This document shows positions 1 to 64,000 of a stretch of DNA of 64,000 nt, one piece after another. The stretch comes from an uncultured Bacilli bacterium (GTDB lineage: Bacteria > Bacillota_I > Bacilli_A > RF39 > UBA660): contig CAKPDH010000001.1 of NCBI GenBank assembly GCA_934148845.1, positions 98,939 to 162,938 of the forward strand. The letters run 5' to 3'. The notes beneath the pieces are model-generated. The model saw only the letters and a program-made list of their open reading frames with translations. It did not search any database and was not told where the DNA came from. Position numbers and translations under genes: made by a program. The stretch's first letter is position 1; each line of letters begins with the position of its first letter.

Positions 1-49
1 GAACTTTTAAAAAGTAAGAATATATAATATAATAAAAAGTGGTGATAAA

Positions 50-889
50 ATGAAAAAAAATGGTGTTAAAATATTTATTATATCAATTATTTTATTTGGA
101 ATTCTTCTAGGATTTACAGTAAAAAAAATAGAAAAAGAAAAAAAATTAAATTTTTTTGAAAAATCTATCAAAGATACGGTAGTCTTTGTACAAAAAATAT
201 TTTATGCACCAATAAAATTTACAAAAAATAAAATAGAAATGTATTTAGAATTTAAAGATTTATATAAAAAGTATGATAGCCTAAAGGATAAAGCATCAAA
301 AGCAGAATTATATTATGCTCAAATAGAAGAATTACAAAAAGAAATAAAAGACTTAAAAGATGTACTTAAAATATCTCCAGTTTTATCTGAATATACTTAT
401 GTATATGCAAATGTAGTAAATAGAAATAATAGTAAATGGTATAATACTCTTACTATAGATAAAGGAATTAAAAATGGAATAAAAGATGGCGATGCTGTTA
501 TAACAAATAAGGGATTAATAGGTAAAATATATGGAGCATCTAATTTTTCGAGTTCAGTAAAACTTCTTACAACTGATGAAATATTAAACAAAATATCTAT
601 AAAAATTAAGACTGATGATAATTTTAATTACGGTCTACTTAGTAAATATAATATATTAAAAAATGTTTATGAAATTGAAGGTATTACTGATTATAGTAAA
701 ATAAAAGAAGGAGATATAGTTACAACATCAGGACTTACAGATTATTTTCCTAGTGGCTTATTAATTGGATATGTAAAAAGCATTATAAAGGATGAATATG
801 ATTTAAATAGTGTTATAGAGGTAACACCTTCAGTAGATTATAGTGATATTAGTGTAGTTGCCATATTAAATAGAAAGGCATCAAAATGA
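50..889 (+). CDS. mreC: Rod shape-determining protein MreC
   Basis: N-terminal TM anchor, coiled-coil segment and C-terminal beta-rich domain ending ..TSGLTDYFPSGLLIGYV.., as in B. subtilis MreC. RBS GGTGAT 6 nt upstream. Immediately followed by mreD. Confidence 0.8.
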   Translation: MKKNGVKIFIISIILFGILLGFTVKKIEKEKKLNFFEKSIKDTVVFVQKIFYAPIKFTKNKIEMYLEFKDLYKKYDSLKDKASKAELYYAQIEELQKEIKDLKDVLKISPVLSEYTYVYANVVNRNNSKWYNTLTIDKGIKNGIKDGDAVITNKGLIGKIYGASNFSSSVKLLTTDEILNKISIKIKTDDNFNYGLLSKYNILKNVYEIEGITDYSKIKEGDIVTTSGLTDYFPSGLLIGYVKSIIKDEYDLNSVIEVTPSVDYSDISVVAILNRKASK

Positions 890-1374
890 TAATTTTTATT
901 ATTATATTTTCATTTTTATTTCAACTTTCAATTACAAATATAATAAATTTAAACACATATATAATACCACTCTTCATCTTAAGTTCATTTTCTATATTGT
1001 ATCCTTATTTTAAAAATAAATTTAATTTTATTATAGCTATAACTTTAATTGGTTTTTTATATGATATTAGTATGAATATGACTTTTATAAATACTATTAT
1101 ATATTCTATTTGTGGAGCACTTATAATATTTTTTAATAAATTATTAAAGTATAATATATATACTTCAAATTTTATTAATATACTTATAATAATTATATAT
1201 AATCTATTATTAATTTTAATATTTAATTTAATAAACTATACAAATTTTAATTTTAATATATTAGTTAAAATAATATTACAATCTCAAATATTAAATTTAA
1301 TATATGGAATTATTTTGTATAAAATAGTAAATTTACTTTCAAATATATTAGATGTACATAAAAATATTAATTAA
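886..1374 (+). CDS. mreD: Rod shape-determining protein MreD (polytopic membrane protein)
   Basis: 162-aa entirely hydrophobic multi-TM ORF overlapping the mreC stop by 4 nt (ATGA). Position and size fit mreD. Confidence 0.65.
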   Translation: MIIFIIIFSFLFQLSITNIINLNTYIIPLFILSSFSILYPYFKNKFNFIIAITLIGFLYDISMNMTFINTIIYSICGALIIFFNKLLKYNIYTSNFINILIIIIYNLLLILIFNLINYTNFNFNILVKIILQSQILNLIYGIILYKIVNLLSNILDVHKNIN

Positions 1375-1384
1375 CTTTACATTA

Positions 1385-1411
1385 AAAAGTCAAATAAACA
1401 TTGACTTTTTA
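1385..1411 (+). terminator. Rho-independent terminator after mreD
   Basis: Hairpin AAAGTCAA-ataaaca-TTGACTTT followed by a T-run. Confidence 0.6.
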
Positions 1412-1450
1412 TATATTATTTAATATATTTTAAAACAAATTATAATCTTC

Positions 1451-1480
1451 TTGCTTATAAAGAATTCTATATGATATAAT
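1451..1480 (+). promoter_or_regulatory. Sigma-A type promoter for deoD
   Basis: TTGCTT -35, 18-nt spacer, extended -10 TGaTATAAT. RBS GGAGG before the ATG at 1498. Confidence 0.5.
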
Positions 1481-1497
1481 ACTAATTGGAGGTATTT

Positions 1498-2199
1498 ATG
1501 ACACCACATATAGAAGCAGATATTAAAGATATTGCCAAGACTGTATTAATGCCAGGTGATCCATTAAGGGCTAAATATATAGCTGACAATTATCTTGAAG
1601 ATGTAAAATTAGTAAGTAAAGTTAGAAATATTTATGCATATACAGGTAAATATAAAAATCATGAAATTACTGTAATGGCAAGCGGTATGGGTATGCCAAG
1701 TATTGGAATTTATTCTTATGAATTATATAAATTTTATAATGTAGAAAATATAATTAGAATAGGTTCTGCAGGTTCTTATGATAAAAATATAAAATTATAT
1801 GATTTGATTTTGGTAAGCGATTCATATTCATTATCAAATTTTGCTAAAATTCAAGGATATGATTCAAACATTATAAAATCAAGTAATTATATTAATAAAA
1901 AAATAGAAGATACTTGTAAATTATTAAATAAAAAATTAACTATAGGAAGAGTATATTCATCAGATGTATTTTACATGGATGATGATATTAATTATCTTAG
2001 AAATGAAAAAGAGTGTTTATGTGTAGAGATGGAGTCTTTCGCATTATTTTATAACGCTCAAAAATTAAACAAAAATGCAGCTTGTATTTTGACTATATCA
2101 GATAATCTAGTAACGCATGAGAATGCCTCTTCTATGGAAAGACAAAATTCATTTAATGATATGATGCTAGTCGCACTTGAATCTGCGATTAATTTATAA
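1498..2199 (+). CDS. deoD: Purine nucleoside phosphorylase, DeoD type
   Basis: MTPHIEAD..VLMPGDPLRAKYIA..YTGKYK..SGMGMPSIGIYSYEL..RIGSAGS..VEMES aligns along its length with B. subtilis/E. coli DeoD. The ATG at 1498 has a GGAGG RBS; the ORF-track start at 1486 lies inside that RBS. Confidence 0.85.
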   Translation: MTPHIEADIKDIAKTVLMPGDPLRAKYIADNYLEDVKLVSKVRNIYAYTGKYKNHEITVMASGMGMPSIGIYSYELYKFYNVENIIRIGSAGSYDKNIKLYDLILVSDSYSLSNFAKIQGYDSNIIKSSNYINKKIEDTCKLLNKKLTIGRVYSSDVFYMDDDINYLRNEKECLCVEMESFALFYNAQKLNKNAACILTISDNLVTHENASSMERQNSFNDMMLVALESAINL

Positions 2200-2232
2200 A
2201 AGTTAGAACATAATATAAAAAGAGGTGACCCT

Positions 2233-3519
2233 GTGAAATATAAAAAAATAAATAATTATTCATATAACCTTCATATAATTAAAACAGATAAATTTAAAAC
2301 AATAACAGTTCAAATTAATTTTAAAAGAAAACTTATAAAAGAAGAAATTGTATATAGAAATTTAATTGTTGATATATTAAATGAATCAACTAGTGCTTAT
2401 CCTACTAGAAGACTTTTAGATATAGCAACAGAAGAATTATATAATTTATATTATAGTGGGATGAATTATGTATCGGGAAAATATAACATAATGAATATAG
2501 CAGCAACATTTTTAGACCCTAAATATACTGAAGAATCAATGCTTAAGGAATCTATAAAATTTATATCAGATATAGTATTAAAGCCCAATATAGAAAGAAC
2601 TTCACAAGGTATTTCTTTTAACGAAGAGAATTATAAAATTGCTTATAATAAACTTAAAAATAATATATTATCTTTAAAAGAAAATCCAGATGTATATAGT
2701 AGAATTAGAATGCTTGAAAACATGGAACATGATTCATATTTTTCCTATAGAACAGTAGGATATATGGAAGATTTAAAAAATGTAGATAATGCTAAACTAT
2801 ATAAATATTATGAATCTATGTTAAATAGTGATATTATTGATATATTTGTTATTGGAGATGTTAATGAAAGAAAAGTAAAGAAATTAATAGAAGATAATTT
2901 TTCATTTATAAAGACTATAAAAAGACCATTAGATTCACACTTTATAAGACCTAAAAAAGTTAGATTAATTCCAAAAACTGTAAAAGAAAAGCAAGATATT
3001 AATCAAAGTAAACTTGTTTTAGGATTTAAAATAGATAAAATGACTGATTTTGAACTTAGATATGTTCTTAATGTATATTCATATATATTAGGTGGAGGCC
3101 CTGATTCTAAATTGTTTAAAACAGTAAGAGAAGAAAACAGTATGTGCTACCACATATCATCAATAAGTTTTCCTTTAAATAGTTTACTTATTGTTAATGC
3201 TGGTATAAATAAAGAAAATTATAAAAAAGTTCTTTCACTTATAAAAAGAGAAGTAAGTAACATGAAAAAAGGTAAGTTTACTAAAGAAGATATAATAAAA
3301 TCTAAAGTAACTTATGTAAATAGTTTAAAAGAATTAGAAGATAATCCACAAAGTATAATAGGATTATATGCAGGAATTGAATATTTAAAAAGTGATGATT
3401 TAGATAAAAGACTTACAAAAATAAATAAAGTAACAAAAAAAGATGTAGTAAAGTTAGCATCTAAAATTCATTTAGATACAATATATTTATTAGAAGGTGG
3501 TTCAAATGGAAAAAAATAA
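2233..3519 (+). CDS. M16-family peptidase-like protein, no HxxEH zinc motif (probably the non-catalytic partner)
   Basis: 428 aa, M16/insulinase-like length and architecture but no HxxEH. Overlaps the next gene, which is an M16 with an intact motif; compare the B. subtilis ymfF/ymfH-type pairs. GTG start with AGAGGTGA RBS. Confidence 0.6.
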   Translation: MKYKKINNYSYNLHIIKTDKFKTITVQINFKRKLIKEEIVYRNLIVDILNESTSAYPTRRLLDIATEELYNLYYSGMNYVSGKYNIMNIAATFLDPKYTEESMLKESIKFISDIVLKPNIERTSQGISFNEENYKIAYNKLKNNILSLKENPDVYSRIRMLENMEHDSYFSYRTVGYMEDLKNVDNAKLYKYYESMLNSDIIDIFVIGDVNERKVKKLIEDNFSFIKTIKRPLDSHFIRPKKVRLIPKTVKEKQDINQSKLVLGFKIDKMTDFELRYVLNVYSYILGGGPDSKLFKTVREENSMCYHISSISFPLNSLLIVNAGINKENYKKVLSLIKREVSNMKKGKFTKEDIIKSKVTYVNSLKELEDNPQSIIGLYAGIEYLKSDDLDKRLTKINKVTKKDVVKLASKIHLDTIYLLEGGSNGKK

Positions 3520-4780
3520 TTTAGAAAAATTAGATTTAACACTTTATCATGAAGAATTATCTAATGGACTTAATGTTTATATAGTACCAAAAGATAATGT
3601 TAATGGAATATATGCAACCTTTACTACTAAATTTGGATCTGTTAATCAAGAATTTGTGCCTATATCAGAGAAAAAAATGGTTAAAGTACCACTAGGCGTA
3701 GCTCATTTTTTAGAACATAAGATGTTTGAACAAAAGGATTCAAAAGATCCATTTACTTTTTATTCAGAACGCGGATGTGATTCAAACGCTAATACATCTA
3801 ATTATAAAACCACTTATTTATTTAGTGGTTCTAATTCTTTTTTAGAAAATTTAGATTACTTACTTGATTATGTACAATCCCCATATTTTACGGATTCTAA
3901 TGTTGAAAAAGAAAAGGGAATAATAGAGCAAGAAATTAAAATGTATGACGATGATCCATATTTTAAAATGTATTCAAGTGTACTTTATAATGCTTTTCAT
4001 ATACATCCAATAAGATATCCAATAGGAGGAACAAAGGAAGATATTTATAAGATTACTAAAGAAGATTTATATACTTGTTATAATACTTTTTATAATCCAT
4101 CTAATATGTTTTTAGTTATTACTGGAAATGTTGATCCAGAGGATGTTATAGCCTTAATAAAATTAAATCAAGAAAAAAAGAAGTTTGAAAAAATAAAGAA
4201 AATTAAAGTAAAAGAGTATGATGAACCTGATACAGTATTTAAAGAATATGATAGTACAAAAATGGATATTGAACTTCCTAAAATATCTGTAGCTTATAAA
4301 TTTAATTTTTCTAAAAGTAAAAAAAATATGGCTTTAATAAAAACAGTTATAGCAAACGTCTTAGATCTTAGACTTGGTACTACGTCTATTTTACATGAGA
4401 ATTTAAAAAGAGATGGATTAATTACATATGGAATAGATGTTAGTTTAGTTAATACAGATAAACATATTTTAGCTATTATTACTTTTGAAACAGAAGAAAT
4501 TGATAAAGTAATAAAATTAATAGAAGATGAACTTAGAAATTTATCTATTACTGAAGAAGAATTAAAAAGAAGAAAAAAGATAGCTAAAAGTAATTCGATA
4601 TATAGAAGTGATAATATTTATTCTATTAATAATAAAATTGTAAGTAATATTATGAATTATAATTCGGTTATATGTGATGTATATAAGATGATTGATGATG
4701 TTGATATGACTTTAGTTAATGATGTGATAAATAAAGTAAAATTAGATAATAAAACAGTTTACGTCATTAATAAAGCTTGA
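3506..4780 (+). CDS. M16-family zinc peptidase (insulinase-like), active-site HFLEH present
   Basis: HFLEHKMFE (HxxEH inverted zincin motif) near the N-terminus; about 425 aa. RBS GAAGGTGG before the ATG at 3506. Confidence 0.75.
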   Translation: MEKNNLEKLDLTLYHEELSNGLNVYIVPKDNVNGIYATFTTKFGSVNQEFVPISEKKMVKVPLGVAHFLEHKMFEQKDSKDPFTFYSERGCDSNANTSNYKTTYLFSGSNSFLENLDYLLDYVQSPYFTDSNVEKEKGIIEQEIKMYDDDPYFKMYSSVLYNAFHIHPIRYPIGGTKEDIYKITKEDLYTCYNTFYNPSNMFLVITGNVDPEDVIALIKLNQEKKKFEKIKKIKVKEYDEPDTVFKEYDSTKMDIELPKISVAYKFNFSKSKKNMALIKTVIANVLDLRLGTTSILHENLKRDGLITYGIDVSLVNTDKHILAIITFETEEIDKVIKLIEDELRNLSITEEELKRRKKIAKSNSIYRSDNIYSINNKIVSNIMNYNSVICDVYKMIDDVDMTLVNDVINKVKLDNKTVYVINKA

Positions 4781-4825
4781 TTTATTAATGAAATCATGAT
4801 AAATTATATGAGTTAGGAGGTAATT

Positions 4826-5032
4826 ATGCGTACGTTTTTAATAATTGTTTCAATATTACTAATAGCAATCGTGTTACTTCAAAGTGGTAAAGCAGAAGGT
4901 GCATCTTCAATTATTACTGGTGGTAATAATGATTTGTTTAAAAATAGAAAAGAAAGAGGAGGAGAGTTATTTATTACATATTTAACTGGAATCCTTGGTA
5001 TTATATTTTTAGCACTTTGTATAATTTTATAA
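4826..5032 (+). CDS. secG: Preprotein translocase subunit SecG
   Basis: 68 aa with two TM helices; MRTFLIIVSILLIAIVLLQSGKAEG..GG..LF...ER..L resembles the SecG consensus. RBS AGGAGG. Confidence 0.7.
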   Translation: MRTFLIIVSILLIAIVLLQSGKAEGASSIITGGNNDLFKNRKERGGELFITYLTGILGIIFLALCIIL

Positions 5033-5055
5033 GTTGAGTAATCAACTTTTTTTTT
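5032..5055 (+). terminator. Rho-independent terminator after secG
   Basis: AGTTGA-gtaa-TCAACT followed by T9. Confidence 0.65.
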
Positions 5056-5113
5056 AAAATTGTTTTTTTTTATATTTAAATATGTTAAACTATATATATT
5101 GAAAGGTGATTTT

Positions 5114-6388
5114 ATGAGTGTTTTACCAGCAGATACATTTATCGTTGTAAATAAGACAATTTTGTGTGATAATGATAGAAAATTATTAACGCTTTTATAT
5201 CAGCCAATAATTGGCTCACAAGCTATAAGTCTTTATTATACATTATGGGCTTATTTAGATAAAACTGAATTAATGTCAAATGAATGGACTCATCATCATA
5301 TATTAAGGGATATGATGATAAGTAATTTAGAATTCTGTGATGCTAAAGTAAAATTAGAAGCTATAGGTCTTATGAAAACATATTTAAAGAAAAACAATAT
5401 AAATAATTATATTTATGAATTATATTCTCCTTTAAATGCTTCTGAATTTATAAATAATCCTTTATTAAATATGGCTCTTTTTAATGCAGTAGGAAAACTT
5501 GAATATGAAAGAATTGTAAGTTATTTTAAGATTCCTAAAATAAATTTAAGAGAATATGAAGATATAACCAGTAAATTTAGTGATGTATTTGCGTTTTCAA
5601 ATATAGCTTATAATGATAATTTGATTTATGATATAAAAAAATCAAATTATAGAAAACTAGAAATATTATCAAAAATAGATATAAATACAATATTAAGTTT
5701 AATAAGTGATGATATTTTAAATAAAAAATCTCTTACTAGAGATACTAAAGATCTTTTATTTAAAATTGCATATATCTATAATTATTCAAATGATGATATG
5801 ATAGAACTAATTAGAAATTCTATATCAGAAAAACATACTATTGATAAAAAATTACTTCAAGAGAATGCTAATAAATATTATAGATATGACAATATGGGTA
5901 AACTACCAAGTATAATATATAAAAATCAACCAGAATATTTAAGAGAACAATCTTCTGATACTTCAAATAGATCACGTATGATACATTTATTTGAAACAAC
6001 AAGTCCATATGATTTTATATGTAGTAAATATAAAACAGGAAGACCAACAAGCTCTGATTTAAATATTATCTCATACTTACTTATAGATTTAAATTTAAAA
6101 CCAGGGGTTGTTAATGTTTTAGTTGATTATGTTTTAAAAATAAATAATAATAAGCTTATTAAATCTTTTGTTGAGGTGATCGCATCTCAGTGGAGTAAGA
6201 GTGGAATTGAAACTGTTAATGATGCTATGGCTCTTGCAGAAAAAGAATATAAGAATAAGAAAACACTTAAAGATAAAGTAGTAAAAAAAGAAGCAATAAA
6301 ACCAGAGTGGTTTAATAAGAATGTAGAGCAAAGGGAAGCTACTGCTTCTGAAATAAGAATGTTAGAAGAACGTATGAAAAGGAGTTAG
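5114..6388 (+). CDS. dnaB: Replication initiation/membrane attachment protein (Bacillus-type DnaB, DnaD-like domains)
   Basis: About 425 aa, two DnaD-like regions (YQPIIGSQAISLYYTLW; ...SDLNIISYLLIDLNLKPGVVNVLVDYVL). Immediately upstream of, and translationally coupled to, the dnaI-like loader, as in the B. subtilis dnaB-dnaI operon. Start at the ATG at 5114, after the run of AT-rich codons. Confidence 0.6.
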   Translation: MSVLPADTFIVVNKTILCDNDRKLLTLLYQPIIGSQAISLYYTLWAYLDKTELMSNEWTHHHILRDMMISNLEFCDAKVKLEAIGLMKTYLKKNNINNYIYELYSPLNASEFINNPLLNMALFNAVGKLEYERIVSYFKIPKINLREYEDITSKFSDVFAFSNIAYNDNLIYDIKKSNYRKLEILSKIDINTILSLISDDILNKKSLTRDTKDLLFKIAYIYNYSNDDMIELIRNSISEKHTIDKKLLQENANKYYRYDNMGKLPSIIYKNQPEYLREQSSDTSNRSRMIHLFETTSPYDFICSKYKTGRPTSSDLNIISYLLIDLNLKPGVVNVLVDYVLKINNNKLIKSFVEVIASQWSKSGIETVNDAMALAEKEYKNKKTLKDKVVKKEAIKPEWFNKNVEQREATASEIRMLEERMKRS

Positions 6389-6390
6389 GT

Positions 6391-7287
6391 ATGCATAATA
6401 TATTAAATGATTTAGATATAAAGGAAAAAGTTGATTTAGATTTAGAATATAAAAAAGCACTTTTAGACCCTAATTTTAAACAAATAGTAAAATCATTAAA
6501 ATTAGATCCTTTAGAACTTAAAAAATATACATCACAATTACAAGAAGCAGCAAGTTCTTATTCTAATTGTAAATCTTGTAAATGTTTACTTGATTGTAAA
6601 AATAAAATAGAGGGTTTTTGTTATTTACCATTTAATGTTAATGGTGTGATTAGTTTTTTTTACAAGCCTTGTAAGTATAAAGAAATTAATTTAAGTAAAA
6701 ATAAATATTTAAATAATATAAAATTCTTTAATACACCTAGTTATGTTAAAGATGCCTCTCTTGATAATATATATAAAACTGATAAAAATAGATTTGAAGT
6801 AATTAATGCACTTATGGATTTTTTAGATAATTATGAAAGTAACAAACCTTGTAAAGGACTATATTTAAGTGGTAATTTTGGATGTGGTAAAACATATTTA
6901 ATATCAGCTATCTTTAATGAACTTGCAAAGCATAATTATAAAAGTAGTATAGTTTTTTGGCCAGAATTTTTACGTCAAGCTTTTTATGACGATTTTAAAG
7001 ATAAGTTTGATTATGTAAAAAAAGTTCCACTTTTACTAATAGATGATATAGGAGCAGAAGGATTAACTAGTTATAATAGAGATGAAATATTATGCCCTTT
7101 ATTACAATATAGAATGGATAATAACTTAGCTACTTTTTTTACATCAAATCTTAATTTAAATGAATTAGAAATGCACTTAGCAAATTCAAAAAGCGGAGTA
7201 GATAGTGTAAAAGCAAAAAGAATTATTTGTAGAATAGAACAACTTACAAATAATTTAGAAATGATAAGTAAAAATTTAAGAAAATAA
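6391..7287 (+). CDS. dnaI: Primosomal helicase loader DnaI (DnaC family AAA+)
   Basis: N-terminal Cys cluster CKSCKC..DCKN (zinc-binding module), Walker A GNFGCGKTYL, Walker B LLLIDDIGAE. Confidence 0.75.
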   Translation: MHNILNDLDIKEKVDLDLEYKKALLDPNFKQIVKSLKLDPLELKKYTSQLQEAASSYSNCKSCKCLLDCKNKIEGFCYLPFNVNGVISFFYKPCKYKEINLSKNKYLNNIKFFNTPSYVKDASLDNIYKTDKNRFEVINALMDFLDNYESNKPCKGLYLSGNFGCGKTYLISAIFNELAKHNYKSSIVFWPEFLRQAFYDDFKDKFDYVKKVPLLLIDDIGAEGLTSYNRDEILCPLLQYRMDNNLATFFTSNLNLNELEMHLANSKSGVDSVKAKRIICRIEQLTNNLEMISKNLRK

Positions 7288-7356
7288 TATTGCTTTTAAG
7301 TATTTAAAAAACAATATTTTAATGATATAATTATATTATAATAAAGGGTGATTGCT

Positions 7357-9717
7357 ATGTATGATTTAGGTGAATATTTTAAATTTGATTTATCTTTAGC
7401 GCGTATGAATAATGAATGTATATTTAAAGGTAGTAAATATAGAATAACCATTTTAACTGAAAGATTAGTTAGAATTGAATATAATGAGGCGGGTACTTTT
7501 ATTGATAATCCAAGTATACTTGCTTGGTATAGAAATTTTACAAAGCCAAAGTTTTTAGTAGAAGAAACAGATAAAACATTAAAAATAACAACTAAATATT
7601 TTTCTTTATTTTATAAAAAAGAGATGCCTTATAAAGGAAGTAGTATAAATCCTACAAAGAATTTTAGAATAGAATTATTGAATACAGATAAAGTATGGTA
7701 TTATAACCATCCGGAAATAAGAAATTTTGGATATTATAATTATTCTGAAGAATCTTCTAAGCTTGAAAAAAATAAAGGATTATATTCTGAAGATGGATTT
7801 TGTTCTTTAGATGATTCTAAAACTCCTATCATACTTGAAAATGGTATGTTTAAAAAAAGAGAAACTGTGGGTGTTGATACATATATATTTTTATATAATA
7901 AGGATTTTTATTATTGCCTAAATGATTATTTTAAACTTACAGGATATCCTCCATTATTACCTAGATATGCTTTTGGTAATTGGTTTAGCAAAAATCAATT
8001 TTATACTGAATTTGATGTAGCTCATTTAGCACGTAAATTTGAAGAAAATCTTGTACCTATATCTATGATTACACTTACTAATTGGGAAGACGATATTAAA
8101 TATAAATTTAAAAGCATTTATAGAGAAATACCAAATATAATTAATTTTTTAAATCAAAAAAATATAAGACTTGGATTAGAAATTACTGATATTGTTGATT
8201 TTTCTGATAAAGTCGTAAATTTTGATATAATAAAGCAATATAAAGAAGTAAATAAGAAAGGAAAAATTCCATTTAATGTATTTGATGAAAGATGTATTGA
8301 TGCATATTTTAAGCTTATAATACATCCTATAGATAAGATGGGAATAAATTATTATTATTTATCTTCAACAAAAGATAATGATAGGCTTTCTATGCTTAGA
8401 CATTATTTATATAGAGATAGTATAAAGGATTTGGATAATAGACCAATTTTAATGTCTAAAGATTATTTATATGGATCTCATAGATATTCTTTATTGTATT
8501 CTGGTGATGAAAGTGTTAGCTTTGATACCTTAAAAAATATTGTTAAGATAAATACATCATCATCTAATATTGGTATAAGTTATTTTAGTCATGACTTTGG
8601 TGGATCAATTGGTGGTGTAGAGGATTCAGAATTGTTTACAAGGTTTATACAGTTAGGTACTTTTTCACCTATATTTAGACTTGGAGCTGGAGAAAGCAAA
8701 TATTATAAAAGAGAACCTTGGAAATGGGATATTTCAACAAATAAGATAACTTCTGATTATATGAGATTAAGATATAAGTTAATACCATATATATATACAG
8801 AAGCTTATAAATATTATAAGTATGGAAAACCTTTAATAGAACCTATTTATTATAGATATCCATCATTATATGATGATGTACTTTATTGTAATAATTATTT
8901 CTTTGGTTCAACATTTTATATTTGTCCTATATTATCAAAAAAAGATGAAGTAATGGATAGGGTTATTCATAAGTTATATATTCCTGATGGTATATGGTAT
9001 GATTATTTTACTGGTAAAAAGTATACAGGAAATAAAAAGTATGTATCATTTTATAAAATAGATGAATATCCTGTATTTGTAAAAAGTGGTGCGATAATAC
9101 CTTTGTCTACAAATAAATTTAATGATACTAGTATACCTAAAACTTTAGAAATTGCTGTATTTCCTGGAGATAATAATACTTATAGTATATATGAAGATGA
9201 TGGACTTACAAATAAATATCAAAAGGGTGAATATGTAATTACTAATATAGAGTTTTTATTTAAAAAAGATAATTATACATTAACAATATTACCAGTAGCG
9301 GGAAATTCTTCAATTTTACCTAGTAGTAGAAATTATAAAATAAGAATGAAAAATACTAAGCCTTCTGCCTTAGTAAAAGCTTATTCTAATGGTAATAAGA
9401 TAATGGTTAAAAGATATAAAGATTCTAATGATTTAATAGTAGAGCTTGAAAATATAAAACCTACGTCACAAATAACAATTATGTTTAGTGGTAAAGACAT
9501 TGAAATTGAGGCACTTAGAATTATAAATGATGATATTGTTGGAATAATTAGTGATTTACCACTTAAAACATCAATTAAACAAAAAATAGATAGTATTATG
9601 TTTTCACAAAATATTTCTTTAAAAAAGAAAAGAATTGAAATAAGAAAATTAAATTCCTTGGGTAGAAAATATATTAATTTATTCTTAAGATTACTTGAAT
9701 ATATTAATGAAGTGTAA
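7357..9717 (+). CDS. Glycoside hydrolase family 31-like protein (alpha-glucosidase/xylosidase fold), catalytic motifs divergent
   Basis: About 787 aa. SHDFGGSIGG resembles the GH31 WSHDIGGF motif, and YSGDESVSF resembles the acid/base W.GDN region. The nucleophile region (WIDMNE-like) is not clearly conserved. RBS AAAGGGTG before the ATG at 7357; the track start at 7348 is GTG. Confidence 0.5.
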   Translation: MYDLGEYFKFDLSLARMNNECIFKGSKYRITILTERLVRIEYNEAGTFIDNPSILAWYRNFTKPKFLVEETDKTLKITTKYFSLFYKKEMPYKGSSINPTKNFRIELLNTDKVWYYNHPEIRNFGYYNYSEESSKLEKNKGLYSEDGFCSLDDSKTPIILENGMFKKRETVGVDTYIFLYNKDFYYCLNDYFKLTGYPPLLPRYAFGNWFSKNQFYTEFDVAHLARKFEENLVPISMITLTNWEDDIKYKFKSIYREIPNIINFLNQKNIRLGLEITDIVDFSDKVVNFDIIKQYKEVNKKGKIPFNVFDERCIDAYFKLIIHPIDKMGINYYYLSSTKDNDRLSMLRHYLYRDSIKDLDNRPILMSKDYLYGSHRYSLLYSGDESVSFDTLKNIVKINTSSSNIGISYFSHDFGGSIGGVEDSELFTRFIQLGTFSPIFRLGAGESKYYKREPWKWDISTNKITSDYMRLRYKLIPYIYTEAYKYYKYGKPLIEPIYYRYPSLYDDVLYCNNYFFGSTFYICPILSKKDEVMDRVIHKLYIPDGIWYDYFTGKKYTGNKKYVSFYKIDEYPVFVKSGAIIPLSTNKFNDTSIPKTLEIAVFPGDNNTYSIYEDDGLTNKYQKGEYVITNIEFLFKKDNYTLTILPVAGNSSILPSSRNYKIRMKNTKPSALVKAYSNGNKIMVKRYKDSNDLIVELENIKPTSQITIMFSGKDIEIEALRIINDDIVGIISDLPLKTSIKQKIDSIMFSQNISLKKKRIEIRKLNSLGRKYINLFLRLLEYINEV

Positions 9718-9737
9718 TATAATACTATCAAGGTGTA

Positions 9738-9764
9738 AATTACATCTATTGATGTAATTTTTTT
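9738..9764 (+). terminator. Rho-independent terminator after the GH31-like gene
   Basis: Perfect 9-bp stem AATTACATC-tatt-GATGTAATT followed by T5. Confidence 0.7.
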
Positions 9765-9774
9765 AGGAGAAGAT

Positions 9775-10116
9775 ATGAAGAATTTATTAATATATATTAT
9801 TACATTTACTGTTTGTTATTTAATTTATTTTATATTTGTAATTAATAGAAAAAATATGCTTGAAAAATTTATTGATGGAAAAGAAATTAGATATTTAAAA
9901 TATAAATATAAAGTTAAAGTTAATAAGAATAATTTAAAAAAAATAGCTCATATGGTATCTTTAGCTAATTCATTTATTATATCTACAACAGTATTTGTTA
10001 TAGGTCTTATAGATAATCTTGTAATTGAAATATTATTAGGTTTTGCACTTATATTTATACTTATAATTTTACTATATCGTATAATTGCTATAATTATTAA
10101 GAAAGAAGGAATTTAA
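9775..10116 (+). CDS. Small membrane protein (hypothetical), translationally coupled to leuS
   Basis: 113 aa, 3 predicted TM helices, strong RBS AGGAGAAG. Stop TAA is 1 nt from the leuS ATG. Confidence 0.45.
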   Translation: MKNLLIYIITFTVCYLIYFIFVINRKNMLEKFIDGKEIRYLKYKYKVKVNKNNLKKIAHMVSLANSFIISTTVFVIGLIDNLVIEILLGFALIFILIILLYRIIAIIIKKEGI

Positions 10117-10117
10117 T

Positions 10118-12514
10118 ATGTATAATTTTGAAAAAATAGAGAAAAAATGGCAAAAATATTGGGAAGAACATGATACTTTTAAAGCATTAAATAATAGTAC
10201 TAAACCAAAATATTATTATTTAGTTGAATTTCCTTATCCATCAGGATCAGGATTACATGTAGGACATGTTAGAAGCTATACTGCACTTGATGCTATGGCT
10301 AGAAAAAAGAGAATGCAAGGATATAATGTATTATATCCAATGGGATGGGATGCATTTGGACTTCCTGCTGAGCAATATGCTATAAAAAATCATATACATC
10401 CAAGTGAGGCTGTTAAAGAAAACATAAAAGTATTTAAAAATCAAATAAAAAAATTGGGTATATCATTCGATTGGTCAAGAGAATTTTCAACAACAGATCC
10501 AGATTATTATAAGTGGACACAGTGGCAATTTTTAAAGTTTTATGAATCAGGAATGGCTTATAAAGCAAAAAAAGAAATTAATTGGTGTCCTAACTGTAAA
10601 ATAGGATTATCAAATGAAGAATCTGAAGGAAATGTATGTGAAAGATGTAATGGACCTGTTGTAAAAAAAGAAAAAGAACAATGGATGTTAAAAATGAGCG
10701 ATTACGCTGAAAAATTACTTGACGGATTAGATAAGACAGAATTTGTTGATAGAATAAAGACAGCTCAAATTAATTGGATTGGTAAGAGTGTAGGTGCAGA
10801 AGTAGATTTTAAGATAAAAGATATAGATGAAGTTTTAAAAGTATTTACAACTAGATGCGATACACTTTATGGTGTTACATTTATGGTAGTGTCACCAGAA
10901 CATCCAATACTAAAAAAATATGAAAATAAAATTAAAAATATAGATGAAGTTAAAAAATATCAATTAGAAGCACAAGCTAAAACAGAAATAGAAAGAACTG
11001 ATTTAACAAGAAAAAAGACTGGTGTTAAGATAGATGGACTTGTAGCCATTAATCCAGTTAATTCAAAAGAAATACCAATATGGATAAGTGATTATGTATT
11101 AGTTAATTATGGTACTGGTGCTATAATGGCAGTTCCAGCTCATGATGAAAGGGATTATGAGTTTGCAAAAAAATTTAATATAGATATTATTCCAGTAATA
11201 GAAGGCGGAGATAATACTTGTGCTTATACTTTAGATGGAGTTCATATTAATTCAGACATACTTAACGGACTTGGCAAAGAAGAAGCTATAGAAAAAATGC
11301 TTAAATATTTAAGTGATAATAAAATAGGTAAGAAAAAAATCAATTATAGATTACAGGATTGGGTTTTTTCAAGACAAAGATTTTGGGGAGAACCTATTCC
11401 AATGGTTCACTGCGAAAAATGTGGTTATGTACCTGTTAAAGAAGAGGATTTACCAGTAACACTTCCAGATGTCGCATCATATGAGCCTACTGATAATGGT
11501 GAAAGTCCTCTTGCAAATATTGAAGAATGGGTAAATACAACTTGTCCAAAATGTGGCGGAAGTGCAAAAAGAGAAACTGATACAATGCCAAACTGGGCTG
11601 GATCAAGCTGGTACTATTTAAGATATATGGATCCTAAAAATGATAAAGAATTTGTATCTCAAGATGCTTTAAAATATTTTAATATGGTAGATTACTATAA
11701 CGGTGGTATGGAGCACGCTACAAGGCATTTACTATATGCAAGATTTTGGCATAACTTCCTATATGATAAAGGGTTAGTTCCATATAGCGAGCCATTTAAA
11801 AAACGTGTAGCTCATGGAATGATACTAGGTGCAAATGGAGAAAAAATGAGTAAATCTAAAGGTAATGTAGTAAATCCTGATGATATGGTTAAAGAATATG
11901 GAGCAGATGCTTTAAGATGTTATGAATTATTTATAGGTGATTATACTATGGATGCTTCTTGGAATGAATTTGGTCTTAAAGGATGCAAAAAGTTCTTAGA
12001 TAGAATCTATAGACTAGGAAATAAACTAAATGATAGTTTAGAATATTCTAAAGATCTTGAAATATTAATAAATCAAAGTATAAAAAAAGTAACTGATGAT
12101 CTTGAAAATATGAAATATAATACTGCAGTATCAACACTTATGATATTACTTAATAAATTTGAAGAAAAAGATACAATAACTAAAAAAGACTATAGAACAA
12201 TTCTTCATTTACTTAATCCAATATCTCCACATATTACCGAAGAATTAAATGAAAAATATAATTTAGGTAATCCATTATGTGAATCAACTTTTCCTAATTA
12301 TGATAATAGTAAACTTGAAAATAATACATTTACTATGATAGTACAAGTAAATGGTAAAGTAAGAGGAAAAATCGAAATTAAATCAGATATAACAGAAGAA
12401 GAAATGAAAGAAAAAGCAAAAAATATAGATAATGTAAAATCATATATTGATGGAAAAGAAATAGCTAAAATAATAGTTGTACCTAAAAAATTAGTAAATA
12501 TAGTAGTTATTTAA
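10118..12514 (+). CDS. leuS: Leucine--tRNA ligase
   Basis: Class I HIGH motif (P.GSGLHVGHVRSY), KMSKS motif (GEKMSKSKGN), CP1 editing and zinc motifs (CPNC..CERC). 798 aa. Confidence 0.95.
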   Translation: MYNFEKIEKKWQKYWEEHDTFKALNNSTKPKYYYLVEFPYPSGSGLHVGHVRSYTALDAMARKKRMQGYNVLYPMGWDAFGLPAEQYAIKNHIHPSEAVKENIKVFKNQIKKLGISFDWSREFSTTDPDYYKWTQWQFLKFYESGMAYKAKKEINWCPNCKIGLSNEESEGNVCERCNGPVVKKEKEQWMLKMSDYAEKLLDGLDKTEFVDRIKTAQINWIGKSVGAEVDFKIKDIDEVLKVFTTRCDTLYGVTFMVVSPEHPILKKYENKIKNIDEVKKYQLEAQAKTEIERTDLTRKKTGVKIDGLVAINPVNSKEIPIWISDYVLVNYGTGAIMAVPAHDERDYEFAKKFNIDIIPVIEGGDNTCAYTLDGVHINSDILNGLGKEEAIEKMLKYLSDNKIGKKKINYRLQDWVFSRQRFWGEPIPMVHCEKCGYVPVKEEDLPVTLPDVASYEPTDNGESPLANIEEWVNTTCPKCGGSAKRETDTMPNWAGSSWYYLRYMDPKNDKEFVSQDALKYFNMVDYYNGGMEHATRHLLYARFWHNFLYDKGLVPYSEPFKKRVAHGMILGANGEKMSKSKGNVVNPDDMVKEYGADALRCYELFIGDYTMDASWNEFGLKGCKKFLDRIYRLGNKLNDSLEYSKDLEILINQSIKKVTDDLENMKYNTAVSTLMILLNKFEEKDTITKKDYRTILHLLNPISPHITEELNEKYNLGNPLCESTFPNYDNSKLENNTFTMIVQVNGKVRGKIEIKSDITEEEMKEKAKNIDNVKSYIDGKEIAKIIVVPKKLVNIVVI

Positions 12515-12529
12515 TTACTATATTTTTTA
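12498..12529 (+). terminator. Terminator hairpin after leuS (5' element of the repeated cassette)
   Basis: ATATAGTAGTT-attt-AATTACTATAT (11-bp stem with one G.U) followed by T-run; the same element recurs at 33628-33659. Confidence 0.55.
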
Positions 12530-12558
12530 TTGCAAATTAAAATAAATAATGATAAAAT
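12530..12558 (+). promoter_or_regulatory. Promoter of the LRR-protein gene
   Basis: TTGCAA -35, 17-nt spacer, TAAAAT -10; an equivalent promoter (TTGTAA-17-TAAAAT) is retained in the decayed copy at 33659-33687. Confidence 0.5.
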
Positions 12559-12580
12559 TAATATGAAAGTAGGAGGATAT

Positions 12581-14014
12581 ATGAAAAACAAAAAGATAAC
12601 AGTAGCTGCACTAATAGTAGCAGTATTAAGTCTTTCAATAGGATTTGCAGCATTTTCAAACAGTTTAAATATTAAAAGTAGTGCGAATGTAAAACCAAGT
12701 GATAAAGACTTTAAAATAGTATTTTCAAAAGAAAGAGATACATTTGTAAGTGGAAATGAAATAATAAATGCAACAGGAGATATTAATGAGAATACAAAAA
12801 AAGGATCAATAAATGATATAGGAGATACATTATATAATCTAGAGACAGAATTTACTACTCCTGGAGAGAGTGTAGAATATAGTTTATATATAAAAAATAT
12901 AGGAGCATATAATGCAGTATTAAATAAACTAGAAATAGAAGAAGCAGAACTAACAAGTGATATAACAGTAGATAACTATTATATAGTAGATAATGGAAGT
13001 GTTAAGTGTTATGCAAAAAAAGATCCACAAAATAAAGCAAATGAAGAATTATTAAAAGAGGCTTGTAATAATATAAAATTAAAAGTAAAACTACAACAAG
13101 AAAGTGAATATATAACAAGTACAAAAGAATTTGATAGTTATGTAATAAATAAAGGAGAAAGTGAGAGTGTTACAGTAACACTAGAATATACAGGAGATAC
13201 ATTAGCTGATACAAATTTTAATGTAGTATTTGGTAGTGTTAAGATGAATTATGCAACAGCAAAGGTAAGTAGTAGTACTCTAGTAGAAGATCAAGTATGT
13301 TTTTATACAGAATTAAATGAAGATAATAGCACATTAAGTATAGCTGGATATAATCCAGAATGTGGTACTGATGTAGTAATACCTGATAGTCTTCCACTAA
13401 CAAGTATAGAAAGCTTAGATACAGAAGCTTGTATTAATGGACTTGTAGCAACAGGAGATTATGACCAAAATTCAGCTACTCAAAGCTGCAGTTTATCAAA
13501 CGAAGATTTATTATATGAATTATCATCAAATAATTTGATGAATACTCTTAAAATTACTAAGAGTACAAATTCTTATTCTGTATCGAAGATAAAAAATAAC
13601 TCATTTGTTGAACTTAATTTAGAAAGCGTAATAATCCCTGGGACAGTAGAGATTATAGGAAGAGAGGCCTTCATTTATAATAATATATCAAGTGTTATTT
13701 TAAATGAGGGAACTAAGACAATTGATTCTTATGCTTTTGCATTAAATAAATTAAAGGAAATAAATATACCAAATAGTGTTGAAACAATAGAGAATTCTGC
13801 ATTTGATTCTAATAATATTCAAATCGTAAGTATAGGGAAGAATATAAATTTTATTGGTGAAAGTGCTTTTGGCAAAAGCAATGAAGAAGGCTATGGACCA
13901 AATAAAATAGAAAGTGTAACTATAAATACAACAAAAGATAAAGTGACAGTAGAAACAAACGTATTTAGCTGGGTATTAGGAAAAAGTGATGCAGATATAA
14001 AATGGGCTGAGTAG
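12581..14014 (+). CDS. Secreted protein with BspA/TpLRR-type leucine-rich repeats and a TasA/camelysin-like (SipW-cognate-type) leader
   Basis: Leader MKNKKITVAALIVAVLSLSIGFAAFSN resembles the TasA ..GGTWAAFND and CalY ..GTFAYFSD cleavage regions. C-terminal about 150 aa are LRR_5-like repeats (IPNSVETIENSAFDSNNIQIVSIG..FIGESAFG). RBS AGGAGG 5 nt before the ATG at 12581; the track start at 12530 is upstream. Confidence 0.6.
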   Translation: MKNKKITVAALIVAVLSLSIGFAAFSNSLNIKSSANVKPSDKDFKIVFSKERDTFVSGNEIINATGDINENTKKGSINDIGDTLYNLETEFTTPGESVEYSLYIKNIGAYNAVLNKLEIEEAELTSDITVDNYYIVDNGSVKCYAKKDPQNKANEELLKEACNNIKLKVKLQQESEYITSTKEFDSYVINKGESESVTVTLEYTGDTLADTNFNVVFGSVKMNYATAKVSSSTLVEDQVCFYTELNEDNSTLSIAGYNPECGTDVVIPDSLPLTSIESLDTEACINGLVATGDYDQNSATQSCSLSNEDLLYELSSNNLMNTLKITKSTNSYSVSKIKNNSFVELNLESVIIPGTVEIIGREAFIYNNISSVILNEGTKTIDSYAFALNKLKEINIPNSVETIENSAFDSNNIQIVSIGKNINFIGESAFGKSNEEGYGPNKIESVTINTTKDKVTVETNVFSWVLGKSDADIKWAE

Positions 14015-14131
14015 TATTTTAGATATTACTTGGGTAAATGGTTAGATAAATGATAAAAATATTTATAAATGTATTTTATAGATATTTTTTTATAAATTTA
14101 TGATATAATTTATTTAGAATGGAGATTTGAA

Positions 14132-15406
14132 ATGATTAAGGTAATTAAGAATGGTACAGTTATTACAATGGACCCAAAAAGAGAAAAAGTAGAAAAATTA
14201 GATATAGTTATTAAAGATAATATAATTATTGATATAACTGATAATTATTGTGGTGCTTATGATGAATTAATAGATGCTAAAGGTAAGATAGTAATGCCTG
14301 GATTAATTAATGCACATACTCATCTTGGTATGAGTATATTTAGAGCTACTAATGATTCACTTAAGCTTCAAGATTGGCTTACTTTAAAAATATGGCCTAT
14401 TGAAGATAAATTAACTAATGATGATGTATACTATAGTACTCTTTTATCTTGTATTGAAATGATTAAAAGTGGAACTACTACAAGTAATGATATGTATTTT
14501 AATTGTGATGGTAGTATTAAAGCTTTAAAGAAAATGAAAGTTAGGTCTTTATTTAGTAGATGCTTGCAAGATTTTGATTCTAATGGGGATTCTAAAATAG
14601 ATGAATTTTTAAAGTTATATGAAGAAAACAAAAATGATGAATTAATTAAATTTTGTGTATCAGCTCATGCTTTTTATACTTGTAGTAGTGAGTATCTAAA
14701 AAAATGTAGTGACCTTGCTTTAAAGCTTGATATGCCACTTCATATACATTTTTGTGAAAACTTAAAAGAAGTAGAAGATATTAAAAATAAATATAATATG
14801 GATCCTATAGATGTATTAGAAGATTTAGGGTTATTAAGAAATAAATTAATACTTGCGCATACAACTTTTATTACTGAAGATAAATTATCAAAATTAAAAG
14901 ATAAAAATGTGAGTTTTGTACACAATCCAATAAGTAATTTAAATCTTGGGTGTGGTATAGCAAATATTAGTAAGTATATGAAATATGTTAATGTATGTCT
15001 TGGAACTGATGGCGTTGGAAGTGGAAATAATATGAATTTATTTTATCACATGTCAGTTACAGATCTATTACAGAAGGGATTATATAAAGATCCTACTATA
15101 ATGTCTTCATATGATGTACTTAAATTAGCTACTATAAATGGTGCTCGAGCTCTTTATATGGATCATAAAATAGGAAGTATAGAAATATCTAAATATGCAG
15201 ATATTATAATAGTTGATTTAAATAATATAGAAACATATCCAACTGTAGATTTAATTAATAATTTAGTACATAATACTACTATATCTAATATAGATACTAC
15301 TATAATCAATGGAGAAGTTTTGATGAAAAATCATAAGATTTTACTTGATATAGATGAAGATCTTTTAAAAGAAAAAATAGATAATATAATAAAACGTGTT
15401 AAATAA
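14132..15406 (+). CDS. mtaD: Amidohydrolase, 5-methylthioadenosine/S-adenosylhomocysteine deaminase-like
   Basis: Metal-dependent hydrolase motifs GLINAHTHLGMS, ..HIHFCE.., ..GTDG..; 424 aa, typical of MtaD/chlorohydrolase-family members. Confidence 0.65.
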   Translation: MIKVIKNGTVITMDPKREKVEKLDIVIKDNIIIDITDNYCGAYDELIDAKGKIVMPGLINAHTHLGMSIFRATNDSLKLQDWLTLKIWPIEDKLTNDDVYYSTLLSCIEMIKSGTTTSNDMYFNCDGSIKALKKMKVRSLFSRCLQDFDSNGDSKIDEFLKLYEENKNDELIKFCVSAHAFYTCSSEYLKKCSDLALKLDMPLHIHFCENLKEVEDIKNKYNMDPIDVLEDLGLLRNKLILAHTTFITEDKLSKLKDKNVSFVHNPISNLNLGCGIANISKYMKYVNVCLGTDGVGSGNNMNLFYHMSVTDLLQKGLYKDPTIMSSYDVLKLATINGARALYMDHKIGSIEISKYADIIIVDLNNIETYPTVDLINNLVHNTTISNIDTTIINGEVLMKNHKILLDIDEDLLKEKIDNIIKRVK

Positions 15407-15459
15407 TATTGTATTTTTAATAAATTTGTGTTAAATTTAAATTGTAAAAGGAGACTTAA

Positions 15460-15825
15460 ATGAAAACAATTATTGTAGCAGATGATTCGATGATAGTAAA
15501 AAATATAGTTGAACAGGCTCTTATGGATGAATATGATGTAGTTAAAACATCAAGTGGAGCTGAAACATTAGATTTTATTATTAATAATAAAGATAAGGAT
15601 ATAAAAGGTTTATTACTTGATCTTAATATGCCTGGCACTGATGGCTTTATGGTTTTAAATTATTTTAAAAATGCTAATTTATTTCAAAAGATAAAAGTTT
15701 CAATAATATCTGGTGATGATACTAAAGAAACTATAGATAAAGCATTTACATATGATATAGTTGATATGCTAAATAAACCATTTAATAAAGCAAATATTAA
15801 AAATATAGTAAATAAAATGATATGA
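15460..15825 (+). CDS. Single-domain response regulator (CheY-like receiver only)
   Basis: 121 aa. Acidic pocket IIVADDS, phospho-acceptor LLLDLNMPGTDG, conserved S/T (IISGD) and K (LNKPF). No output domain. RBS AAAGGAG. Confidence 0.75.
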   Translation: MKTIIVADDSMIVKNIVEQALMDEYDVVKTSSGAETLDFIINNKDKDIKGLLLDLNMPGTDGFMVLNYFKNANLFQKIKVSIISGDDTKETIDKAFTYDIVDMLNKPFNKANIKNIVNKMI

Positions 15826-15942
15826 GTGTGTAAAGAATTCTATATAAATGGAATCTAACCACGATATTTTGAAACCTTAATTGGTTTTTTTATCTAAATA
15901 ATAACATATAATGTTTAATTTTCAAAGAATTAAATTTTTCTA

Positions 15943-16225
15943 TTAAACAAATAGATAATCCAGATAATATAGTTTCCAAATTTCTATATGCTTGATCCCT
16001 TTTAGATATATTTTTAAACATTTAAGTAATGCCATATCTGTTGGAAAAACAGATATGGTTTTATTAAATTTTCTATATTGTCTATTTAATTATTTGATTG
16101 TATTAGTTGTATACATAATTTTTCTAATTTCATTTGAGAATTGAAAAAATAGACAAATTGCATCCAATTTTCCTTCCTTTTGAATAATCAAATTCGGCGT
16201 TCATCATTTCTTATAATAATTTTAA
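15943..16225 (-). pseudogene. Remnant of an IS256/mutator-family transposase (C-terminal about 90 codons, with internal stop and frameshift)
   Basis: Minus-strand translation gives ..FFQFSNEIRKLCIQLIQSNN*IDNIEN.. and, in another frame, NRQYRKFNKTISVFPTDMALLKCLKIYLKGIKHIEIW. These match the conserved C-terminal block of IS256-family transposases (F.FP.eIRK.IYTTNaIEslN.q.RK..k...vFP.d.aalKl.yL......kW). No upstream catalytic region and no terminal inverted repeats found. Confidence 0.45.
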
Positions 16226-16373
16226 TATTTCTTTCCGCTTGCTATTTTTCCCATAATAAAAACCTCTCCATTTCTTTTATTTTATTATAGAAATAAAGGC
16301 TCAATTATATTGAAATATGATTAATTTAATTCAAAATAATTAATTTCCTTGTATTTATATAATTAGTTTTAGT

Positions 16374-16397
16374 ATAAAAAAACAACCATTAGGTTGT
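16374..16397 (-). terminator. Terminator of the HTH gene
   Basis: On the minus strand, ACAACC-taat-GGTTGT followed by T7. Confidence 0.55.
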
Positions 16398-16407
16398 ATA
16401 TAAATTA

Positions 16408-16647
16408 TTATTTATTAAAATTCATTTGATTAAATATATCAGTATCATAAAACTCTGCCATAGTTATTCCAAAAACTCTGCACATTTTATATATATTTTT
16501 GGAACTAGGATTTTCTACTTTATCATTTAGTAACGCAAAAAGAGTTGCTACTGGTACAGTGGAAAGTTCTGATAACTTGTTTGGAGTAATATGGTTTTTT
16601 TTACATAATTCTAGTATTCTATTAATAATTGCCTGTGTGAAAGACAT
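16408..16647 (-). CDS. XRE-family helix-turn-helix transcriptional regulator (79 aa)
   Basis: ILELCKKNHITPNKLSELSTVPVATLFALLNDK is a Cro/C1-type HTH. RBS AAAGGAGG. Divergent from the pseudo-receiver gene. Confidence 0.6.
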   Translation of the reverse strand: MSFTQAIINRILELCKKNHITPNKLSELSTVPVATLFALLNDKVENPSSKNIYKMCRVFGITMAEFYDTDIFNQMNFNK

Positions 16648-16706
16648 ATTATAGGCCTCCTTTGTCTAAATGTAATTATATCAAATTATTATTAAAAATA
16701 TCTCTT

Positions 16707-16792
16707 GATTTCAATAAATTTATCGAAAACAAGAACATTTTTTTAACATAAATAATTTTTTTATTGAAATCAGTAGAACTTTTATCGAAATC
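16707..16792. repeat. Array of four 12-bp motifs TTTATYGAAAWC (one inverted) in the divergent promoter region
   Basis: GATTTCAATAAA (16707-16718, inverted), TTTATCGAAAAC (16719-16730), TTTATTGAAATC (16759-16770), TTTATCGAAATC (16781-16792). The first two form a 24-bp near-palindrome. The last copy ends 2 bp before the -35 of the downstream promoter. Centre-to-centre spacing is 12/40/22 bp. Confidence 0.55.
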
Positions 16793-16794
16793 GG

Positions 16795-16822
16795 TTGACT
16801 TTTTTGATAAAAAAAGTATAAT
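16795..16822 (+). promoter_or_regulatory. Sigma-A type promoter of the pseudo-receiver gene
   Basis: TTGACT -35, 16-nt spacer, TATAAT -10. Confidence 0.55.
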
Positions 16823-16911
16823 AAATCTTGTATCAGATTTAGTTTATTTTTATTTAACAACTCATTTAATCAAAAGGTAAAACTCTTGATACATAAATGT
16901 AGGTGATAATT

Positions 16912-17478
16912 ATGAATCAAAAAGAAAAAAAATATAATGAAAACAAAATAAGTTTATTTTTCTATAATAAAACAGTTCATGAAAAAAGTAAAAGTAAAAT
17001 TAGTAATTTATCAAAATATAAACCTAACAGAAAAATATATGTTTTACTTGGTGATAATTATGAACCAATGGCAATTATTACTAATTCTATATTAGAAAGC
17101 ATAGGTTGTAAAACGACAATTGTTCCTAGTGTTAGTTCTTTAGTTCAAGAATTTAAAGAAAATAAGGATAAATATAATGTAATAATTACAAATAATATTT
17201 ATTCAAATAAAGGTACAGGAGTAGATGCTTTAAAATTAGTTAAAAAGCAGAAAAAAGATATTAAAGTTATTGTATTGGCAGTAGAAAAAAATCAAACAAA
17301 GCATTTTATTAATTTTTTAGGATTTGATGGATATTTAGAAAAACCGTTAAGTCAAAGAAAAGCTATTTCTATATTATCATCATTAATTCCAAACATAATA
17401 TTTAAAAAAATAGAACCTAAGTATTATATAAATAATAATAAAAATATAAATAAAAAATATAAAATTGATAAATATTGA
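16912..17478 (+). CDS. Pseudo-receiver (Asp-less CheY-like) domain protein
   Basis: KIYVLLGDN..MAIITNSILESIGCKTTIVPSVSSLVQEF...KYNVIITNNIYSNKGTGVDALKLVKK...IKVIVLAVEKN...FDGYLEKPLS follows the receiver-domain pattern, but the phospho-acceptor Asp is Asn (VIITNN) and the conserved T/S is Ala. N- and C-terminal Lys/Asn-rich tails. RBS AGGTGAT before the ATG at 16912. Confidence 0.45.
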   Translation: MNQKEKKYNENKISLFFYNKTVHEKSKSKISNLSKYKPNRKIYVLLGDNYEPMAIITNSILESIGCKTTIVPSVSSLVQEFKENKDKYNVIITNNIYSNKGTGVDALKLVKKQKKDIKVIVLAVEKNQTKHFINFLGFDGYLEKPLSQRKAISILSSLIPNIIFKKIEPKYYINNNKNINKKYKIDKY

Positions 17479-17641
17479 TTTTATATTTTTTATTTATATA
17501 AAATTCCTCATAAAAATATTTTAAAATTATATCTAAAAACAGTTATGTAATATAAATAAAATTAAAATTTTTAAATATACGTAAAAAATATTTATTAAAA
17601 TTAAAGGTTATGATATAATGTAATAGAAAGGAGAAAAAATA

Positions 17642-20600
17642 ATGAACAAATCGAACTTAGTCAAAAAATTGACTATGATATTATTTACATTAGTAGCAAT
17701 CTTTGCTGTAGGATTAACTAATGTAAATGCAGAAACAACAACTGCAGTTGTTGAAGATCGAGATGCATTAGTAAAAAAGATGGATGATAAAACAACAGAT
17801 ATAGTTAGACTTAATAATAATATTGAACTATCAAGCGAATATAATACAACTTTCTCTATTGAAAAGTCAAAAACACTTGATTTAAATGGTCACACTATAA
17901 CTGTACCAGATGGTAAAGAAATTAATTTTTGGTATTATGCAGATGCTGATATTAAAATAATGAATTCTAGCAATAGTAGTTCTGCAAAAATTATTGGTAA
18001 TCATACTGGTTCATCGACCTATTTTTTGTTGCGTGGAGCAATTATTCGTGATGCAGAAAAGGTAAACTTTGAGATTGACGGTGTTGATTTTGAAGTGAAA
18101 AACAGTAATTTTACTACCATTGTTTTTATGAAAAATGGGCAAAAATATGAAAATCTCATTATAAAAAATTCTAATGTTAATGGGAATCAGTACTTATTTT
18201 GGTCTGGTGCTGCTAAAAAAGTTTATTTGGAAAGTATAACTTTAAACCGTGCTGAAGGTGCTGATAGAAATCTATATAGACAACTTAGTAATACTTCTTC
18301 TTTAACTGTTAATGATGTAATTGATGCCAATGCTGTTGTTGAGTATTATCCTAGTCGTGGTGTAAAAGCTACTGCTGATAGAACAGCAATACTTAATACT
18401 TCTGATCTTAATGCTTATTGGGGTCCAATAACAGTTAAATTTGCAAATGGATTTAATGTATCTAATGCTTCTTTAACTGGTAAATATGGTGAAACACCTG
18501 AGGCTAATATTACAATTAAAAATGTTGGTGAAAATAATTTACAAATTAAAAATGTAACAGTATCTGAACCTACAAAATTTGAAATCATTGGACCAACACA
18601 ACCAACAGTAATTGCTGGTACAACAAATACTGATTTTAAAGTAAAAGCAAAAGAAGGACTTTCTGTTGGTAATTATACTGCAACAATTACTGTAACTGAT
18701 ATGGGTGGTAAAACATATACAGCAACAGTTACATTAGTAGTTGAGAAAAAACAATTAGATGGTTTAGGTGCTGGATTTACTAGCAACTGGACTTATGGCG
18801 AAACAGCATTAGAACCTAACATTTCTGGTGTTGATTCACTAGGAGCAGATGAATACAAAGTTGAATATGCTAAAGCTGGTACTGATGATTGGAGTACAAT
18901 TAAACCTACTACAGCAGGAGATTATACAATTAGATTAACTATTACAGGATCTAATTATAAAACTGGTACTGCATCTTCAACGTTTAAGATTTTACCTACT
19001 GAAAAGGAAGTTAAAATTGTTGCTAATTCATCTAGTCATCAATATGATGGAAATGCTTATACTGATAATGGATATAAAATTTACTTTGATGGAACAGAAG
19101 TTACTGATGGTAAATTATTATATGATGATATTATTGGCAATGTAAAAATTAATGGTAGTGTTACTGATGTAGCTGATAATACTACTGTTGAAAACAATTT
19201 AATTGATAGATATAGTTATACAATTACAAATAAAGAAAGTTACAAAAATATTAAGTTAGTAGCTGGTAATATCAAAATCACACCAATTCCAACATCAATA
19301 GTTGTAAAAGCTGATTCAGATACTAAGGTATATGATGGTACTGAATTAACAAAAAATACTTATACATATACTGATGGTGTATTATTAGCTGGTGATACAT
19401 TAGAAGCTACAATTACTGGTAGCCAAAAATTTGTAGGTTCTTCAAATAATACTGTAAACAATGTTAAAGTAAAGAGAGATGGAAAAGATATTACTGATAA
19501 CTATACATTTGGAACTCATACATTTGGAAAACTAACAGTAACAAGTGCAGAACAACCTTTAGCAATTGCAGATCAATATGTAAAAGTTAATGGTTCTATA
19601 TTATTAAGTGATTTAGAACAAGAAGTAACTGGAGATGTAGGAAACATTGATTTTGCTATTAAATCAGGAACAGCACTTACATATGATGCTACAAATGATG
19701 AATATGTAGCAGGAGCAACTGCAGGAGATGTTGTAATGACAGTTACAGCAGTAAAAGTAAACCTTGGTGGAGATGATACACCTGAATGGAAAGAAACATC
19801 AAAAGACTTTACAGTTCATGTTGTAAATAAAGAAAATGTAACAATTACTGGTTTAGAGGATAATCAAGTATTTACTTTTGATAATACTACTAAAACTCCA
19901 TGGGGAACAGGCACAATTACAGTTGAAGATAATAAAGTCAATGTAAATGAATTAGAGATATTTTACAATGGAACTGGTAGCACAACATATAGTAGTAAGT
20001 TTGCTCCAGTAGATGCAGGTACTTATACAATAACTTATAAAGTTAAAGATAGTAATCCTGACTATGTAGGAAGTGTAACTTATGCTTTCACAATTAAGAA
20101 AGCACAATTAAATAAGCCAACTGCTAGTACAACATCATTTGTATATGATGGTACAAGTAAAGGATATAGTTCATTCCATGATACTGAAACATTTGAATTT
20201 ACAGGTACTAATACTGCTACAAATGTAGGTAATTATAGTCTTACAATATCTTTAAAAGATAAAGATAATTATGAGTGGGTTGGTGGTACAACTACTGATG
20301 TAGTTATTAACTGGTCTATTACTCAAGCAACACCTAATTATACAGTACCTACTGGGCTTGTTGGTGTTAAAGGTGATTTCTTAAGAAGCATTGCACTTCC
20401 TTATGGATTTACTTGGAATAATCCTAATGAGTTATTAAATGCTGGAACTCATACTTATAAAGCTACATATACACCTGCAGATACAACAAATTATAAAACA
20501 GTAACAGACATTGATGTAACTGTTGTTGTAAAAAATAAATTTGTTTTAGTAGGAATTGTTAATGGTGGAAATGGTACAATAAGCGTTTCTAGTCTAGAAG

Positions 20601-21391
20601 TATTAGAAGGAGAAAAAGCAGAAGTTGTATTTACACCAGATACTGGTTATATGATTGACAAAGTTCTTGTTGAAGAAACTGAAGTTGAAGTTACTGGTAA
20701 TAAATTAGAACTTACTATGGATGGAAATAAATTAGTTACAGTAAGTTATAAGAAAATACCATTTACAGTAACTGTTAAAGATGTAACTGGTGCTACTGTT
20801 ACTCCAAATGGAGCTGTTAGTGTAAATTATGGTGATAATAAAGAATTCACAATCACAGTTAATAGTGGTTATAAATTAGTTAAAGTTTTAGTAAATGGAA
20901 CTGATAAAACTGCTGATATGGTTGATGATAAATTAACACTTTCAAACATTACTGCTAATATGGAATTAGAAGCAGTTGTAGAAAAAATAGTTTATGAAGT
21001 AACTGAAGGAGCTAATCAAAAATATACAATTACTAAAAATAGTGAAGCTAAATTCAAAATAAATGCTGACTTTAGATTATTTGATGATGGTAAAGTATAT
21101 GTTGATAATGAATTAGTTGATCCTAAAAATTATACAGCAGAATCAGGGAGCACAATAATTACATTAAAGAAGGAATTTGTTGATACATTATCAGTTGGAG
21201 AACATACTTTAAAAGTATTATTCAATGATGGTGGAGAAGCAACAACAAAATTTACTGTAGCAAGAGTAACAGTGCCTACTGATAATCCAAATACTGGAGA
21301 TAATATTGGATTCTATATAATAAGTGGAATCTTATCAATCGTAGGACTTGCTTTAATTGGAATCTTTTATAGAAGAAAACAGACAAATTAA
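17642..21391 (+). CDS. Large cell-wall-anchored surface protein (putative adhesin) with Ig-like/MBG-type repeats, divergent InlB-B-type repeats and a C-terminal NPNTG sorting signal
   Basis: Sec signal peptide (..GLTNVNA|ETT). N-terminal region rich in N/S/G, possibly beta-helical. Multiple repeats of the form GTYTITYKVKDSNPDYVG.. / NYSLTISLKDKDNY.. and GNGTISVSS..GYMIDKVLV.. / TVTPNGAVSVNYGDN..GYKLVKVLVNG. C-terminus ..VPTDNPNTGDNIGFYIISGILSIVGLALIGIFYRRKQTN = sorting motif + TM + basic tail. Confidence 0.7.
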   Translation: MNKSNLVKKLTMILFTLVAIFAVGLTNVNAETTTAVVEDRDALVKKMDDKTTDIVRLNNNIELSSEYNTTFSIEKSKTLDLNGHTITVPDGKEINFWYYADADIKIMNSSNSSSAKIIGNHTGSSTYFLLRGAIIRDAEKVNFEIDGVDFEVKNSNFTTIVFMKNGQKYENLIIKNSNVNGNQYLFWSGAAKKVYLESITLNRAEGADRNLYRQLSNTSSLTVNDVIDANAVVEYYPSRGVKATADRTAILNTSDLNAYWGPITVKFANGFNVSNASLTGKYGETPEANITIKNVGENNLQIKNVTVSEPTKFEIIGPTQPTVIAGTTNTDFKVKAKEGLSVGNYTATITVTDMGGKTYTATVTLVVEKKQLDGLGAGFTSNWTYGETALEPNISGVDSLGADEYKVEYAKAGTDDWSTIKPTTAGDYTIRLTITGSNYKTGTASSTFKILPTEKEVKIVANSSSHQYDGNAYTDNGYKIYFDGTEVTDGKLLYDDIIGNVKINGSVTDVADNTTVENNLIDRYSYTITNKESYKNIKLVAGNIKITPIPTSIVVKADSDTKVYDGTELTKNTYTYTDGVLLAGDTLEATITGSQKFVGSSNNTVNNVKVKRDGKDITDNYTFGTHTFGKLTVTSAEQPLAIADQYVKVNGSILLSDLEQEVTGDVGNIDFAIKSGTALTYDATNDEYVAGATAGDVVMTVTAVKVNLGGDDTPEWKETSKDFTVHVVNKENVTITGLEDNQVFTFDNTTKTPWGTGTITVEDNKVNVNELEIFYNGTGSTTYSSKFAPVDAGTYTITYKVKDSNPDYVGSVTYAFTIKKAQLNKPTASTTSFVYDGTSKGYSSFHDTETFEFTGTNTATNVGNYSLTISLKDKDNYEWVGGTTTDVVINWSITQATPNYTVPTGLVGVKGDFLRSIALPYGFTWNNPNELLNAGTHTYKATYTPADTTNYKTVTDIDVTVVVKNKFVLVGIVNGGNGTISVSSLEVLEGEKAEVVFTPDTGYMIDKVLVEETEVEVTGNKLELTMDGNKLVTVSYKKIPFTVTVKDVTGATVTPNGAVSVNYGDNKEFTITVNSGYKLVKVLVNGTDKTADMVDDKLTLSNITANMELEAVVEKIVYEVTEGANQKYTITKNSEAKFKINADFRLFDDGKVYVDNELVDPKNYTAESGSTIITLKKEFVDTLSVGEHTLKVLFNDGGEATTKFTVARVTVPTDNPNTGDNIGFYIISGILSIVGLALIGIFYRRKQTN

Positions 21392-21396
21392 ACTGT

Positions 21397-21425
21397 GAGT
21401 TAGAGTTTTCTCTAACTCCTTTTTA
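21397..21425 (+). terminator. Rho-independent terminator after the adhesin gene
   Basis: GAGTTAGAG-tttt-CTCTAACTC followed by CTTTTT. Confidence 0.7.
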
Positions 21426-21434
21426 ATATAAAAT

Positions 21435-21944
21435 TTGAGGGATGGTAATGTGAAAAAGACAAAATTAAAGATAAAGAAACTATCTAAAAAACAAATTATC
21501 ATTATTTCAAGTATTCTTCTAGTTGTTATACTAATTATTGTTTTACTATCACAAAAAGAACCATATGTTGGTAAAATAAAGGATGGTAAAGTAGTGTACA
21601 TTGATAGAGTTAAAAATGTAACAGTATATCCTGAAAAAAATAAGACATTAATAGAGTTTGAGAATAATGAGGAACTTATTGATAATTGTATAATATCAAA
21701 TGAAATATATGATAAATTTAAGAGTAATGATCCACTTTATAATATAACAGTTAAAGACTATTCTAAATTATCTAACTTATCAGCTAAAGAAAATTATAAT
21801 ATAAATAAATCTTTACAATTAAAGTTAGTAAAAGAAGATGATAGTTATGCTGATTATTATGCAATGACTTGTGGATTTAAAAATAAAGAAGAACTTATGA
21901 AATATACAAAGGCAGTTATAAAACTTGCTAATGAAGCTAAATAA
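21435..21944 (+). CDS. Membrane-anchored hypothetical protein (169 aa)
   Basis: Single N-terminal TM (IIIISSILLVVILIIVLL), extracytoplasmic C-terminal domain with one Cys pair. The start is ambiguous (ATG 21435 or GTG 21450; GAGGGA RBS precedes the GTG). Confidence 0.4.
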   Translation: MRDGNVKKTKLKIKKLSKKQIIIISSILLVVILIIVLLSQKEPYVGKIKDGKVVYIDRVKNVTVYPEKNKTLIEFENNEELIDNCIISNEIYDKFKSNDPLYNITVKDYSKLSNLSAKENYNINKSLQLKLVKEDDSYADYYAMTCGFKNKEELMKYTKAVIKLANEAK

Positions 21945-22031
21945 TAACTAAATTAAAAAACACGATAAAATTAAATAAATGTTTTAAAATAAAGAATTTT
22001 ATAGTATAATAAAATTAGAGGAGGAGTGAAT

Positions 22032-23183
22032 ATGTCTAATAATGGCAAAAAAAGTATAATTATTGGAGCAATTTTTGGCATTTTATTGCTTACAATTGTT
22101 ATAATTTTATCTTGGTTTTTAAATCGAAAGTTTGATGTTACTTTTGATTTAGATAACGGTACTAAAAATGAAGTAGTACAAGTTAAATATAATAAAACCA
22201 TAAACAAAAAAAATGTCAAAGATCAAAAAGAGCTAGGTGAATTATTTATAGGCTGGTATGAAGTAGTTGATGTTAAAGATAAAAAAGATATTTTAGCAAA
22301 AAAAGAATTTGATTTTAAAACTAAAATTAATAGAAATGTTAAATTAAAAGCAGTTTATGAACAAAAGCCAAAAACTATTACTATTACATTTGATTCTAAA
22401 GGAGGAAGTAAAGTTGAACCTATTACCATAAATGAAGGTTCAGAATTAATATTACCAAAAAATCCAACTTATAGTGGATACACATTTAAATGTTGGGAGG
22501 ACAAGAATGAAAAACCAATTTACAATAATGTAGTATTAGCAGAAGATACAACTTTATATGCTAAATGGGAAAAAGATGAGCCTAAAAAGTCAAATACTAA
22601 AAAGGATGAGTCTAAAAAGTCAAATACTAAAAAAGAAGATCAAAAAAAAGATAAGCCAAAAGAAGTTGTATATTACTGTGATTCAGGATATGTTTTAGAA
22701 GGAACTAAATGTACTAAAACAGAAAAGAAAATCTCTGAGATTATTTATTCTTGTAGTTCACCTTACAGTTTATCTATAGATGATAAATGTATTGATATTA
22801 CTAAGAAAACGGATTTAGTAAAAGTATGTGCAGAATATAAAGGATATAAAGGAGTAATTGCTCAAGGAAGTCCATTATGTTTCTATCATGATATAGGTCC
22901 AGGTAGTAGTTATCAAGAATGTGTATCTATACATAATAGTCAAGAAGTAGGACAATATAATGGAAGATGCTATGAATTTAAAAAAATGAAAGATGATAAT
23001 AGCAACAATTTAATAATAAGTTCTTGTCCTGAAGGCTATACAGAATTTCGACCATCAACATCAAGTAATCCTGTATGTGGTAAATCTGTAAATGCAAAAA
23101 AAACTTATGCGTGTCCTAGTGGATACCGTTTATCTGGCAAAAATTGTTTAAAGACAGTAACTGTTGATGCTAAGAAAAAATAA
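22032..23183 (+). CDS. Membrane-anchored surface protein with two Listeria-Bacteroides (Flg_new) repeats and a triple Cys-containing repeat
   Basis: N-terminal TM. VTFDLDNG..FIGWYEV and TITFDSKGGSKVEPITINEGS..YSGYTFKCWED..LYAKWE are typical Flg_new repeats. Lys-rich linker (KKSNTKKDE x2). Then three copies of C.SGY.L.G..C (YYCDSGYVLEGTKC; YSCSSPYSLSIDDKC; YACPSGYRLSGKNC). RBS GAGGAGG before the ATG at 22032. Confidence 0.55.
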   Translation: MSNNGKKSIIIGAIFGILLLTIVIILSWFLNRKFDVTFDLDNGTKNEVVQVKYNKTINKKNVKDQKELGELFIGWYEVVDVKDKKDILAKKEFDFKTKINRNVKLKAVYEQKPKTITITFDSKGGSKVEPITINEGSELILPKNPTYSGYTFKCWEDKNEKPIYNNVVLAEDTTLYAKWEKDEPKKSNTKKDESKKSNTKKEDQKKDKPKEVVYYCDSGYVLEGTKCTKTEKKISEIIYSCSSPYSLSIDDKCIDITKKTDLVKVCAEYKGYKGVIAQGSPLCFYHDIGPGSSYQECVSIHNSQEVGQYNGRCYEFKKMKDDNSNNLIISSCPEGYTEFRPSTSSNPVCGKSVNAKKTYACPSGYRLSGKNCLKTVTVDAKKK

Positions 23184-23246
23184 TATTAAATTTATTCTAA
23201 AATATAATATAATTTAATGATTTTGTAGATAAAATTAAAAGTTAAT

Positions 23247-23284
23247 AAGCCTTGTTTCTTTTTGTATAGAAATAAGGCTTTTTA
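23247..23284 (+). terminator. Rho-independent terminator
   Basis: 13-bp stem AAGCCTTGTTTCT / AGAAATAAGGCTT (1 mismatch), 8-nt loop, T4. Confidence 0.6.
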
Positions 23285-23597
23285 ATATATAGATATTTTT
23301 ATCAAGACTGAGATAAATAAATTTAAAACTATCAATTTTTTATTTTACTTTACAATTTATATAAAAAATCAATAAAAAGTGCAGAAACTCTACCGAAAAC
23401 GAGAGAAACATGATATTATATATATAGCAAGAGAATATATATAAAGAAAGGAGGCTTTGTTTAAGTTTAGTTGTAGATTAATTAAGAATAAAATTTAATT
23501 TTATATTCATTGCTAAAAAATTAAAATAAATTGTATTTCATATAATTTTTAAATTAAAATATTTACAATTATATATACAATATGATAGGAGAAACAT

Positions 23598-24392
23598 ATG
23601 AATATTAAAAAAATAGTTAAAATAATTATTTTAATTGCTTTTATAAGCGTAATATGTATATTTACATATGTATTGTCTATGAATAAGAAAATTAATCTTC
23701 CTAAAATGGATGAATTTAAAGAGATAATACTAAAAGAGAATGATAAGATATTTGTTATTGATGGAAAGAAAGATATAGAAAATATATATAAAATTTTAAA
23801 AGATAAGAAGTCTATAAAAAAAAGTATTGAAGATACTCCAAAAGGTGTAAAATCATTTGTAAAAATATCATTTGTTATAAATGATTCTGAAAAAAATAAA
23901 ATGAATATTTATACAAAAAACGATAGCTATTATATTGAAGAACCATATAACAGAATATTTAAACTAAGTAAAGAGGAATATGAGAATATTGTTAATTATA
24001 TATCTAGCCCATATACTATTGGCAAATTATCTAATTATAACATTACTAATGATAAGATAATTATGGAGATAAAAGAAGACTCTAGTATGAATAAAAAAAT
24101 TAATTTAACTATAAAAAATATGACAAATAAAATTTATGAATATGGTGAAGAGTATTTTATTGAAATAAAAAAAGATGGTGGATGGTATAAATTAAAGTGG
24201 GTAAATGAACCTGAATTTAATTTAATATTACATTTAATTAAAGGGGAAGAAACAACTACAGATATTATTGATGTATCATTTAAAGATTTATTAGGAAAAG
24301 GTAAATATAGACTCGTAAAATCTTTTAGTGAGAAAAATGCAACAGAAGATATTGAAACAGTATATGCTGCCGCTGAATTTGAAATAAAATAA
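23598..24392 (+). CDS. Membrane-anchored hypothetical protein (264 aa)
   Basis: N-terminal TM (IILIAFISVICIFTYVL), Lys/Glu-rich extracytoplasmic domain. RBS GGAGAAA. No recognisable catalytic motif. Confidence 0.45.
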   Translation: MNIKKIVKIIILIAFISVICIFTYVLSMNKKINLPKMDEFKEIILKENDKIFVIDGKKDIENIYKILKDKKSIKKSIEDTPKGVKSFVKISFVINDSEKNKMNIYTKNDSYYIEEPYNRIFKLSKEEYENIVNYISSPYTIGKLSNYNITNDKIIMEIKEDSSMNKKINLTIKNMTNKIYEYGEEYFIEIKKDGGWYKLKWVNEPEFNLILHLIKGEETTTDIIDVSFKDLLGKGKYRLVKSFSEKNATEDIETVYAAAEFEIK

Positions 24393-24457
24393 ACAAGCTA
24401 TAATAAATTTAATAATTTTATAGTATTTAAAATAGAAATTACATGCATTATTTAATC

Positions 24458-24492
24458 CTAATTAAGTTAATCCTTAATTAGGATTTTATAAT
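24458..24492 (+). terminator. Hairpin terminator after the 23598 gene
   Basis: 13-bp perfect inverted repeat AATCCTAATTAAG / CTTAATTAGGATT followed by a T-rich tract. Confidence 0.5.
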
Positions 24493-24619
24493 TTAGTAAA
24501 GTTTAAAAATAGGTAAGTACATTAAGTACTTTTAGTAATAAATAGTAAATATTACGGGATCTGAGTGTTTTTAATTGACTATAAAAAATATATATGTTAA
24601 AATTTAGATGGTGATTATA

Positions 24620-25327
24620 ATGGAGGATTTAAAAATACCAAATCACGTTGCAATTATATTAGATGGTAATGGAAGATGGGCAAAAAAAAGGGGATTAATT
24701 AGAAGTTTAGGTCATAAAGCAGGGTTTGAAAATTTAAGAAATTTATCTAAGTATATATTTGATAAAGGAGTAAAAGTATTAAGCGTTTTTGCATTTTCAA
24801 CAGAAAATTTTAAAAGAGATAAATCAGAAGTTGACTATTTAATGAATTTATTTGCTAATAATTTCAAAAAGTATGTTAACAAGGAAGATAATGTTAAAAT
24901 AGTGTTTTCGGGTATTAGGGGAGGTAAGTTACCTCAAAAAGTAATAGATGCTATGAATGAAGTGGAGGAAATTACTAAAGATTGTGATGGGCATATATTT
25001 AATATTTGTGTTAATTTTGGAGGAAGAGCAGATATTGTTGATGCGACAAAAAAGATTGTTAAAGAATGCTTAGATGGAAAACTTGATATAGATGATTTAG
25101 ATGAAGAAAAATATAAAGAATACCTATATAATGGAATACCAGATATAGATTTACTTATAAGAACTAGTGGAGAATTTAGAATTAGTAATTTCTTACTATA
25201 TCAATCAGCATATGCAGAATTTTATTTTCCTGAAACATTTTTCCCAGATTTTAATGAGGAAGAATTTGATAAGGCCATACTTGCATATAATAAAAGGGAT
25301 AGAAGATTTGGTGGAATAAAGAAATAA
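24620..25327 (+). CDS. uppS: Isoprenyl transferase (undecaprenyl-diphosphate synthase)
   Basis: HVAIILDGNGRWAKKRG, FAFSTENFKR, ..LLIRTSGE.R.SNFLLYQSAYAEF.., RRFGGI: canonical cis-prenyltransferase motifs. TTGACT-17-TAAAAT promoter upstream. Confidence 0.85.
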   Translation: MEDLKIPNHVAIILDGNGRWAKKRGLIRSLGHKAGFENLRNLSKYIFDKGVKVLSVFAFSTENFKRDKSEVDYLMNLFANNFKKYVNKEDNVKIVFSGIRGGKLPQKVIDAMNEVEEITKDCDGHIFNICVNFGGRADIVDATKKIVKECLDGKLDIDDLDEEKYKEYLYNGIPDIDLLIRTSGEFRISNFLLYQSAYAEFYFPETFFPDFNEEEFDKAILAYNKRDRRFGGIKK

Positions 25328-25337
25328 GGGGTAGATA

Positions 25338-25499
25338 ATGGAAAAGAAAGAATCTATTTTATATAAAAAGCTTAATTTAGCATTTGTATATATTTTTATA
25401 TTTTTAATAGGAATGTTAATTGTGTTTTTTATGACAAGCTATTTAAATAATAAAGTTAAAGAATTTAATAATGAAATAGTTACAAATACAAATAAGTGA
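25338..25499 (+). CDS. Small membrane protein (53 aa, not in the ORF track)
   Basis: ATG with RBS AAGGGG 6 nt upstream. MEKKESILYKKLNLAFVYIFIFLIGMLIVFFMTSYLNNK.. has one TM helix. Sits between uppS and the mraZ promoter. Confidence 0.3.
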   Translation: MEKKESILYKKLNLAFVYIFIFLIGMLIVFFMTSYLNNKVKEFNNEIVTNTNK

Positions 25500-25533
25500 T
25501 TTACACATATTTGTTTTTTTTTACTTAAATATA

Positions 25534-25598
25534 TTTACAAAACAATAAAAAAAGGTTATAATTGTGGTGAAATGTTACATAAAGTGGTAAAAAGTGGG
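25534..25598 (+). promoter_or_regulatory. mraZ promoter with MraZ-type direct-repeat operator
   Basis: TTTACA-17-TATAAT, followed by GTGG at 25564, 25584, and 25594 (GTGGG) with a 10-bp register between the last two, resembling the TGGGN direct repeats bound by MraZ. Confidence 0.5.
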
Positions 25599-25606
25599 TG
25601 ATAAAT

Positions 25607-26029
25607 ATGTTTATGGGGGAGTATCATCACAGTATAGATTCCAAAGGTAGATTAATTATTCCAGCTAAATTAAGATATGATTTAGGTGAGAATTTTGTAA
25701 TTACTAGAGGTCTTGATGGATGCTTATTTATATATCCTAATGCAGCTTGGGATAAAATAATAGATAAGTATAAAGATTTACCAGAAACAACATATAAAAG
25801 AAAATTTATGAGAATCTTTTTATCAGGTGCTAAAAGAGGGGAATTTGATCGACAAGGAAGAATAAATATTCCACCTCCACTAATCCAATATGCAAGTTTA
25901 ATTAAAGACTGTATAATAATTGGTGTAGATGAAAGATTAGAAATTTGGAGTAAGGAGAAATGGGAAGATTTTATTAAAGATAATGAAGTTAATTTGTCTT
26001 TAATAGCTGATAATCTTTTTAACAATTAA
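25607..26029 (+). CDS. mraZ: Transcriptional regulator MraZ
   Basis: MFMGEYHHSIDSKGRLIIPAKLR.. matches B. subtilis MraZ ([23 protein letters not shown]); two SpoVT/AbrB-like halves. Confidence 0.85.
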   Translation: MFMGEYHHSIDSKGRLIIPAKLRYDLGENFVITRGLDGCLFIYPNAAWDKIIDKYKDLPETTYKRKFMRIFLSGAKRGEFDRQGRINIPPPLIQYASLIKDCIIIGVDERLEIWSKEKWEDFIKDNEVNLSLIADNLFNN

Positions 26030-26030
26030 T

Positions 26031-26939
26031 ATGCATAAATCAGTTTTACTTAATGAATGTATTGAAAATTTAAATTTATCCCTAGATAGTATAGTTGTTG
26101 ATTGTACTCTTGGATATGGTGGTCATAGTAGTGAAATATTAAAACGTATACCAAAAGGTATGTTATATTCTTTCGATCAAGATATGGATGCTATTAAATA
26201 TAGTAGTGAAAGACTAAGTAAAATATCTAGTAATTATGAAATAATTAATAGTAACTTTGTGAATATAAAGAAAGAATTAAATAATCGTAATATACATAAG
26301 GTAGATTCAATATTATATGACCTTGGAGTATCAAGTCCACAATTAGATGAAGGAGATAGGGGATTTAGTTTTCATAAAGATGCAAGGCTTGATATGAGAA
26401 TGGATAGATCTTCTAGTCTTGATGCATATGAAGTTGTAAATAATTACTCGCTAGATAAATTAATTGAAATATTTCATAAATATGGTGAGGAAAAATATTC
26501 TAGTAAAATTGCTAGAGGTATTGTTAATTCAAGACCTATAAATACAACTTTAGAACTCGTTGAAGTTATAAAGCGTAATGTTCCAGAAAAATATAGGAGA
26601 GAAAAACATCCGGCAAGAAAAATATTTCAAGCAATTCGCATAGAGGTAAATGATGAGTTAAATGTATTTGAAAAAAGTCTTAAAGATTCGTTAGATCTTA
26701 TAACTATAGGTGGTAGAATATGCGTTATAACATTTCATTCATTAGAAGATAAAATATGTAAAGATTTATTTAAAAGAGTAAGTTCTATAGATCCAAATTT
26801 AAAACATTTACCTGTTATACCAGATGAATATTTACCAAAATATAAGGTTTTAAAAACTATAGAGCCTAGTAAACTTGAACTTGATACAAATAATAGATCA
26901 AGAAGTGCTAAACTTAGAATCATAGAAAGAATAGGATGA
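26031..26939 (+). CDS. rsmH: 16S rRNA (cytosine1402-N4)-methyltransferase RsmH (MraW)
   Basis: VDCTLGYGGHS, DLGVSSPQLD, FHSLEDK, ..RSRSAKLR.. are RsmH signatures; follows mraZ. Confidence 0.9.
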   Translation: MHKSVLLNECIENLNLSLDSIVVDCTLGYGGHSSEILKRIPKGMLYSFDQDMDAIKYSSERLSKISSNYEIINSNFVNIKKELNNRNIHKVDSILYDLGVSSPQLDEGDRGFSFHKDARLDMRMDRSSSLDAYEVVNNYSLDKLIEIFHKYGEEKYSSKIARGIVNSRPINTTLELVEVIKRNVPEKYRREKHPARKIFQAIRIEVNDELNVFEKSLKDSLDLITIGGRICVITFHSLEDKICKDLFKRVSSIDPNLKHLPVIPDEYLPKYKVLKTIEPSKLELDTNNRSRSAKLRIIERIG

Positions 26940-26943
26940 TAAA

Positions 26944-27237
26944 ATGAAAAAAAATACAAAAAAAATAGTTCGTCTTACAAGGGGTGAAAGAATGTTATAT
27001 TCACTAGGATTATTATGTTTTGCTTTTACTATTGTAACTAAGGTTTTTTTAAGTGCAAGTATTGGTAATATAAAAATGGATATGGAAAAGATTTCTTATA
27101 AAATAGATAATCAAAAGAAAAAGAATCAAAGCTTAGCAATGCAAGTTAATGAACTTACTTCATATGAAAACTTAAATAATGTTTTAAAAGATATGGGTCT
27201 TGCTTATAATAACGAGAACATAGTAACTATAAAATAG
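26944..27237 (+). CDS. ftsL: Cell division protein FtsL-like
   Basis: 97 aa, single TM after a basic N-terminus, then coiled-coil; third position of the dcw cluster. Confidence 0.55.
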   Translation: MKKNTKKIVRLTRGERMLYSLGLLCFAFTIVTKVFLSASIGNIKMDMEKISYKIDNQKKKNQSLAMQVNELTSYENLNNVLKDMGLAYNNENIVTIK

Positions 27238-27277
27238 GGTTTCCTATTTTTATTTTTATAAAAATAAAAAAATTGTA

Positions 27278-27306
27278 TTGACAAAATAAAAAATCTAATC
27301 TATAAT
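27278..27306 (+). promoter_or_regulatory. Consensus sigma-A promoter of the T-box leader
   Basis: TTGACA, 17-nt spacer, TATAAT. Confidence 0.65.
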
Positions 27307-27313
27307 TAGTACA

Positions 27314-27565
27314 TAAGCTTTTGAAAGGCTTTGAATGAGAAAAGTAATAATAATTACTGATTAAAGCGAGTTAGGTATGGTGTAAGCTAACGATTAAGTT
27401 TATTATGAAAAACACTCAGGAGCTTCTAATCTGAATGAAGTAAGGTTAGACGGTTGTAATCCGTTATTAATTACTCGATTTGATAGAATCGGTAAGAGGT
27501 CAATTTTTTGACAATTTGGGTGGTACCGCGGATGATGTTCGTCCCATTGAAGACGAATTACTATT
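27314..27565 (+). promoter_or_regulatory. T-box riboswitch leader (probable Asn specifier)
   Basis: T-box sequence AATTTGGGTGGTACCGCGG at 27513-27531, then terminator stem TTCGTC..GACGAA. Stem I region contains GA/K-turn-like elements and an AAU-rich candidate specifier loop (..AGTAATAATAATTACTGA..). Confidence 0.7.
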
Positions 27566-27569
27566 ATAT

Positions 27570-27645
27570 GCTCAATTAGCTCAGTCGGTAGAGCGCACGG
27601 CTGTTAACCGTTAGGTCGTAGGTTCGAGTCCTACATTGAGCGCCA
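27570..27645 (+). tRNA. tRNA-Asn (anticodon GTT)
   Basis: 76 nt. Acceptor stem GCTCAAT/ATTGAGC, D-arm GCTCAGTCGGTAGAGC, anticodon loop CT-GTT-AA, T-arm GTAGGTTCGAGTCCTAC, encoded CCA. Confidence 0.85.
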
Positions 27646-27653
27646 TCTTATGT

Positions 27654-27729
27654 GCCTCTTTAGCTCAGTCGGTAGAGCGCACGGCTGTTAACCGTTAGGT
27701 CGTAGGTTCGAGTCCTACAAGAGGCGCCA
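27654..27729 (+). tRNA. tRNA-Asn (anticodon GTT), second copy
   Basis: Identical body to the first copy, with a different acceptor stem (GCCTCTT/AAGAGGC). Encoded CCA. Confidence 0.85.
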
Positions 27730-27742
27730 TTTTAGAATAGTA

Positions 27743-27766
27743 ACAAGTCTTATGACTTGTTTTTTT
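27743..27766 (+). terminator. Hairpin terminator/attenuation point between the tRNA genes and gatC
   Basis: ACAAGTC-ttat-GACTTGT followed by T6. Confidence 0.6.
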
Positions 27767-27783
27767 GATTATAAGGAGGATAT

Positions 27784-28074
27784 ATGGTAACTAAGAAAGA
27801 TTTAAAAGAATATGCTAATAAGCTTATGTTTGATATGGATGATAGTGGATATGAAAGAACTCTTAAGGAATTTGAAACTATTGAAAAGCACATGGCTTTG
27901 ATTGGAAAGATAGATGGTATAGAAGATGTTTCTCCTATGACTTTTCCATATGTAATATATCATGCAAAATTAAGAGATGATGTATATGAAAATACATTAA
28001 CTAGCGAAGATGTACTTAAAAATGCAAAAGATACAAAAGCAGATCAAATTAAAGTACCAAAGGTGGTGGGATAA
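27784..28074 (+). CDS. gatC: Glutamyl/aspartyl-tRNA amidotransferase subunit C
   Basis: 96 aa. Position immediately 5' of gatA with a 1-nt overlap. RBS AAGGAGG. Confidence 0.8.
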   Translation: MVTKKDLKEYANKLMFDMDDSGYERTLKEFETIEKHMALIGKIDGIEDVSPMTFPYVIYHAKLRDDVYENTLTSEDVLKNAKDTKADQIKVPKVVG

Positions 28075-29516
28075 TGAAAAATATTGTAGAACTTAGAAAA
28101 GATTTAGATAATAATAATGTTACACCAGAAGATTTATTTAAGTGCGCTAATATGAAGGCTCATAAGTATCAAGATGAATTTAATTCATTTGTAACTATAC
28201 TTGATTCTTGTAATTATAATAGTTCAAATTCTATTTTAAATGGAATACCTTATGCACTTAAGGATAACTTTTCTACAAAAGGAATATTATCCACATCATC
28301 ATCAAATATATTAAAAGATTATGTTCCAGTATATGATGCTACTGTATATAAAAAATTAAAAGAAGCTGGCGCTATACTTGTAGGTAAAACAGTTTTAGAT
28401 GAACTTGCTATGGGTGGAACTGGTACAACTGGTCATACTGGTATAGTAAGAAATCCTTGGGATAAAAATAGACAAATAGGAGGATCTTCCGCTGGTTCAG
28501 CTGCTTCAGTCGCACTTGGTATAGTTCCTTTTGCAATTGGATCAGATACTGGGGACTCAGTAAGAAAACCAGCTGCTTATGGTGGCATTGTAGGATTTAA
28601 ACCAACGTATGGTAGAATATCAAGATATGGACTTTTTGCTTTTGCATCTAGCTTAGATCATGTTGGTATTTTTACACGTAATGTTTTAGATTGTGCTATA
28701 GTAACAGATATAATTAAAGGAAAAGATGAGAGGGATATGACCTCTCTACCTGATGATAATATTAAATATACTGACTTTATAAATGATGATATTAAAGGTA
28801 AAAAATTATTTTATATTAAAGAGTTAACAGATAAAAATTTATATAAAGATAATGATGAAACATTGGAAATTTTATCTAAGTTTGAAGAAAATATAAATAA
28901 ACTTAGAAAAATGGGATTTATTGTTTCAGAAGTATCTTTTGATGAAAAATTATTAAAAGCTATTTATCCTTCTTATATGGCAATTAGTTGTGCCGAAGCA
29001 ACTAGCAATAATTCTAATCTTACTGGTATAATATTTGGCCCAAGAGGTGCTGGAGATAATATTAATGAAATAATGTTTAATGCTAGAACTAATGGATTTT
29101 CTGAACTAATTAAGAGAAGATTTATTTTAGGTAGTTATATTTTACAAAAAGAAAATCAAGAAAGACTATTTAAAAATGCACAAAGACTTAGAAGAATTAT
29201 TGTAGATAAAATGAATGAATTATATAAAGAATATGATGCTATGATATTACCCGCAAGCGGTGGTATAGCTCCAAAATTTGAAGATGAGATAGATAGAATG
29301 AGCGATAGATATTTAATGCTTGAAAATCATATGGCAATAGGTAATTTCGGTGGCTTTCCAAGTATAACTATACCAGCAGGATTTGTAAAAAATATGCCAA
29401 TAGGTATAAATATAACAGGAAAATGTTTTTCTGATTCACTAGTTCTTAATATAGCAAATAAAATAGAAGAAGAATTAGGATATAAAGATTTAATTAAGGA
29501 GGAATATGATGTATAA
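28074..29516 (+). CDS. gatA: Glutamyl/aspartyl-tRNA amidotransferase subunit A (amidase signature)
   Basis: Amidase signature GGSSAGSAASVALG..GSDTGDS.R.PA, catalytic Ser-cisSer-Lys region. 480 aa. Confidence 0.9.
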   Translation: MKNIVELRKDLDNNNVTPEDLFKCANMKAHKYQDEFNSFVTILDSCNYNSSNSILNGIPYALKDNFSTKGILSTSSSNILKDYVPVYDATVYKKLKEAGAILVGKTVLDELAMGGTGTTGHTGIVRNPWDKNRQIGGSSAGSAASVALGIVPFAIGSDTGDSVRKPAAYGGIVGFKPTYGRISRYGLFAFASSLDHVGIFTRNVLDCAIVTDIIKGKDERDMTSLPDDNIKYTDFINDDIKGKKLFYIKELTDKNLYKDNDETLEILSKFEENINKLRKMGFIVSEVSFDEKLLKAIYPSYMAISCAEATSNNSNLTGIIFGPRGAGDNINEIMFNARTNGFSELIKRRFILGSYILQKENQERLFKNAQRLRRIIVDKMNELYKEYDAMILPASGGIAPKFEDEIDRMSDRYLMLENHMAIGNFGGFPSITIPAGFVKNMPIGINITGKCFSDSLVLNIANKIEEELGYKDLIKEEYDV

Positions 29517-30933
29517 GACTGTAATTGGACTTGAAGTACACTGTGAGGTTATTACTAATTCAAAAAACTTTTCAACTGCTAAAAATTCATATTCAGAATA
29601 TCCAAATGAAAATATTGATACAACAGATATAGGTCTTCCTGGAGTTCTTCCAATAGCTAATCGTGAAGCATTTAGAAAATCACTTATGATGGCACTTGCT
29701 CTTAATTGTCAAACTCCAGATATAGTTATGTTTGACAGAAAAAATTATTATTATCCTGATTTACCTAAAGGATATCAAATAACTCAAATGACAAAACCAG
29801 TAGGTATTAATGGATATGTAATGATTAATGTAGACGGTGTCGATAAAAAAGTTGAAATTGATAATATTCATTTAGAAGAAGATACAGCTTCTATGGAGCA
29901 TTTTAGTAATTATTCATTAATCGATTACAATAGAGCAGGAGTACCATTACTTGAAGTTGTAACAACTCCTTGTATGTATTCAGTAAAAGAAGCATTAACA
30001 TTTCTAGAAGCATTAAAAGGTATATTTCTTTATACTGGAGTATCTTTAGCTAGAGTTGATAGAGGACAAATGAGATGTGATGTAAATGTTAATCTTATGG
30101 ATTCTAATGGTAATTATATAACTCCTAAAGTAGAAATGAAAAATATTAATAGCTTTAATAATGTAAAATTAGCTATAGAAGCTGAGGTTAAAAGACAAAT
30201 TGAATGTCTAGAAACAGGTAAGGAAGAATTAATACAAGAAACTCGTAGATTTGATGAAGAAAATCTTACTACACATAGAATGCGTAGTAAAGCTGATGCT
30301 ATTGATTATAAATATTATATAGAACCTAATATTCCACCTATTAAAATAACAGATGAATGGGTATCAGAAATAAAAAGTGAAATACCTATGTTACAATTTG
30401 AAAGAGTAAATAATTATATAAATAATCTTAATTTGAATAGAAAAGAATCTGAATTATTAGTTCATGATAAAAAAATATCAGACTATTTTGAAAATGTTAT
30501 AAAATTAGGTGTTAAACCTAAAGATGCCTCAAACTGGATAACAACAAATGTTATGGGCTATTTAAATAAAAATGGTAAAAATATAGATGAGATTAATTTA
30601 AGTCCTGAATATTTAGCACAATTAATAAAATTAGTTGACACTGGTAAAATATCTGGAAAGCAATCAAAAGAAGTATTTGAACAAATATTAGTTTCATCTA
30701 AATCGCCAGAAGAAATAGTAAAAAGCCTTAACATAACTCAAATTACTGATTTAGATACAATAAGAAATATAGTAGTAAAATTATTAGATAACTATCCAAA
30801 CTTAATAGAGGATCATAAAAAAGGTAAAAATACATTTGATTTCTTTGTAGGTCAAGTAATGAAAGAAACTAAAGGTAGAGCTAATCCAAGTATAACAGCA
30901 CGTATTATAAAAGAAGAAATGGAGGATAGATAA
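29506..30933 (+). CDS. gatB: Glutamyl/aspartyl-tRNA amidotransferase subunit B
   Basis: GLEVHCEV.., ..NRAGVPLLEVVT.., C-terminal YqeY-like tail; 475 aa. Overlaps gatA by 11 nt. Confidence 0.9.
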   Translation: MMYKTVIGLEVHCEVITNSKNFSTAKNSYSEYPNENIDTTDIGLPGVLPIANREAFRKSLMMALALNCQTPDIVMFDRKNYYYPDLPKGYQITQMTKPVGINGYVMINVDGVDKKVEIDNIHLEEDTASMEHFSNYSLIDYNRAGVPLLEVVTTPCMYSVKEALTFLEALKGIFLYTGVSLARVDRGQMRCDVNVNLMDSNGNYITPKVEMKNINSFNNVKLAIEAEVKRQIECLETGKEELIQETRRFDEENLTTHRMRSKADAIDYKYYIEPNIPPIKITDEWVSEIKSEIPMLQFERVNNYINNLNLNRKESELLVHDKKISDYFENVIKLGVKPKDASNWITTNVMGYLNKNGKNIDEINLSPEYLAQLIKLVDTGKISGKQSKEVFEQILVSSKSPEEIVKSLNITQITDLDTIRNIVVKLLDNYPNLIEDHKKGKNTFDFFVGQVMKETKGRANPSITARIIKEEMEDR

Positions 30934-30934
30934 T

Positions 30935-32311
30935 ATGGATTTAAAAGATTTATTAAAAGAAATAGAAAAATATGAAGGAAAAGAAATTACCATAAATGGT
31001 TGGATAAAAAGTCATAGAAAACAAAAAGAATATGGATTTATTGATTTTACTGATGGTACTTGTTTTCAAACACTTCAAGTTGTATATGATAATAAATTAG
31101 AAGATTTCCTAGATATTCAAAAATTACATATAGGAAGCGCTATAGAATTAAATGGTATTATAATTAGGTCCGAAGGTGGAGGACAAAGCCATGAATTAAA
31201 ATTATCAAAAATTAAATTATTGGGTGATTGTCCACTAGATTATCCACTACAATCAAAAGGGAGACCAACTAGAGAATTCTTAAGAGAAATTGCATACTTA
31301 AGACCTCGTACAAATCTTTATAATAATGTTTTTCGTGTAAGAAGTGTAGCTGCATACGCTATACATAAATATTTTCAAGAAAATGGCTATGTATATTTTC
31401 ATGCTCCATTAATTACAGCAAGTGATTGTGAAGGGGCAGGTGAGATGTTTCAAGTAACAACTCTTGATCTAAATAAAATAGCTGAAAGTGGAAAGGTTGA
31501 TTATTCAAAAGACTTCTTTGGTAAACCTGCATCCCTTACTGTAAGTGGTCAACTTCAAGCAGAAACATTTGCGCTTGCATATAAAAAGACATATACATTT
31601 GGTCCCACATTTAGAGCAGAAAATTCAAATACTAAAACACATGCAAATGAATTTTGGATGATTGAACCAGAAATCGCATTCTGTGACCTTGAAGGCGATA
31701 TGAATATTATGGAAGATATGCTTAAATATGTAGTTAAGTATGTACTTGATAATTGTAAGAGTGAAATGTCATTTTTTGATTCGTACGTTGAAAAAGGTCT
31801 AATTAATAAATTAACTAAGCTTGTTAATAGTAAGTTTGTAAGAATAGATCATAAAGAAGTTATTTCTATTTTGAAAAAAGCAGATGTAAAATGGGAATTT
31901 GAACCAGAATATGGTGAAGATATTGCAAAAGAACATGAAAAATATATTACTGAGTATTTTGATGGACCAGTATTTATAAAAAATTGGCCAAAAGATATAA
32001 AAGCATTCTATATGAAACAAAATGATGATTTAGAAACAGTAGCTGCTGTTGATCTTGAAGTTCCAGGAGCAGGTGAGCTTATGGGTGGATCTCAAAGAGA
32101 AGAAAGCTATGATAAGCTATTAAATAGAATGAAAGAACTAAATATGAGTACAGACGGGTTAGATTGGTATTTAAATTTAAGAAAATTTGGTGGATGTGTA
32201 CATTCAGGATTTGGAATGGGATTTGAAAGATTACTTATTTATTTAACTGGTGTAGATAATATAAGAGATGTTATTCCTTATTATAGAACACCAGGAAATT
32301 GTGATTATTAA
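30935..32311 (+). CDS. Class IIb aminoacyl-tRNA synthetase, AsnRS-like (asparaginyl-tRNA synthetase or archaeal-type non-discriminating AspRS)
   Basis: 458 aa. N-terminal OB anticodon-binding domain. Motif 2 [28 protein letters not shown] (close to B. subtilis AsnS [28 protein letters not shown]), motif 3 ..GFGMGFERL.. Length excludes bacterial-type AspRS (about 590 aa). Confidence 0.8.
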   Translation: [458 protein letters not shown]

Positions 32312-32325
32312 AATTTATAAATTAA

Positions 32326-32355
32326 AGCATTTAAACTATTTGAATGCTTTTTTAA
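32326..32355 (+). terminator. Terminator after the aaRS gene
   Basis: AAAGCATT-11 nt-AATGCTTT followed by a T-rich tract. Confidence 0.5.
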
Positions 32356-32408
32356 TTTTAAATTTCAATTTTTCTTTTTTTAGACATATATTTTAATAGG
32401 AGGTATAT

Positions 32409-33614
32409 ATGTTTAAAAAAATTTGGAAAAATTATAAATTTCCAATTATATTATTAATTTCTATAATAATAGGATGTATTTTAGGAATTATTTTAGGTGA
32501 TAATGCTATATCATTAAAACCTATAGGAACTATATTTATAAATATGCTTTATGTAATAGTAGTTCCTTTAGTATTCTTTACTATTTCTAGTAGTATATCA
32601 AGTATTAAAAGTTTAAAAAAACTTGGTAAAATATTTAAAGTAATGTTTATTGTATTTATTATAACAAGTATGTTATCTGCTTTATTTACTTTAATTGGTG
32701 TTAAAATAATAGACCCTGTTGGTAATATTAATATAAGTCTTACAGCAGGTACTAAAGAAAATATAGATATTGGAAGTAAAATAGTTGATATGTTAACGGT
32801 TTCAGACTTTTATCAATTATTATCTAAAGGTAGTATGTTACCACTTATTATATTTTCTATAATATTTGGATTTGGTGTAGGAATGGTAAAGGATGAATCA
32901 AAAAAAATATCTGATGCTTTAAATTTAATATCAAAAGTAATGATGAATGTAATAAAAATAATTATGTATTATGCTCCTATAGGATTATGTGCTTATTTTG
33001 CAGCACTTATAGGAGAATATGGTAAAGAAATAATAGGTAGTTATGCTAGAAGTATGATATTTTATTACATTATGGCTATATTGTATTATGTTATATTTTA
33101 TACTATATATAGCTATATATATAAGAAAAAAAGAGGAGTTAAAGAGTTTTTTAAAAGTGCTTTTACTCCAACAGTAACATCACTTGGCACCTGTTCTTCA
33201 CTTGCAAGTCTTCCATCAAATTTAGAATGTGCTACAGAACTTGGAATAGATGATGATGTAGCTAAAACAACACTTCCAATAGGAGCTACTATGCATATGG
33301 AAGGATCCAGTATGGCATCAATTCTAAAAATAGCTTTCTTATTTGGTGTATTTGGTAAAAGTTTTACAGGAATAGATACATATCTAATAGCTATTTTAAT
33401 TTCAGTATTATCAGGAGTAGTAATGTCAGGAATACCTGGTGGAGGATTAATAGGAGAAATGCTAATAGTTTCATTATATAATTTCCCATTAGAAGCATTC
33501 CCTATAATTGCAACAATAGGCTGGATAGTAGATCCACCAGCTACTTGCTTAAATGTAGTAGGAGATGTTGCTAGTGCGTCTCTCATAGATAAATATATAA
33601 ATAAAAAAAGTTAA
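32409..33614 (+). CDS. Dicarboxylate/amino acid:cation symporter (DAACS family)
   Basis: 401 aa, 8-10 TM segments with re-entrant-loop-like regions (..TLPIGATMHMEGSSMA.., ..SGIPGGGLIGE..) typical of GltP/SstT-like transporters. RBS AGGAGG. Confidence 0.65.
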   Translation: MFKKIWKNYKFPIILLISIIIGCILGIILGDNAISLKPIGTIFINMLYVIVVPLVFFTISSSISSIKSLKKLGKIFKVMFIVFIITSMLSALFTLIGVKIIDPVGNINISLTAGTKENIDIGSKIVDMLTVSDFYQLLSKGSMLPLIIFSIIFGFGVGMVKDESKKISDALNLISKVMMNVIKIIMYYAPIGLCAYFAALIGEYGKEIIGSYARSMIFYYIMAILYYVIFYTIYSYIYKKKRGVKEFFKSAFTPTVTSLGTCSSLASLPSNLECATELGIDDDVAKTTLPIGATMHMEGSSMASILKIAFLFGVFGKSFTGIDTYLIAILISVLSGVVMSGIPGGGLIGEMLIVSLYNFPLEAFPIIATIGWIVDPPATCLNVVGDVASASLIDKYINKKS

Positions 33615-33627
33615 ACTATAACGTAAA

Positions 33628-33807
33628 ATATAGTAGTTATTTAATTACTATATTTTTTTTGTAAATTAGATTAACTAATGATAAAATTAATATGTAAGCT
33701 AGGAGGATATATGAAAAATAACAGTAGCTGTAAGTAGTAGCATTAGGTAATTCTGTATTTAATTGGTATCAGGAAAAAGTGATGCAGATATAAAATGGGC
33801 TGAATAA
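33628..33807 (+). pseudogene. Deletion remnant of a second copy of the LRR-protein gene (terminator hairpin + promoter + 5' 40 nt + 3' 55 nt of CDS)
   Basis: 33628-33659 repeats the leuS-terminator hairpin (ATATAGTAGTTATTTAATTACTATAT + T-run). 33659-33687 retains TTGTAA-17-TAAAAT. AGGAGGATATATGAAAAA(9-nt deletion)TAACAGTAGCTG matches 12571-12615, then jumps to ..GGAAAAAGTGATGCAGATATAAAATGGGCTGAATAA, matching the last codons of the 12581-14014 gene (..GKSDADIKWAE*). Confidence 0.55.
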
Positions 33808-33883
33808 AAATATAGAGTTTTCTATCTTTTTTTATTAAATTATTATTAAGTATGGTATAATTAGATAGTAGAAAAGAGGATTT

Positions 33884-36028
33884 ATGAATAAAGATTTAAT
33901 AAAGGAGATAAGTAATGAACTTGGTATTACTGTAAAACAAGTAGAAGTTACTTTAAAATTACTAGAAGAAGGAAATACTATACCATTTATAGCTCGTTAT
34001 AGAAAGGAAGCAACAAATGCATTAAATGAAGATCAAATTAAATCTATAGGTGATGTTTATTCATATCAATTAAATTTATTAAAGAGAAAAGAAGATGTAA
34101 TAAGATTAATAGATGAAAAGGGAATGCTTACAGATGAGCTTAAGTCTTCAATTTTATCATGTACTAAACTTGTTGATGTAGAAGATTTATATAGGCCTTA
34201 TAAGGAGAAGAAGAAGACTAAAGCAACTCTTGCTATAAAAAACGGTCTTGAAGGTCTTGCAAAGGAATTGATGGAGTTTAATGCTTGTGATATTAATGCA
34301 GTAGCTAGTAAGTATTTAAATGATAATGTTAAAACTATATTAGATGCAGTTACAGGTGCTAAATATATAATTGCTGAAAATATAAGTGATAATGCTAAAT
34401 ATAGAAAGTATATAAGGGATAATACATATAATTATGGAACTATTAAAAGTAAAATAAAAAAAGATGCAGTAGATACTAATAAAGTGTATGATATGTATTA
34501 TGATTATGAGGAAAAAATTAAATATATAAAGCCTCATAGAATACTTGCTTTAAATAGAGGAGAGAATGAAGGCATACTCAGTGTTTCTATACAAAATGAT
34601 AAGGATAAAGTACTTTCTTATTTGTATAAGAAGGTGATTAAAAATGACTTATCACCATCTGCAAATATTGTGAAAGAAGCAATAGATGATTCTTATAAGC
34701 GACTTATATTTCCATCAATAGAACGTGAAATTAGAAGTGAATTAACTCTTTTAGGTGAAGATGCAGCTATTTTAAATTTTTCTAAAAATTTAGAGTCATT
34801 ATTATTAACTCCACCTATAAAAGAAAAAATTGTATTAGCTTTTGACCCTGGTTTTGTTAATGGATGTAAAATAGCTGTAATAGATGCAACAGGTAAATAT
34901 TTAGATTCTACAGTAATAAAACCATTTTTAAAAAGTAATGATAATTATTTAAAAGAAATGGAAATAGTAAAAGATTTAGTAATTAAATATAATGTAGATA
35001 TAATAGCAATTGGAAATGGAACAGCTTCACGTGAATCAGAAAGGTTTATATCTGATTTAATTAAAAAGTATAATTTAAATTGTAAATATATAATAGTATC
35101 TGAAGCTGGTGCTTCAATATATAGTGCATCTAAGCTTGCACAATTAGAATTTCCAGATCTAGAAATAGAAAAAAGAAGTGCCGTTAGTATAGGTAGAAGA
35201 CTTCAAGATCCTTTATCTGAGCTTGTTAAAATTCCACCAGAAGGAATAGGCGTTGGGCTGTATCAACACGATGTATCACAAAAAAAATTAAGTGAAAATC
35301 TTGATTTTGTTGTTAGTAAAACTGTAAATAATGTAGGAGTAAATGTAAATACAGCATCAACTGCTTTACTTAAATATGTATCTGGTTTTACTAAGAAAAA
35401 TATAGAAAAAATAATTGAATATAGAAATAAAATGGGTAAATTTAAATCTAGAGATGAAATAGAAAAATTATTAAGTGATAAAGTTTACGAACAATCAATT
35501 GGATTTTTAAGAATTACAGATGGTTCAAATATATTAGATTCAACTTCTATACATCCAGAAAGTTATAATATAGTTTTAAAGCTTTTAGAGAGTCTTAATA
35601 TGAATTTAAGTGATATTGGTACAGAAAAATTAATATCTATGCTTGATAACATTAATTTAAATGAATATAAAGATATTCTTAATACCGATATTTATACATT
35701 AGAAGATTTAATTAAATCATTAAAAAAGCCTAATAGAGATCCTAGAGATTATATAGATGCTCCTATTTTAAAAAGTAATATATTAGAGCTTAATGATCTA
35801 AGTGTAGGAATGCATCTTCAAGGTACTGTTAGAAATGTAGTTGACTTTGGAGCTTTTATAGATATTGGATTACACGAAGATGGACTTGTTCATATATCTA
35901 AAATAACTAATAAATATATAAAACATCCAAGTGAAGTATTAAGTGTTGGAGATATAGTTGATTGCTATGTAGATGAAATAAAACTTGATAAGAAGAAAGT
36001 TTCGCTTAGTTTAATTAAACCTAGTTAA
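33884..36028 (+). CDS. tex: Transcription accessory protein Tex
   Basis: 714 aa. N-terminal helix-hairpin-helix/YqgF-like regions, ..IAIGNGTASRESE.. (YqgF/RuvC-like), HhH region, C-terminal S1 domain (..GTVRNVVDFGAFIDIGLHEDGLVHISK..). Confidence 0.85.
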   Translation: MNKDLIKEISNELGITVKQVEVTLKLLEEGNTIPFIARYRKEATNALNEDQIKSIGDVYSYQLNLLKRKEDVIRLIDEKGMLTDELKSSILSCTKLVDVEDLYRPYKEKKKTKATLAIKNGLEGLAKELMEFNACDINAVASKYLNDNVKTILDAVTGAKYIIAENISDNAKYRKYIRDNTYNYGTIKSKIKKDAVDTNKVYDMYYDYEEKIKYIKPHRILALNRGENEGILSVSIQNDKDKVLSYLYKKVIKNDLSPSANIVKEAIDDSYKRLIFPSIEREIRSELTLLGEDAAILNFSKNLESLLLTPPIKEKIVLAFDPGFVNGCKIAVIDATGKYLDSTVIKPFLKSNDNYLKEMEIVKDLVIKYNVDIIAIGNGTASRESERFISDLIKKYNLNCKYIIVSEAGASIYSASKLAQLEFPDLEIEKRSAVSIGRRLQDPLSELVKIPPEGIGVGLYQHDVSQKKLSENLDFVVSKTVNNVGVNVNTASTALLKYVSGFTKKNIEKIIEYRNKMGKFKSRDEIEKLLSDKVYEQSIGFLRITDGSNILDSTSIHPESYNIVLKLLESLNMNLSDIGTEKLISMLDNINLNEYKDILNTDIYTLEDLIKSLKKPNRDPRDYIDAPILKSNILELNDLSVGMHLQGTVRNVVDFGAFIDIGLHEDGLVHISKITNKYIKHPSEVLSVGDIVDCYVDEIKLDKKKVSLSLIKPS

Positions 36029-36039
36029 GAGGAGATTTT

Positions 36040-39000
36040 ATGGCATGGACAAAAGAACAAGAAGAAGCAATAACAAGAACTGGAACTAATATAATAGTAA
36101 GTGCAGGTGCAGGAAGTGGAAAAACTGCTGTATTAACGGAAAGAACAATACGTAAATTATTAAATGGTGAAAGTATTAATAAGCTTTTGATTCTAACGTT
36201 TACAAATGCAGCAGCAGGTGAGATGAGGGAGAGAATAAGAAGAGAATTAAAAAAGTCTGGTCTAGTAGATGAACTAGATAATATAGATTCAGCTTATATC
36301 ACAACATTCGATTCTTTCGCACTTTCTGTTGTAAAAAAATACCATTATCTTCTTAATGTTCCAAAAAATATATCAATTATGGATTCATCAATTGAAATTG
36401 TAAAAACAGATGAAATAATTAATGATATATTTTTGGATATGTATTCTAGGGATGATTTTAAAAAATTCATAGGCGACTTTTGTTATAAAAGTGATGATAA
36501 TGTAAAAGAAGTAATAAAAGAATTAAATAAAAAATTAGATTTACTTCCAAATAAGATAGAATACTTATCAAACTATACAGATAAATTTTTTAGTTTAGAT
36601 AATATCAATAAATATGTAGATGAATATTTAGATTTAATTAAAAAGAAAGTATCACAGATAAATACACCATATGAAAATCTTGTAAGCTTAACAGATAATA
36701 AATATATTGAAAAATTTAATTTAGAGCCATTACTTAATTCAAAAACATATGAAGATATTAAAATGAATATAGGCCTCATAGGATCACCTAGAAAAAATCA
36801 AAATTGCTCTCCTGATTTTGTTATTTATAAAGACTTAATTATGGAAAAAATAAAAGCACTAAAAGAATATACAAGATTTAATGATGTCCTTGACATAAAA
36901 GAATCTTTATTATCTATTAAGCCATATATAAAAGTAATATGCGATATTATTATTAAATTGGATTTAGAGTTTAATAAATATAAGAAGGAAAAAAATTTAT
37001 ATACTTTTTCTGATATAGCACTAATGTCAATAAAAGTAGTAAGTGAAAATGAAGATGTAAAAGAAGAATTAAAAAATTCATTTTCAGAAATTATGCTTGA
37101 TGAATATCAGGATACAAGTGATATTCAAGAAAAATTTATTAATCTAATTTCAAATAATAATGTATATATGGTAGGTGATATAAAACAATCTATATATAGA
37201 TTTAGACATGCTAATCCTTATATATTTAGGGATAAGTATGATAATTATTCAAAAAATAATGGCGGAATAAAAATTGATTTATTAAAAAATTTTAGAAGTA
37301 GAGAAGAAGTACTTGATAATATTAATTTAATATTTAATTTAATTATGGATAATAATATAGGCGATGCTGAGTATAAATTATCTCATCAGATGAATTATGG
37401 TAATATAAGTTATTCAAATGAATTAAAAACATCTAATGATAATAATATGGATATATTTACTTATGAAAAGTTGGATGAATATTCTAATGATGAGGTAGAA
37501 GCTTTTTTTGTAGCGCATGATATAAAAGAAAAAATTGATAATAAATATGAAGTTGTAGATAAAAATACTAAAATGCTAAGAGCTTGTACATACTCGGATT
37601 TTGCTATAATAATGGATCGTGGAAGTAGTTTTGATTTATATAAAAAAATATTTGAATATTTAGGTATTCCTATATCTCAAATAAAGAATGAAAAACTTAC
37701 GAGTGGCTATGATATAACAATAATTAGTAATTTAATAAATTTAATTATAAAAATAAATGATAAAGAGTATGATAATGATTTTAAATATTATTATACTAGT
37801 GTATCTAGATCATACTTAAATAAAATAAGTGATGAAGAACTGTTTACAATAGTTAGTGAAAATAAATATTTTGATACTGAATTATTTATTAAATGTAAAA
37901 ATATAAATATATTAGAACTTTCTTGTTACTCATTACTTAATAAAATAATAAATGAATTTAACTTTTATGAAAAAATATTAACACTAAATAATATAAAAGA
38001 AAAACAAATTAAAATGGAATACTTATTGAATTTAAGTGAAAGTTTATCTAACATAGGTTATACTCCAAAAATGTTTGCTTTATATTTAAACGAAATGAAA
38101 GATAAGGAATCAATAGAATATTCTTTAAATCAAAATGATTCTAATAGTGTTAAAATATTAAATATACATAAAAGTAAAGGGCTAGAATATAATATTTGTT
38201 ATTTTACAGGATTATATAAAAAGAAAAACGATGAAGAGAAGAAGGCTAGATTTTTAGTGGATTCTAATTTTAATATAGTAACCCCTTATGTTAATAATGG
38301 AATTAAAAATACTATATTAAAGGATCTTATAATAGATAAAAATGCAAAAGATGATATAAGTGAAAAAATAAGATTATTTTATGTAGCGCTTACACGTGCT
38401 AAAGAAAAAATTATTTTAGTTTTACCATCTAATGATTCTAAAGATTCATACACAACTCTTGTTCCAGATGAAGTAAGACTTAAGTATAATAGTATGGCAT
38501 CTTTCTTATATTCAATATATCCAGTATTAACAAGATATATTAAAGAGATAGATTTTAATAAAGTTATATTAACTAAAGACTATGATAAAATAAAAAAGTA
38601 TAATTATAAAAGTTTAATAAAAAAAAGTAATGTTAGTATAATAAAAAAGAAAAATAATATAGAATATAATCTTTTAAATGAATCTAGATATTCAAAACAT
38701 TCAAATAATTTAATTACTATAGATGAATATAATAATATGAAAGAAGGTACTAAATTTCATTATATTTTTGAAGTAGAGGATTTTAATACAACTACTAATA
38801 AGTATGTTTTAAAATTTTTAAAACATATTGATAATAATTATATTAACTGTTATAAAGAATATGAATTTATTTATACTAGTAATTTAGAAGTTAAAAAGGG
38901 TATTATAGACCTATTACTTGAATATGAAGATCATTTTGATATAATAGATTATAAAATGAAAAATATATATGATTTAAATTATGTAAAACAATTAAATGGA

Positions 39001-39087
39001 TATAAAGAATATATAGAAAGTATCAGCCAAAAAAATACAAATATATATTTGTATTCTATTTTAGAAGATAAATTAACTAAAATATAA
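36040..39087 (+). CDS. addA: AddA-like ATP-dependent helicase/nuclease (UvrD-family SF1 helicase with C-terminal PD-(D/E)xK nuclease motif)
   Basis: Motif I AGAGSGKTAVLTER, Ia TFTNAAAGEMRERI, LDEYQDTS, GDIKQSIYRFRHANPYIF, IDLLKNFRSR, NIHKSKGLEY, LFYVALTRAKEKIILV, and C-terminal GIIDLLLEYEDHFDIIDYK. Each aligns with B. subtilis AddA equivalents. 1015 aa. No addB adjacent. Confidence 0.7.
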   Translation: MAWTKEQEEAITRTGTNIIVSAGAGSGKTAVLTERTIRKLLNGESINKLLILTFTNAAAGEMRERIRRELKKSGLVDELDNIDSAYITTFDSFALSVVKKYHYLLNVPKNISIMDSSIEIVKTDEIINDIFLDMYSRDDFKKFIGDFCYKSDDNVKEVIKELNKKLDLLPNKIEYLSNYTDKFFSLDNINKYVDEYLDLIKKKVSQINTPYENLVSLTDNKYIEKFNLEPLLNSKTYEDIKMNIGLIGSPRKNQNCSPDFVIYKDLIMEKIKALKEYTRFNDVLDIKESLLSIKPYIKVICDIIIKLDLEFNKYKKEKNLYTFSDIALMSIKVVSENEDVKEELKNSFSEIMLDEYQDTSDIQEKFINLISNNNVYMVGDIKQSIYRFRHANPYIFRDKYDNYSKNNGGIKIDLLKNFRSREEVLDNINLIFNLIMDNNIGDAEYKLSHQMNYGNISYSNELKTSNDNNMDIFTYEKLDEYSNDEVEAFFVAHDIKEKIDNKYEVVDKNTKMLRACTYSDFAIIMDRGSSFDLYKKIFEYLGIPISQIKNEKLTSGYDITIISNLINLIIKINDKEYDNDFKYYYTSVSRSYLNKISDEELFTIVSENKYFDTELFIKCKNINILELSCYSLLNKIINEFNFYEKILTLNNIKEKQIKMEYLLNLSESLSNIGYTPKMFALYLNEMKDKESIEYSLNQNDSNSVKILNIHKSKGLEYNICYFTGLYKKKNDEEKKARFLVDSNFNIVTPYVNNGIKNTILKDLIIDKNAKDDISEKIRLFYVALTRAKEKIILVLPSNDSKDSYTTLVPDEVRLKYNSMASFLYSIYPVLTRYIKEIDFNKVILTKDYDKIKKYNYKSLIKKSNVSIIKKKNNIEYNLLNESRYSKHSNNLITIDEYNNMKEGTKFHYIFEVEDFNTTTNKYVLKFLKHIDNNYINCYKEYEFIYTSNLEVKKGIIDLLLEYEDHFDIIDYKMKNIYDLNYVKQLNGYKEYIESISQKNTNIYLYSILEDKLTKI

Positions 39088-39091
39088 AAAA

Positions 39092-39124
39092 GGAATCCAC
39101 TTTTTAAATGGATTCTATTTTTTT
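39092..39124. terminator. Bidirectional hairpin between convergent addA-like and rnj genes
   Basis: GAATCCA-cttttttaaa-TGGATTC flanked by A/T runs on both sides. Confidence 0.5.
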
Positions 39125-40785
39125 ATGTCATTAATTATAGGCAAAATTATAGGATATCTTCCTGTTCTATCATATATATAAGAAGAAAGGTTAGTTATTA
39201 AATCAGTTTTAATATCACTAAAAATACAATTTACTTTAAGTTTATTATTAATTATCATAAAAGCTTCTTTTTCTATATCTTTTAATAATTCAAGATTTTC
39301 TTGTATTAATACAAATCCCCTTGTAGTTATGTTAGGTGACACTAATAGTTTTTTCTTTTGTGTATCTATGTTTGCTATTACTACAACTATTCCATCACTA
39401 GACATAATTTTTCTCTCACGCATAACAGCGTTTCCAATTTCTCCAATTCTATTACCATCTACATAAACATCACCAGATTGAACATTTTTATCCTTTTTTA
39501 TTTTTCCTTTATTAAGCGATAAAACTTCACCATTTTCAAGGACAAATGTGTTTTCTTTAGGCATACCACATAATACTGCTAGATCAGCATGACTTTTAAG
39601 CATTCTATATTCTCCGTGGAATGGCATAAAATATTTTGGCTTAATTAGTCTTAACATAAGTTTTAATTCTTCTTGATTACCATGCCCTGATGTGTGTACA
39701 TCATTTAATGAAGTGTTAGTATAAACTTTAACACCCTTTAAATATAATTTGTTTATTATTCTTGAAATAGATAATGCATTACCAGGTATTGCTGATGATG
39801 AGAATATAACAACATCATTATCTTGTAATTTAATTTGTTTATGAGAATTATTTGCTATACGTGAAAGGGCAGCTAATGGTTCACCTTGTGAACCTGTACA
39901 AAGTAAGCATACTTCATTAGGTGGAAGATTATTAGCTTCTTCTGGTGTTATAAATATTTCTTTATTTTTTATATAACCTGAATTTAGCGATATTTCAATA
40001 TTATTTTCCATACTTCTACCAAATATAGCAATTTTTCTATTATTTCTCTTGCAAGTGTCAACAATATGTTTAAGTCTATAAATATTAGACGCAAATGTAG
40101 CTATTATAATTCTACTTTTATTTTGATAAAATATATGAGATAATGCTTGGTCTACTTTTGATTCACTTGTACTTACACCTTCATTTAAAGCATTTGTACT
40201 GTCACTTAAAAGTAAAGATACGCCCGCTTTACCAATTTCTGCCATTTTATGTATATTAGCCATAGGTCCTATAGGAGTCAAATCAAATTTAAAATCTCCA
40301 GTAGTTACTATTGTACCATTAGGTGTATGTACAACAACGCCGTGTGAATCTGGAATAGAATGCGTTGTTCTAAAAAATTCAACAGACATATTTTTAAATT
40401 TAACTTTTGTCTTTTCATCATATATAATTAAATTTTTATAATTAATTCCTTTATCTTCAAGTTTCTTTCTAATAAGTCCTGCTGCTTGGTTAGGTGAATA
40501 GATTACTGGTATATTAACTGTTTGAAGTAAAAATGGAATACCACCAATATGATCTTCGTGCCCATGTGTTATAAATACTGCTTTTATTTTACTTTCATTT
40601 TTCTTAAGAAAGCTAAAGTCTGGAATTATATAATCTACACCAGGTAATTCATCTGATGGAAAGGTTATTCCAACATCAATAATAACTATTTCATTTTTAA
40701 CTTGAACACAATACATATTTTTTCCAACTTCACCAAGTCCACCTAAGGCAAATATTTTAGTATCATTATTATTTATAAGTTTCAT
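39115..40785 (-). CDS. rnj: Ribonuclease J (metallo-beta-lactamase / beta-CASP RNase)
   Basis: N-terminus MKLINNNDTKIFALGGLGEVGKNMY, HGHEDHIGG zinc motif, beta-CASP and C-terminal domain; 556 aa. Confidence 0.85.
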   Translation of the reverse strand: MKLINNNDTKIFALGGLGEVGKNMYCVQVKNEIVIIDVGITFPSDELPGVDYIIPDFSFLKKNESKIKAVFITHGHEDHIGGIPFLLQTVNIPVIYSPNQAAGLIRKKLEDKGINYKNLIIYDEKTKVKFKNMSVEFFRTTHSIPDSHGVVVHTPNGTIVTTGDFKFDLTPIGPMANIHKMAEIGKAGVSLLLSDSTNALNEGVSTSESKVDQALSHIFYQNKSRIIIATFASNIYRLKHIVDTCKRNNRKIAIFGRSMENNIEISLNSGYIKNKEIFITPEEANNLPPNEVCLLCTGSQGEPLAALSRIANNSHKQIKLQDNDVVIFSSSAIPGNALSISRIINKLYLKGVKVYTNTSLNDVHTSGHGNQEELKLMLRLIKPKYFMPFHGEYRMLKSHADLAVLCGMPKENTFVLENGEVLSLNKGKIKKDKNVQSGDVYVDGNRIGEIGNAVMRERKIMSSDGIVVVIANIDTQKKKLLVSPNITTRGFVLIQENLELLKDIEKEAFMIINNKLKVNCIFSDIKTDLITNLSSYIYDRTGRYPIILPIINDIKK

Positions 40786-40854
40786 AGTTACCTCCTTTCT
40801 TTTATTAATTACTTTACAATTATACTATTAAATACTTTTTTTGTCTAGTCGAAA

Positions 40855-40878
40855 TAAAAAGATAGGCAAGGCCTATCT
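40855..40878 (-). terminator. rpsD terminator
   Basis: Minus-strand AGATAGGC-ctt-GCCTATCT followed by T5; overlaps the stop codon. Confidence 0.5.
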
Positions 40879-41475
40879 GTTATAGAATTCAACTATTAAT
40901 GATTCATTAACGTTACCATTTAATTCAGTTCTTTCTGGATATCTTACAAAAGTACCAGCCATTTTAGCTTCGTCATATGTAATAAATTCAGCTCTTTTAG
41001 CTAATGCAGAAAGTGAATCAAGTACAACTTTTAATTCTCTGTCAGTTTCTTTAATTCCAATAACATCACCAGGTTTACATCTGTATGATGGAATATCAAC
41101 TTTTTTACCATTAACAGTTATATGTCCATGATTTACAAGTTGTCTTGCACCACGTCTAGTAGTAGCAAATCCAATACGGTAAACTAGGTTATCTAATCTT
41201 GATTCAAGTAATCTAAATAAGTTTTCACCATGAACACCTTTCATCTTACCAGCATCCTCAAAAGTTTTTCTGAATTGTTTTTCATTTAAGCCATACATGA
41301 ATCTAACTTTTTGTTTTTCTTGTAATTGAACACCATAGTTAGATAATTTTTTAGCTTTCTTATTTCCATGAATACCAGGTGCATAAGGCTTTTTAGCAAG
41401 CTCTTTACCTGTTTCAAGAGTAGAGAAACCTAAACGACGACTTATACGATAACTTGAGTCTTTGTATCTTGCCAT
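40873..41475 (-). CDS. rpsD: 30S ribosomal protein S4
   Basis: MARYKDSSYRISRRLGFS..., full-length alignment to bacterial S4 (..LESRLDNLVYRIGFATTRRGARQLVNHGHI..LIVEFYNR). Confidence 0.95.
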   Translation of the reverse strand: MARYKDSSYRISRRLGFSTLETGKELAKKPYAPGIHGNKKAKKLSNYGVQLQEKQKVRFMYGLNEKQFRKTFEDAGKMKGVHGENLFRLLESRLDNLVYRIGFATTRRGARQLVNHGHITVNGKKVDIPSYRCKPGDVIGIKETDRELKVVLDSLSALAKRAEFITYDEAKMAGTFVRYPERTELNGNVNESLIVEFYNR

Positions 41476-41640
41476 AATATTCTCCTTTCTTACGAAAAGA
41501 ACTACTTGTCTAATTATAGGGTGTTTATTTTAATATTTTCGCTTCGCAGCACTTTAGTAATAAAAGTTACTAATAAACCAAATGGAATAAACACGTTATA
41601 ATTATCTAGTATTGCTGCTCCAATTCGCACTTATGATTAT
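41476..41640 (-). promoter_or_regulatory. rpsD 5' leader/promoter region (candidate S4 autoregulatory leader)
   Basis: Minus-strand TATAAT candidates at about 41515 and about 41610. Leader with GCAGCA/TGCTGC and TAGTAA/TTACTA inverted repeats. S4 genes in Firmicutes have structured autoregulatory leaders. Confidence 0.35.
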
Positions 41641-41678
41641 ATAATTATTTTTTATATTTGTCAATATCTATATGCTTA

Positions 41679-41707
41679 TTGACTATTAAATCAAAATAAA
41701 TTAAAAT
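41679..41707 (+). promoter_or_regulatory. thyA promoter
   Basis: TTGACT-17-TAAAAT. RBS AAGGAGGG before the ATG at 41726. Confidence 0.5.
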
Positions 41708-41725
41708 TATTAAGGAGGGTAAATT

Positions 41726-42721
41726 ATGACAAAATGGGATAAAGATTATTTAGAACTTTGTAAAAGAATACTTAAAGAAGGGGAAGAAGTAGAAAATAGA
41801 ACAGGAATTAATACAATTAAAATACCGAGTCACACTTTTCATTTTGATTTGAGTAAAGAATTTCCAATTCTTCAAACAAAACAATTATTCTTTAAAAATG
41901 CTATTACTGAAATACTATGGATATATCAAGCACAAAGTAATAATGTAGATTGGCTTCATGAAAGGGGAAATAAAGTATGGGATGAATGGATGATAGATTC
42001 AGATGGTATTTATAGAACTTATAAAACTGTTGATGGGGCTAGGGTTTTAAATAGTGAAAAAAATTTTGGAACTGAATTTAGTCATACTATAGGTACTGCT
42101 TATGGATGGATAGTTAATAAATATAAATTAACTGATCAACTTTTAGATACTATAAAAAATAATCCAACGGATAGAAGATTAATTATGTCATTGTGGCAAA
42201 ATGAATGGCTTAAAACAGCAGTATTGCCATCTTGTGTTTGGTCTAGTGAATGGGATGTAACTGATGGAAAGCTTAATGCTTGGGTTCATCAAAGAAGCTG
42301 TGATGTACCACTTGGACTACCTTTTAATGTGACGCAATATGCAACCTTATTAACTCTTTTTTCACAGTGTGCATCTCTAAAACCCGGCACTCTTGACTGG
42401 TCAATAAAAGACGCACATATCTATACTAATCAAATAGATGGAATAATAGAACAAATAAAAAGAGATGAAATATATGAAAAATTAAAAAAGTATACAAAAG
42501 ATGATTTGATAAGATTAAAACACCACTTAGAAAATGAAGAAAATAAAGATGATACTTTATTAAGAATTATAGATATTATATTAGAACCAACAAAACCATA
42601 TTTATGGGTAAATCCAGATATTAAAGATTTTTACGCATTTGATAATTCAAAAAATTTAAATGATATTAAAGTTAAGGAGTATAAGCACATGGGAAAAATT
42701 AAGTTTCCTATTGCTCAGTAA
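41726..42721 (+). CDS. thyA: Thymidylate synthase (ThyA, long form with insert)
   Basis: ..ENRTGINT..FHFDL..FPILQTKQLFFKNAITEILWIY.., catalytic region ..AVLPSCVWSSEW.. and ..DAHIYTNQ..; 331 aa. Confidence 0.8.
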   Translation: MTKWDKDYLELCKRILKEGEEVENRTGINTIKIPSHTFHFDLSKEFPILQTKQLFFKNAITEILWIYQAQSNNVDWLHERGNKVWDEWMIDSDGIYRTYKTVDGARVLNSEKNFGTEFSHTIGTAYGWIVNKYKLTDQLLDTIKNNPTDRRLIMSLWQNEWLKTAVLPSCVWSSEWDVTDGKLNAWVHQRSCDVPLGLPFNVTQYATLLTLFSQCASLKPGTLDWSIKDAHIYTNQIDGIIEQIKRDEIYEKLKKYTKDDLIRLKHHLENEENKDDTLLRIIDIILEPTKPYLWVNPDIKDFYAFDNSKNLNDIKVKEYKHMGKIKFPIAQ

Positions 42722-42723
42722 TT

Positions 42724-43203
42724 ATGGACATTAATTTAATTGCAGCAATAGGTAAAAATAATGAATTAGGGTATAATAAAGATTTAATCTGGAAAATAAA
42801 GGGAGATTTAAAGTTCTTTAAAAATACTACTATTGGACATCCAGTAGTAATGGGTAGGAGGACTTTTGAATCTCTACCTAAAGTATTACCACAAAGAGAA
42901 AATATAGTTATTAGTAGCACTATGGAAGATGTAAATAAAGAAATAAAACTTTATAGAAGTGTTAAAGAATTTTTAGAAGAATATAAAAAATATAATGGTG
43001 ATGTTTTTGTAATAGGTGGTGAATCTATATACTCACAGTTTATAGACCTTGCAGATAAAATTTATTTAACAGAAATAGACGATTCGAAACTATCTGATGT
43101 ATATTTTCCTAAATTTGACAAAAATAAATATTCAAAGAATCTAATTTTAACTAATATAGAAGATGGTATAAAATATAGTCATGTTTTATATAAGAAAAAA
43201 TAA
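42724..43203 (+). CDS. folA: Dihydrofolate reductase
   Basis: MDINLIAAIGKNNELGYNKDLIWKIKGDLKFFKNTTIGHPVVMGRRTFESL.. is the classic DHFR N-terminus; 159 aa. Follows thyA. Confidence 0.85.
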   Translation: MDINLIAAIGKNNELGYNKDLIWKIKGDLKFFKNTTIGHPVVMGRRTFESLPKVLPQRENIVISSTMEDVNKEIKLYRSVKEFLEEYKKYNGDVFVIGGESIYSQFIDLADKIYLTEIDDSKLSDVYFPKFDKNKYSKNLILTNIEDGIKYSHVLYKKK

Positions 43204-43261
43204 TAATAAAAAATATTGTCGAAAAAAATCAAGTGTGATATAATTATAATAGGTGATCGCT

Positions 43262-44980
43262 ATGGATAATTTAACGCTTATTATGTTAACACTTTTTTTA
43301 ATATGCTCTGGCCTTATAATAGCAGTGTTAAATTTAATTCAGACTAGAAAAAATAAAAAAATCAAAAAAACTTTGGAAAAGTTAGAAGTAGAAAAAAATG
43401 AACTTGCTACTTCTCCTATTGTACCTGAACTTGCAAAGGTAGAGGCTTTTTTGAATAATGATAAATTAAAAGAATTATATGATGAATGGACAAAAAGATT
43501 AAAACAGATAAAAGAAGTCCAAATACCTAAATTATCTGATATGATTTTGGATGCTGAATATACACTTTCTCAAATGGATTATAAAGGTACTACATATAAA
43601 ATAGCAAAACTAGAAATGGAATTATATAAAGTTAGAACTAATTCAGATTTTTTATTTGGTGAAATAAAAGATTTAACTACAAGTGAAGAGAGAAATAGAA
43701 CTATAATAACTGATTATAAATCAAGATATAGAGCTCTTTATCAAAAATATGTTGATATTAAATCTGAATATGGAGATTTTAGTGAAATTGTAAATGATGA
43801 ATTTAAATTAATAGCAAGTAAATTTGAACAATTTGAAACTATGATGGATAATAATGAATATATCGAAGTAAATGATGTTTTAAGTAATATAGATGAATTA
43901 TTAAATCATATGGCTATTGTAGTGGAAGAAGTGCCTTCTATTGTTCTTATGTTATCTAATATACTTCCTAAAAAAATAAATGAAGCAAAATCTACATATG
44001 ATAAGATGATAAATGAAGGATATCCTCTAGATTATTTGAATGTTGAATATAATTTAGATGAAGCAAATAAGAAAATAGAAGATATAAAGAATAGAACAAC
44101 AAAGCTTGATATGAATGAAAGTCTAGTTGAACTTAAAGCTTTATTAGATTATTTTGATACTTTAGCAGGAGCATTTGATAAAGAAAAAAACGATAGAAAA
44201 ACTTATGAAGATAAGTTAATATCATTTGAAAAACGCTTGACTAAAATGAATAGTGCGGTAGATGAAGTATATGATCAGATAGATGAAATAAAAAATATTT
44301 ATAATCTAAAGTCTGAAAATATAAATGCTTTAAATGAAGTAAGAACTGAAATGTATAATATTAATACAAATTATAAAGTATTAAAGGATCATACAAAGTT
44401 TAATAGTACATTTGCATATTCTAAATTAGTTAAAGAAGTAGAAGGATTATCAAATTCACTTGTTAACTCACAAGAAAAATTTGAAGAAGCTTTAAATGTA
44501 ATTGGTGGTATGCATGACGATGAGATACGAGCACGTCAACAATTAGAAGAAATTAAAAATGTATTAAAGGATTCTAAAGCTCAAATTAAAGAATATAATT
44601 TACCATTAATTCCTAGTGAATATTATACTGAATTAGGTGAGGCTAATAATGCTATTAAAGAAATAATAAAAGAATTAGATAAAAAACCAATCACAATAGA
44701 TGTATTAAATACAAGAGTTGATACAGCACGTGATTTAGTTCTTAAATTATATACTAAGACTAAAAGTATGATGAAAAATGCAATGTTTGCAGAAAAAGCA
44801 ATTGTATATGGAAATAGATATAGAAGTACAAATGAAGAATTAAATAATAGTTTAAATATATCAGAACAATTATTTTATAAAGGAGAATATAAGAAGTCTT
44901 TTGAACTTACTATTAATGCCATTAATAGAATAGAACCTGGTATATATAATAAAATACTAAATTTATATGGTGAAAAGTAA
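43262..44980 (+). CDS. ezrA: Septation ring formation regulator EzrA
   Basis: N-terminal TM (LTLIMLTLFLICSGLIIAVLNLI) followed by about 540 aa of spectrin-like coiled coil; size and architecture of EzrA. RBS AGGTGA before the ATG at 43262. Confidence 0.7.
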   Translation: MDNLTLIMLTLFLICSGLIIAVLNLIQTRKNKKIKKTLEKLEVEKNELATSPIVPELAKVEAFLNNDKLKELYDEWTKRLKQIKEVQIPKLSDMILDAEYTLSQMDYKGTTYKIAKLEMELYKVRTNSDFLFGEIKDLTTSEERNRTIITDYKSRYRALYQKYVDIKSEYGDFSEIVNDEFKLIASKFEQFETMMDNNEYIEVNDVLSNIDELLNHMAIVVEEVPSIVLMLSNILPKKINEAKSTYDKMINEGYPLDYLNVEYNLDEANKKIEDIKNRTTKLDMNESLVELKALLDYFDTLAGAFDKEKNDRKTYEDKLISFEKRLTKMNSAVDEVYDQIDEIKNIYNLKSENINALNEVRTEMYNINTNYKVLKDHTKFNSTFAYSKLVKEVEGLSNSLVNSQEKFEEALNVIGGMHDDEIRARQQLEEIKNVLKDSKAQIKEYNLPLIPSEYYTELGEANNAIKEIIKELDKKPITIDVLNTRVDTARDLVLKLYTKTKSMMKNAMFAEKAIVYGNRYRSTNEELNNSLNISEQLFYKGEYKKSFELTINAINRIEPGIYNKILNLYGEK

Positions 44981-44987
44981 AAAAGTA

Positions 44988-45016
44988 TTAACAAATTAAA
45001 AAAAATATGTTAAAAT
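44988..45016 (+). promoter_or_regulatory. thrS promoter
   Basis: TTAACA-17-TAAAAT with an extended -10 TG. Confidence 0.5.
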
Positions 45017-45024
45017 ATTTTCAT

Positions 45025-45240
45025 CAAAGGCAATGATTAGGACACGATTATTAAAGTATCATGATAGAGAGCTAGATTATGGTGGAATTCTAGTATGTAA
45101 TTTAATAGTTACTACCTATGAGCTGTTATCGAAAGATAAACCGGATAATACCGTTATTTAAATTAAGATATAAATTAGGATGGTACCGCGTACTACGTTT
45201 CTTACGCTCCTTAGTGGAGATAGGAAACGTTTTTTTATAG
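45025..45240 (+). promoter_or_regulatory. T-box riboswitch leader, Thr specifier (ACC)
   Basis: T-box sequence AAATTAGGATGGTACCGCG at 45173-45191. ACC codon in the candidate specifier loop (..GTTACTACCTATGAG..). Terminator AACGTTTC...GAAACGTT + T7 immediately before thrS. Confidence 0.75.
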
Positions 45241-45250
45241 GAGAGGTTTT

Positions 45251-46999
45251 ATGATAAATATTAAAGAAGATAAAGAGTTAAATGTATTAAATCATTCATG
45301 TGCACATTTAATGGCACATGCTATAAAGCACTTATATAAAGATGCAAAATTTTGGGTAGGCCCTGTAATAGATAGTGGTTTTTATTATGATGTTGATTTA
45401 GGTGATGCTGTAATAAATTCATCTGACTTATTAAAAATAGAAAGTGAAATGAAAAAAATAGCTAAGTCTGATAAGTTAATTAAAAGAATTGAGTTATCTA
45501 AAGGAGAAGCACTTGATATGTTTAAGGATGATCCATATAAGATTGATTTAATTTCTAGAATGGATGAAGATAATACTGTTATAAGTGCTTATAAGCAAGA
45601 TGACTTTATTGATTTATGTAGAGGACCTCATATGCCAACTACTAAATCTATGAAATATTTTAAGCTTATAAAAGTATCAGGTGCATATTATAAAGGTGAT
45701 TCAAAAAATAAAATGCTTCAAAGAATATATGGAGTATGCTTTAATAATCAAGAAGACTTAGATAATTATTTAAAAGAATTAGAAGAAGCTAAAGAAAGAG
45801 ATCATAGAAAAATAGGAAAAGATTTAGGTATATTTATGTCTCATGATTTAGTTGGAAAAGGTATGCCACTTTGGTTACCTAATGGTGCTATAATAAGAAA
45901 ACAACTAGAAAATTATATATATGATAAAGAAAGAAAAATGGGATATTTACATGTATATACACCTTGTGTTGGTACTATTGATTTATATAAGACTAGTGGT
46001 CACTTTGATCATTATAAAGAAAATATGTTCCCATCAATGAAAGTAGATGATGAAGAGTTTGTACTTCGTCCAATGAATTGTCCTCATCATATGTTAGTTT
46101 ATGGTAATGAGCTTCATTCTTATAGAGATTTACCTATTAGAATAGGTGAGTTTGCAACTGATTTTAGATATGAAGCAAGTGGAGCTGTTAAGGGACTTGA
46201 AAGAGTACGTTGTATGTGCCAAAATGATGCTCATCTTTTTGTTAGACCAGATCAAATAGGTGATGAATTTAAAAAGGTAGTATCTCTTATTTTAGAGGTA
46301 TATAAAGACTTTGGACTTAAAAATTATAAATTTAGATTATCATTAAGAGATCCTTTAGATAAACATAAATACTTTGATGATGATGAAATGTGGAATATAG
46401 CAGAAGATAAATTAAGAAGTGTATTAAATGAACTTGGATGTGAATATACTGAAGCTATTGGAGAAGCTGCATTTTATGGCCCTAAACTTGATGTTGAGGT
46501 AAAACCTGCAGTAGGACCTGAAGTAACTCTTTCTACTTGTCAATTAGATTTCTTATTACCAAGAAGATTTGAACTTACTTATGTTGATTCAGATGGAACT
46601 AAAAAAACTCCAGTAGTACTACATAGAGCAATTTTTGGAACATTTGATAGATTTACTGCATTTATATTAGAAGAAACTAAGGGAGCTTTACCACTTTGGT
46701 TAAGTCCAGTACAATTTAATGTAATACCAGTAAATAATAAATATCATAAAGAATATGCAACTAAGATTTATGATATGCTAAAAGATAAAGATTATAGAGT
46801 TAATCTAGATGATAGAGATGAAAAGCTAGGATATAAAATGAGAGAATCAGTAATGAAGAAAATACCATATTCAATAATCATAGGACAAAAAGAAGTAGAC
46901 AATAATAATATTAGTTATAGAACTTATGGTAGTGAAGAGACTATAACTTTATCAAAAGAAGAATTTATGGCTTTAATAGAAAAAGAATTAAGTAAATAG
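45251..46999 (+). CDS. thrS: Threonine--tRNA ligase (lacking the N-terminal TGS/N1 domain)
   Basis: Begins at the editing/N2 domain (..[20 protein letters not shown].., the equivalent of E. coli residue about 65). Class II motifs ..[16 protein letters not shown].., ..[11 protein letters not shown]..; C-terminal anticodon-binding domain. 582 aa vs about 640 typical. Confidence 0.9.
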
Positions 47000-47202
47000 G
47001 AGTTTTATGAAAAGATTTTCAAATAAAATAGCTTTAAAGCAATATAAAAAAGCATTAATAGGGACTTATTATATCAATATTATTAGTAATTATAGGTATT
47101 ATATTTTGGATATGAAAAGATAGTATTATAAAAGAATCTAAGAAAAATATTTATGGCTTAAATGATATAATAATCAGTAATGAAGAAACTAAAGATTATA
47201 AA

Positions 47203-47487
47203 ATGGCATATATAAATAATATGATAACTCCATATAAATTTGCAGTTTATGATAATACAACAGATGCTTATTATATAGTAAAAGCCAGAAAATCAAAAGG
47301 TATTAAAACTGCTCGGTGTATTATTTTATTACTTACTAATGGTAATAAAATAAATATAGTTAATAGTTCTTTATCAAAAAAATCATTAGAACAATATAAT
47401 CAAGTATGGGATTATATAATAAATAAAAATAATAATATATTGGTAGGTTATACCGATATAAATAAAAAAAATATAAAGAAAGTTTAA
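47203..47487 (+). CDS. Hypothetical protein (94-aa ORF; probably the C-terminal part of a disrupted longer gene starting at 47007)
   Basis: ORF has no Shine-Dalgarno sequence. The same frame is open back to 47116, preceded by a TM-helix-encoding stretch and an in-frame TGA; an upstream ATG at 47007 with a TAGGAG RBS is in another frame. Confidence 0.3.
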
Positions 47488-47506
47488 GAAAAGAGGTAAA
47501 ATAATT

Positions 47507-48046
47507 ATGGAATTAAAAGGAAGTAAAACTTATACTAATTTAATGAGTGCTTTTGCAGGAGAAAGTCAAGCAAGAAATAAGTATACATATTTTGCAAGTA
47601 AAGCGAGAAAAGAAGGCTATGAACAAATAGCAGCTATATTTGAAGAAACTGCTAATAATGAAAAAGAGCATGCTAAGATGTGGTTTAAATTATTAGAAGG
47701 TGGAGATATTAAAACTACTACTGATAATTTAAAAGCAGCTGCTGAGGGTGAGAATTATGAGTGGACTGATATGTACGCATCATTTGCTAAAACAGCAAAG
47801 GAAGAAGGTTTTGACCATATAGCTAAACTTTTTCTAGGTGTTGCTGAAATAGAAAAAGCACATGAAGAAAGATATAAAAAGTTACTTAAAAATATAGACG
47901 AAAAGATAGTATTTTCTAGCGAAGGAGATACTATTTGGATTTGTAGAAACTGTGGGCATATTGTAATTGGAAAGGAAGCTCCAAAAGTTTGTCCAATATG
48001 TGCTCATCCACAAAGCTATTTTGAAAGAAAAGCAAATAATTATTAA
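47507..48046 (+). CDS. rbr: Rubrerythrin
   Basis: Ferritin-like diiron domain (E..E..H pairs: ..[11 protein letters not shown].., ..[11 protein letters not shown]..) plus C-terminal rubredoxin-like CRNCGH...CPICAH. RBS AAGAGG. Confidence 0.85.
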
Positions 48047-48121
48047 TGCTTTTTTTTATTTCAAATGTTGCTTTTTTTTAAAATTAATAATATAATTATA
48101 TAGTAAGAAAGTAGGGATAAT

Positions 48122-49102
48122 ATGATTGATAAATTATTTATGAGAGTACTTGGAGCAATATCATCGGCGCTTATAATAGTATCTGTTTTTGTACCTTTTT
48201 CAACTATTGTAGATACGGGTCTTTTTGAATTATATGATAATCTAGACATGATTTATGTACCTATTACAATAATTGTATTTGGTGCAATTGGCGTACTAGC
48301 ATTTTCAATTAATATAAAAACAGAATTTGCATATACAACTGTAGGTGCTATTTCATTCTTTTTAATTATGCAAACTATGGAAGTATTAAATAATGGAGTA
48401 GGATTAAGTAAGTTTAGTTTAGGTTATTATTTCTTACTTATTGGTGATTTATTAACTCTTATATTTACATTTTTATCTAATTTAAAGCGAAAAAAAAGTG
48501 TATCACCAGTTATTATAGAAGATAATTCAAGTATTCCAGTGTCAAATCAAAATATATATAGTAATTTACAAGGTGTAAATCAAGTGCCTCAAACGCCAAA
48601 TATACAACCACAAGGATTAAATATGGCAGTAAATAATCAAATGCAAGTACCTAATTTAGGTATAAATAATCAAATACAACCACAAGTACCTATACAGCCT
48701 ATAAATCAAAATATAAATCCTATAAGTTTAGATCAAACACCTGGATTGAATTCAAATTTAACTAATACTAAGCAAATTAATCAAGTATCACAAGAACCTA
48801 TAAATAATTTAAATCCAAATCCTATAGGTTTAGAACCAATACCAGAGTTAAATGTAAATTTAACTTCACTTAATAGTAATATTCCACCTATCGCACCTGT
48901 TATTCAACCTCAAAATGAAACTGTAGATATGCCTAAAATGAATCCAGTGCTTGCTGAATTTACAAATAATAATATTCAACAAGTTCAAAATAATAAGTCC
49001 AAGAGTACAAATACTTTTTTAAATAATCAGGTAAATCAGACTAATACAAATAACCAATCAAATAGTACTGCACCATCGTCATTGGATATATTTGGAAGAT
49101 AA
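48122..49102 (+). CDS. Membrane protein with a Q/N/P-rich low-complexity C-terminal tail (hypothetical)
   Basis: 4 predicted TM helices in the first 130 aa, then about 190 aa rich in Gln/Asn/Pro/Ile (..NIQPQGLNMAVNNQMQVPNLGINNQIQPQVPIQP..). RBS GTAGGGA. Confidence 0.45.
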   Translation: MIDKLFMRVLGAISSALIIVSVFVPFSTIVDTGLFELYDNLDMIYVPITIIVFGAIGVLAFSINIKTEFAYTTVGAISFFLIMQTMEVLNNGVGLSKFSLGYYFLLIGDLLTLIFTFLSNLKRKKSVSPVIIEDNSSIPVSNQNIYSNLQGVNQVPQTPNIQPQGLNMAVNNQMQVPNLGINNQIQPQVPIQPINQNINPISLDQTPGLNSNLTNTKQINQVSQEPINNLNPNPIGLEPIPELNVNLTSLNSNIPPIAPVIQPQNETVDMPKMNPVLAEFTNNNIQQVQNNKSKSTNTFLNNQVNQTNTNNQSNSTAPSSLDIFGR

Positions 49103-49173
49103 GAAAAACTTAAGCTTATCTTTTTTTGACATTTTTTTTAATTTAAATAAAGTAAAATTAAATAGGTGATATC

Positions 49174-49551
49174 ATGTATTATCTATTTATAATTAAAGAT
49201 GATTATTTTAAACATAATAGTAAATATTTATATGAAATATTATATAAAATAAAACATATGCATAAAGAAAACTATAATTATGGTATTAGTTTATTTTATA
49301 ATATTTGTGAATTATTTGATACTAAAAATTTAAATAATTATATAAGTTCAAAATATAAATTAAATAAAATTAATAATAAATTCTATTTAGATAAATATAA
49401 TTATTTTGAAATAAAAAAAACATATTGTAAGATTAATAATAGTAAATATTTAAGAGAGATATTATGTATATTTTTCATATATAATAAAAATATTTTTGTA
49501 TGTGACTTTTTTTCAAATGAATATTTTTGGTTAAGAGATAAATTTAAATAA
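49174..49551 (+). CDS. Hypothetical protein, Tyr/Asn/Lys-rich (125 aa)
   Basis: RBS GGTGAT before the ATG. Extremely AT-rich codon composition, no recognisable motif; could be non-coding. Confidence 0.3.
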   Translation: MYYLFIIKDDYFKHNSKYLYEILYKIKHMHKENYNYGISLFYNICELFDTKNLNNYISSKYKLNKINNKFYLDKYNYFEIKKTYCKINNSKYLREILCIFFIYNKNIFVCDFFSNEYFWLRDKFK

Positions 49552-49606
49552 TACTTGAAAAATATACATTAATATAGTAAAATGTTTATACAAGGGAGGA
49601 TATAAC

Positions 49607-49810
49607 ATGGATATTTTATATATATTAATAGGGCTTGTAATTGGAGCAGTAATAGGATTTTTTGTAGCACGTTCATATATGAAAAAATTTTTAAAGAAAA
49701 ATCCACCAATTAATGAACAAATGATTAAAGCTATGATGATGCAGATGGGAAGAACTCCTAGTCAAAAGCAAGTAAATCAAATGATGAAATCAATGAATAA
49801 ATATATGTAA
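49607..49810 (+). CDS. yneF: UPF0154-family small membrane protein (YneF-like)
   Basis: [65 protein letters not shown] matches the conserved YneF family (TM + [16 protein letters not shown]). Confidence 0.65.
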
Positions 49811-49838
49811 TACCAATATTGAATTTTGGTATTTTTTT
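49811..49838 (+). terminator. Terminator after yneF
   Basis: TACCAA-9 nt-TTGGTA followed by T7; overlaps the next promoter. Confidence 0.6.
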
Positions 49839-49846
49839 GTTATAAT
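49819..49846 (+). promoter_or_regulatory. Promoter of the pilin-like LRR gene
   Basis: TTGAAT -35, 16-nt spacer, extended -10 TGtTATAAT. RBS AGAGAGG. Confidence 0.45.
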
Positions 49847-49873
49847 TTATATAGTCGGTTAGAGAGGTAAAAT

Positions 49874-51382
49874 ATGAAAAGAAAAGGATTTACATTAATA
49901 GAACTACTTGCAGTAATAGTAATACTTGCAATAATAGCTTTAATAGCAACTCCAATTATACTTGGTATAATAGAGGATACGAGAAATTCATCAAAAGATG
50001 AAAGTGTAAAATTATATTTAGACACTTTAAAGAAGAGTATAGCATCTGTGCTTGCAACTGATCCAAAATTTGATACACAATATTTAGAATGTGGTGTGAA
50101 TAGTGATAGTAGTGCAGTTTGTAATTATAAAAATATAAAAGTTGAAATTAGTGGTAATACTCCTATATCAGGTAGGATTACTATTGAAAATGGTAAAATT
50201 ATTAGTGCAATAAATTTACAATTTAAAAATGATGATAATATTTATAAATTTGAGAATAATAAATTAGTATTAATGTCTCTTGATGAATTAACTGAAAGCT
50301 GCTTTGTAAGTTTAACTCAAGGTGAAATAAGCGTATATGATACATTTTGTCCCAAAAATATAAAGTTGAGTAAAAATTTGGGATTACCGGTTAGTACAGT
50401 AAAACAAAGTTCGTTTAATAAATCAAAGTGTATGGCATATGCAAAATCTTCTTCTGATGTTAATGATATTATGACAGAAGAAGAATTGTGTGCTGCTATT
50501 GCTAGTAATTATGAAAATTTTGATACCGCAATAAAAATTAAAGTTGGAGATGTAACATTTGAAAGAACTAAAGACAAGTATAAAATATCAAAAATAGGAA
50601 ATTCTGCTTTTGTAGGTAATGGAATAACAAATATAGAACTATCAGATAATATAGTTGAAATAGGTGCAAATGCATTTTCAGGAAATAGTTTAACAAGTAT
50701 CAAAATTCCAAATAGCATAACAAGTATAGGAGATAATGCATTTTCAAATAATAAACTTACAAACATAATAATTCCAAATAGTATAACAAATATAGGTGAA
50801 TCTGTTTTTGAAGAAAATGAGTTAATAAGTGTCGAAATTCCAAATAGTGTAACAAGTATAGGTGATTATGCATTTAGCGATAATAAACTTACAAATGTAA
50901 GTATTCCAGATAGTGTAACAAATATAGGTAGGGAAGCATTTTCAAATAATAAGCTTAAAAGTGTAACTGTTCCAAAGAATTTAACAACAATGGGATATTA
51001 TATATTTTCTAACAATAAAATATCAACTGTGAAAATATCTGATGGTGTTAAGGAAATTAGCTTCGGAATGTTTTATAAAAATGAACTTACAAGTGTAAGT
51101 ATTCCAAATAGCGTAACTAGAATAGAGACTGATGCATTTAATTATAATAATATAACTAATGTAGAAATTGGATCAGGAATTGAATATTTAGGAACACGTT
51201 GTTTTTATAATGATAAAGAAGTTGATGAGAATAATAATATAACGTATGGCCCAAATGAAATTAAAGTATTTAAAATACATAAGACAAAAGATGAAAGCAT
51301 ATTTAAAAATGGTAACTATAATAAAACTGTTTTCATAGGTAGCGATGGTAAGAGTAATTCAAATATAATTTGGGATAGTTAA
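49874..51382 (+). CDS. Type IV pilin-like (class III signal peptide) protein with C-terminal BspA/TpLRR-type leucine-rich repeats
   Basis: N-terminus MKRKG|FTLIELLAVIVILAIIALIATPIILG: basic leader, Gly-Phe cleavage site, Glu+5 and hydrophobic helix of prepilins. C-terminal about 250 aa consist of about 9 tandem LRR_5-like units (IPNSITSIGDNAFSNNKLTNI...). Paralogous C-terminal domain to the 12581 gene. Confidence 0.65.
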   Translation: MKRKGFTLIELLAVIVILAIIALIATPIILGIIEDTRNSSKDESVKLYLDTLKKSIASVLATDPKFDTQYLECGVNSDSSAVCNYKNIKVEISGNTPISGRITIENGKIISAINLQFKNDDNIYKFENNKLVLMSLDELTESCFVSLTQGEISVYDTFCPKNIKLSKNLGLPVSTVKQSSFNKSKCMAYAKSSSDVNDIMTEEELCAAIASNYENFDTAIKIKVGDVTFERTKDKYKISKIGNSAFVGNGITNIELSDNIVEIGANAFSGNSLTSIKIPNSITSIGDNAFSNNKLTNIIIPNSITNIGESVFEENELISVEIPNSVTSIGDYAFSDNKLTNVSIPDSVTNIGREAFSNNKLKSVTVPKNLTTMGYYIFSNNKISTVKISDGVKEISFGMFYKNELTSVSIPNSVTRIETDAFNYNNITNVEIGSGIEYLGTRCFYNDKEVDENNNITYGPNEIKVFKIHKTKDESIFKNGNYNKTVFIGSDGKSNSNIIWDS

Positions 51383-51398
51383 TATAAAATATAATAAT

Positions 51399-51418
51399 AA
51401 AGTGGCTAATGCCACTTT
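51399..51418. terminator. Bidirectional hairpin between the pilin-like gene and clpP
   Basis: AAAGTGGC-taat-GCCACTTT. Confidence 0.5.
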
Positions 51419-51419
51419 A

Positions 51420-51989
51420 TTAATTTATTATTTTATCTATAATTCCATATTCTAAAGCTTCTAAAGCTGACATAAAATTGTCTCTATCTGTATCATGTTC
51501 TATTATTTCTATATTCTTGCCTGTGTTATCAGCAAGTATTTTATTTAATATGCTTTTAGTTTTCAAAATATGTTCTGCAGCTATTTTTATTTCTGTAGCT
51601 TGGCCTTGTGCACCACCAAGAGGTTGATGTATCATAACTTCAGCATTCGGAAGTATAAATCTTTTTCCCTTTTTTCCACTGCTAAGTAAAAAAGCCGCCA
51701 TTGAAGCACATATACCCATTCCTATTGTTGAAACATCACTTTTTATATAATTCATTGTATCATAGATTGCCATTCCATCTGTAACAGAACCACCTGGTGA
51801 GTTAATATAAATATTTATAGTTTCATTTCCTAATGAGTCTAAATAAAGAAGTTGAGCAATAACAGAATTAGCGCTTTCATTATTAATCTCACCATTAATA
51901 ATTATAATTCTGTCTTTTAAAAGTCTTGAGTATATATCATACGCTCTTTCTGTATTGTTTACTTTATCGATTACTGTTGGAATTATCAT
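51420..51989 (-). CDS. clpP: ATP-dependent Clp protease proteolytic subunit
   Basis: ..[19 protein letters not shown].., catalytic Ser region [16 protein letters not shown], His region ..IHQPLGG..; 189 aa. Confidence 0.9.
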
Positions 51990-52098
51990 AAAATCATCTC
52001 CTATGTATATAATAGTTGTAAATAGTGAATTTATTCAACTAATAAGTCGACAAATTTATTTTTTTTTGATATTATTAGTATAGAAAGTAGGAAATAAT

Positions 52099-53760
52099 AT
52101 GTATAAAAAGTATAAAGTTACGTTTAGGGGAGAAGTATTTGAATTTGAAGAAGATACTACATTTAAAGAAATATCGGAGTCTTTTAAGAAATATTATAAA
52201 TATGAAATTTTAGTTGCTAAAGTAGATAATGATATTGTTGATTTAAGTGAAAAACTAAAAAAATCTTGTACTATTGATTTTTTTGATAGAAGTTATCAAA
52301 TAGGACAATCTGTGTATACTAATAGTGTTATATTTATGCTTGTTCTTGCTGTTAAAAATTTATTTGGCGAAGATGTTTCTGTAGTTGTAGAGCATTCTAT
52401 GGATCATGGAGTATATTGTAGTTTTAAAAATTTTACATTAGATAATAAAAAGCTTGATTTAATATATGATGAAATGAAAAACATTTCTTTAGAAAATTAT
52501 TTGTTTACTAAAATAAGTGTGTATAGATTAGACGCAATTAAGTATTTTAAGAAACTTAAAATGTATGATAGAGTAAATGTACTTAAATATATTTCAAATA
52601 CATATATAAATCTTTATAGAATTAATGATATGTATGATTATTATTATGGTAAAATGGCATATAGTACATCTCAAATAGATAGTTTTAAACTTTCTTATGT
52701 AAATGATACTGGGTTTGTATTATCAATGCCTGATATTGTAAATCCTGAGTGTACATTAGATTATGTTCATCATGAAAAGATATTTGAAAAATATAGAGAA
52801 TATGGAAACTGGGGCAATATTCTTGGTATAGAAAATGCTGCTGATTTAAATAAAATTGTATCAAGTGCTAAGGTAAGCGAATTAATAAATTTATCAGAGG
52901 CATATTATGATAGTCAATTATCTAGAATAGCGGATGATATATTTAGTAAGAGTGATCGCGTTAAAATTGTACTTTTAGCGGGGCCATCATCTAGTGGTAA
53001 AACTACAACGTCAAAAAAATTAAGTATATATTTAAAAAGTAAAGGATTTATAACACATCCAATAGAGCTTGATAATTATTTTACTGATATATCTAAAAGG
53101 GCACTTGATAAAGATGGTAATCCTGATTTTGAATCAGTAAAAGCTTTGGATGTGGAACTTTTTAATAAGCATTTAAATCAATTACTTGAAGGAAAAAAGG
53201 TAAGTTTACCTACATATAATTTTGTATTAGGTAAAAGGGAATATAATGGTAATTACTTGCAGCTTGGGTCAAGAGATATTATTGTTGTAGAAGGGTTACA
53301 TGCATTAAATGATTTATTAACACTTAGTATTCCTGATTCTAAAAAATATAAAATATTTATAAGCCCTTTGGTACAAATTAATATTGATAATCATAATTAT
53401 ATTCATACAAGTGATGTTAGAAAATTAAGAAGAATAGTAAGAGATAGTAAAACTAGAGGATATGGGGCTAAGGATACTCTTTCTATGTGGCCAGCTATAA
53501 AATCTGGAGAAAGAGATAATATATTTAAGTTTCAAGACAATGTTGATGTAGTAATTAATTCATCTTTAATTTATGAAATTGGTGTATTAAAGACTTATGT
53601 TGAACCATTACTATTTAATGTTTTAGAAGATGATCCTGAATATCCTGAAGCATTAAGACTTATAAATTTCCTTAGAAATTTTTTACCAATACCTAGTGAT
53701 GATGTCCCACCACAATCAGTACTTAGAGAATTTATAGGTGGAAGTTGTTTTACAAAATAA
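52099..53760 (+). CDS. Uridine kinase-family (PRK) nucleoside kinase fused to an N-terminal TGS-like and ThrRS-SAD-like region
   Basis: N-terminal about 60 aa beta-grasp-like (YKVTFRGEVFEFEEDTTFKEISE..AKVDNDIVDLSE), then ..VVVEHSMDHGVYC.. (HxxxH as in the ThrRS/AlaRS second additional domain). P-loop AGPSSSGKTTTSKKL and Udk-like ..VVEGLHALND.. region. 553 aa. Confidence 0.55.
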   Translation: MYKKYKVTFRGEVFEFEEDTTFKEISESFKKYYKYEILVAKVDNDIVDLSEKLKKSCTIDFFDRSYQIGQSVYTNSVIFMLVLAVKNLFGEDVSVVVEHSMDHGVYCSFKNFTLDNKKLDLIYDEMKNISLENYLFTKISVYRLDAIKYFKKLKMYDRVNVLKYISNTYINLYRINDMYDYYYGKMAYSTSQIDSFKLSYVNDTGFVLSMPDIVNPECTLDYVHHEKIFEKYREYGNWGNILGIENAADLNKIVSSAKVSELINLSEAYYDSQLSRIADDIFSKSDRVKIVLLAGPSSSGKTTTSKKLSIYLKSKGFITHPIELDNYFTDISKRALDKDGNPDFESVKALDVELFNKHLNQLLEGKKVSLPTYNFVLGKREYNGNYLQLGSRDIIVVEGLHALNDLLTLSIPDSKKYKIFISPLVQINIDNHNYIHTSDVRKLRRIVRDSKTRGYGAKDTLSMWPAIKSGERDNIFKFQDNVDVVINSSLIYEIGVLKTYVEPLLFNVLEDDPEYPEALRLINFLRNFLPIPSDDVPPQSVLREFIGGSCFTK

Positions 53761-53779
53761 AAAAAGAAAGAGTGATAAT

Positions 53780-54787
53780 ATGATAAAAGTAGCAATTAAT
53801 GGATTTGGAAGAATAGGAAGATTAGTATTTAGAATAATGGAAGAGGATCCTAACTTTTCTGTTGTAGCAATTAATGATTTAACTGATGCAGAGCAACTTG
53901 CATATTTGTTAAAATATGATACAAATCATGGAAATTATAGGGTAGATGAAATTGGGTATACAGATGATTCAATAATAGTAGGAAATAGAAAAGTAAGGGT
54001 TTATTCATCAGTAGATCCATCAACTCTTCCTTGGGGTGAACTTGGTATAGATGAAGTATTTGAATGTACAGGTAGATTTACTGATTATGATGCATCGTAT
54101 GCTCATATTAAGGCAGGCGCTAAAAAGGTTATAATAAGTGCTCCAGCAAAAGGAGATTTAAAAACTATCGTATATGGTGTAAATGAACATATATTAGATG
54201 GAAGTGAAAAGGTTATAAGTGCAGCGTCTTGTACAACTAATTGTCTTGCTCCAGTACTTAATGTAATAGAAAAAAATATTGGAATAAATAAAGGATATAT
54301 GACTACTGTGCATGCATATACTAATGATCAAGCAACTCTAGATATAGCTCATAAAAAAGGTATAAATTCAAGACGCGGTAGAGCTTGTTGTGCAAATATT
54401 GTACCGTCAAGTACTGGTGCTGCAAGTGCAATAGGATTAGTAATTCCAAATCTTAAAGGAAAACTTGATGGTAGTGCTCTTAGAGTACCTGTTACAACTG
54501 GTTCTATAATTGATTTAACATTAGATCTTAAAAGAAGTACAACTATAGATGAAATAAATGATTTATTTAGAGCAAATAAGAGTGATGCTATTAATATAAC
54601 TATGGATCCAATTGTATCTAGTGATATTAAAGGATCTAAATTAGGGGCACTAGTAGATGGGCAGTTAACTAAGGTTTTAAATACTAATGAGGGTGAACTT
54701 GTAAAAATAGTTGCTTGGTATGATAATGAGATGGGTTATTCTGCACAAATGGTAAGAACAGCTAAATATTTAGGTAATCTTAAATAA
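53780..54787 (+). CDS. gap: Glyceraldehyde-3-phosphate dehydrogenase (type I)
   Basis: MIKVAINGFGRIGR (NAD-binding), catalytic ASCTTNCLAP, ..WYDNEMGYS..; the ATG at 53780 lies 14 codons inside the track ORF. Confidence 0.9.
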   Translation: MIKVAINGFGRIGRLVFRIMEEDPNFSVVAINDLTDAEQLAYLLKYDTNHGNYRVDEIGYTDDSIIVGNRKVRVYSSVDPSTLPWGELGIDEVFECTGRFTDYDASYAHIKAGAKKVIISAPAKGDLKTIVYGVNEHILDGSEKVISAASCTTNCLAPVLNVIEKNIGINKGYMTTVHAYTNDQATLDIAHKKGINSRRGRACCANIVPSSTGAASAIGLVIPNLKGKLDGSALRVPVTTGSIIDLTLDLKRSTTIDEINDLFRANKSDAINITMDPIVSSDIKGSKLGALVDGQLTKVLNTNEGELVKIVAWYDNEMGYSAQMVRTAKYLGNLK

Positions 54788-55287
54788 TGCTTTATATTCA
54801 GTTAATTGGTATATTAGGCTTTTGTTTACTTGTATTATCTTATTATAAAAAGAAAACAAAGGAAATAATAATATACCAAACGGTATCGAATTTTGCATAT
54901 TTTATACATTATTTTTTGCTTTTAGCTCTTCCAGGTGCTTTTTGTAGCCTAATTGGAATATTGAGAAATATATTGTTTATTAAAACTAACATTAATAAAA
55001 AAATTATATTTTCATTAATGTTTCTTTTATATTTAACAGTTACAATAGTTTTTTATGAAGACTTATATTCTATATTTCCTATCGTAGGAAATGCATCTTA
55101 TATGGGATTTATGGTAACAAATAATAGAGATAAAATCTTAATTGGAGGAATTATAAATTCAATTATGTGGTTTAGTTATTCTATTTTTGTATCTTCATAT
55201 TCAGGTATGATAACTGAGATGATTTTAATAATATCAAATATCATATTATTAATTAGATTAAATAAAAAAAAGATTAGGAACTTCTAA
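54787..55287 (+). CDS. Small polytopic membrane protein (hypothetical, YgjV-like size)
   Basis: 166 aa, about 5 TM helices, start overlapping the gap stop (TAATG). Confidence 0.4.
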   Translation: MLYIQLIGILGFCLLVLSYYKKKTKEIIIYQTVSNFAYFIHYFLLLALPGAFCSLIGILRNILFIKTNINKKIIFSLMFLLYLTVTIVFYEDLYSIFPIVGNASYMGFMVTNNRDKILIGGIINSIMWFSYSIFVSSYSGMITEMILIISNIILLIRLNKKKIRNF

Positions 55288-55338
55288 TCTTTTATTGTTA
55301 AAAACATTTGTTTGTGTTATACTTGTTATGGTGAGGTT

Positions 55339-55893
55339 ATGTTTGAATATATAAAAGGAAAAATTGTAAAACAAGAAAGTAATTATATTGTACTTGAAAA
55401 TAATGGTATTGGTTATTTAATATATGTACCAAATCCTTATTCATTTATTAGTAATATAGATACTATAGTATATATATATCAATTAGTAAGAGAAGATGAA
55501 ATTTCTTTATATGGATTTAAAACATATGAAGAAAAAGAATTGTTTTTAAAGCTTATAAATGTAAAAGGCTTAGGATGTAAAATGGCACTTCCAATACTTG
55601 CAACAGGTTCTATATCTGGAATTATAGATGCAATAGAAAGAGAAAATATATTATATTTAAAGAAATTTCCTAAAATAGGAGATAAAGTTGCTAGACAAAT
55701 TGTATTAGATTTAAAGGGAAAAATAAGTAGTAATAATTTGAGCAATAAACTTAAGGATTATGATGAATTAGTAGATGTATTAAAGGGCTTAGGCTATAAG
55801 CAAAGTGATATTAATAAAATTTTACCACAAATAAATAGTGAATTAGATATAGAAAGTCAAATAAAGGAAGCTTTAAAGCTAATGCTTAAATAA
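55339..55893 (+). CDS. ruvA: Holliday junction branch migration complex subunit RuvA
   Basis: MFEYIKGKIV.. OB domain, two HhH motifs (..LINVKGLGCKMALPIL.., ..LKKFPKIGDKVARQIVLDLKGK..), C-terminal RuvB-interaction domain. Confidence 0.85.
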   Translation: MFEYIKGKIVKQESNYIVLENNGIGYLIYVPNPYSFISNIDTIVYIYQLVREDEISLYGFKTYEEKELFLKLINVKGLGCKMALPILATGSISGIIDAIERENILYLKKFPKIGDKVARQIVLDLKGKISSNNLSNKLKDYDELVDVLKGLGYKQSDINKILPQINSELDIESQIKEALKLMLK

Positions 55894-56387
55894 TGAAAAT
55901 TGGAATAGATATAGATGATACATTAACTAATACTGATTTAGAATTTAAGAAAGTTATGAGTAAGTATGTAAATAGTGATAAAGGCTATAAAGATAAATTA
56001 ACTACTTTGGAATATAAAATATTTCTAGATAATATAGAAGAAATAATGTCCAAAGCAAATCTTAAAGAAGATGCAAAAGATGTATTATATGAGTTAAGAA
56101 ACTTAGGACATAAATTATATATAATAACTGCTCGTAGCAATAAATTTTCAAAAAATATAGAAGATATTACTATGAATTTTATTAAAAAAAATAACTTGAA
56201 ATTTGATAAAATAATATTTAATCAACAAAAAAAGTCTGATATTGCTAAAAAGCTAGAATTAGACTTAATGATAGATGATAATATTGCTGTTTACAATAAT
56301 ATGAAAGAGGAAAATATTAATTGTATTTTGTTTGGCGATAAAATAAGAACTTGGAAAGAAGTACTTGATTATATTAAAAGGATGTGA
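55893..56387 (+). CDS. HAD-superfamily hydrolase, 5'(3')-deoxyribonucleotidase-like
   Basis: Motif I GIDIDDTL (DxDxT), motif II ..LYIITARS.., motif IV ..MIDDN..; 164 aa. Inserted between ruvA and ruvB. Confidence 0.5.
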   Translation: MKIGIDIDDTLTNTDLEFKKVMSKYVNSDKGYKDKLTTLEYKIFLDNIEEIMSKANLKEDAKDVLYELRNLGHKLYIITARSNKFSKNIEDITMNFIKKNNLKFDKIIFNQQKKSDIAKKLELDLMIDDNIAVYNNMKEENINCILFGDKIRTWKEVLDYIKRM

Positions 56388-56390
56388 ATT

Positions 56391-57383
56391 ATGGATAGAA
56401 TTGTTACTGAAAATAAAACTCCTGAGGATAATTTTGAAAAGAATATTAGACCTAGTAGTTTATCTGAATATGTGGGACAGAGTGAAGTAAAAGAAAATTT
56501 AGAGATATTTATAAAGGCTGCTAAAATGAGAGATGAACCATTAGATCATGTATTGCTTTATGGCCCACCTGGACTTGGAAAGACTACGCTTGCATTTATT
56601 ATAGCAAATGAACTTGGAAGTAATATAAAAGTAGCTAGTGGTCCTTCAATAGAAAAAAGCGGAGATCTTGCTGCTATACTCTCTAGTTTGGAACCAGGTG
56701 ATGTTCTATTTATAGATGAAATTCATAGAATACCTAGATTTATAGAAGAAATATTATATTCAGCTATGGAAGATTTTACTTTAGATATAGTAGTTGGCAA
56801 TGAAGGCTCAAGTAGAAATATAAAAATAGATCTTCCTCCATTTACTTTAGTAGGTGCGACAACTCGTGCTGGAGATTTAACAAGTCCACTTAGAGATAGA
56901 TTTGGAATTATAAATAAACTTAATTATTATACCGAATCTGAACTTAAAGATATCGCCCTTAGAACAGGTAAAGTATTAAACTGTAAAATAGATTTAGATG
57001 CTGCCTTAGAACTTGCAAGGCGTTCTAGAGGTACTCCTCGTATATGTAATAGATTGTTTAGACGTGTTAGGGATTTTGCCTTTGTAATGGGTGATGGCTG
57101 TATAGATTTAAATATAACAAAAATGGCATTGGATAAACTTAAAGTAGATTCACTAGGACTTGATGAGACTGATTATAATTTATTAAAATCTATAATAGAA
57201 AAATTTAATGGAGGTCCTGTTGGAATTGAAGCTATAGCGTCTTCGATTGGCGAAGAGCAAACAACTATTGAAGATGTATATGAACCATATCTTTTACAAA
57301 CTGGATTGCTTAAAAGAACAACCAGAGGCAGAATGGTAACAAAAAAAGCTTATGATCATTTAGGAATACAATATAAAGAATAA
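56391..57383 (+). CDS. ruvB: Holliday junction branch migration complex subunit RuvB
   Basis: Walker [12 protein letters not shown], Walker B LFIDEIHR, sensor/arginine-finger region, winged-helix C-terminus. Confidence 0.92.
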
Positions 57384-57420
57384 AAAAATAATAATGAGAA
57401 ACAATATAAATGGTGATGTT

Positions 57421-58497
57421 ATGAGAAAGTATTTAATAATTTTACTTGTTATATTATTTGTATCTTGTACTAATGAAAATAATAAAAAAGATAAAGCTAA
57501 TGAAAAAATAGATAGTACTAAAAAACCTAAGACTGAAATATTAAAAGAATTAACAGAAGAAGATTATATTAATAATAATGTAAATGAATTAGGTGAAGTT
57601 CCAATTATGATGTATCATGGTATTTATAATTTAGCTAATAGTGATACAAAATATACAGGTGGTAATGTAGATAAAGATGGATATCAAAGAACTAAAGAAG
57701 CTTTTATTAATGATTTGGAATTTTATTATAAGAATGGATATAGGATGATTAGATTAACTGATTATATAGATGGTAATATAGATACAGAACTTGGATATAG
57801 TCCTATAATTCTTACATTTGATGATGGACTTGAAAATTGCATAAAAGTTACAGGATTAGATGAAAATGGAAATATTATAATAGATCCAAATAGTGCAGTA
57901 GGTATACTAGAATCTTTTAAAAAGAAATATAAAGATTATAATGTAACTGCAACCTTTTTTATTAATGGTGCTATATTTAATCAAGAAGAGTATAATGAAA
58001 GTATACTTAATTGGTTAGTAAATAATGGATATGATGTTGGAAATCATACATATACACATGTAGATTTTAAAAAAACAAGTATTAATGAAACACAAAAAGA
58101 AGTTGGAAAAGTATATGAATTATTAGATAGATATATAGAAGGAAAATATGTAAATATAATAGCGCTTCCTTTTGGTTCACCCTACAGTATAGATAATCCT
58201 AATATGGAATATATATTTAATACTAATTATAATAATAAAAATTATAATACTAAATCAGCATTAAGAGTAGGATGGAAAGCTAGTGAATCTCCTTTTCATA
58301 AAGAGTTTAATCCTAAATTTTTAAAACGTATTCGTGCATATGACAATAATGGAACAGATTTTGATATTGATTTTAATTTTAAATTACTTTCAAAAAATAG
58401 ATATATATCTGATGGCTTTAAAGATAAAGTAGTAATTCCAAAATCTTATGAAAGCTATATAGGAAATAGTTATAATAAAAAAGTAATAATATACTAA
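57421..58497 (+). CDS. Polysaccharide deacetylase (NodB-homology) family lipoprotein
   Basis: Lipoprotein-type leader MRKYLIILLVILFVSC|TNEN. NodB motifs ..ILTFDDGLEN.. and ..GYDVGNHTYTH... RBS GGTGAT before the ATG at 57421. Confidence 0.65.
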   Translation: MRKYLIILLVILFVSCTNENNKKDKANEKIDSTKKPKTEILKELTEEDYINNNVNELGEVPIMMYHGIYNLANSDTKYTGGNVDKDGYQRTKEAFINDLEFYYKNGYRMIRLTDYIDGNIDTELGYSPIILTFDDGLENCIKVTGLDENGNIIIDPNSAVGILESFKKKYKDYNVTATFFINGAIFNQEEYNESILNWLVNNGYDVGNHTYTHVDFKKTSINETQKEVGKVYELLDRYIEGKYVNIIALPFGSPYSIDNPNMEYIFNTNYNNKNYNTKSALRVGWKASESPFHKEFNPKFLKRIRAYDNNGTDFDIDFNFKLLSKNRYISDGFKDKVVIPKSYESYIGNSYNKKVIIY

Positions 58498-58554
58498 AAA
58501 ACATTTAAAATTTTAAATATTTATGTTATAATTACCATGTGAGTGAGGTAATTT

Positions 58555-59967
58555 ATGGAAGAATTAAAAAATTATTTTGAAACATTAAATATAGAATATA
58601 CTGAAGATGGAAATAGATTAATTGAAACACTTATTGAAACACTATCTAATCCTAATATAGATGAAGATATAATAAAAATAATCCTTGTTGCTGCTCTTAA
58701 TAAAAAAATAATTTCGTCAGAACAATTTACAAAATACTTTGAAGAAGCAGCACGAATAAAAGATCAGCAGCTAGCACGGGAAGCTCAAGCAAATGCAGCA
58801 GATGCAACTCCAGCACAGGAAGCTCAAGCGAATGCAGCAGATGCAACTCCAGCACAGGAAGCTCAAGCAGATGCAGCAGATGCAACACCAGCACAGGAAG
58901 CTCAAGCAGATACAGCAGATGCAACACCAGCACAGGAAGCTCAAGCAGATGCAACCCCAGCACAAGAAGCTCAAGCGAATGCAGCAGAGGCAACTCCAGC
59001 ACAAGAAGCTCAAGCAGATGCAGCAGATGCAACTCCAGCACAGGAGGCTCAAGCAGATGCAGCAGATGCAACCCCAGCACAGGAAGCTCAAGCAGATGAA
59101 AAAAGAGATAAAACAAACAAGTCTGTTTGTAGAAACAAAACGTTTGGGAGTACGCTTTTAAAATCTCTTCCAGGTGCTGTTATTGTAGGTGGAATTTTAC
59201 TTGGTACTATATCAGTAGCTCCTATAACTATACCATATGCCTATGCTTTGGGTAAGCTAACTATAATTGGTGGAACTCTAGCAGGTGGTATTGTATCTTA
59301 TCTAGTATGTAAACGTTTATCAAATACAAAATTATATAAGAATATTTATAAAGGCAAAATTAGTAAAATTACTACTGATGAGTCAAAAGAAATAGAATTA
59401 GAAGCAGAAAAAACTATGACTGAAATAAGAAAAATGTTAGTAGACCCTTCAAAGGATAACTATAGGCTTCAAATTAGTTTAATTAAATATAAAAATCAAT
59501 GTGAATTACTTGAAAAAAGAATAGATATGAAAAAGAATCAAAAAGTAGCAAAAGGGGATAAAATATTACAATCCTTAAGTATACTTGCTTTAGATAGCAT
59601 AAGAAAAAATATGCAAAAAAACTTAGATGAAGCAAATTTATTACTTGCAAAAGCTGAAGAAAAAAGAGAAGGCCCATCTCGTCTTAATAAATTAAATACT
59701 AAGCTACAAGAAGTTAATGAAAACATTAGCAACATAAGACAAGCAAGCATTTCAGATAATACGGGACACTTGTCTAGTGAGGAAAAAAGCAAAAATGTAA
59801 GTAGCTATTTAAAACTTAGTATTAAATCTTCTGGATTAGAATTTATTAGAAATGCAAAAATTAGAAATATTAGGCTAACACAAAGTGTATATAATTTTTT
59901 TAATATTAAAATTAGAAGAGAATTTAAAGCTTTAGCTTCAAAATTTGATAATGCAAGACATAGATAA
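58555..59967 (+). CDS. Tandem-repeat (PAQEAQA[DN]AADAT)n membrane protein with C-terminal coiled coil (hypothetical)
   Basis: No signal peptide. About 70-aa N-terminal domain, about 10 x 11-aa Ala/Gln/Asp-rich repeats, two TM helices (GAVIVGGILLGTISVAPITIPYAYALGKLTIIGGTLAGGIVSYLV), then about 230 aa K/E-rich coiled coil. RBS GTGAGTGAGG. Confidence 0.5.
   Translation: MEELKNYFETLNIEYTEDGNRLIETLIETLSNPNIDEDIIKIILVAALNKKIISSEQFTKYFEEAARIKDQQLAREAQANAADATPAQEAQANAADATPAQEAQADAADATPAQEAQADTADATPAQEAQADATPAQEAQANAAEATPAQEAQADAADATPAQEAQADAADATPAQEAQADEKRDKTNKSVCRNKTFGSTLLKSLPGAVIVGGILLGTISVAPITIPYAYALGKLTIIGGTLAGGIVSYLVCKRLSNTKLYKNIYKGKISKITTDESKEIELEAEKTMTEIRKMLVDPSKDNYRLQISLIKYKNQCELLEKRIDMKKNQKVAKGDKILQSLSILALDSIRKNMQKNLDEANLLLAKAEEKREGPSRLNKLNTKLQEVNENISNIRQASISDNTGHLSSEEKSKNVSSYLKLSIKSSGLEFIRNAKIRNIRLTQSVYNFFNIKIRREFKALASKFDNARHR
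58775..59097 (+). repeat. 33-bp tandem repeat array (about 9.8 units, one unit shortened to 24 bp) inside the coding sequence
   Basis: Unit GCACAGGAAGCTCAAGC(A/G)(A/G)ATGCAGCAGATGCAAC(T/A/C)CCA with a few substitutions. Local GC is far above the window average. Confidence 0.9.
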
Positions 59968-60006
59968 AAGATAGGATATTGACGATTTCAATATCCTATC
60001 TTTTAA
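59968..60006. terminator. Bidirectional terminator between convergent repeat-protein gene and rpmB
   Basis: 14-bp stem AAGATAGGATATTG / CAATATCCTATCTT with 7-nt loop and T-run. A second palindrome AAAGTCATATGACTTT lies at 60013-60031. Confidence 0.65.
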
Positions 60007-60036
60007 AATAAAAAAGTCATATGACTTTCTATAATA

Positions 60037-60219
60037 CTAATCAGCATTTTTTGCTGCTTTATTTAATGTTCTTATTTCTCTAGCACTTTTTCTTACTTTA
60101 GAACCATCACTTAAAGTTACAATTTGTAAATTAACTTTTTGTGAATGTTTAGTAGCTCTACAAGAATGTGATCTTCTATTACCAGATAATGGTTTTTTAT
60201 TTGTTTGTTTAACTGCCAT
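60037..60219 (-). CDS. rpmB: 50S ribosomal protein L28
   Basis: MAVKQTNKKPLSGNRRSHSCRATKHSQKVNLQ.. matches L28 (..GNNRSHA.N..KR...NLQ..). RBS GGAGGAATATT before the ATG at 60219 (minus strand). The track ORF is extended 16 codons upstream. Confidence 0.8.
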   Translation of the reverse strand: MAVKQTNKKPLSGNRRSHSCRATKHSQKVNLQIVTLSDGSKVRKSAREIRTLNKAAKNAD

Positions 60220-60600
60220 AATATTCCTCCATTCAAAGTTTTTCCCTATGCCAATAAAGTTTATCATATTTTTTTTTACTTGTCAATAATCTTGATGCTT
60301 TAACCTGAAAAACTGATATATTTCTTAATATTATAAGTATTGAAATCTATGTAATAATAAAATATATACTACTTTAAATTTAAAATTTATTTTAAATAAT
60401 AAATTTATTAATATTGTTAAATAATTACTAATTTATTATATTCAAACTTTATTAGTTCAATTTAAAATTGTATATAGTTAATAAGTTAACAGTGTAAAAA
60501 ATAAGGGTTTATATATCTATTTTTTATACACGCTTTTAAATTACACAATAAATCTTTAAAATTTAAAATAAATATAGTAAAATATAAATGGAGGGATAAG

Positions 60601-63519
60601 ATGTATACACCACTTTATATAAAAACGGATAATAGTTTACAACAATCACTTATAAAAATACCAGATTTAATTAAATTTGCTAAAGAAAATAATTTAACAT
60701 CACTTACTATTACAGATAATAATATGTATGGCGTTGTTGATTTTTATAAGGCATGTGTTAATAACAGTATAAAACCAATAATTGGGCTTGAAGTATGTAT
60801 AGATGATTTTATTATAGTGTTGTATGCAATGAATTATTTAGGATATAAAAACTTGATTAAAATTACGACAATAATGTCTTATCAAAAATTAAGTTATGAA
60901 GATATATCAAAATATTTTGATAATTTAATATGCATAATTCCATATGAGTATATTAATAAATATGAATTATTTAAATCTTTAAGTAAGAATGTTTATATAT
61001 CTTATAAAAATCTAGATGAATATAATAATATTAAAATTCCTAATAAAGTATATATGAATAAAACATTATATCTAAATGATAAAGATAATATATATATAAA
61101 ATATTTAAAAGCCATAAAAGAAAGTGTTTCTATTAATGAGATAGTAGATGCTGATAATAAAATTTTAACGTATCAGGAATATAATAAATTATATCCTTTT
61201 GATAATAATAATAAAATTATAACTGATATGTGTAATGTAATAATACCAAGTAGATCTGATTTGATTCCAAAATTTGATACTGGAAATTTAAGTTCTTATG
61301 AATATTTAAAATTAAAATGTATAGAAGGAATTAGATATTATTTTAAAGATAGTGTTAGAAAAATATACAAAGATAGACTAAAGTATGAATTAGATGTAAT
61401 TAATAAAATGGGATTTTGTGATTATTTTTTAATAGTAGCAGATTATGTTAATTATGCTAGGGAAAATAATATCATAGTTGGAACAGGTAGGGGTAGTGCT
61501 GTTGGATCACTTGTATCTTATTGCCTTAAAATAACAGATGTTGATCCTATTAAATATAATTTATTGTTTGAAAGATTTCTTAATCCAGAACGTATAAGTA
61601 TGCCTGATATTGATATTGACTTTGAGCATGAAAAAAGAATGGATGTAATAAATTATTGTATAGAAAAGTATGGTAGTAAAAGAGTAGCGCCAATAATAAC
61701 TTTTGGAACATATGGTGCTAAGCAATCATTAAGAGATGTAGCTAGTGTTATGAATATTGAAATATCCTTAATTGACGATTTATGTAAATTAATAGATTCA
61801 AAAAAAAGTTTAATGGAAAACTATAATGAAAATGAAAAAATAAAAATTCTTTTATCTAGAAAAAAAGAGTTAAAGGCGTGTTATGGAATATCACGTCATA
61901 TAGAAGGCTTAAAAAAACATAAATCTATACATGCAGCAGGTGTTATTATTTCATCAGTAGATTTGGATACAGTAATTCCTCTTGATAAAAATAATAATAT
62001 GTATATAACAGGATATGACATGACATATTTAGAAGAACTAGGACTTTTAAAAATGGATTTTTTAGCTATTAAATATTTGACAACTATACACAAGTTAATA
62101 GATGATATAAATTTAAATTATAATACAAATATTACATTTTCAAATATTCCACTTAATGATCCAAAGGCAATAAATATATTTACATCGGCTCTTACTCTTG
62201 GAATATTTCAATTTGAATCAGATGGTATGATTGATTTTTTAAGTAAACTTAAGGTAGATAAAATGGATGATATATTTGCCGCTATAGCTTTATATAGACC
62301 TGGACCTATTAAAAATATTCCAACATATATAGCAAGAAAAAACGGTCTTGAAAAAATAGAATATATAGATAAATCTCTAGAACCTATATTAAGACAAACA
62401 TATGGTATTATGATATACCAGGAGCAAATTATGCAGGTCGCACATGTTATGGCTAATTATACGCTTGGAGAAGCGGATATACTTAGAAAAGCTATGAGTA
62501 AAAAGAAAAAAGATATTTTGCTTGGTGAAAGAAAAAAATTCAAAGAAAGAGCGCATAAATTAGGATATTCTGAAGAAATAATAGACAAAGTATTTAATAG
62601 TATGCTTAAATTTGCAGAATATGGCTTTAATAAATCACATTCAGTTGGTTATTCTATTGTTGCGTATAAAATGGCATATTTAAAGGCTTATTATCCAGCT
62701 TTATTTATTGTGCACTCTCTATCTAGTGATAGCGATTTAGATAAGTTTAAAAAGTATATATATGAGGCAAAAAGGTTAGGATTAGAATTACTTTTACCGG
62801 ATATAAATAAAAGTTTAAAAAAATATACTTTAGAAGATAATAAAATCAGATATCCTTTATCTAATATAAGAAATATAGGTACAATATGTGCTGATATTAT
62901 ATTAAAAGAAAGAAAAAATGGTAAATTTATTGATATTTTTGATTTTATTAAGAGATGTTATGGTAAAGAAATAAATAAAAAAGTTATAGAATCATTAATA
63001 TATTCAAATGCATTTTCTAATATGGGTTATAATAAGAAAACATTAATAAATAACTTAGATGTAATAATTAATTATGGAATATTAATAAAAGATTTAGATA
63101 GAGAATTTGTTCTTAAACCTGAAATAAAAATTTATAAAGAATATGCAAAAAAAGAACTATTAAATCAAGAATTAGATATGTTTGGAGTTTATATAACAGA
63201 TAATCCTATATATCAAATTAAATTACAATACAAAGATATAATAGATATAAAAAATATAGAGATGTATTTTGATAAAATAGTTAATATAATTGCCTTTGTA
63301 GATAAGGTAAGACAAGTTAATACAAAAGATGGAAGTATTATGTGCTTTATTAATTTAAGTGATGAATTAAGTAAAATAGATGGAGTTTTGTTTCCAAAAG
63401 TATATGAAAAATACAAAGACATTAATGCGGGTGATATAATAAGATTAACAGGTAGAATAGAAAAAAGATTTGATAAATATCAAATTGTAGTAAGTAATAT
63501 AATTAAGATAAATTATTAG
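60601..63519 (+). CDS. dnaE: DNA polymerase III alpha subunit, DnaE-type, short form with degenerate PHP domain
   Basis: Pol IIIalpha core motifs PDIDIDFEHEKR, ITFGTYGAKQSLRDV, HAAGVIIS, GLLKMDFLAIKYLT, YGIMIYQEQIMQVA, GEADILRKAMSKKKK, FNKSHSVGYS; C-terminal OB fold. 972 aa. N-terminal PHP ligands replaced (YIKTDNS for HVHSxYS; ITDNN for LTDHG). RBS GGAGGG. Confidence 0.8.
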   Translation: MYTPLYIKTDNSLQQSLIKIPDLIKFAKENNLTSLTITDNNMYGVVDFYKACVNNSIKPIIGLEVCIDDFIIVLYAMNYLGYKNLIKITTIMSYQKLSYEDISKYFDNLICIIPYEYINKYELFKSLSKNVYISYKNLDEYNNIKIPNKVYMNKTLYLNDKDNIYIKYLKAIKESVSINEIVDADNKILTYQEYNKLYPFDNNNKIITDMCNVIIPSRSDLIPKFDTGNLSSYEYLKLKCIEGIRYYFKDSVRKIYKDRLKYELDVINKMGFCDYFLIVADYVNYARENNIIVGTGRGSAVGSLVSYCLKITDVDPIKYNLLFERFLNPERISMPDIDIDFEHEKRMDVINYCIEKYGSKRVAPIITFGTYGAKQSLRDVASVMNIEISLIDDLCKLIDSKKSLMENYNENEKIKILLSRKKELKACYGISRHIEGLKKHKSIHAAGVIISSVDLDTVIPLDKNNNMYITGYDMTYLEELGLLKMDFLAIKYLTTIHKLIDDINLNYNTNITFSNIPLNDPKAINIFTSALTLGIFQFESDGMIDFLSKLKVDKMDDIFAAIALYRPGPIKNIPTYIARKNGLEKIEYIDKSLEPILRQTYGIMIYQEQIMQVAHVMANYTLGEADILRKAMSKKKKDILLGERKKFKERAHKLGYSEEIIDKVFNSMLKFAEYGFNKSHSVGYSIVAYKMAYLKAYYPALFIVHSLSSDSDLDKFKKYIYEAKRLGLELLLPDINKSLKKYTLEDNKIRYPLSNIRNIGTICADIILKERKNGKFIDIFDFIKRCYGKEINKKVIESLIYSNAFSNMGYNKKTLINNLDVIINYGILIKDLDREFVLKPEIKIYKEYAKKELLNQELDMFGVYITDNPIYQIKLQYKDIIDIKNIEMYFDKIVNIIAFVDKVRQVNTKDGSIMCFINLSDELSKIDGVLFPKVYEKYKDINAGDIIRLTGRIEKRFDKYQIVVSNIIKINY

Positions 63520-63527
63520 GAGGAATT

Positions 63528-64000
63528 ATGGAAATATTAGATGGATTAAATACTAAAATACAATTATTAGAAAATTTAAAGAAAAAAGTTTTGAAGTTAG
63601 AAAGACCACTTGGTCTTGTTGTAATACAAATTGGGCTTGATAAAGCAAGTACTGTTTATGTTAATCAAAAAAGAAAAATGGCAGAAAGCTTAGGATTTAA
63701 TTTCAATCATATAAAATTAGATGATAATGTAGATGAAGATACAGTTATAAAATTAATACAAGAATTAAATAATGATAATTATGTAGATGGAATTTTAGTA
63801 CAAATGCCTCTTCCTTCTCATTTAAATGAAAAAAGAATACAAAATGCAGTAGATCCAAATAAAGACGTAGATGGACTTACAGATATAAACGCTGGTAGAT
63901 TATCTCATGGAATAGATTCACTTATTCCTTGTACACCAGCTGGTATTATGGATTTATTAAAAATATATAAAATTGGTGTAGAAGGAAAAAACGTTACAAT
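63528..64000 (+). CDS. folD: Bifunctional methylenetetrahydrofolate dehydrogenase/cyclohydrolase (5' part; continues beyond window)
   Basis: MEILDGLNTKIQLLENLKKKV..GLVVIQIGLDKASTVYVNQKRKMAESLGF..ILVQMPLPSH..KDVDGL..PCTPAGIM matches the FolD N-terminal half. RBS AGGAGG. Confidence 0.85.
   Translation, partial: MEILDGLNTKIQLLENLKKKVLKLERPLGLVVIQIGLDKASTVYVNQKRKMAESLGFNFNHIKLDDNVDEDTVIKLIQELNNDNYVDGILVQMPLPSHLNEKRIQNAVDPNKDVDGLTDINAGRLSHGIDSLIPCTPAGIMDLLKIYKIGVEGKNVT

Follow-up and report, generated by a model that had tools for sequence, protein, structure and literature searches.

A solitary gene of an uncultured gut bacterium joins a complete type IV pilin module to a BspA-type leucine-rich repeat cassette and probably encodes a pilus-displayed adhesin

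A complete type IV pilin module and a BspA-type LRR_5 domain were found in a single polypeptide of 502 residues, confirming the fusion recognised in an earlier note on this DNA, and the protein is probably a pilus-displayed adhesin. It contains the parts by which Raynaud et al. (2021) define modular pilins, namely a complete pilin, a linker and a grafted module, here LRR_5, that is not particular to pili. We consider it fairly likely that the gene is a modular type IV pilin displaying an LRR adhesin on a filament. Its features, together with those of a paralogue in the same 64-kb window (the whole stretch of DNA that was analysed), are listed in Table 1.

Table 1. Positions in the window of the pilin-LRR gene, its parts and signals, and its paralogue
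Feature	Coordinates	Strand	Basis or remark
Complete CDS, modular pilin, 502 aa + stop	49874..51382	+	ATG start; intact orthologues; N_methyl and LRR_5 matches
RBS GAGAGG, 6 nt 5' of ATG	49862..49867	+	Direct sequence reading
Promoter-like site TTGAAT-16-TG-TATAAT (TG-extended -10)	49819..49846	+	10/12 matches; consensus match only
Intrinsic-terminator-like hairpin, bidirectional	51395..51422	.	12-bp stem, T-runs on both strands
Leader MKRKG, predicted prepilin-peptidase cleavage after Gly5	49874..49888	+	N_methyl and TIGR02532 above cutoffs; leader kept in homologues
Mature pilin module, residues 6-135, with Glu+5, Pro22, Cys73-Cys83 pair, hydrophobic alpha1 and predicted beta-sheet	49889..50278	+	
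Linker and effector N-terminal cap, residues 136-228; Cys143, 159, 186, 206; helices 183-215	50279..50557	+	
BspA-type LRR_5 solenoid, residues 229-448, ten 22-residue units	50558..51217	+	
C-terminal cap, residues 449-502, end ...NNITYGPNEIKVFKIHKT...SNIIWDS	51218..51379	+	Common to non-pilin LRR paralogues
Paralogue, 477 aa: carrier B, then Cys-cap, LRR_5 and C-cap effector of the same type	12581..14014	+	
Carrier B of paralogue, residues 1-235; leader and GFAAFS motif	12581..13285	+	

The proposal that the gene has its own promoter and terminator was borne out in part, since a promoter-like site and a strong hairpin are present, both as consensus matches only. Around the gene, 32 promoter-like sites were counted against 17.9 expected in AT-rich DNA. 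The hairpin folds at -17 kcal/mol (z = -4.7), none of 200 shuffled sequences folding equally well, and it is common to the pilin-LRR gene and the convergent clpP. The host is an uncultured, very AT-rich bacterium of the human gut, from a lineage of ~25% GC.

The N-terminus, MKRKG/FTLIE, combines a basic leader of five residues with Gly-1, Phe+1, Glu+5 and a proline at mature position 22. The textbook class III signal with Phe+1 and Glu+5 that had been read from the sequence was upheld by two curated models, Pfam N_methyl PF07963 (32.3 bits, cutoff 21.2, residues 2-25) and NCBIfam TIGR02532 (33.1 bits, cutoff 16.3), and residues Thr7, Leu8, Glu10 and Pro27 of the pilin module are constant in 18 homologues. 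That the protein is not a pilin, and that an ordinary Sec signal or N-terminal transmembrane anchor mimics a class III signal by chance, is scarcely credible. Low-GC genomes are rich in Ile/Leu/Lys N-termini and the fold searches with the pilin module were weak; however, the two models are independent and both above threshold, the G-F-T-L-I-E motif and Pro22 are constant in relatives that are only 30-40% identical, and no second class III leader opens an ORF in any of the six frames of the 64 kb. In addition, homology to stand-alone pilins runs through the globular domain, and a profile of the module searched against the PDB matched, along alpha1, ~20 type IV pilins of solved structure (MshA at E = 1.5e-08) and almost nothing else. 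An ordinary Sec signal or membrane anchor is thus effectively refuted by the models, the conserved residues and the pilin homology.

Residues 1-135 are 43-50% identical to stand-alone pilins of ~133 aa (range ~100-230 aa) over 75-99% of the length of the module, and these pilins stop at positions corresponding to residues ~130-137, where the graft begins; the homologues listed by this search lack the true orthologues, despite the nearly identical modules of the latter. Cys73, Cys83, Gly94, Pro97 and Gly100 are constant between the module and the stand-alone pilins, one of which carries the JGI name PilA. AF2 predicts a helix (residues 8-62) followed by strands (70-133), with a pLDDT of 82.5 when the module is modelled alone. 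Homology indicates that residues 1-135 are a complete pilin related to the stand-alone proteins. The same carrier family also bears Dockerin_1 and DUF6273 cargo, and is, as far as these domain matches tell, a general scaffold for varied cargo.

Membership, as a minor pilin, in a ComG-type pseudopilus or in a different non-adhesive type IV filament, where the LRR might serve for example in partner capture or cell-cell recognition, is quite improbable. According to two papers (PMC7212644, PMC12153270), no type IV filament is more widespread among monoderms than Com pili, which counts for such an assignment, as does a weak match to ComGD (30 bits, residues 4-126), accompanied by weaker matches to ComGC, ComGE and ComGF. 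Nevertheless, the scores lie far below the NCBIfam cutoffs (ComGD 30 against 70 bits, ComGF 20.5 against 80, ComGC 19.9 against 75), and the closest relatives are PilA-like stand-alone pilins. T2SS pseudopilins were also considered and scored below the equivalog cutoffs (GspG 22.2 against 88.85 bits, GspH 17 against 80), so that membership of either the ComG or the T2SS pseudopilins was rejected. Moreover, the T2SSF protein of the clade measures 746-871 aa, and ComGB is far smaller.

Orthologues of the pilin-LRR gene are intact, 82-99% identical and found in identical synteny, with a dN/dS of 0.41 for the whole CDS. The two halves of the protein behave differently: the pilin module, with 97% identity and a dN/dS of 0.15, is under strong purifying selection, whereas the LRR part diverges fast, with 77% identity and a dS that exceeds the value of the flanks three- to fourfold. 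Orthologue lengths of 480, 502 and 525 aa reflect the gain or loss of whole LRR units. The conservation of the module beside the divergence of the LRR part speaks for a role of the globular pilin domain beyond that of a mere membrane anchor.

These data bear on another explanation, a pilin-like anchor without a filament, in which the class III signal and alpha1 would only export the LRR part and hold it at the membrane or surface; proteins of this kind, with a class III signal and no filament, are known in archaea. We regard this as unlikely, although the surroundings of the gene lend it some weight. T2SSE, T2SSF and Peptidase_A24 domains were not found anywhere in the 64-kb window, in agreement with the earlier observation that pilus biogenesis genes do not flank the gene, and in none of seven genomic contexts does it lie within a pilus operon. 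The label of orphan given to it in the earlier note describes what is usual for pilin genes in the ~25% GC clade, where they and the T2SSF-PilD pair are scattered among housekeeping genes. In the relatives checked, neither an ATPase nor pilins adjoin that pair, and an ATPase linked to N_methyl-type pilins was not seen in clade relatives. Furthermore, LRR cargo is also borne by a non-pilin carrier (see below), which implies that the cargo needs surface exposure only and no pilus. Against the anchor stand the retention of the whole globular pilin domain with its constant Cys pair, under the constraint described above, and the homology of the module to complete stand-alone pilins, which a mere anchor would not need. 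The conservation in the clade of T2SSF beside PilD implies, in turn, filament assembly.

The search for pilD was successful in clade relatives, which encode T2SSF and a bifunctional PilD (A24_N_bact plus Peptidase_A24), though not in the window itself. Two of these relatives, L015 and L042, have the T2SSF-PilD pair on one contig with a pilin-LRR gene, and the distance from PilD to such a gene is 7 kb in at least one relative. When the PilD of L015 was used as a query, the three long-contig candidates that were checked all belonged to other clade members; as no PilD candidate came from samples holding the pilin-LRR gene, the evidence for the machinery applies at the level of the lineage.

The C-terminal part of the protein is a BspA-type solenoid. 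The match to LRR_5 PF13306 is strong (E = 8e-58, 194 bits, cutoff 27.7), and the unit consensus is LT[NS][VI]xIP[ND]S[VI]TxIGxxAFxxN[KE]. Ten 'AF' motifs follow one another at an exact spacing of 22 residues from F245 to F443, giving nine full units and a half-unit, very close to the earlier estimate of about nine repeats, and the coding DNA shows a periodicity of 66/132 nt. The AF2 prediction of the C-terminal domain revealed a BspA/LRR_5-type fold with pLDDT > 90 across the solenoid, which Foldseek matched with probability 1.00 to 4fd0, 4fdw, 4fs7, 4h09, 4gt6, 4cp6 (PcpA) and 6mlx (TpLRR); pilin and LRR modules are predicted to be separate, joined by a low-confidence linker in region 136-228. 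By analogy with characterised members of the family, the LRR part may bind ligands and mediate adhesion. The adhesin_HupY equivalog gave a partial match only (122 bits against an NCBIfam cutoff of 1250).

The LRR cassette was also found on a second, non-pilin carrier, referred to here as carrier B. The paralogue near 12.5 kb aligns with the C-terminal 154 aa of the pilin-LRR protein at 36% identity (E = 3e-19), and a second alignment spans the cap and the insert (E = 3e-08), so that the two LRR domains are related, as had been supposed, with a similarity that is real but moderate. A closer cassette, 58% identical, is carried by the carrier-B protein P0013, which aligns end to end with the paralogue (E = 5e-37). 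Homology of the pilin-LRR protein to both starts exactly at Cys143 (50300-50302), and this sharp junction substantiates the idea of one LRR module deployed on different export signals. At the DNA level, codons 405-480 are 92-94% identical to the P0013 gene, and the orthologue variant P0010 matches P0013 in every one of its last 60 residues (100% identity), which indicates recent exchange.

Carrier B belongs to a family of 931 representative clusters. Searches with the paralogue, four stand-alone members, 42 family members and a 30-sequence profile run against the PDB yielded no Pfam, NCBIfam or PDB relative. A carrier of the SipW/TasA/camelysin type was rejected, as TIGR04088, Peptidase_M73 (PF12389) and TasA structures were not matched in those searches, and the 'SipW-like leader' attributed to the paralogue in the earlier note found no support from any model.

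From these comparisons a broader scheme may be tentatively put forward, which we consider possible rather than likely: two-scaffold display, in which a shared, recombining pool of effectors (BspA-type LRR, DUF6273 and others) would be mounted on a type IV pilin in some proteins and on carrier B in others. Carrier B (~220 aa) might polymerise in its own right as a surface subunit, and gene conversion between loci, together with repeat gain and loss, would give a human commensal adhesive or antigenic properties that vary from strain to strain.

For the pilin-LRR protein itself, the mechanism that we favour is display on a type IV filament. A prepilin peptidase would remove MKRKG and Phe1 would be N-methylated, leaving hydrophobic alpha1 and a small, presumably disulfide-bonded beta-domain (residues 6-135) as a complete pilin subunit, and it is proposed that the protein can for this reason enter a type IV filament, whose assembly genes would lie at other sites of the genome. 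This subunit would be joined through a flexible linker and a Cys-capped region to the ten-turn LRR solenoid and its C-cap, and such a bulky cargo would most likely be located at the pilus tip, in line with proposals made for other modular pilins. In that position, the LRR end may attach in the gut to surface molecules of the host or of microbes. The effector would behave as a mobile cassette that recombines with paralogous LRR genes on the other N-terminal carrier, and, through the gain or loss of whole repeats, the surface on display would differ between strains.

Modular pilins are thought to explain many functions of simple type IV pili, but the vWA and lectin types alone have been studied, whereas modular pilins with BspA-type LRRs are common in databases; in the literature searched, no experimentally studied LRR-pilin was found. 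The present gene is stably kept under selection in a prevalent uncultured human-gut bacterium, and its LRR cargo appears to act as an exchangeable cassette common to a second display scaffold. It thereby offers a concrete, testable case of how gut commensals diversify adhesion, and it flags the carrier-B family as uncharacterised and worth a structure.

Modular pilins, an established class (Raynaud et al., 2021, PMC8179133), are defined by an N-terminal IPR012902 motif joined to a domain with no specific tie to the biology of type IV pili. Within it, IPR012902-IPR026906 (BspA-type LRR) is the seventh commonest architecture, with 18 proteins having one LRR entry and six having two (Raynaud et al., 2021, PMC8179133, Dataset S1). 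Those entries share with the 502-aa protein a class III motif and one or more BspA-type LRR regions, and the pilin-LRR architecture is therefore not new. The present gene differs from them in coming from an uncultured gut lineage of ~25% GC and in having been dissected into complete pilin, Cys-cap, ten units and C-cap, with evidence of cassette exchange.

The closest parallels in design are PilB (vWA) and PilC (lectin) of Streptococcus sanguinis, likewise monoderm proteins with a class III signal and a complete small pilin module, to which a bulky adhesive domain that is not pilus-specific is grafted C-terminally via a linker. A tip location has been proposed, and for PilB the adhesin function is proven (PMC9934059). 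In contrast to both, the cargo here is a BspA-type LRR solenoid instead of a vWA or lectin domain, it is known from sequence alone, and its gene is solitary among housekeeping genes, outside any pil locus.

As for the cargo, BspA of Tannerella forsythia, PcpA of S. pneumoniae, TpLRR, LrrG/HupY and the structures 4fd0, 4fdw, 4fs7, 4h09 and 4gt6 belong to the same repeat family by Pfam and predicted fold. These proteins are exported by Sec signals and anchored as lipoproteins or by choline-binding, LPXTG or T9SS routes, whereas the 502-aa protein has a pilin module as its predicted display route. It also differs from the PilY1/PilC tip adhesins, since PilY1 is not a pilin. Among the bulky minor pilins CofB, TcpB, GspK and ComZ, with which it was also compared, the extra domains of CofB and GspK are system-specific, in contrast to the generic LRR carried here.

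Judged by its sequence, the pilin-LRR gene encodes a modular type IV pilin carrying a BspA-type LRR domain as cargo. Re-reading of the open reading frame, on the + strand, returned the same coordinates as in the earlier note. The leader MKRKG is followed by FTLIELLAVIVILAIIALIATP, which gives Gly-1, Phe+1, Glu+5 and a mature Pro22, all of them unchanged across 18 aligned pilin-LRR proteins whose overall identity falls to 32-40%. The class III signal previously recognized from Phe+1 and Glu+5 scores above the cutoffs of both N_methyl (Pfam PF07963, residues 2-25, 32.3 bits vs 21.2) and TIGR02532 (NCBIfam, 33.1 vs 16.3), and a six-frame scan of the 64-kb window, relaxed -1 position included, detected no second class III leader. 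Identity as a ComG or Gsp pseudopilin was rejected, every NCBIfam equivalog model scoring far under its cutoff. As for the promoter and terminator earlier attributed to the gene, a promoter-like site and a strong hairpin are indeed present, but they are consensus matches and no proof of function; a weak hairpin immediately 5' was not significant.

Features of the pilin-LRR locus and of other genes in the window
Feature	Position	Strand	Remarks
Pilin-LRR ORF	49874-51382	+	502 aa, ATG start
Ribosome-binding site GAGAGG	6 nt 5' of ATG	+	read from sequence
Promoter-like site TTGAAT-16-TG-TATAAT	49819-49846		consensus match only
Strong bidirectional hairpin	51395-51422		-17 kcal/mol, z = -4.7; between the pilin-LRR gene and convergent clpP
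Paralogous LRR protein	12581-14014	+	477 aa
Carrier B (paralogue residues 1-235)	12581-13285	+	N-terminal module
Surface protein with signal peptide	17642-21391		1249 aa
Membrane-anchored protein	22026-23183		385 aa
Tandem-repeat protein	58555-59967		470 aa

In the AlphaFold2 model, built on the 18-sequence alignment (mean pLDDT 75.6), a helix spanning residues 8-62 and, at 70-133, a small beta-sheet were predicted for the pilin part, and this topology was unchanged when the module was modelled by itself (pLDDT 82.5). Many stand-alone pilins, most of them of ~133 aa and one named PilA by JGI, are 43-50% identical to the module, stop at the equivalent of residues ~130-137 and share with it the Cys73-Cys83 pair and Gly94/Pro97/Gly100; these come from a word-indexed search with residues 1-140 whose match list is incomplete, the true orthologues P0001-P0012 (modules ~97-100% identical) being absent from it. 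Among solved structures, the matches of a module profile were almost exclusively type IV pilins, about 20 in number and aligned through alpha1, including MshA (E = 1.5e-08), S. sanguinis PilE1, T. thermophilus PilA4, PAK pilin, gonococcal pilin, GspG and PpdD. The module thus reads as a whole pilin and, joined to LRR_5 cargo, bears out the fusion proposed in the earlier note. The same carrier also bears LRR_5, DUF6273 or Dockerin_1 cargo in other proteins.

Residues 136-237 are poorly defined in the model, with helices at 183-215, and are followed by a predicted solenoid at 240-450 with pLDDT above 90. LRR_5 repeats (PF13306, E = 8e-58) were confirmed here, with ten 'AF' motifs, against about nine repeats counted before, spaced exactly 22 residues apart and a unit consensus of LT[NS][VI]xIP[ND]S[VI]TxIGxxAFxxN[KE]. 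Via this module, the whole-protein model resembles the LRR_5 surface proteins of gut bacteria 4fd0, 4fdw, 4fs7, 4h09 and 4gt6, and also matches the pneumococcal adhesin PcpA and TpLRR.

The suggested kinship of the two LRR domains in the window held on alignment: the proteins have the Cys-cap, insert, LRR and C-cap in common, with 36% identity across the last 154 aa. The cassette has a much closer relative in P0013/P0015 (627/628 aa), whose locus, the third, lies between ltaS and PFOR. Residues 143-502 of the pilin-LRR protein are 58% identical to residues 225-627 of P0013, similarity beginning exactly at Cys143/Cys225, and the P0013 N-terminus is not a pilin, aligning end to end with the N-terminal module of the in-window paralogue (E = 5e-37). 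Between the pilin-LRR and P0013 genes, DNA identity is ~70% near the junction and climbs to 92-94% across codons 405-480. Moreover, the last 60 residues of another pilin-LRR allele, P0010, are 100% identical to P0013 (L041 10001-11884), against 83% for the window allele, pointing to probable recent gene conversion between paralogous loci and to a cassette exchange between the pilin and the second carrier that would be ongoing. The P0013 cassette and the P0010 identity support the idea, already put forward, of one LRR module deployed on different export devices.

The second carrier, carrier B, is N-terminal in every case, and its family comprises 931 representative clusters. Among the top matches, about half stand alone (212-238 aa) and the remainder have C-terminal cargo; LRR_5, DUF6273 and DUF285 were observed. 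Its hydrophobic leader is followed by LGFAAFS, a motif that hardly varies, and an FTxPGQxVxYxFY motif and a conserved Cys pair are also present. No relatives were found in Pfam, NCBIfam or PDB, SipW-signal and TasA/camelysin models included, so that the 'SipW-like' leader formerly assigned to the paralogue is unsupported. LGFAAFS bears a loose likeness to the N-termini of TasA and CalY, which is a lead only.

Several surface proteins cluster at 12-23 kb of the window. The 1249-aa protein has weak MBG and Ig-like repeat matches and ends in NPNTGD, a hydrophobic stretch and RRKQTN, an arrangement resembling a variant sortase sorting signal; the 385-aa protein, in the same cluster, has Listeria-Bacteroides (Flg_new) repeats, and its C-terminal half is Cys-rich. 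Elsewhere, the 470-aa protein has ~ten tandem ATPAQEAQA[ND]AAD-like units followed by transmembrane segments, had no Pfam match at orthologous loci, and is encoded by a gene unusually GC-rich for its genome (window GC, 25.3%).

Divergence along the pilin-LRR gene was compared with the orthologue of a genome whose neighbour genes are at least 99% identical (dS 0.03-0.08). The raised dS of the LRR and C-cap could be due in part to repeat misalignment, and is consistent with sequence import by recombination. Orthologue length is 480, 502 or 525 aa, exactly one 22-residue unit being missing from the shortest form, and the DNA of the repeats is periodic at 66/132 nt (67-84% matches).

Divergence of the pilin-LRR gene by region
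Region (residues)	Protein identity	dN/dS	dS
Pilin module (1-140)	97%	0.15	0.10
Linker/cap (141-240)	90%	0.58	0.11
LRR (241-450)	77%	0.46	0.32
C-cap (451-502)	83%	0.26	0.36

All other genes of the window encode housekeeping (including MreCD, LeuRS, GatCAB, AsnRS, Tex, RNase J, S4, ThyA, DHFR, EzrA, ThrRS, rubrerythrin, ClpP, GAPDH, RuvAB and DnaE) or surface proteins. As stated before, no pilus biogenesis genes flank the pilin-LRR gene, the 64 kb containing no T2SSE, T2SSF or Peptidase_A24 gene. The main rival explanation is that the protein is displayed by way of a membrane anchor, with no filament. In relatives, T2SSF always adjoins a bifunctional PilD, the two genes forming a unit 3' of dnaG-sigA-trmK-yqfQ; the clade therefore possesses both processing enzyme and platform protein, the latter of 746-871 aa with a Lys/Glu-rich N-terminal extension of ~400 residues (L015 32-2329; also L020, L024, L028 and L042). 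Neither an ATPase nor a pilin adjoins the unit at the clade loci examined, and in one species a pilin-LRR gene (alleles of 529 and 660 aa) lies 7 kb downstream on the same contig. The protein is most likely a pilus-displayed adhesin, for which we infer processing, filament incorporation, a tip location and a ligand.

An identical protein is encoded on 11 contigs, among them one of 340 kb (~153x coverage) from a human-gut metagenome of the Hadza, and orthologues (82-99% identity) share the gene order UPF0154, pilin-LRR, clpP(-), PRK, gap. More distant pilin-LRR genes are likewise solitary amid housekeeping genes, as are the short pilins; the gene once called an orphan is indeed solitary, but this is nothing unusual in a clade where pilin genes normally are. 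Separately, in a relative, a solitary N_methyl pilin of 133 aa is followed 2 kb downstream by a Tad-type locus (L038 12586-17557; two TadE-like, one ParA/TadZ-like, one T2SSE and two T2SSF genes), and the clade may thus possess type IV filaments of two kinds.

Modular pilins join the IPR012902 motif to a domain that is not pilus-specific, and more than 1,200 in 264 architectures have been catalogued (Raynaud et al., 2021, PMC8179133). IPR012902-IPR026906 is the seventh most common, represented by 18 proteins and by 6 more that have two copies (PMC8179133, Dataset S1), its BspA-type LRR domain being given 'no clear function'; S. sanguinis PilB, with a vWA domain, was shown to act as an adhesin of the pilus, probably located at its tip (PMC8179133). 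A 2023 review treats the attachment of adhesive domains to pilins as a 'cut and paste' strategy in wide use. Our literature search found no paper on a characterised LRR-pilin, and N_methyl occurs on 25 of the best 120 LRR-similar clusters, the 12 orthologues not counted. The architecture was thus already known, having been catalogued in 2021 (PMC8179133); added here are the clear module boundaries of a pilin-LRR protein, the evidence of cassette exchange with a second, uncharacterised carrier, and the finding that pilus genes lie scattered in the gut clade concerned.
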